A DNA stretch of 63,657 nt, the filler included, from Octopus bimaculoides (lineage: Eukaryota), in the NCBI RefSeq assembly GCF_001194135.2. It is 7 parts of 6 records of this genome, joined end to end, with 100 filler letters (N's around TTAATTAATTAA, not from the genome) between each part and the next. Parts side by side here need not be neighbours in the genome. Positions count along the whole stretch, not along the records: positions 1 to 12,610 come from NC_068985.1; 6 more parts are not named here. One strand, written 5' to 3'. A program made the position numbers and the translations under genes. Each line of letters opens with the position of its first letter. The stretch's first letter is position 1. Shown in pieces: positions 1 to 63,657 of the stretch. Under the pieces are notes generated by a model that was not told the origin of the DNA, did not search any database, and saw nothing but the letters and a program-made list of their open reading frames with translations.

Positions 1-146
1 GGAGTGTTTATGCCCACGTAACTTAGCGGTTCGGTAAAAAGAAACCGATAGAATAAGTACATGGTTTACAAAGAATAAGTCCTGTTCCACTAAAGGCGGT
101 GCTCCAGCATGGCCGCAGTCAAAATGACTGAAACAGATAAAAGAAT
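1..146 (+). mobile_element. SINE family A, 3' part
   Basis: Matches the 3' half of the full copies (gtaacttagcggttcgg...ggtgctccagcatggccgcagtc...gactgaaaca). Confidence 0.85.
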
Positions 147-381
147 ATATATATAATATATATATAGAGAGAAAGAGACAGACAGACAGGGAGAGAGAGA
201 TTTAGATATACATTAACATATATATACACGCATACATGTGTGTTTGCATGAGTTTGTCTATGTGCATGTGTGCGTGTATATATATATATATATAGCTACA
301 CACACATGTATATATGTATATATGTATATATATATTTACACACATACATACATACATGCATACGTACATATAACACACACA

Positions 382-429
<48 letters not shown>

Positions 430-1340
430 ACATAATTATATATGCATGCTTATCTGTATGAGTTTGTATAGACGCATATATATGTATATATGTGTATATT
501 TGTGTGTGTGTGTGCCTTTATAATGTATGCATGTATTTGTATATGTGCATATATGTATGTGTGTGAGAGTGCGTGTGCGTATGTGTGTGTACGTATACAA
601 ACTCATACGTAGGCGCTTACACATCCGTTTTACACGCGCATACGGCCAGACACGACTAGATTGCACGCGCGCGCGCGCACTATCTTGCGTATAGATTTCT
701 ATTTACATTATGTAATTTGGAATTACATCTGAAAAAGAGTTCATGGAGAAATTTAGGAAAGACAAAACAACATATAGTGGCGGTAGTAGGGAAAAAGAGG
801 AGAAGGAAGGGGAGGGGANNNNNNNNNNNNNNNNNNNNNNNNNNNNNNNNNNNNNNNNNNNNNNNNNNNNNNNNNNNNNNNNNNNNNNNNNNNNNNNNNN
901 NNNNNNNNNNNNNNNNNNNNNNNNNNNNNNNNNNNNNNNNNNNNNNNNNNNNNNNNNNNNNNNNNNNNNNNNNNNNNNNNNNNNNNNNNNNNNNNNNNNN
1001 NNNNNNNNNNNNNNNAAGGAAGAGGGGAGTGGAAGGAAGAGTGGAGGAAATAAATGTTATGTATTTTCTTCTTTTTAATCATTCCGCCTCTTTCACTGCG
1101 TTTAGAAGTAACTTATGGATGTAATGCATTGATAAGAAAGAATACCAAAAAAGTTGTTGCTTTTTTTTTTCTTTCCCCACCTCAATTTTGTTTTTTTGTT
1201 TTTTTTTTATGTGTGTATGTGTTCAATGTGAAAATCATAAAGTCGGCAGCTGGGAAGACTAGAAATGTTGTGTGTTAGAAAACGGAGAGACTTCGTGGAG
1301 GATATACACATTAAGTTAACTGTCACCGTTTACTTCTCTA

Positions 1341-1844
1341 ATGCCGACTATCGGTAAATCTTCTTCTTCACACGCTGTCGCCATCGTCACCATCTCATGC
1401 GACAGTAGCCCCTCTGGTACCACCAATACCGACAACAACAGCAACAATATTGAAAACAGAACCAGTGTCTTCCGTGCTCCATCAGTGATTCCAGAATCAC
1501 CTGTATTACCACTAGCCCCGCGAACAACCCTATTATCGCCACCACCGCTAACCCTGCTGCTACCAACATCACCATCAACTCCACTACCGCCAACACCAAC
1601 ACCGTTATCATATCTGTTACTATTTTCTCTAGTAGTACCACCACTATTACCACTACTACCAGCATCACACGCAACTACAACGATAACAACCTCACTTCTA
1701 CCACCATCTCTACCGCAACTACCACCACCTTTACTGTCTCCTTCACTGACAACAACACCACTTCCTACACCAGCACCAACACCAACACTGCCACCGCCTC
1801 TATCATCATTACTATTAATACAAGCCTTGTTATCGCCATCATGA
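1341..1844 (+). promoter_or_regulatory. Pro/Thr/Leu-rich upstream ORF (167 codons) whose TGA overlaps the main ATG (ATGA); probably 5' UTR
   Basis: ORF track 1341..1844; weak start context (tctctaATG); built from degenerate ACC/ACT/ATC triplets, so the open frame may be passive. Confidence 0.3.
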
Positions 1845-4800
1845 CTTCGGCTAGCATCTCTGTTACCATTCCGGTTAGGTTGATCGCTGTGATCACAATT
1901 GCTGTGATACAATTTCTGGTCGCAGTGAGGACAGCATCGGCCCAGGATCTGTATGAAGGGGCTACACAGCAGTTACCTTCTGCAACAACATCTTTTGCCT
2001 CGGTTGACAATAGAACAGAAGAAGAAGCAGCGACCCAGTTGGCTCCATTACCACAAGAAAACTCCACGTTAGTTACTACCGACCAACCAGAATACACAGA
2101 CGTCACAATTTTAGACGAATCCATTTTAACGACACAGTTTCAAGAAATATCCACTGTCTCACAAAGAAACCAACCAGCTGATATTCATACTAATGGAAAT
2201 AATGAGAAGAAAAGCATTGACAAAAATGGTCGAGTTACGGATATTATTACCCAGAAGAACATTGTCGTTGACAAAAGCGATAATAAGATCGTTATACAAG
2301 CAGACAGAAAAGGTGGATTGAGAGAGGAAGCTGTTGCCAAAAATGACAGTTTTATAGAGGGACTTGTTAGTGACGATCATGGCGGTGGTGGTGGTGATGC
2401 TGGTATTCTTATGAAGAAAAGGATTTCAAAGAGTACTAAACAAAAGGCACAAGAACCGATAATTTTCAAAAGCGATTTGGATATTTTACAACAGCAATTA
2501 AAGCACCAAAACCAAGAACTCGCTGATCTTCGGATACGTCTTTCTGAAAGTGACATCGCTTTGATTGATATAGAAACGAAATTCTACAAATACTTACAAA
2601 CGGAAAGGTTGGTGTCAGATGGCACGGAACACGATAGAAATACTTTAAAGCAACGACTCTCTAATCAAGATACCAAACTGAAGCAATTACCGAGATTGTT
2701 CGATTGTCAAAACAGTTTTCCTAAAGAAGCTGACTTCGATATTTTTCGAAATCAAGTGGAAGATAACTTCAAGTCGGTATTAAAAGAATTGGATTATCTT
2801 CGAGCCTGGCGTCAAGATTATTTGAAACAAACAACAGAGTTAACTGCGACTGAAGCTTTTGAAAATACTTTTCAGTCTGCCTCGGTGCCTAGTGAACAAT
2901 CTGAAAGGGACAAATTCAAAGAGATTAAGGGTAACAGTTCTATGGATTTACAAACAAATACAAGCAAAGATTTCGAGAATTTAAGTTTAGAAAATAACTC
3001 AATATCGAAACATATGTTTGCAACACATCTGAAACATGATTTCTCAAACATAACGTCACAAACAGACGACATTACTGAGTCTACAGAAACTTTTAATATC
3101 ACTGAAGACAAGAAAATTGAAGAATTTGTGTATCTCGAAAAGCTACTACAGGAAATAAACCAAAAAGTAGATACTGCACACACACGCCTTGATAACTTGG
3201 AAGAAAACATGATACTATCTATGGAGAATGTTTCACAAATATTAAGCTTATCGCAAGAAATTTTAAATGGAAATATTACGTTCCTCCAGTTCCAGATTAA
3301 CCAAATTTTTGCTCGACTTGAATCAAAACAAAATCAGTCTGAAATTAATATTTATTATGAAGAGCTTAAACCAAATTTTACTAGACTTATTAATGAAGTT
3401 TATCAGGAACTGAAGACAGCAAACACCATCGAGCGAAGTTACAATGACACGGCAGATACCTATGTTTTACCTTTAAAAAACAGTTCTAAAGTTGTTGGAA
3501 ATGTTAGCAGACCATTCGATTATACCATTAATGCAAGCTGGAATTTTACAAATATTTCTCAAATAAATGGAGAAGAAGCATATAACGATTTTTCTTCTGA
3601 ACTGATTAGTATTAAACAAAATTTTACTGAACTTTACCGCAAGGTTGAAAATGTTGATTCCAATTATGCTGATGTTTCTCAACGCCTAGATCGTTTTTCT
3701 CGCCAGTTGTCTTCCATTATGACACGACTAGAACAGGATACGGATCATCAGAATGGATTATCTTTGAATAAATTATCACTCAAAAGTAAAAGCGTTTCGA
3801 GTCATTTAGATGTTTTAAACGAAGATTATAAGAAAGATGTAGGAAACTTGGATTCTAAACAAAGTACTGGATTGAAATCAAATGAAAGTTTCTTCCAAAG
3901 TACAGAGTATTTAGAATCGACATATTTTCCCAACACGTCAACAACTTTCCAAAATAAAACCGAAGATAAACTATTCAAATGGATATCTAGAAATTTTTTT
4001 AGAAATATAACTTCTGATCAGTTTTTAACACTTTCGGATATTTCCGAGACAAGTAAGACAGGCGAAAATGCTTTGTGTTATAATTTCTCAGATGTAAACG
4101 ATTCAGATTCTGAAGTATCAATATTGAAAACCTTTTTGGAACATTTAGGATCTATGTTAATAGAAGTTAAAAACCATTTAAATATAATGTGTTCTGAAAC
4201 GAACCGAACATCGGATCGTTCCGAGAAAGAAACGACGATAAATTCTTCTAGTGTTGAGAGCGAAACATTTTACGGGAATATTACAGAAAATTCAGCAACT
4301 TCTGAAAACATTACTTTTCCAGACGAGTCTTTTGACACTCGAGGGAACTCTACGTTTTTATCGTCTATTAAAAGTACCCATAGCGGAATAAAACACAATA
4401 TAAATAAAAATCATTCTGCACTCCATAATTCTACTATGCATAGCTTTGAAGAAACAGAAGGAAAAGAAAACAAAACAGTCGTGGAATTGGAGCAATATAT
4501 GTTTTCTTTAGGTGATATGGAAAATGAAACTTTACCTGGACATAATTTTTCTGGAGTAACTCATTCAAAACATTTGGAACGTATCTACTTTGAAATTAAA
4601 ACCCTTAGTTTAAGGATTGACGTACTTGAAAATAAACTTCTTTTGTTGAATAAGGAGCCTTTTGCAGACATGGAAGCAAACAAAACTATTCCTTTCGTTG
4701 GAAGCGACTACAGAGGGTCAGGATCTTTAGATTCAGAGCTTACTGAGGACCAGGATGTTTTACAAAACTTAATTTCTAACCTAACTCAAATTCAGAAACG

Positions 4801-5225
4801 CTTCGAATGTTTAAATTCAAATGTGCAGCTCCAAGAAAAACAATTGTCAAGTGTAAAAATGAATATGTTTAAATTAAACGAAAGAGTTGAGCATTTCACT
4901 CGGGAAAATTCAGGACGAGAGACCGAAAGCATTATGTTCACTGTTGAAAACACTAAAGATGATATAAGTAAACTTATTGAAGATATGTCCGAAATATCAC
5001 GCCAGGTTTCATCATTTTCAGAGCTCAATTTAACTGATACTCTTAGAAATGTAAAGTGCCATTTAGAAGAACATCAAACGGAGATAAGGAATCTGAAAGA
5101 AGTAATGGAATACCAAAATGAAAATAAATCGATGGTTTTCTGGAAACGGCAACCTGTCGAGGAAAAAATATTATACGTTGGTGTCCAGGAGCATAAGCGA
5201 CAAAAGGATTTGAACAAAACAATTG
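1841..5225 (+). CDS. Large coding exon of a secreted or cell-surface, coiled-coil, heavily N-glycosylated protein (5' part of a multi-exon gene; about 1128 aa encoded here)
   Basis: Stop-free 3385-nt frame in AT-rich DNA. ATG in gccatcATG context; hydrophobic leader ending TASA|Q at residue 34/35. Several heptad-like amphipathic segments (e.g. LEKLLQEINQKVDTAHTRLDNLEEN, LQNLISNLTQIQKRFECLNSNVQLQEKQL). About 41 N-x-S/T sequons and 5 Cys. Ends at ATTG|GTAAGT (phase 1), followed by a (TACA)n intron, so the ORF-track extension to 6214 is intron read-through. Confidence 0.9.
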
Positions 5226-6294
5226 GTAAGTTCACCTATTTTCATTTTACCGCAAAATGTATTTATCAATCTATTTACGTGTATATACATACATACATAC
5301 ATACATACATACATACATACATACATACATACATACATGCATATATATATATATATATANNNNNNNNNNNNNNNNNNNNNNNNNNNNNNNNNNNNNNNNN
5401 NNNNNNNNNNNNNNNNNNNNNNNNNNNNNNNNNNNNNNNNNNNNNNNNNNNNNNNNNNNNNNNNNNNNNNNNNNNNNNNNNNNNNNNNNNNNNNNNNNNN
5501 NNNNNNNNNNNNNNNNNNNNNNNNNNNNNNNNNNNNNNNNNNNNNNNNNNNNNNNNNNNNNNNNNNNNNNNNNNNNNNNNNNNNNNNNNNNNNNNNNNNN
5601 NNNNNNNNNNNNNNNNNNNNNNNNNNNNNNNNNNNNNNNNNNNNNNNNNNNNNNNNNNNNNNNNNNNNNNNNNNNNNNNNNNNNNNNNNNNNNNNNNNNN
5701 NNNNNNNNNNNNNNNNNNNNNNNNNNNNNNNNNNNNNNNNNNNNNNNNNNNNNNNNNNNNNNNNNNNNNNNNNNNNNNNNNNNNNNNNNNNNNNNNNNNN
5801 NNNNNNNNNNNNNNNNNNNNNNNNNNNNNNNNNNNNNNNNNNNNNNNNNNNNNNNNNNNNNNNNNNNNNNNNNNNNNNNNNNNNNNNNNNNNNNNNNNNN
5901 NNNNNNNNNNNNNNNNNNNNNNNNNNNNNNNNNNNNNNNNNNNNNNNNNNNNNNNNNNNNNNNNNNNNNNNNNNNNNNNNNNNNNNNNNNNNNNNNNNNN
6001 NNNNNNNNNNNNNNNNNNNNNNNNNNNNNNNNNNNNNNNNNNNNNNNNNNNNNNNNNNNNNNNNNNNNNNNNNNNNNNNNNNNNNNNNNNNNNNNNNNNN
6101 NNNNNNNNNNNNNNNNNNNNNNNNNNNNNNNNNNNNNNNNNNNNNNNNNNNNNNNACAAGGATATCTTCTGGATATCCTTGTTGCTTATTTTGATTTTAA
6201 TCACCTTACTTTGAAATTGTATGGATAATGCCCTACTAAATTCTGGTGCCTCAACTTAAGTACCATATTCATCTGAATCTAAATTTTTGCTATG

Positions 6295-6326
<32 letters not shown>

Positions 6327-6370
6327 GGTGTGTGTGTGTGTGTGTGTAAGCATGTATGTATGTATGTATG

Positions 6371-6404
<34 letters not shown>

Positions 6405-6496
6405 TATATGTATGTATGTATGTATGTATCTATGTATGTATGTATGCATGTATGTGTGTATGCATGTATGAATGTATGGTTGTATGTATATATTCA

Positions 6497-6736
6497 TGTG
6501 TGTGTGTCTTTGTGTCTGTGTTTGTTCGCCACCCACAATCGCTTGACAACCGATGTTGGTGTGTTTACGTTGCGTAACTTAGCGGTTCGGAAAAACAGGC
6601 CGATAGAATACGTGCCTGGCTTACAAAGATTAAGATCCAGGATTGATTTCTTCGACTAAAGAAAAAACCCTTTAAGGCGATGCTCCAGCATGGCAGCAGT
6701 CAAATGACTGAAACAAATAAAAGACTAAAAGAATAA
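6497..6736 (+). mobile_element. SINE family A, 3' half
   Basis: Same diagnostic motifs as the copy at 18536-18950, in forward orientation. Confidence 0.85.
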
Positions 6737-6831
6737 ACACTTGAAACAGCCTTATTCTAAGATACCTGTGTGTATAACACATAATATATATACAAGCGTG
6801 GAAAAGCACCAACAGAAATATTTTGTCTTAG

Positions 6832-6911
6832 AGAAACTTTTCAAAGACACAGTGTTTCGGCCTGATTTGATCATCTCAGTACCAAATATCCCAGATGTTC
6901 TGAGCCAAGCC
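6832..6911 (+). CDS. Candidate exon 2 of the 1841 gene (phase 1 to 0; (E)KLFKDTVFRPDLIISVPNIPDVLSQA)
   Basis: Acceptor atattttgtcttag|, donor gcc|gtaaat; phase matches the exon-1 donor; frame open. No transcript evidence. Confidence 0.3.
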
Positions 6912-6981
6912 GTAAATGTTTGTTCCTGTAGCTATATATCTGTTATTTGATTTTCTTTTAAGTATCTCTTATAAACTTGGA

Positions 6982-7372
6982 GTGGAGGCGCAATGGCCCG
7001 GTGGTTAGGGCAGCGGACTCGCGGTCATAGGATCGCAGTTTCGATTCCCAGACCGGGCGTTGTGAGTGTTTATTGAGCGAAAACGCCTAAAGCTCCACGA
7101 GGCTCCGGCAGGAGATGGTGGCGAACCCTGTTGTACGCTTCCATCACAACTTTCTCTCACTCTTACTTCCTGTTTCTGTTGTGCCTGTAATTCAAAGGGT
7201 CAGCCTTGTCACACTGTGTCACGCTGAATATCCCCGAGAACTTCGTTAAGGGTACACGTGTCTGTGGAGTGCTCAGCCATTTGCACGTTAATTTCACGAG
7301 CAAGCTGTTCCATTGATCAGATCAACTGGAACCCTCGACGTTGTAAGCGACGGAGTGCCAACAACAACAACA
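6982..7372 (+). mobile_element. Full-length tRNA-derived SINE family B with 43-bp TSD
   Basis: A box tggcccggtgg and B box gtttcgattcc; (CAA)n tail; identical 43-mers at 6939-6981 and 7382-7424. Confidence 0.92.
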
Positions 7373-7924
7373 AATTTCGGCTCTGTTATTTGATTTTCTT
7401 TTAAGTATCTCTTATAAACTTGGAATTGGTCTCTGAGTAAATAACACAATTTCTTCAATTGAAATTTAGTCGGCAACATGAATGAAAACTATATAGTGGA
7501 CCTCAGCAAAATATTGGCTCTTTGTTACAATCTCACTTACGAATCTTCAGTTCTCTTTTATATTATTTGTAAAATTTATTATTGCTTAAATATTTGAGGA
7601 CATAAACAAATATCTCAATGTTTATAGATACATAATACGCTCATACTGCTACAGGTGCAGTTTAACACTGAGTTAACCATGGTCGTATAGAACTGTGATG
7701 AAAGATATTCAAATCGCAACATTCCTATCCTTACGAATATCTAGAAAGACTTTGAAGAACGTCAGTTATTTATTTTAAGACAGTAGTGAGATCAAATCTG
7801 CACATACATACGTACGTACGTACATACATACATACATACATACATACATACATACATACATACATACATACGTACGTACGTACGTACGTACGTACATATG
7901 TACGTACATATATGGCACTCCTTA

Positions 7925-8228
7925 AGTTACAACGATGGTTCAAGTTGATCCAATCAACAGAACAGCTGCTCACGAAATCAACATGCAAGTAGCTGAGCAC
8001 TCCACAGGCACGCGTTCCCTCAACGTAATTCTCAGGGAGATTCAACATGACACAGAATGTGACACGGCTGGCCTTTGAATTTCAGGTACTACTCGTTTCT
8101 GTCAGCTGAAGGGGGTAACGTGAAATAAATTGTCTTGCTCAAGGGCACAACGCGCCGAAGGGCATCGAACTCACGACCTTATGATTTTGTGACCCGATTA
8201 CTCTAACCACTGAGCCTCGCGCCTTCAC
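7925..8228 (-). mobile_element. SINE family B-prime (shares the 3' half of family B, different tRNA head)
   Basis: Reverse complement carries gatcaacttgaacc...cgttgtaac and a tRNA-like head with gttcgatg. Confidence 0.75.
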
Positions 8229-9809
8229 GTGCATACATAAATACACACATACTTGCTGGATTTGTATATTATATCTGTGAGTGGAATGTACAAAACTCTA
8301 TAGTATCAACGCTATATTTTGTACCGCACACATACAGACAAATAGAAATACGCCCACAGACATACGCGCACACACATACACTCAGATATATACACACTTT
8401 CATACACACACGCACACACACACACACTTACACACACGCACGCACACATACACCAACACTCGCATGTACACCCGCATTTATGTACACACAAACTCACGCG
8501 ACAAACCAGTAAATTTTCTTTGACTATGAGCAGCTGTTTATCACAGATATACATCTATTTGGTAAGATTTGTTTTCCGCAATATTTACCAATAATGTTTT
8601 GGTTGGCAGTTAGAATGAACAAGAAAAACATTTCGACGTAGCTCTAACTTCTTTTTTATTTTCTTAATTCATTGCCGGCTCTTGTTGCACTTACCGAGCG
8701 CCGCTTTGTGTATCTTGGATACGTGCAGCACTGTAGGTTTTATATTTTAATTTTTGCATACTATTCCAGTCATGGGCAAACTACGGCGCGTGGGACTTAT
8801 TGAACGGCACGCATAAATAAAAATTACCTTCAATTTTGTTTAGTAATGTGTCTCACCTGATCATGATTCATGTCTGTAAACAGTTCGCCTGTGCTTGTAT
8901 TTCTTCTATTGAAAGTACCCTGCACAGTATCTTTGACGTGACTAGTAGCGATATTTTTTGCATGTTGAGTCTATTTGTAAATCCCGACTTTTAAGCTATG
9001 TCCGCACCATTCTTTATTGTTTATGTTGTTTTTTTTATCAACTATATCAGTGTTTCTCAACCATTCTTTACCTATGGGCCCCTTTGACTCCAACGATACA
9101 TGCATGTACCCTCCCAGTCATTCGATGTTTAAAATATCCTATTGTATTTCTATAATCAAATGTCATAATTTTAAAGATCTTTTGTGTATTGTAGAAGTAT
9201 AACAACAAAATCTGTATGAACCCCAGTTGAAAACCATTGATCTATATTATTAGTTTTCAGTTTATCTCTATTTCCCCGCCGTTATATTTGGTTAATTCAC
9301 CGAATTTGTGGAATGACACATTAGTATTTATTGGGATTAATACCTCGATGAGAAGACATTTCTTTTTTACAGGATTTCTAACAGTGATGAATTTACTAAC
9401 CTTGATCTCTCTGTCGGTCCCAGAGATCGCTTCCGGTGACTGTTTGTATCACCTCTTTCTATAATACATAAATCTATCAAAATTTGACAAAGCGGTCAAA
9501 ACTCTGTAAAACCCCCAACTCTGTCTTGCCTGAAAATGTATTCTTTCTTGGCTAAGACTGGACACTCTTGACTAGTTTACGGACACTCTGATAGGCGGAA
9601 AATCAAATCTATATATAGCTGCCATATGTCAAAGAACAAAGGCGCTGAAAACAAAATGTTAATGACATCCTGTTTTTACCCGAGAATTGGTTGGTCCAGT
9701 TCCTTGCTGATGCCATCAACCCTTGACAAAATCCTGTTTGCACTATTGTTGCTTTTTATATGTAAATACAATGATTCGAGCACAAGTTGCTTTATTCCAT
9801 TAAAAATGT

Positions 9810-10290
9810 TATGCATAGAATGACATTAATACGTGACATTGTGTTTGGAGAATGTGGTATGGTTTTTATGGGGAGTCTTGTGTTTTTACTTTTTTTTTGT
9901 TGTATTCTTTATCACAGCTCGTGTTCCAGTTATTATTGGTACTATTTTTACTGTTATATTCCACATTTATTTATTGCTTATTTATATTTCAAGGTCCTTG
10001 TACTTGGCTATCGTCTCGATTTTTTTCTGGGCGATGTTTAGATCAGAAGTGACTGTGATGTCCATTAGAGTACAGATATTTTTGTGCACAATGCAGAAAA
10101 GAAACAAGAAGCCTAGGTTCCTATCTTTGATAACTGTAATTGAACGGTTCATTGACCGTATTGATAAGCATGTTCCTGTTTATTGCAGCTAGACAGTTGT
10201 CATACATTGCTTATGTACATCTTTCTACCGTTTGTCCATTTCTATGCCAAAGTGTTGTGCCTTTTGTATTTCTTTTATATTTTGTGGGGC
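9810..10290 (-). mobile_element. Degenerate R4/Dong-like non-LTR retrotransposon, REL-endonuclease region
   Basis: Minus translation AQHFGIEMDKR*...ICTLMDITVTSDLNIAQKKIETIAKYKDLEI*ISNK*MWNITVKIVPIITG fits the C-terminal pattern D.x.P.x.D.N...KYxDL...MW...PII.G of R4-clade elements; several stops. Confidence 0.75.
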
Positions 10291-10576
10291 CGGATCCAAA
10301 TTCTGGCTCTCGAACATTTCTTCAAAGCGATACACGAAGGCTCCGTTGTCATAGCCAAAACTTGTGAACGAGAGTGAACGCCGTTCTAAGGGTTCGGGTG
10401 GCTGAGACGCAATGTGGAAGCAAAACAATTCGATCTTTCACAAACCAGAAGATGCAAATGCTACTTGGTTTCAAACAGCTGTGTCCATCTCTGCATCAGC
10501 CCTTTGCTCGACTGTGAACGATGGGTCGAGGAGACGTTAGTACACTCTAGCGTCCACCTCGGCGGAAATTTAAATA

Positions 10577-11129
10577 CAGTAATCCCTCGACTATCGCGGG
10601 TATTACGTTCCAAAAACCCCCGCGATAGATGAAAATACACGATGAAAATACACGATAAATGAAAATACACGATAGATGAAAATACACGGTAGATGAAAAT
10701 ACACGATGTAGAAAAAGTACTGTATATTTTTTAATTATTCTTATAATTTGTATATATTTATTATATTATAAATGCAGAGCAATATCACACACTCGCCTCC
10801 CGCGTTTTGTTTTCCATACAGTATGTGTGATTCTTTGTTTACTCATCTATGGTACATTACGTATTTTCTTTTGACATATTTTAATTGATGTGTTATACTG
10901 TGCAGTACTGTACTGTATTTCTATTTATTGATTTATTAATTTTTAGGCGTGAAACTGCTTATTTTACCACAGAAATAATTAAAATCTAAAAAAATATAAA
11001 TACCTATCGGCCGCAGCAACCCGCGATGTACTGAAGAATACGCGATATAAATTTACATATATTAGCCAGAAAAATCCGCGATGTACTGAGGGCGCGATAG
11101 GTGAACCGCGATATGGCGAGTGATTACCG
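10577..11129. mobile_element. Tigger/pogo-like MITE (Tc1/mariner superfamily)
   Basis: Left TIR cagtaatccctcgactatcgcgg after TA; right end ccgcgatatggcgagtgattaccg is its imperfect reverse complement; subterminal ccgcgat motifs. Confidence 0.8.
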
Positions 11130-12108
11130 CACACTGATAAAGATCATGGTCCCCTAAGGAGAAACTGCTTTTAGCCCAAAGCTTTTGCACTTTTGCTGAC
11201 TTTCACACTGGTTTGCTTTCTCAGTTGAACCTTGAGGAATATTAGCCATGACGTGGTCTTTCTCTAATGTTTTTTTGTTTTTGTTTTTTGTGTGTGTGTG
11301 GCTGTGTGGCAAGAACTTNNNNNNNNNNNNNNNNNNNNNNNNNNNNNNNNNNNNNNNNNNNNNNNNNNNNNNNNNNNNNNNNNNNNNNNNNNNNNNNNNN
11401 NNNNNNNNNNNNNNNNNNNNNNNNNNNNNNNNNNNNNNNNNNNNNNNNNNNNNNNNNNNNNNNNNNNNNNNNNNNNNNNNNNNNNNNNNNNNNNNNNNNN
11501 NNNNNNNNNNNNNNNNNNNNNNNNNNNNNNNNNNNNNNNNNNNNNNNNNNNNNNNNNNNNNNNNNNNNNNNNNNNNNNNNNNNNNNNNNNNNNNNNNNNN
11601 NNNNNNNNNNNNNNNNNNNNNNNNNNNNNNNNNNNNNNNNNNNNNNNNNNNNNNNNNNNNNNNNNNNNNNNNNNNNNNNNNNNNNNNNNNNNNNNNNNNN
11701 NNNNNNNNNNNNNNNNNNNNNNNNNNNNNNNNNNNNNNNNNNNNNNNNNNNNNNNNNNNNNNNNNNNNNNNNNNNNNNNNNNNNNNNNNNNNNNNNNNNN
11801 NNNNNNNNNNNNNNNNNNNNNNNNNNNNNNNNNNNNNNNNNNNNNNNNNNNNNNNNNNNNNNNNNNNNNNNNNNNNNNNNNNNNNNNNNNNNNNNNNNNN
11901 NNNNNNNNNNNNNNNNNNNNNNNNNNNNNNNNNNNNNNNNNNNNNNNNNNNNNNNNNNNNNNNNNNNNNNNNNNNNNNNNNNNNNNNNNNNNNNNNNNNN
12001 NNNNNNNNNNNNNNNNNNNNNNNNNNNNNNNNNNNNNNNNNNNNNNNNNNNNNNNNNNNNNNNNNNNNNNNNNNNNNNNNNNNNNNNNNNNNNNNNNNNN
12101 NNNNNNNN

Positions 12109-12157
<49 letters not shown>

Positions 12158-12278
12158 CTTACTTGTTGACAAAAGTTATAGAAATACGTAGCGTTGCATT
12201 AAATAATAAGTTAAAAGCATATAATAAATACACAAACAAACGGGAAACGGATACAGAAGGTCGCCAACTCTTCACCAG

Positions 12279-23934: not shown

Positions 23935-24400
23935 AGGTTTTCCAATTTTTAATTAAAAATTTCCGAAAATGTGGGCAACTCCCCACGGCTTCCATCCTGG
24001 AGTTCAGGTAGCCTCCTGGCTCATGTGAGTTCATAAGGATTATATATTTTTCTGCCATACACAATTTACATAGTCTTGTTCCATTGCGATAGGGTCCACA
24101 AGTTTCCAGTAATTTCCACCTGATGTTAAAAGGCGTATGATCATCCTTTAGGCACTATACGTATGCTGCGAGTGTTGTTGTGTTGCATCTCTCCGGGACC
24201 CTGAAAGAAGACCTGTGATTGTTCAGGCAAATTTTGAATTTGGATTCACAACATCTGACATAAATTTTAGTGTGTGCCCCTGTGTTAGCATTGATGTTAC
24301 TGATATTTGTGCTGCTTCTGTTTGAGGCTACCTTTGCTTGGTACACTGTAGCCACGGTGCTACATCGGCCAACCACTGGTCATTCATTTCTAATCCTGCA
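23935..24400 (-). mobile_element. Penelope-like element, GIY-YIG endonuclease region
   Basis: One frame with a single stop: VYQAKVAS...KIYVRCCESKFKICLNNHRSSFR...TTLAAYV*CLKDDHTPFNIRWKLLETCGPYRNGTRLCKLCMAEKYIIL...LNSRMEAVGSCPHFRKF; the CxLC, LNSR and CxH motifs are typical of Penelope. Confidence 0.85.
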
Positions 24401-24983
24401 TGAAAATCCTGCCTCTGTCCGTAGTTTAGGAGTGCTAAGTCACTTTTTCTAAACATTGGGTGCACAACTGAAAGAGATTCTTAAACTATGTCTGTTAAAG
24501 ATCTTTCTATATTTGTGTGATTGCGTGAAATGCTTATCAACCAACCTACATGTGTATATAGATGCATATCAGGGTACAGGACGTTAGAACAATGAACTAC
24601 AGACCTCGGAACGAACACATAGGAAAACAGATAGCCACTTGGAATTAATTCTTCGTCAGCTGCCTCTATTCTAACTAGACGTTTCGAAGATAAGGCAGAA
24701 CATATATACAGAGAAAGAGAGAGAGTATACATATATATATATTATTCTCGAACATGAATAGTGTAGACAGTGATATTGAAGTTTTGGCCATTTAAGCCAT
24801 CCTCAGATTGTGGAATATTTGATGATGTCTTAGCTGGCAGAAACTTTGAAGTCACTGTTAATACTACGCTTGTTAAAGAATGATAAATTGATAAATCTGT
24901 ACTCTACAAAATGCATCGGGTAATCCTTCAGTTTAATGTAAAATCGTTTTTACCATAATGTAACATAAAAACATTTATGTACG

Positions 24984-25015
<32 letters not shown>

Positions 25016-25035
25016 CATACATATATGTGCGTGTG

Positions 25036-25094
<59 letters not shown>

Positions 25095-25357
25095 NNNNNN
25101 NNNNNNNNNNNNNNNNNNNNNNNNNNNNNNNNNNNNNNNNNNNNNNNNNNNNNNNNNNNNNNNNNNNNNNNNNNNNNNNNNNNNNNNNNNNNNNNNNNNN
25201 NNNNNNNNNNNNNTATATGGCCTGATGTTTAATCAAAAGGAAATCAATATTTTCAGAAATTGTCTGATAAATCAAATAGCACAAAGTGTTTATCCTCCAA
25301 GACTGAATTCTTTGGTCACTTCACATCAAGGTGGAAGGTTAATTCTGTGTATTGTCT

Positions 25358-25402
<45 letters not shown>

Positions 25403-26479
25403 TCGCTGCTGCTGCCACCATCACCACCGTTAACCAACTGTTCCAGAAACATACAAAGAAGAGAGAGACCTAGTAGCAAATGTTGAGCTGATATTTAGTA
25501 ATTTCATAATCAGAATACCTTATCAAATTTTTTCTGACATTTCAAAGAAGTAGGTTTCAGTTAATACTTTAATTTACACACACACACACACACACATGCA
25601 CACATATGCACACACATACACACGCACACGAACACACACACACACAGAAATGACACACCATTCATACATACATATAAACAGCCAGACAGACAGACCTACA
25701 TGCATACACACACACATACATACATACATACATACATACACACATACATACACACAGATAGCTGGATAGATACATACATACATATATATATACACACACA
25801 TAGATACACACATAAATATATGAACTCATATACATACACACAGAAAGATAGATACATACATACATCCATACATACACAAATACATACATACATATATACA
25901 TGCAAAGAGATAGAGAGAGAGAGATAGATACACACACACATCCATCCATCCATTCATACATACATACATACATACATACATACGTACGTACATACGTACG
26001 TATGTACATACATACATACATACATACATACATACATACATACGTACATACGTACATACATACATACATACATACATAGGTGCTAACTGTATGGAAACTA
26101 TGTAGACTCTACTCTCCCCACTTCTCTCGCTTGAACATCAACAATAAGGACTACTCTGGTTCAAAGTCTCCCTTAAATAAATTTGCTACTCTCACTGCTT
26201 TCCAACCTCCTCCAACCACCAACGGCTGTTCAACCACCTCTCATCTTGAACCAAGAACATCTAGCTCATTTCACCCATTTCTGAAGTTGCCATTGGTGCC
26301 TGTAATGTAGACCAATGCTTCTCAAACTATCTGATGTGACATACCGCTAGATTTTTGTTTTCCATGTGCCAGGGACCGGTAAAATTTCTTGGTAGTATTA
26401 ATTTATACCAGAAACAATATATATAATGAATATAATAAAAGGTGACAATTTTTTTTTATCTAATATTTATTTTTTAAAC

Positions 26480-26645
26480 AAGGCGCAGGAGTAGCTGTGT
26501 GGTAAGTAGCTTGCTTAACAACCACATGGTTCCGGGTTCAGTCCCGCTGCGTGGCACCTTGGGCAAGTGTCTTCTACTATAGCCTCAGGCCGACCAAAGC
26601 CTTGTGAGTGGATTTGGTAGACGGAAACTGAAAGAAGCCCATCGT
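26480..26645 (+). mobile_element. SINE family A, 5' half (rest in gap)
   Basis: aggcgcaggagtagctgtgtggtaag...gacggaaactgaaagaagccc. Confidence 0.9.
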
Positions 26646-28096
26646 ATATATGTATATGTATATATATATATATNNNNNNNNNNNNNNNNNNNNNNNNNNN
26701 NNNNNNNNNNNNNNNNNNNNNNNNNNNNNNNNNNNNNNNNNNNNNNNNNNNNNNNNNNNNNNNNNNNNNNNNNNNNNNNNNNNNNNNNNNNNNNNNNNNN
26801 NNNNNNNNNNNNNNNNNNNNNNNNNNNNNNNNNNNNNNNNNNNNNNNNNNNNNNNNNNNNNNNNNNNNNNNNNNNNNNNNNNNNNNNNNNNNNNNNNNNN
26901 NNNNNNNNNNNNNNNNNNNNNNNNNNNNNNNNNNNNNNNNNNNNNNNNNNNNNNNNNNNNNNNNNNNNNNNNNNNNNNNNNNNNNNNNNNNNNNNNNNNN
27001 NNNNNNNNNNNNNNNNNNNNNNNNNNNNNNNNNNNNNNNNNNNNNNNNNNNNNNNNNNNNNNNNNNNNNNNNNNNNNNNNNNNNNNNNNNNNNNNNNNNN
27101 NNNNNNNNNNNNNNNNNNNNNNNNNNNNNNNNNNNNNNNNNNNNNNNNNNNNNNNNNNNNNNNNNNNNNNNNNNNNNNNNNNNNNNNNNNNNNNNNNNNN
27201 NNNNNNNNNNNNNNNNNNNNNNNNNNNNNNNNNNNNNNNNNNNNNNNNNNNNNNNNNNNNNNNNNNNNNNNNNNNNNNNNNNNNNNNNNNNNNNNNNNNN
27301 NNNNNNNNNNNNNNNNNNNNNNNNNNNNNNNNNNNNNNNNNNNNNNNNNNNNNNNNNNNNNNNNNNNNNNNNNNNNNNNNNNNNNNNNNNNNNNNNNNNN
27401 NNNNNNNNNNNNNNNNNNNNNNNNNNNNNNNNNNNNNNNNNNNNNNNNNNNNNNNNNNNNNNNNNNNNNNNNNNNNNNNNNNNNNNNNNNNNNNNNNNNN
27501 NNNNNNNNNNNNNNNNNNNNNNNNNNNNNNNNNNNNNNNNNNNNNNNNNNNNNNNNNNNNNNNNNNNNNNNNNNNNNNNNNNNNNNNNNNNNCAGCCAGA
27601 AAGTGTAGTGATAATTGCTTTTAATAGAATCCTACAGAGGGAGTGCCTGAGAACTGTGTACCCCAACAACAACCTCATGAATAATGGGCTGGCTGGCTGG
27701 CTAGATGGCTGGCTGGATGGGTGGCTGACTAGATGGATGGATGGATAAAACTCTCTTCAGCAATAAGCTCTATCTCCTCCATGTGACAGGCACAAAGATT
27801 TCCCTAATGCTCATGATTGTTCCCGCCACTGATCCCAGCTTCTGCCAAGCCATCATCATCTCTGCACCTCTTGGATTGTCTAATCATTACTTAATCTTGA
27901 CTATCCACTACACATTCATACAATACACAGCAATCTACCCCCATCCCCCACCCTCCTAACCATGTGGCACTTCAAGGCCTGTTAACTAGTCTGAACTCTG
28001 ATAGTTTCTACCAAGGAAACAACTCCATATATTTTTACCTACTGGCTGGTTTTTACCCACCATTGCAATTCCTGCAAGACTCCCATCTGAAATAAT

Positions 28097-28550
28097 TATT
28101 TCTTTATTGCCCACAAGGGGCTAAACATAGAGGGAACAAACAAGGACAGACAAAGGGATTAAGTCAATTACATCAACCCCCAGTGCATAACTGGTACTTA
28201 TTTAATCGACCCCGAAAGGATGAAAGGCAAAGTCGACTGCGGCGGAATTTGAACTCAGAACGTAACGGCAGACGAAATACCATTAAGTATTTCGCCCAGC
28301 ATGCTAATGTTTCTTTTTTCTTTATTGCCCACAAGGGGCTAAACATAAAGGGGGAAAAAACAAGGACAGACAAAGGGATTAAGTCGATTACATCAACCCC
28401 CAGTGCGTAACTGGTACTTATTTAATCGACCCCGAAAGGATGAAAGGCAAAGTCGACTGCGGCGGAATTTGAACTCAGAACATATCAGCAGATGAAATAC
28501 CACTAAGCATTTCCCCCAGTGTGCTAATAATTCTGCCAGCTCACTGCCTT
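28097..28550 (-). mobile_element. Head-to-tail dimer of SINE family C (Meta/MESC-like core) with one 14-bp TSD
   Basis: Two copies (28097-28313, 28314-28550) containing the reverse complement of gactttgcctttcatcctttcggggtcgattaaataagtaccag; TSD ccatctgaaataat at 28083-28096 and 28553-28566. Confidence 0.88.
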
Positions 28551-29160
28551 TTCCATCTGAAATAATGCCAAATATATTATCATGCATTGCACAGCCTGTA
28601 AGTTCTTCCATCTCTCAAATAACAGCCATTCATCTTGATCGCTTGCCAAAATTATCTTCAACTTTTCAGAAGCCTTTAATTTACCACTTCTCAGACATTT
28701 CCCACCCGTTTTGCATTCAAATGCACACTGCATACACTCAGCCGAACTATCCCCAAACTTTCTTCACCATGTCATCATGGACACATAGAACCTCAAATGT
28801 GAAAATGCTTCTGATCAGTTCAAAACCATCATCCCTGACAATGTCCCTTCCATTACCCTCAGACAGTGCGTTCCAGACCCAACTTCTGTCTTCACCAAAC
28901 TATTCAATGACTCTCTTAACCACACTCCTCTCTCACCCCTTCTCTGTCTTTCTCCAGGGATCTAATCTATCCTTATCTTTGTAAGCAAACTACAGCATGA
29001 CCCATTACCCAAAAAAAAAAAAAAAAAGATAACCCATCTGACTTCTGACCTCCGATAAATCAAAGATAATGAAAACTATTGTTACCGATCACCTATTTTT
29101 AACACCTAAAGGCTCTCTCCTTCCTCACTGTCCACAAATACGGCTTCTGTAAATTCATAT

Positions 29161-29879
29161 CTACCGGCTTGCAAAGACCTGTTGGGGCAAGCGAAAGTGA
29201 AATTGTGATGGCACCTGTACCAGTGGAGCACTAAGAGCACCGTTCAAGCGTGATTGTTGCCAGAGCAGCTGTCTGGCTTCCGTGCCAGTGGCACGTAAAT
29301 AGCACCATTTGAGCATGATNNNNNNNNNNNNNNNNNNNNNNNNNNNNNNNNNNNNNNNNNNNNNNNNNNNNNNNNNNNNNNNNNNNNNNNNNNNNNNNNN
29401 NNNNNNNNNNNNNNNNNNNNNNNNNNNNNNNNNNNNNNNNNNNNNNNNNNNNNNNNNNNNNNNNNNNNNNNNNNNNNNNNNNNNNNNNNNNNNNNNNNNN
29501 NNNNNNNNNNNNNNNNNNNNNNNNNNNNNNNNNNNNNNNNNNNNNNNNNNNNNNNNNNNNNNNNNNNNNNNNNNNNNNNNNNNNNNNNNNNNNNNNNNNN
29601 NNNNNNNNNNNNNNNNNNNNNNNNNNNNNNNNNGTTCCTGTGCAGGTGGCACATAAAATACACCATTTTGAGCGTGGCCGTTGCCAGTACCGCCTGACTG
29701 ACCTTTGTGTCGGTGGCATGTAAAAGCATCCACTACACTCTCGGAGTGGTTGGCGTTAGGAAGGGCATCCAGCTGTAGAAACTCTGCCAAATCAGATTGG
29801 AGCCTGGTGTAGCCACCTGGTTCACCAGTCCTCAGTCAAATCGTCCAACCCATGCTAGCATGGAAAGCAGACGTTAAAC

Positions 29880-29910
<31 letters not shown>
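29161..29910 (+). mobile_element. Family D element (V-domain-like core, internal tandem units, (GAT)n tail)
   Basis: tggttggcgttaggaagggcatccagctgtagaaa...gctagcatggaaagcagacgttaaacgatgatg. Confidence 0.85.
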
Positions 29911-29921
<11 letters not shown>

Positions 29922-30654
29922 AGATATCTGCCCTCTTCTTGTGTCATTTCTCACTGGGTCTTCATCCTTGAGGATTTTGGTGACAACAATGTTGTTTCAA
30001 TTAACATCCGCAAAACATTTGATTGTGTCATGGTCTGATATGTGCATCTCCTGGTTAAGCTTCCTGCTTATGGGCTACATCCATCTCTGGTCTCTTTTAC
30101 ATCGAAAACTTCCTGTCATACCACACAATTTTAGCATGTACTGAATTGGCACTCTCTCTCTCTCTCTCTCTTTCTCTGACCTACCCTCTATCATCTCCTA
30201 TACATCAACAACGTACTATCAACTACCTCCAACAATCGTTAGTAAATTTAGTATCAGAATTATTTTATAGGAAGGTTAAATGCTTTTCTGGTACAACATT
30301 AATTGACTTTTATTAGCTGTTATGGTCTTGTATGTAATTAACGTCAGTTTTAACAGTCAATTTTATACCAGCAACTATGAAATATCGAACGTCTGTATAT
30401 TACATAGAATGTAGCTAAAGAGCTAGTGACCGTGACTATATCAAAGCTGATGAGACAAAATGAGGTTGAAATACAGTATGGATGCTAAAATTTGTATTGT
30501 TTAGTGCTGTACTATTCAGAATTTATATTCATTTAGTGTTGAATTAAATTTTCTTTCCTTCGAGTTTCAGAAAATATCATTGACATCTGAGTGATCACTG
30601 AATCATGCAATCCTATGAATAATTAAAAGAAATCGATATTATAGATATAAATAT

Positions 30655-31025
30655 CATCATCATCATCATCGTTTAACGTCCGCTTTCCATGCTAGCATGG
30701 GTTGGACGATTTGACTGAGGACTGGTGAAACCGGATGGCAACACCAGGCTCCAATCTGATTTGGCAGAGTTTCTACAGCTGAATGCCCTTCCTAACGCCA
30801 ACCACTCAGAGAGTGTAGTGGGTGCTTTTACGTGTCACCCGCATGAAGGCCAGACAGGTAGTACTGGTAACGGCCACGCTCAAAATGGTGTATTTTATGT
30901 GCCACCCGCACAAGAGCCAGTCCAAGGGCACTGGCAACGATCTCGCTCGAAAATCCTACGAAGTCCAGTCAGGTGGTACTGGCAACGGCCACGCTCAAAA
31001 TGGTGTATTTTATGTGCCACCCGCA
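30655..31025 (-). mobile_element. Family D element, minus strand
   Basis: Reverse complement of the 29161 copy, with repeated ggtactggcaacggccacgctcaaaatggtg units. Confidence 0.88.
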
Positions 31026-31158
31026 AGTGTATATAAATATGATCTTCCCTGAAGCGTATGAAAGCTGGACAATCACGGTGGACACTCACAGTTGACATGG
31101 AATGTAGTAGAATGTAGATATTTGAGACACAGCTGCTTCAGAATGTTGACCAGTAGAA

Positions 31159-31242
31159 GACACTGATGCTATATTTCTGGTAAGGCAACTGCAGGAGAAA
31201 TACCTAGCTAAAGATAAACCTTTGCACTTGGCTTTTCTTGAC
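31159..31242 (+). mobile_element. RTE-clade reverse transcriptase fragment
   Basis: DTDAIFLVRQLQEKYLAKDKPLHLAFLD. Confidence 0.8.
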
Positions 31243-31245
31243 TGG

Positions 31246-31439
31246 ATCCTGTGCCGGTGGCACATAAAAAGCACCCACTACACTCTTGGAGTGGTTGGTG
31301 TTAGAAAGGGCATCCAGCTGTAGAAACTCTGCCCGACCAGATTGGAGCCTGGTGCAACCGCTGGCTCTCCAGACCTCAGTCAAACCGTCCAATCCATGCC
31401 AGCATGGAAAATAGATGTTAATCGATGATGATGATGATG

Positions 31440-31440
<1 letters not shown>
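31246..31440 (+). mobile_element. Family D element, 3' part
   Basis: gtgccggtggcacataaaaagcacccactacac...atcgatgatgatg. Confidence 0.85.
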
Positions 31441-31504
<64 letters not shown>

Positions 31505-31525
31505 CATACACACACNNNNNNNNNN

Positions 31526-31569
<44 letters not shown>

Positions 31570-32320
31570 GCACACACCTACATATATATATGTACACATA
31601 CATATACATCTATATATATATATATGTATGTATGTGTGTGTATGTATATATATGTGTGTGTGTGTGTGTGTGTACATATTTGTGTGTGTGTCTCTGCATT
31701 TGTCTCCCTGCCATCATTTGACAACCAATGCTGGTGTGTTTATGTCTCTGCAACTTAGCAGTTTGGCAAAAGAGACCAATACAATAAGTACTAGGCTTAC
31801 AATATATATATACACCCCCCACACACACACACATATATATACACACACACACACACACATATATAAAATTGATACTAAGACTTGCAGCATGAAGTAATAT
31901 TTTACATCATAAGCAAATCTGAGGCAGAAAAGAGAAACAGGCTCGACTGGAATGTGAACTACGTATCTATCTGTTGCTAGGCGACTGTGTTGCCACTTAC
32001 TTACACTACACAGTGGTACCAGTAAATCTTTCTTTCACAAACCAAGTACTTTAATCTATTTCTCTGTTATTTTCTTTTTGTTTTAACTGCGAGAGGTAGA
32101 AGTCACTGAAATGTTTCACTAAACCAGTCTGTTTGTAGCTAGCTATGAAGTATAGCCACTAGAACTGGCTAAGTCAATAATGGTTTACCTCAAACCAATT
32201 TTGGTTGGGAAATGAAAGCTCTGCCTATTTACACCCATACATAACAAAACCTGGATCATTTGCGAGAAGGCTGAGGTAAATAAACAGGGGCCAATGGCAA
32301 AATTACTTGCACAACATGTG

Positions 32321-32575
32321 GATACTGAAGTAGTTGTATGCTGTCAACTTAATGTGACAGTCCCCTGAAGGGAATAATACTACTGTTGGTTAGACCTAGG
32401 AAGCTGCACCGCTTCCTGTCGGCCTTGACACCTTTCCTGTGTCCTTATGTTGTCAAGGAAAGGTATCAAGGCCGACAGGAAGCGGTGTAGTTTCCTAGGG
32501 CTAACCAACAGTAGTATTATTCCCTTCAGGGGACTGTCACATTAAGTTGACAGCATACAACTACTTCATTGTATC
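32321..32575. repeat. Near-perfect palindrome: 113-bp arms, 17-nt loop (possible foldback MITE)
   Basis: 32326-32438 is the reverse complement of 32456-32568 with 4 mismatches; extends to gatac/gtatc with a 2-nt indel. Confidence 0.95.
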
Positions 32576-32577
32576 AC

Positions 32578-33004
32578 TACTCTTACTCTTTACTCTTTTA
32601 CTCTTTTACTTGTTTCAATCATTTGACTGTGGCCATGCTGGAGCACCGCCTTTAGTCGAAAAAATCGACCCCAGGACTTATTCTTTGGAAGCCTAGTACT
32701 TATTCTATCGGTTCCTTTTGCCGAACCGCTAGGTGACAGGGACATAAACACACCAGCATCGGTTGTCAAGCAATGCTAGGGGAATAAACACAGACACACA
32801 AACACACACACACAAACACACACACACACACATACATACATATATACGACGGGCATCTTTCAGTTTCCATCTACCGAAACCACTCACAAGGCTTTGGTCA
32901 GCCCGAGGCTATAGTAGAAGACACTTGCCCAAGGTGCCACGCAGTGGGAATGAACCCGGAATCATGTGGTTGGTAAGCAAGCTACTTACCACACAGCCAT
33001 TCCT
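32578..33004 (-). mobile_element. SINE family A, full length
   Basis: Same consensus as 18536-18950. Confidence 0.92.
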
Positions 33005-33311
33005 GGCGTGCTAACGATTCTGCAAACTCACCACCTGATAATGGTTGAAGGCACTTACAGCATCGTTATTTTTAACAAACTAGTCTAATATAATGAGATA
33101 TATTAGTATTTTTGTTCTGCTACTTAGAATTAGCAGCCAAAGACCACTGCTTCATTTAGCAACAGTTTAAATATGCATACCATTATAAATAACCGGAATA
33201 TTTGCCTCTGCTGCCATACCATTCTTGTTCCAAAATGACATCCTCAGGTGCTGGCTGATTGCTTTCAACTGCTCTATCCAACAAATGAAACCACACACAC
33301 ACGCGCGCGCG

Positions 33312-33352
<41 letters not shown>

Positions 33353-33370
33353 GCACGCACNNNNNNNNNN

Positions 33371-33407
<37 letters not shown>

Positions 33408-35151
33408 GCACGCACACACACACACACACGCATGCACGCACACACACACGTGCACAAATACATGCATACACACAGACAAACATAAGCAGATAAAAAAATC
33501 AAAGAGGATAGATGAAATGGTACTTTTGTTATCGTCAGCTTCATCCCAAGGAGAAGTTAAGATGTCTCTCGCCTAGCAACACAGCTTCATTCCGTAACCT
33601 TTCAATCCTCAATGCCATTCCCAAGACACTTGCTCATCAACCTTAACTTCATTATTAATGAATTAAAAGGAAAAGTCAACAAAGGTGACACATTTGCTTT
33701 CAGAAACTCCCAAGATTCTAAAACTACTAAAATATTTCCACCAAATGAATGAAAGAATATAATCCAAGAGAGTAATATATAAGAAATGGTTCTAGCTTTG
33801 CTTTATATAATATCTTTTCCCCAACAGATGGGATAAACAGGCATCAGAAATAGTCTGGATAGAAATAGTATGTAATCTCAGAATTTCAAAATGCCAACCT
33901 TCATTGCAATGAACTGAAGTTTATGGATGAAAGGAAGACAAGATTTTTCTGTCAGCTATTATTACAAGGCTTTATAGTACTGCAACAGAAATAAATGCTT
34001 GTGTTGGTTTAGGATAATAAGCCAGGAAGAGATAAGGTATCTGGGAGTTCTTAAAACATTTTGTATAATGCACAAAAGAAACAACGGAATTACAGAATGC
34101 TTTTAAAGGAGATAACATACGCCGTAGTCATTTCTTAGTAAATATTTTGATTGAAAGTCATCAGGACTATAAGACAGATTTAGTTTGGGTCAAAGAACAA
34201 TGTAAAAGACGATTGTAGTGAAATGACATTTTCTAAACAAAAAATAAATATTGTAAGACATGATGATGATGATGATAATGATGGTTTTCTCCTTTTGATC
34301 TTAAAACATTAACACTTTTCCAATCAAATTAAAACATTAAAATTTCAATCATGTTGAATCTTTTAAATGATAACAAAAAAAAATTTTTTTAAAACATTTA
34401 ACATTTTCAAATCTTTAAAAGCAATCATTTGGAAATAAATTGACATTATCATAGATACCATGCAAAAGAGTAATAAAAATATCATTTTCTTCATGAAATT
34501 ACTTAAATGAACAAAAAATCATTTTTCTACCAGTAAAACAAGACGATTTATTGTTTCATAAATAATTTTTTTTTTAATCTATAAAAGTGCCTCCATATTA
34601 CTACATGACTTTGGTATGGGTTTGACAGATTATCAAAGTTTGAGTTAGTGTTTATTCACAGTTATTGCCTTCCTAGATACACCAAGGATCTCCTCCCACT
34701 CAGATGTTACATTTTTGGCATGATTTCTGCAATTGGATAATTTTCTACTTTACATAGTGTATTCTCTCCATGCAGTCTCCCTACATTCTCTGGCACCAAA
34801 GAAGTTGTTTTGCCCCTTTCTCCACCCAACCAAAACTAAAGAGAGTTCCCCTCCTCTTTTCATTGTCTCCAGTCGTTTGTTCCTTTCTTTCCTACACAAC
34901 AGGATGGGAAGAGACACCCCCCCCCCACCTCCGCTGCAGTGAGAGAGAGAGAGAGAGTGACAGAAAAAAGAATATCAGATGAGAACTGCAGTGATAACAA
35001 CAAGCAGAAGGAGAGTGAGGAGGGAGGGAAGGCGGAGACAGACAGACAGAGGGTAATGATGAGTGTTAGTAAGGAGATTGGACAAAAGCTAGATAGATGA
35101 GTGATAAAAGAGAAAGTGATGGGAGCAACAGAGGAAAGAGTAATGGGGAGG

Positions 35152-35185
<34 letters not shown>

Positions 35186-35317
35186 GAGAGACAGACAGAC
35201 AGTCAGGCAGACAGAGACAGCTATATGAGGGTTGTTGGTAATGAGACTACGAACACGTGGTCTCGTGATTAGAGGGTTGCACTGATGGTTGCATAATCGT
35301 GGGTTCAATTCCTGCTA

Positions 35318-35741
35318 TACTCTCTCTCTTTTATTCATTTACTCTTTTACTTGTTTCAGTCATTTGACTGCGGCCAGGCTGGAGCACCGCCTTTAGTCGA
35401 AAAAATCGACCCCAGGACTTATTCTTTTGTAAGCCTAGTACTTATTCTATCAGTCACTTTTTGCCGAACTGCTAAGTTACGGGGACGTAAACACACCAGA
35501 ATCGGTTGTCGGGCGATGGTGGGGAGACAAACACAGACACACAAACACACACACACACATATATATATACATATATACGACAGGCTTCTTTCAGTTTCCG
35601 TCTACTAAATTCACTCACAAGGCTTTGGTCAGCCCGAGGCTATAGTAGAAGACACTTGCCCAAGGTGCCACGCAGTGGGACTGAACCTGGAACCATGTGG
35701 TTGGTAAGCAAGCTACTTACCACACAGCCACTCCTGCACCT
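35318..35741 (-). mobile_element. SINE family A, full length
   Basis: Same consensus as 18536-18950. Confidence 0.92.
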
Positions 35742-35947
35742 ATAGTATATTGTGTTCTTGAACAAAACACTTCTTTTCACACTGTTCCAGTCCATTCAGC
35801 TGTAAATGAATGACCCTGCAATGCACTGGCATCCAATTCAGTGGGAATTTTATGGTTTCAGTCACTTATAAGCCATGGAAACCAGGTAACTGAGTGCACG
35901 AGTTTTAGGACTCGAGACAGCAATGAAGTCGAATAGACTAGTTGAAT

Positions 35948-36103
35948 AGGTACAAGCATGGCTGTGTGATAAGTAGCTTGCTTACCAACCACATGGTTCC
36001 GTGTTCAGTCTCACTGCGTGGCACCTTGAGCAAGTGTTTTCTACTATAGCCTCAGGCCGACCAAAGCCTTGTGAGTGGATTTGGTAGGCAGAAACTGAAA
36101 GAA
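35948..36103 (+). mobile_element. SINE family A, 5' half
   Basis: ggctgtgtgataagtagcttgcttaccaacc...gaaactgaaagaa. Confidence 0.85.
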
Positions 36104-36272
36104 AGTTGGGGCGAAAGAGTACAACAGAGGTCACCACCACCCCTTGCCGGAGCCTTGTGGAGCTTTAGGTGTTTTCGCTCAATAAACACTCACAACGCCT
36201 GGTCTGAGAATCGAAACCGCGATCCTCCGACCGCAAGTTCGCTGCCCTAACCACTGGGCCATTGCGCCGCTA
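36104..36272 (-). mobile_element. SINE family B, 5' part, abutting the family A head
   Basis: Reverse complement of 6985-7150. Confidence 0.85.
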
Positions 36273-37241
36273 CTTTATGGTTGATTAGTGTTTATATTTT
36301 GAATTACATATATATGGGAACACCAAAATTTTTTTTAAGTGCTTAGGGCCTCTAGGGTCTTAATCCAGCCCTCTGTAGGGTTAATAGTGGATCACTTAGT
36401 AATCTTACAAGAGCAAAGTATATTCAAGAAGAGCTGAAGGAGAACTGCAGAATCAAACAAAAGATTGAATTTGAATGCAAAATTTGCAGTGACACTATGA
36501 TATAATAGTTAGCATATGTGCTCAACCAGCAAGAAATATGTGGTTTAGTTTTTGTTTGGAGGTCACTGCAATTTTCTTTCAAACACATATATATGCATAT
36601 GTATATGTCTTTCAAACAGTTATTCAAAAGTAATGAAAGTATCTTATTGCATGTAATAACAGTTGAAATCTTGAATACATGTGGGAATCCTTTCAACAGT
36701 GATACAGTGGAAACGAGGTTATAAATCAGTACATAGTTATATCTTAGATTAACATAAAGGAGAGAAGAATATGCTTATGTGTGTGTATATGTACATGTAT
36801 ATGTGTGTGCACATGAGCATACATGTGGTGGTGGTGGTGAGGGGGGTTGTTTGAGGGAGGGAGGGTTGTGTGTGTGTGTGGTGGGGTGAGTATTATATGT
36901 ACGGCAGAGTGTGTATGCATGTATGCGAGATTATATAAGCATGTGTGGGAGAATATTTATGTATGTGTGGGAGTCTATATACATATGTGTGGGAGAATAT
37001 ATACCCATCTGTAGTAGAGTCTATATATATATATATATATATGTGTATGTATGTATACATATATATATATATATATATATATATNNNNNNNNNNNNNNNN
37101 NNNNNNNNNNNNNNNNNNNNNNNNNNNNTTAATTAATTAANNNNNNNNNNNNNNNNNNNNNNNNNNNNNNNNNNNNNNNNNNNNGCATAAGTTGCTTCAC
37201 CAACATATTACTAATTGGCAATTCCCTGCCCTATATTTGTA

Positions 37242-37273
<32 letters not shown>

Positions 37274-63657: not shown

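What the first reader, a model, noticed from the sequence alone, without database searches (positions are those of the whole stretch)
1841..5225. A 3.4-kb exon encoding a secreted coiled-coil glycoprotein stalk with about 41 sequons and no recognisable domain
Seen: a 34-aa leader ending ASA|Q; a Thr/Glu-rich N-terminal segment; a KKR site near residue 190; at least six heptad-like helices alternating with Ser/Thr/Asn-rich linkers; a GSGS motif; only 5 Cys. Only 3 sequons fall in the first ~360 aa and about 38 after that. Established: signal peptide plus a long glycosylated coiled coil in one big exon followed by a phase-1 intron is the layout of trimeric extracellular proteins such as multimerin/EMILIN (gC1q), angiopoietin-like (FReD) and class-A scavenger receptors or collectins. 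Inference: this is the stalk of a possibly cephalopod-specific matrix, mucus or immune protein whose head domain is encoded downstream, in gaps, or off the window. I do not recognise an orthologue.
Basis: partly seen in the sequence, partly recalled or inferred. Interest (0 to 1): 0.7.

Follow-up and report, generated by a model that had tools for sequence, protein, structure and literature searches.

The report
Glycosylated coiled-coil stalk of cephalopod lectin
The 3.4-kb reading frame is the real first exon of a gene so far found only in cephalopods; it encodes a membrane-targeting segment and a very long, sugar-coated coiled-coil stalk that in related species carries a C-type-lectin-like head encoded tens of kilobases downstream, which makes it an unusual version of a familiar kind of recognition protein.

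Summary
Window 1841-5225 is one 1128-codon exon ending at a phase-1 G|GTAAGT donor. It has 41 N-x-S/T sequons, 3 in the first 360 residues and 38 after (14.6±3.2 expected). It also has 5 Cys, KKR192 and GSGS959. Heptad periodicity is about 17-fold enriched. The exon is under purifying selection (dN/dS 0.30-0.35), and sequons are conserved between Octopus and Argonauta.

An exhaustive profile search of 1.84 billion representative proteins found relatives in only two further lineages, so the stalk is lineage-restricted with no known domain.

After an intron of 14-38 kb, three small exons encode a divergent C-type lectin-like domain. Its best solved match is the SRCL/CL-P1 CRD (E 6e-7), and it lacks the EPN/QPD and WND motifs. 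A Cys-rich, tentatively PAN-like domain follows. These exons lie off the window.

A full-length transcript from a distant relative has a 58-residue N-terminal tail before the hydrophobic segment, and Argonauta lacks a cleavage motif. The protein may therefore be type II membrane-anchored, like SRCL or CLEC4F, rather than secreted.

Verdict: a real gene and a new variant of the coiled-coil-stalk C-type lectin receptor theme, of moderate interest.

The parts
1341..1840 (+). C/A-rich low-complexity leader, most likely 5'UTR. In O. sinensis and O. vulgaris it is an in-frame ORF from the ATG equivalent to 1341 and has been annotated as a 178-residue N-terminal extension.
   Evidence: The window has a 1-bp deletion near 1561 relative to both species, so the ATG1341 frame ends at the TGA at 1842-1844. 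Identity here equals that of the flanks (93.6% against 92.6-93.7%). Substitutions are not concentrated at third positions ([4,8,2] and [7,7,3]). Argonauta has in-frame stops upstream of its Met.
1841..1942 (+). Start codon (A at -3) and the N-terminal ER-targeting hydrophobic segment, residues 1-34. The n-region is 13 aa, the apolar core is LIAVITIAVIQFLVAV, and the segment ends RTASA|Q. It is either a cleavable signal peptide or a type II signal anchor.
   Evidence: This is the only hydrophobic segment in the 1128 aa (KD19 max 2.36; the maximum elsewhere is 0.89). The start position is conserved in Argonauta.
1943..2455 (+). Poorly conserved Thr/Gln/Glu/Ser-rich N-terminal ectodomain segment (residues 35-205), including the poly-Gly run and the non-conserved KKR192. 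No helix is predicted here.
   Evidence: Identity to Argonauta is 24-40% and dN/dS is 0.65 against O. sinensis. The corresponding region in distant relatives is Ser/Thr/Pro-rich. AF2 secondary structure shows essentially no helix or strand in this stretch (a single 3-residue helix at 93-95).
2468..2881 (+). First two heptad helices (residues 210-255 and 299-347), flanking the conserved Cys289. This is the most conserved block of the stalk.
   Evidence: Heptad segments 207-261 and 295-339. AF2 helices 210-255 and 299-347. 76% identity to Argonauta in residues 201-250. The block is recognisable in P0004 and P0005.
2921..5224 (+). Sequon-rich part of the stalk (residues 361-1128). It holds 38 N-x-S/T sites, mostly in Asn/Ser/Thr-rich linkers between helices.
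   Evidence: 38 observed against 14.6±3.2 expected. 27 of the whole exon's 41 sequons sit in the same alignment column in Argonauta. Sequon Asn is conserved 32/41 against 21/50 for other Asn (Fisher p = 6e-4). 35 of 41 sequons lie outside helices.
3104..3424 (+). Heptad helices, residues 422-528. They contain the deeply conserved sequons at N463 and N478.
3569..3745 (+). Heptad helix, residues 577-635. 88% of a/d positions are hydrophobic. It contains the conserved sequon N594.
4112..4189 (+). Heptad helix, residues 758-783. All a/d positions are hydrophobic. It lies between the conserved Cys746 and Cys784.
4562..4654 (+). Heptad helix, residues 908-938.
4712..4729 (+). Conserved linker motif RGSGSL (residues 958-963) followed by an acidic cluster. 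A possible glycosaminoglycan attachment site or hinge; this is inference only.
   Evidence: Invariant in Octopus and Argonauta. The motif reads Y-x-G-S-G in P0004 and P0005.
4727..5131 (+). Membrane-distal run of three long heptad helices (residues 963-1022, 1026-1060, 1064-1097), immediately before the head. This is the region best conserved in the distant relatives and the likely oligomerising neck.
   Evidence: The profile hit to P0004 covers positions 908-1129.
5225..5231 (+). Last exon base (G, first base of a split GAT/Asp codon) plus the GTAAGT splice donor. The intron is phase 1.
   Evidence: O. vulgaris has the same donor, and its acceptor ttgcag|AT completes GAT. The same boundary and phase occur in L004.
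5226..12610 (+). First 7.4 kb of intron 1, containing microsatellites, SINE-like repeats and two N gaps. No head exons are present.
   Evidence: Window 6291-12582 is colinear with O. vulgaris intron 1 (L001 15339-22935). tblastn of the head against the window finds nothing. Intron 1 is about 38 kb in O. vulgaris and about 14 kb in Argonauta.

Best explanation
Window 1841-5225 is the first coding exon of a gene so far found only in cephalopods. No paralogue more than 50% diverged turned up in octopods.

What the exon encodes:
- An N-terminal hydrophobic segment that takes the chain into the ER.
- About 1,090 residues of extracellular stalk. This starts with a poorly conserved Thr/Gln/Glu-rich segment. 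At least eight amphipathic heptad helices follow, about 440 helical residues in all, or about 65 nm if collinear. Asn/Ser/Thr-rich linkers carrying about 35 N-glycans interrupt the helices.

How it most likely works: the helices most likely pair between chains, so the protein forms a parallel coiled-coil oligomer. The glycans keep the linkers extended, soluble and protease-resistant.

The remaining three exons lie 14-38 kb downstream in orthologues and off this window. They add a divergent C-type lectin-like domain, which lacks the canonical Ca2+/sugar ligands, and a Cys-rich PAN/apple-like domain. The exon's job is therefore to oligomerise and project a cluster of CTLD heads far from the cell, as the necks of SRCL/CL-P1, CLEC4F, langerin or CD23 do.

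I lean to an uncleaved type II signal anchor giving a cell-surface receptor (about 55:45 over a cleaved signal peptide).

Basis of each step:
- Shown: exon structure, selection, sequon and heptad enrichment, and the link to a CTLD head in orthologues.
- Inferred: oligomerisation, actual glycan occupancy, topology and ligand.
For: - Real coding exon: dN/dS is 0.35 against O. sinensis and 0.30 against Argonauta, with third-position excess [44,39,70], p = 0.004. It is colinear with gene models in three octopod species.
- Luminal or extracellular stalk: sequons are 2.6-fold enriched here (z 7.3), in Argonauta (35 against 14.2) and in P0005 (25 against 12.3). Sequon Asn is preferentially conserved.
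- Coiled coil: heptad windows are 17-fold over the shuffle expectation, and a/d positions are 57-100% hydrophobic in ten helices. The AF2 model is all-helical with no strands, though at low confidence.
- Head: orthologues continue into ...CYYAF...HWIGAE...WFWV...YICE. A PDB profile search gives SRCL 6.4e-7 and CL-P1 1.3e-6 over the whole CRD, and 41 of 42 hits are CTLDs. Pfam Lectin_C scores E 0.0014-0.0035, covering 4-106 of 107 profile positions in P0005.
- Expression and splicing: the Logan transcript contig L005 (5258 nt, CDS 727-5127) joins stalk to head at the same boundary.
- Anchor: P0004 and P0005 have a 58-residue, Arg-rich N-terminal tail, no Met nearer the hydrophobic segment, and an in-frame stop upstream. 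Argonauta has no -3/-1 cleavage site, and the octopod KD19 is 2.36-2.48.
Against: - Both AF2 models are low confidence (pLDDT 29 and 35), so helix limits and the head fold rest on sequence statistics alone.
- Pfam Lectin_C and PAN matches are all below the gathering thresholds. PAN gets no significant PDB support.
- The head lacks the C2-C3 disulfide positions and the EPN/QPD and WND motifs, so sugar binding cannot be assumed.
- The Octopus segment has a canonical ASA|Q site and only 16 uninterrupted apolar residues, which fits a cleaved signal peptide.
- The 58-residue tail in P0004/P0005 shows dN/dS 0.8 on few sites.
- There is no expression data for the window's own species, and the head exons of this species were not seen.
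- The taxa of P0004 and P0005 are unknown.
Confidence: 0.6

Rival explanations
1. The architecture is the same, but the protein is secreted. The 34-residue leader is cleaved at ASA|Q and the protein is a soluble oligomeric lectin-like molecule of haemolymph, mucus or matrix, comparable to a collectin or tetranectin without collagen.
For: There is a canonical small-x-small site with Gln at +1. The n-region is short (13 aa) and the apolar core is 16 residues bounded by Arg13 and Arg30. In the window and in Argonauta no longer N-terminal tail can be translated.
Against: The cleavage motif is not conserved in Argonauta, which reads TTAPTPD with Pro at +1. The hydrophobic window passes the usual transmembrane threshold (KD19 2.36). 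Distant relatives place 58 residues in front of the segment. No signal-peptide predictor could be run.
Confidence: 0.35
2. Translation starts at ATG 1341, as in the O. sinensis model. This would give a Thr/Asn/Ser/Pro-rich cytoplasmic tail of about 170 residues ahead of a transmembrane segment. The 1-bp deletion at about 1561 in the window would then be an assembly error.
For: The frame is open from the equivalent ATG in both O. sinensis and O. vulgaris. Most indels in this stretch are multiples of three. Relatives P0004 and P0005 do have an N-terminal tail.
Against: - In the window the frame is broken, and the gap sits among substitutions, not in a homopolymer.
- The stretch is no more conserved than the flanks, and third positions change least.
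- Several of the in-frame indels are trinucleotide-repeat length changes.
- Argonauta has stops upstream.
- ATG 1341 has C at -3, whereas ATG 1841 has A.
- The P0005 leader tolerates 10 upstream ATGs.
Confidence: 0.1
3. The stalk itself is the functional part: a fibrous, heavily glycosylated structural or mucus protein. The small C-terminal domains would serve only for cross-linking or assembly, not for ligand recognition.
For: The stalk makes up over 80% of the protein. Four conserved Cys (289, 746, 784, 1073) and a conserved GSG/acidic motif could mediate cross-links or GAG attachment. The CTLD lacks sugar-binding motifs.
Against: The head is much better conserved than the stalk: 75-86% against 46-49% between Octopus and Argonauta, and 48% against 22% to P0005. 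That is the pattern expected when the head is the specific binding module.
Confidence: 0.12
4. This is not a functional gene: a chance ORF, a pseudogene or part of a repeat element.
For: No Pfam domain is found and the sequence is compositionally biased. N gaps and repeats surround the ORF.
Against: The ORF runs 1128 codons without a stop in 33% GC DNA. It shows purifying selection, a conserved splice donor and phase in four lineages, conserved synteny with the intron, and a spliced transcript in a relative.
Confidence: 0.02

Closest known systems
SRCL / CL-P1 (COLEC12, SCARA4), the scavenger receptor with C-type lectin
   Same: An N-terminal hydrophobic anchor is followed by a long N-glycosylated alpha-helical coiled coil and then a C-terminal CTLD. 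Its CRD is the best solved-structure match to the orthologues' head (E 6.4e-7 and 1.3e-6, full-length alignment). It is a type II homotrimer (PMC8353498).
   Different: No collagen-like Gly-X-Y region is present. The stalk is roughly three times longer and is broken into at least 8 helices. There is no sequence similarity in the stalk. The head lacks QPD and WND and the C2-C3 cysteines. An extra Cys-rich PAN-like domain follows the CTLD.
CLEC4F (Kupffer cell receptor), langerin, DC-SIGN and CD23: type II CTLD receptors with heptad or repeat necks
   Same: A short N-terminus and signal anchor are followed by a heptad neck that oligomerises and a C-terminal CTLD. The CLEC4F CRD is among the top hits (E 1.4e-4).
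   Different: Their necks are tens to a few hundred residues long, against about 1,090 here (figures for the known receptors are from my own knowledge). They have canonical EPN/QPD Ca2+ sites and no PAN-like domain.
Collectins (MBL, SP-D) and tetranectin: secreted oligomeric CTLD proteins
   Same: Both have a signal peptide, an alpha-helical coiled-coil neck directly preceding the CTLD, and avidity through clustering of heads.
   Different: Collectins need a collagen triple helix, which is absent here. Their necks are about 30 residues long. Secretion is not established here.
   Same: A signal sequence is followed by a long coiled coil and a C-terminal globular head.
   Different: The head in the orthologues is a CTLD, not gC1q or a fibrinogen-related domain. 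There is no EMI domain.

Membership tests
C-type lectin-like domain (CTLD) superfamily (applies to the whole gene; the domain is not in the window) | Significant sequence match to CTLDs over the whole domain | tested here: met
   A profile of three orthologue heads against PDB gives SRCL 6.4e-7 and CL-P1 1.3e-6 (positions 17-134 against 11-131). 41 of 42 hits are CTLDs. A single-sequence search gives 1.7e-5.
C-type lectin-like domain (CTLD) superfamily | Pfam Lectin_C (PF00059) at or above the gathering score of 22.6 bits | tested here: not met
   Scores are 18.5, 18.9 and 19.8 bits (E 0.0035, 0.0026, 0.0014). In P0005 the match covers 4-106 of 107 profile positions. The domain is divergent and sub-threshold.
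C-type lectin-like domain (CTLD) superfamily | WIGL-type motif and the C1-C4 disulfide cysteines (alpha1 Cys and the final ...ICE Cys) | tested here: met
   HWIGAE, C42 and C131 (Y/F-I/V-C-E) are invariant in three lineages. The long-form N-terminal pair C4/C22 is also present.
C-type lectin-like domain (CTLD) superfamily | C2-C3 disulfide cysteines | tested here: not met
   The aligned positions read ...YMRALVW... and ...WLGAGRRRHARY... with no Cys in the octopods. Other invariant Cys (C89, C141) occur instead.
Ca2+-dependent carbohydrate-binding C-type lectins (CRDs) | EPN or QPD motif plus WND motif (Ca2+ site 2 ligands) | tested here: not met
   In the HMMER alignment the QPDNW of SRCL aligns to N-I/P-P-W, and WND aligns to W-L/S-G. 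Canonical sugar binding is not predicted.
Collectins and class-A scavenger receptors with a collagenous region (SR-A1, MARCO, SCARA5, SRCL) | Collagen-like Gly-X-Y repeat region | tested here: not met
   The only (G-x-x)≥3 match is the GGGGDAGIL run, and Gly is 3.0% of residues.
Type II membrane CTLD receptors (SRCL, CLEC4F, langerin, CD23) | Uncleaved N-terminal signal anchor with a cytoplasmic tail | tested here: inconclusive
   KD19 is 2.36 and this is the only hydrophobic segment. ASA|Q is present in Octopus but absent in Argonauta. The 58-residue tail is seen in P0004 and P0005. No SignalP or TMHMM was available.
   17% of windows exceed the 99th percentile of shuffles. In ten helices a/d positions are 57-100% hydrophobic.
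   No multimer modelling was available. The monomer AF2 model has pLDDT 29.
PAN/apple domain (the C-terminal domain of the orthologues) | Pfam PAN_1 or PAN_4 at the gathering score, or a significant match to solved apple domains | tested here: inconclusive
   PAN_4 scores E 0.022 and 0.078 and PAN_1 E 0.024, all below the cut-offs. PDB apple-domain proteins (2yil, 4a5v) score only E 0.34 and 7.9.
EMILIN/multimerin (gC1q) and angiopoietin-like (FReD) | C-terminal gC1q or fibrinogen-related domain | tested here: not met
   No such Pfam or PDB match is found in any orthologue, and the head matches CTLDs instead.

The most novel reading that the evidence does not exclude
A cephalopod-specific receptor family with by far the longest stalk of any C-type lectin-like receptor. 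It would consist of a type II anchor, about 1,100 residues of segmented, heavily N-glycosylated coiled coil and possibly a GAG chain at the conserved GSG/acidic hinge. The stalk would hold a Ca2+-independent CTLD plus apple-like head about 70-100 nm above the cell surface. That reaches beyond the glycocalyx or mucus layer and would suit cell-cell, gamete or microbe recognition in a way not described for any lectin receptor.
Probability: 0.3. Interest if true: 0.5.

Novelty: new variant of a known kind. Interest (0 to 1): 0.3.

Why it matters
The finding gives a testable identity to a gene that public annotation calls 'hypothetical', 'uncharacterized' or, wrongly, 'phosphatidylinositol 3-kinase 2-like'. 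It adds an extreme case to the coiled-coil-neck C-type lectin receptors: a stalk several times longer than any I know of (own knowledge), built from one giant exon, with a non-canonical CTLD and an extra Cys-rich domain. It appears confined to cephalopods, whose innate immune and cell-recognition receptors are poorly known.

Conservation is high in the head and low in the stalk, yet sequons and heptads are retained. That makes it a clean natural example of selection on physical properties (length, glycan coat, oligomerisation) rather than on sequence. It does not open a long-standing question, so interest is moderate.

Tried and rejected
- Pfam on the exon and on the full orthologues gave nothing significant.
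- A word-indexed protein search with the 227-aa head returned no hit, not even the head's parent protein, so that search was wasted.
- AF2 of the head as a single sequence gave pLDDT 34.7, and AF2 of the 1128-aa exon product with a 3-sequence alignment gave pLDDT 29.1. Both are too poor for fold comparison. Only the secondary-structure strings were used, and only as weak support.
- A PDB profile search with the stalk found no relative.
- A PDB profile search with the C-terminal Cys-rich domain gave only insignificant apple-domain hits, plus a chance scorpion-toxin hit at E 0.047.
- Rfam found nothing in the window.
- Literature searches returned nothing relevant. They covered octopus/cephalopod C-type lectin with coiled-coil or PAN, the run and assembly accessions, and the LOC identifier.
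- The KKR192 dibasic site was rejected as a processing site because it is not conserved.
- The N-terminal extension from ATG 1341 was rejected as probably untranslated.
- Head exons hidden in the window's intron or gaps were ruled out for the readable sequence, and orthologous intron lengths place them beyond the window.
- gC1q, FReD and collagen-containing families were rejected.


Full report
**1. The observation**

The + strand frame is open from ATG 1841. It reaches a consensus donor, caattG|GTAAGT, with the last exon base at 5225. That gives 1128 codons plus one base, so the intron is phase 1.

- 41 N-x-S/T sequons, 3 in residues 1-360 and 38 afterwards.
- Five Cys, at 289, 746, 784, 990 and 1073.
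- KKR at 192 and GSGS at 959.
- A leader ending ASA|Q at residues 34/35.

The sequon excess is not a composition effect. Residues 361-1128 hold 38 sequons against 14.6±3.2 in composition-preserving shuffles, and no shuffle in 2000 reached 38. The mirror motif [ST]-x-N, along with N-[ST], N-x-x-[ST] and Q-x-[ST], is at or below expectation; D-x-[ST] is only slightly above its shuffle mean (10 against 8.2±2.4).

A heptad test scored a/d hydrophobic occupancy in 28-residue windows against 50 shuffles. 17% of windows fell above the 99th percentile. The test delimits segments at about 207-261, 295-339, 416-502, 570-650, 742-796, 904-939 and 953-1099. In the best registers a/d positions are 57-100% hydrophobic, and 35 of 41 sequons lie outside the helices.

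An AF2 model of the exon product is all-helical with the same helix boundaries and no strands. Its pLDDT is only 29, so I use it as weak corroboration only. Pfam and PDB sequence searches find no domain in the exon.

**2. It is a real, selected exon**

The protein has orthologues in three octopods:
- O. sinensis (P0001): 92% identity, partial, mis-named 'phosphatidylinositol 3-kinase 2-like'.
- O. vulgaris (P0002): 93% identity, N-terminally truncated model.
- Argonauta hians (P0003): 46% identity, full length, 1339 aa.

All three are colinear with 1841-5224 without interruption. dN/dS is 0.35 against O. sinensis (dS 0.097) and 0.30 against Argonauta. Substitutions are enriched at third positions ([44,39,70], p = 0.004).

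Sequons are themselves conserved:
- 27 of 41 occupy the same alignment column in Argonauta.
- Sequon Asn is retained 32/41 against 21/50 for other Asn (Fisher p = 6e-4).
- The Argonauta stalk shows the same enrichment, 35 against 14.2±3.2.

This is the signature of a chain that passes through the ER and is N-glycosylated.

**3. What the exon belongs to**

In O. vulgaris (L001) and Argonauta (L002) the big exon is followed by an intron of about 38 kb and about 14 kb respectively. Three exons of 70-90 codons follow. O. vulgaris has the same G|GTAAGT donor and an acceptor ttgcag|AT, which completes a GAT codon.

The window's downstream 7.4 kb is colinear with the start of the O. vulgaris intron and contains no head exon.

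The 227 residues encoded by the three small exons match only C-type lectin-like domains in the PDB:
- A single sequence gives the CL-P1 CRD at 1.7e-5, SRCL at 8e-5 and CLEC4F at 1.4e-4.
- A three-lineage profile gives SRCL at 6.4e-7 and CL-P1 at 1.3e-6 over the whole CRD, and 41 of 42 hits are CTLDs.
- Pfam Lectin_C is consistently just below threshold, at 18.5-19.8 against 22.6 bits.

The domain keeps HWIGAE, the C1-C4 cysteines and the long-form N-terminal pair. It lacks the C2-C3 cysteines, EPN/QPD and WND. I therefore call it a divergent, probably non-Ca2+-sugar-binding CTLD.

The last 90 or so residues are Cys-rich, with repeated sub-threshold PAN_1/PAN_4 matches. There is no significant PDB support. 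'PAN/apple-like' is tentative.

The head is far better conserved than the stalk. Between Octopus and Argonauta the figures are 75-86% against 46-49%.

**4. How far the family reaches**

I searched 1.84 billion representative proteins exhaustively with an HMMER profile of the stalk. Only the octopod cluster and one more protein came back: P0004 at E 1.5e-10.

P0004 is an ORF on an ENA contig of unknown taxon (L004). It is 22% identical but colinear over about 770 residues, and it ends at the same phase-1 G|GTAAGA boundary.

Its 61%-identical relative P0005 comes from a 5,258-nt Logan transcript contig (L005, CDS 727-5127). That transcript is spliced from stalk to CTLD plus the Cys-rich domain at the same point. 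The family is therefore expressed, and the architecture is confirmed from RNA.

A four-way alignment shows conservation of:
- the first coiled coil and Cys289;
- several individual sequons (N463, N478, N594, N681, N980, N1095, N1125);
- the Y-x-G-S-G hinge;
- the final three helices.

I infer, without proof, that P0004 and P0005 are decapodiform cephalopods. No paper mentions the gene.

**5. Start codon and topology**

O. sinensis and O. vulgaris have an ORF continuing 178 codons upstream to the ATG equivalent to window 1341. Several observations argue that this stretch is a low-complexity 5' leader:
- In the window a 1-bp deletion near 1561 breaks the frame.
- The stretch is no more conserved than flanking non-coding DNA.
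- Its substitutions avoid third positions rather than favouring them.
- Argonauta has in-frame stops just upstream of its Met.
- ATG 1841 has A at -3.

I therefore take 1841 as the start.

The hydrophobic segment is the only one in the protein (KD19 2.36). Whether it is cleaved is open.
- For cleavage: ASA|Q and a 16-residue core.
- Against cleavage: the motif is missing in Argonauta.
- Against cleavage: P0004 and P0005 place a 58-residue Arg-rich tail in front of the segment, with no nearer Met and an upstream stop. This is the layout of a type II signal anchor.
- Caveat: the tail shows dN/dS 0.8 on only 58 codons.

I lean about 55:45 to a type II anchor.

**6. Mechanism**

Shown: an ER-targeted, N-glycosylated, heptad-rich stalk joined to a CTLD head.

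Inferred:
- The helices form a parallel coiled-coil oligomer.
- The glycosylated linkers act as stiffened, protease-resistant spacers.
- The conserved Cys (289, 746, 784, 1073) may form interchain disulfides.
- The conserved RGSGSL-acidic motif may be a hinge or a GAG site.
- The whole stalk projects clustered heads about 65 nm or more from the membrane (444 helical residues × 0.15 nm), giving avidity.

This is how SRCL/CL-P1, CLEC4F, langerin and CD23 work. [quoted passage not shown]

**7. Comparison and novelty**

It works like a coiled-coil-neck C-type lectin receptor. It is not a collectin or an SR-A member, because it has no collagen region. It is not a canonical CRD, because it has no Ca2+ site. 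It is not an EMILIN or angiopoietin-like protein.

It differs from every described member that I know of in four ways:
- stalk length (about 1,090 residues in one exon);
- segmentation of the stalk;
- the non-canonical CTLD;
- the extra Cys-rich domain.

I rate it a new variant of a known kind, with interest about 0.3. Lineage-specific CTLD proteins are common in invertebrates, and nothing here overturns expectation, but the architecture is extreme and the public annotation is wrong or empty.

Noticed in passing
window 1341-1844 (+); L003 10001-10534; L001 8842-9375: The O. sinensis RefSeq-type model starts 178 codons upstream in a Thr/Asn/Ser/Pro low-complexity stretch. It is named 'phosphatidylinositol 3-kinase 2-like', probably because of that low-complexity region. 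In the window the same ATG opens a 167-codon upstream ORF in another frame, ending at a TGA that overlaps the main ATG (ATGA).
   Followed up: yes
L001 about 9861-9902 (O. vulgaris), equivalent to window about 2360-2400: The O. vulgaris chromosome assembly has a frameshift or deletion in the poly-Gly/'IEGLVSDDHGGGGG' region. This is why its gene model (P0002) starts at an internal Met (MRLSESD...) and lacks the first 231 residues.
   Followed up: partly
window 1-170, 270-500, 6431-6792, 6972-7174: Interspersed SINE-like repeats associated with microsatellites. Each matches 5-15 other places, on both strands, within the 67-kb O. vulgaris locus and also in the O. sinensis and Argonauta loci, at 73-90% identity.
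   Followed up: partly
window 1886-1918: The hydrophobic core of the leader contains an imperfect 14/15-nt tandem duplication, GCTGTGATCACAATT ×2.3, encoding AVITIAVI. The apolar segment may have been lengthened by duplication in octopods.
   Followed up: no
window 10623-10716: A 17-bp tandem repeat (CGATAGATGAAAATACA, about 5 copies) lies inside intron 1. Its significance is unknown.
   Followed up: no
window 819-1015, 5360-6155, 11319-12108: Three assembly gaps (runs of N) are each flanked by microsatellites: (TACA)n, (TATG)n and (GA)n. The long 'ORFs' that the ORF listing reports across them are artefacts of N translated as X.
   Followed up: yes
window 1316-1912 (-): A 198-codon Gly/Val/Ser-rich ORF on the minus strand mirrors the C/A-rich leader (GC skew -0.47). 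It looks like a by-product of low complexity, not a gene.
   Followed up: no
L005 1-726: The 5' leader of the full-length transcript in the distant relative is 726 nt long and carries 10 upstream ATGs. It is colinear with genomic L004, so the leader, start codon and stalk share one exon there too. This suggests translational control by upstream ORFs.
   Followed up: partly
L004 10001-10174 against L005 727-900: The 58-codon N-terminal tail of P0004/P0005 has a much lower synonymous divergence (dS 0.21) than the rest of the gene (dS 0.88), with dN/dS 0.8. This hints at nucleotide-level constraint around the start codon rather than, or in addition to, protein-level constraint.
   Followed up: no
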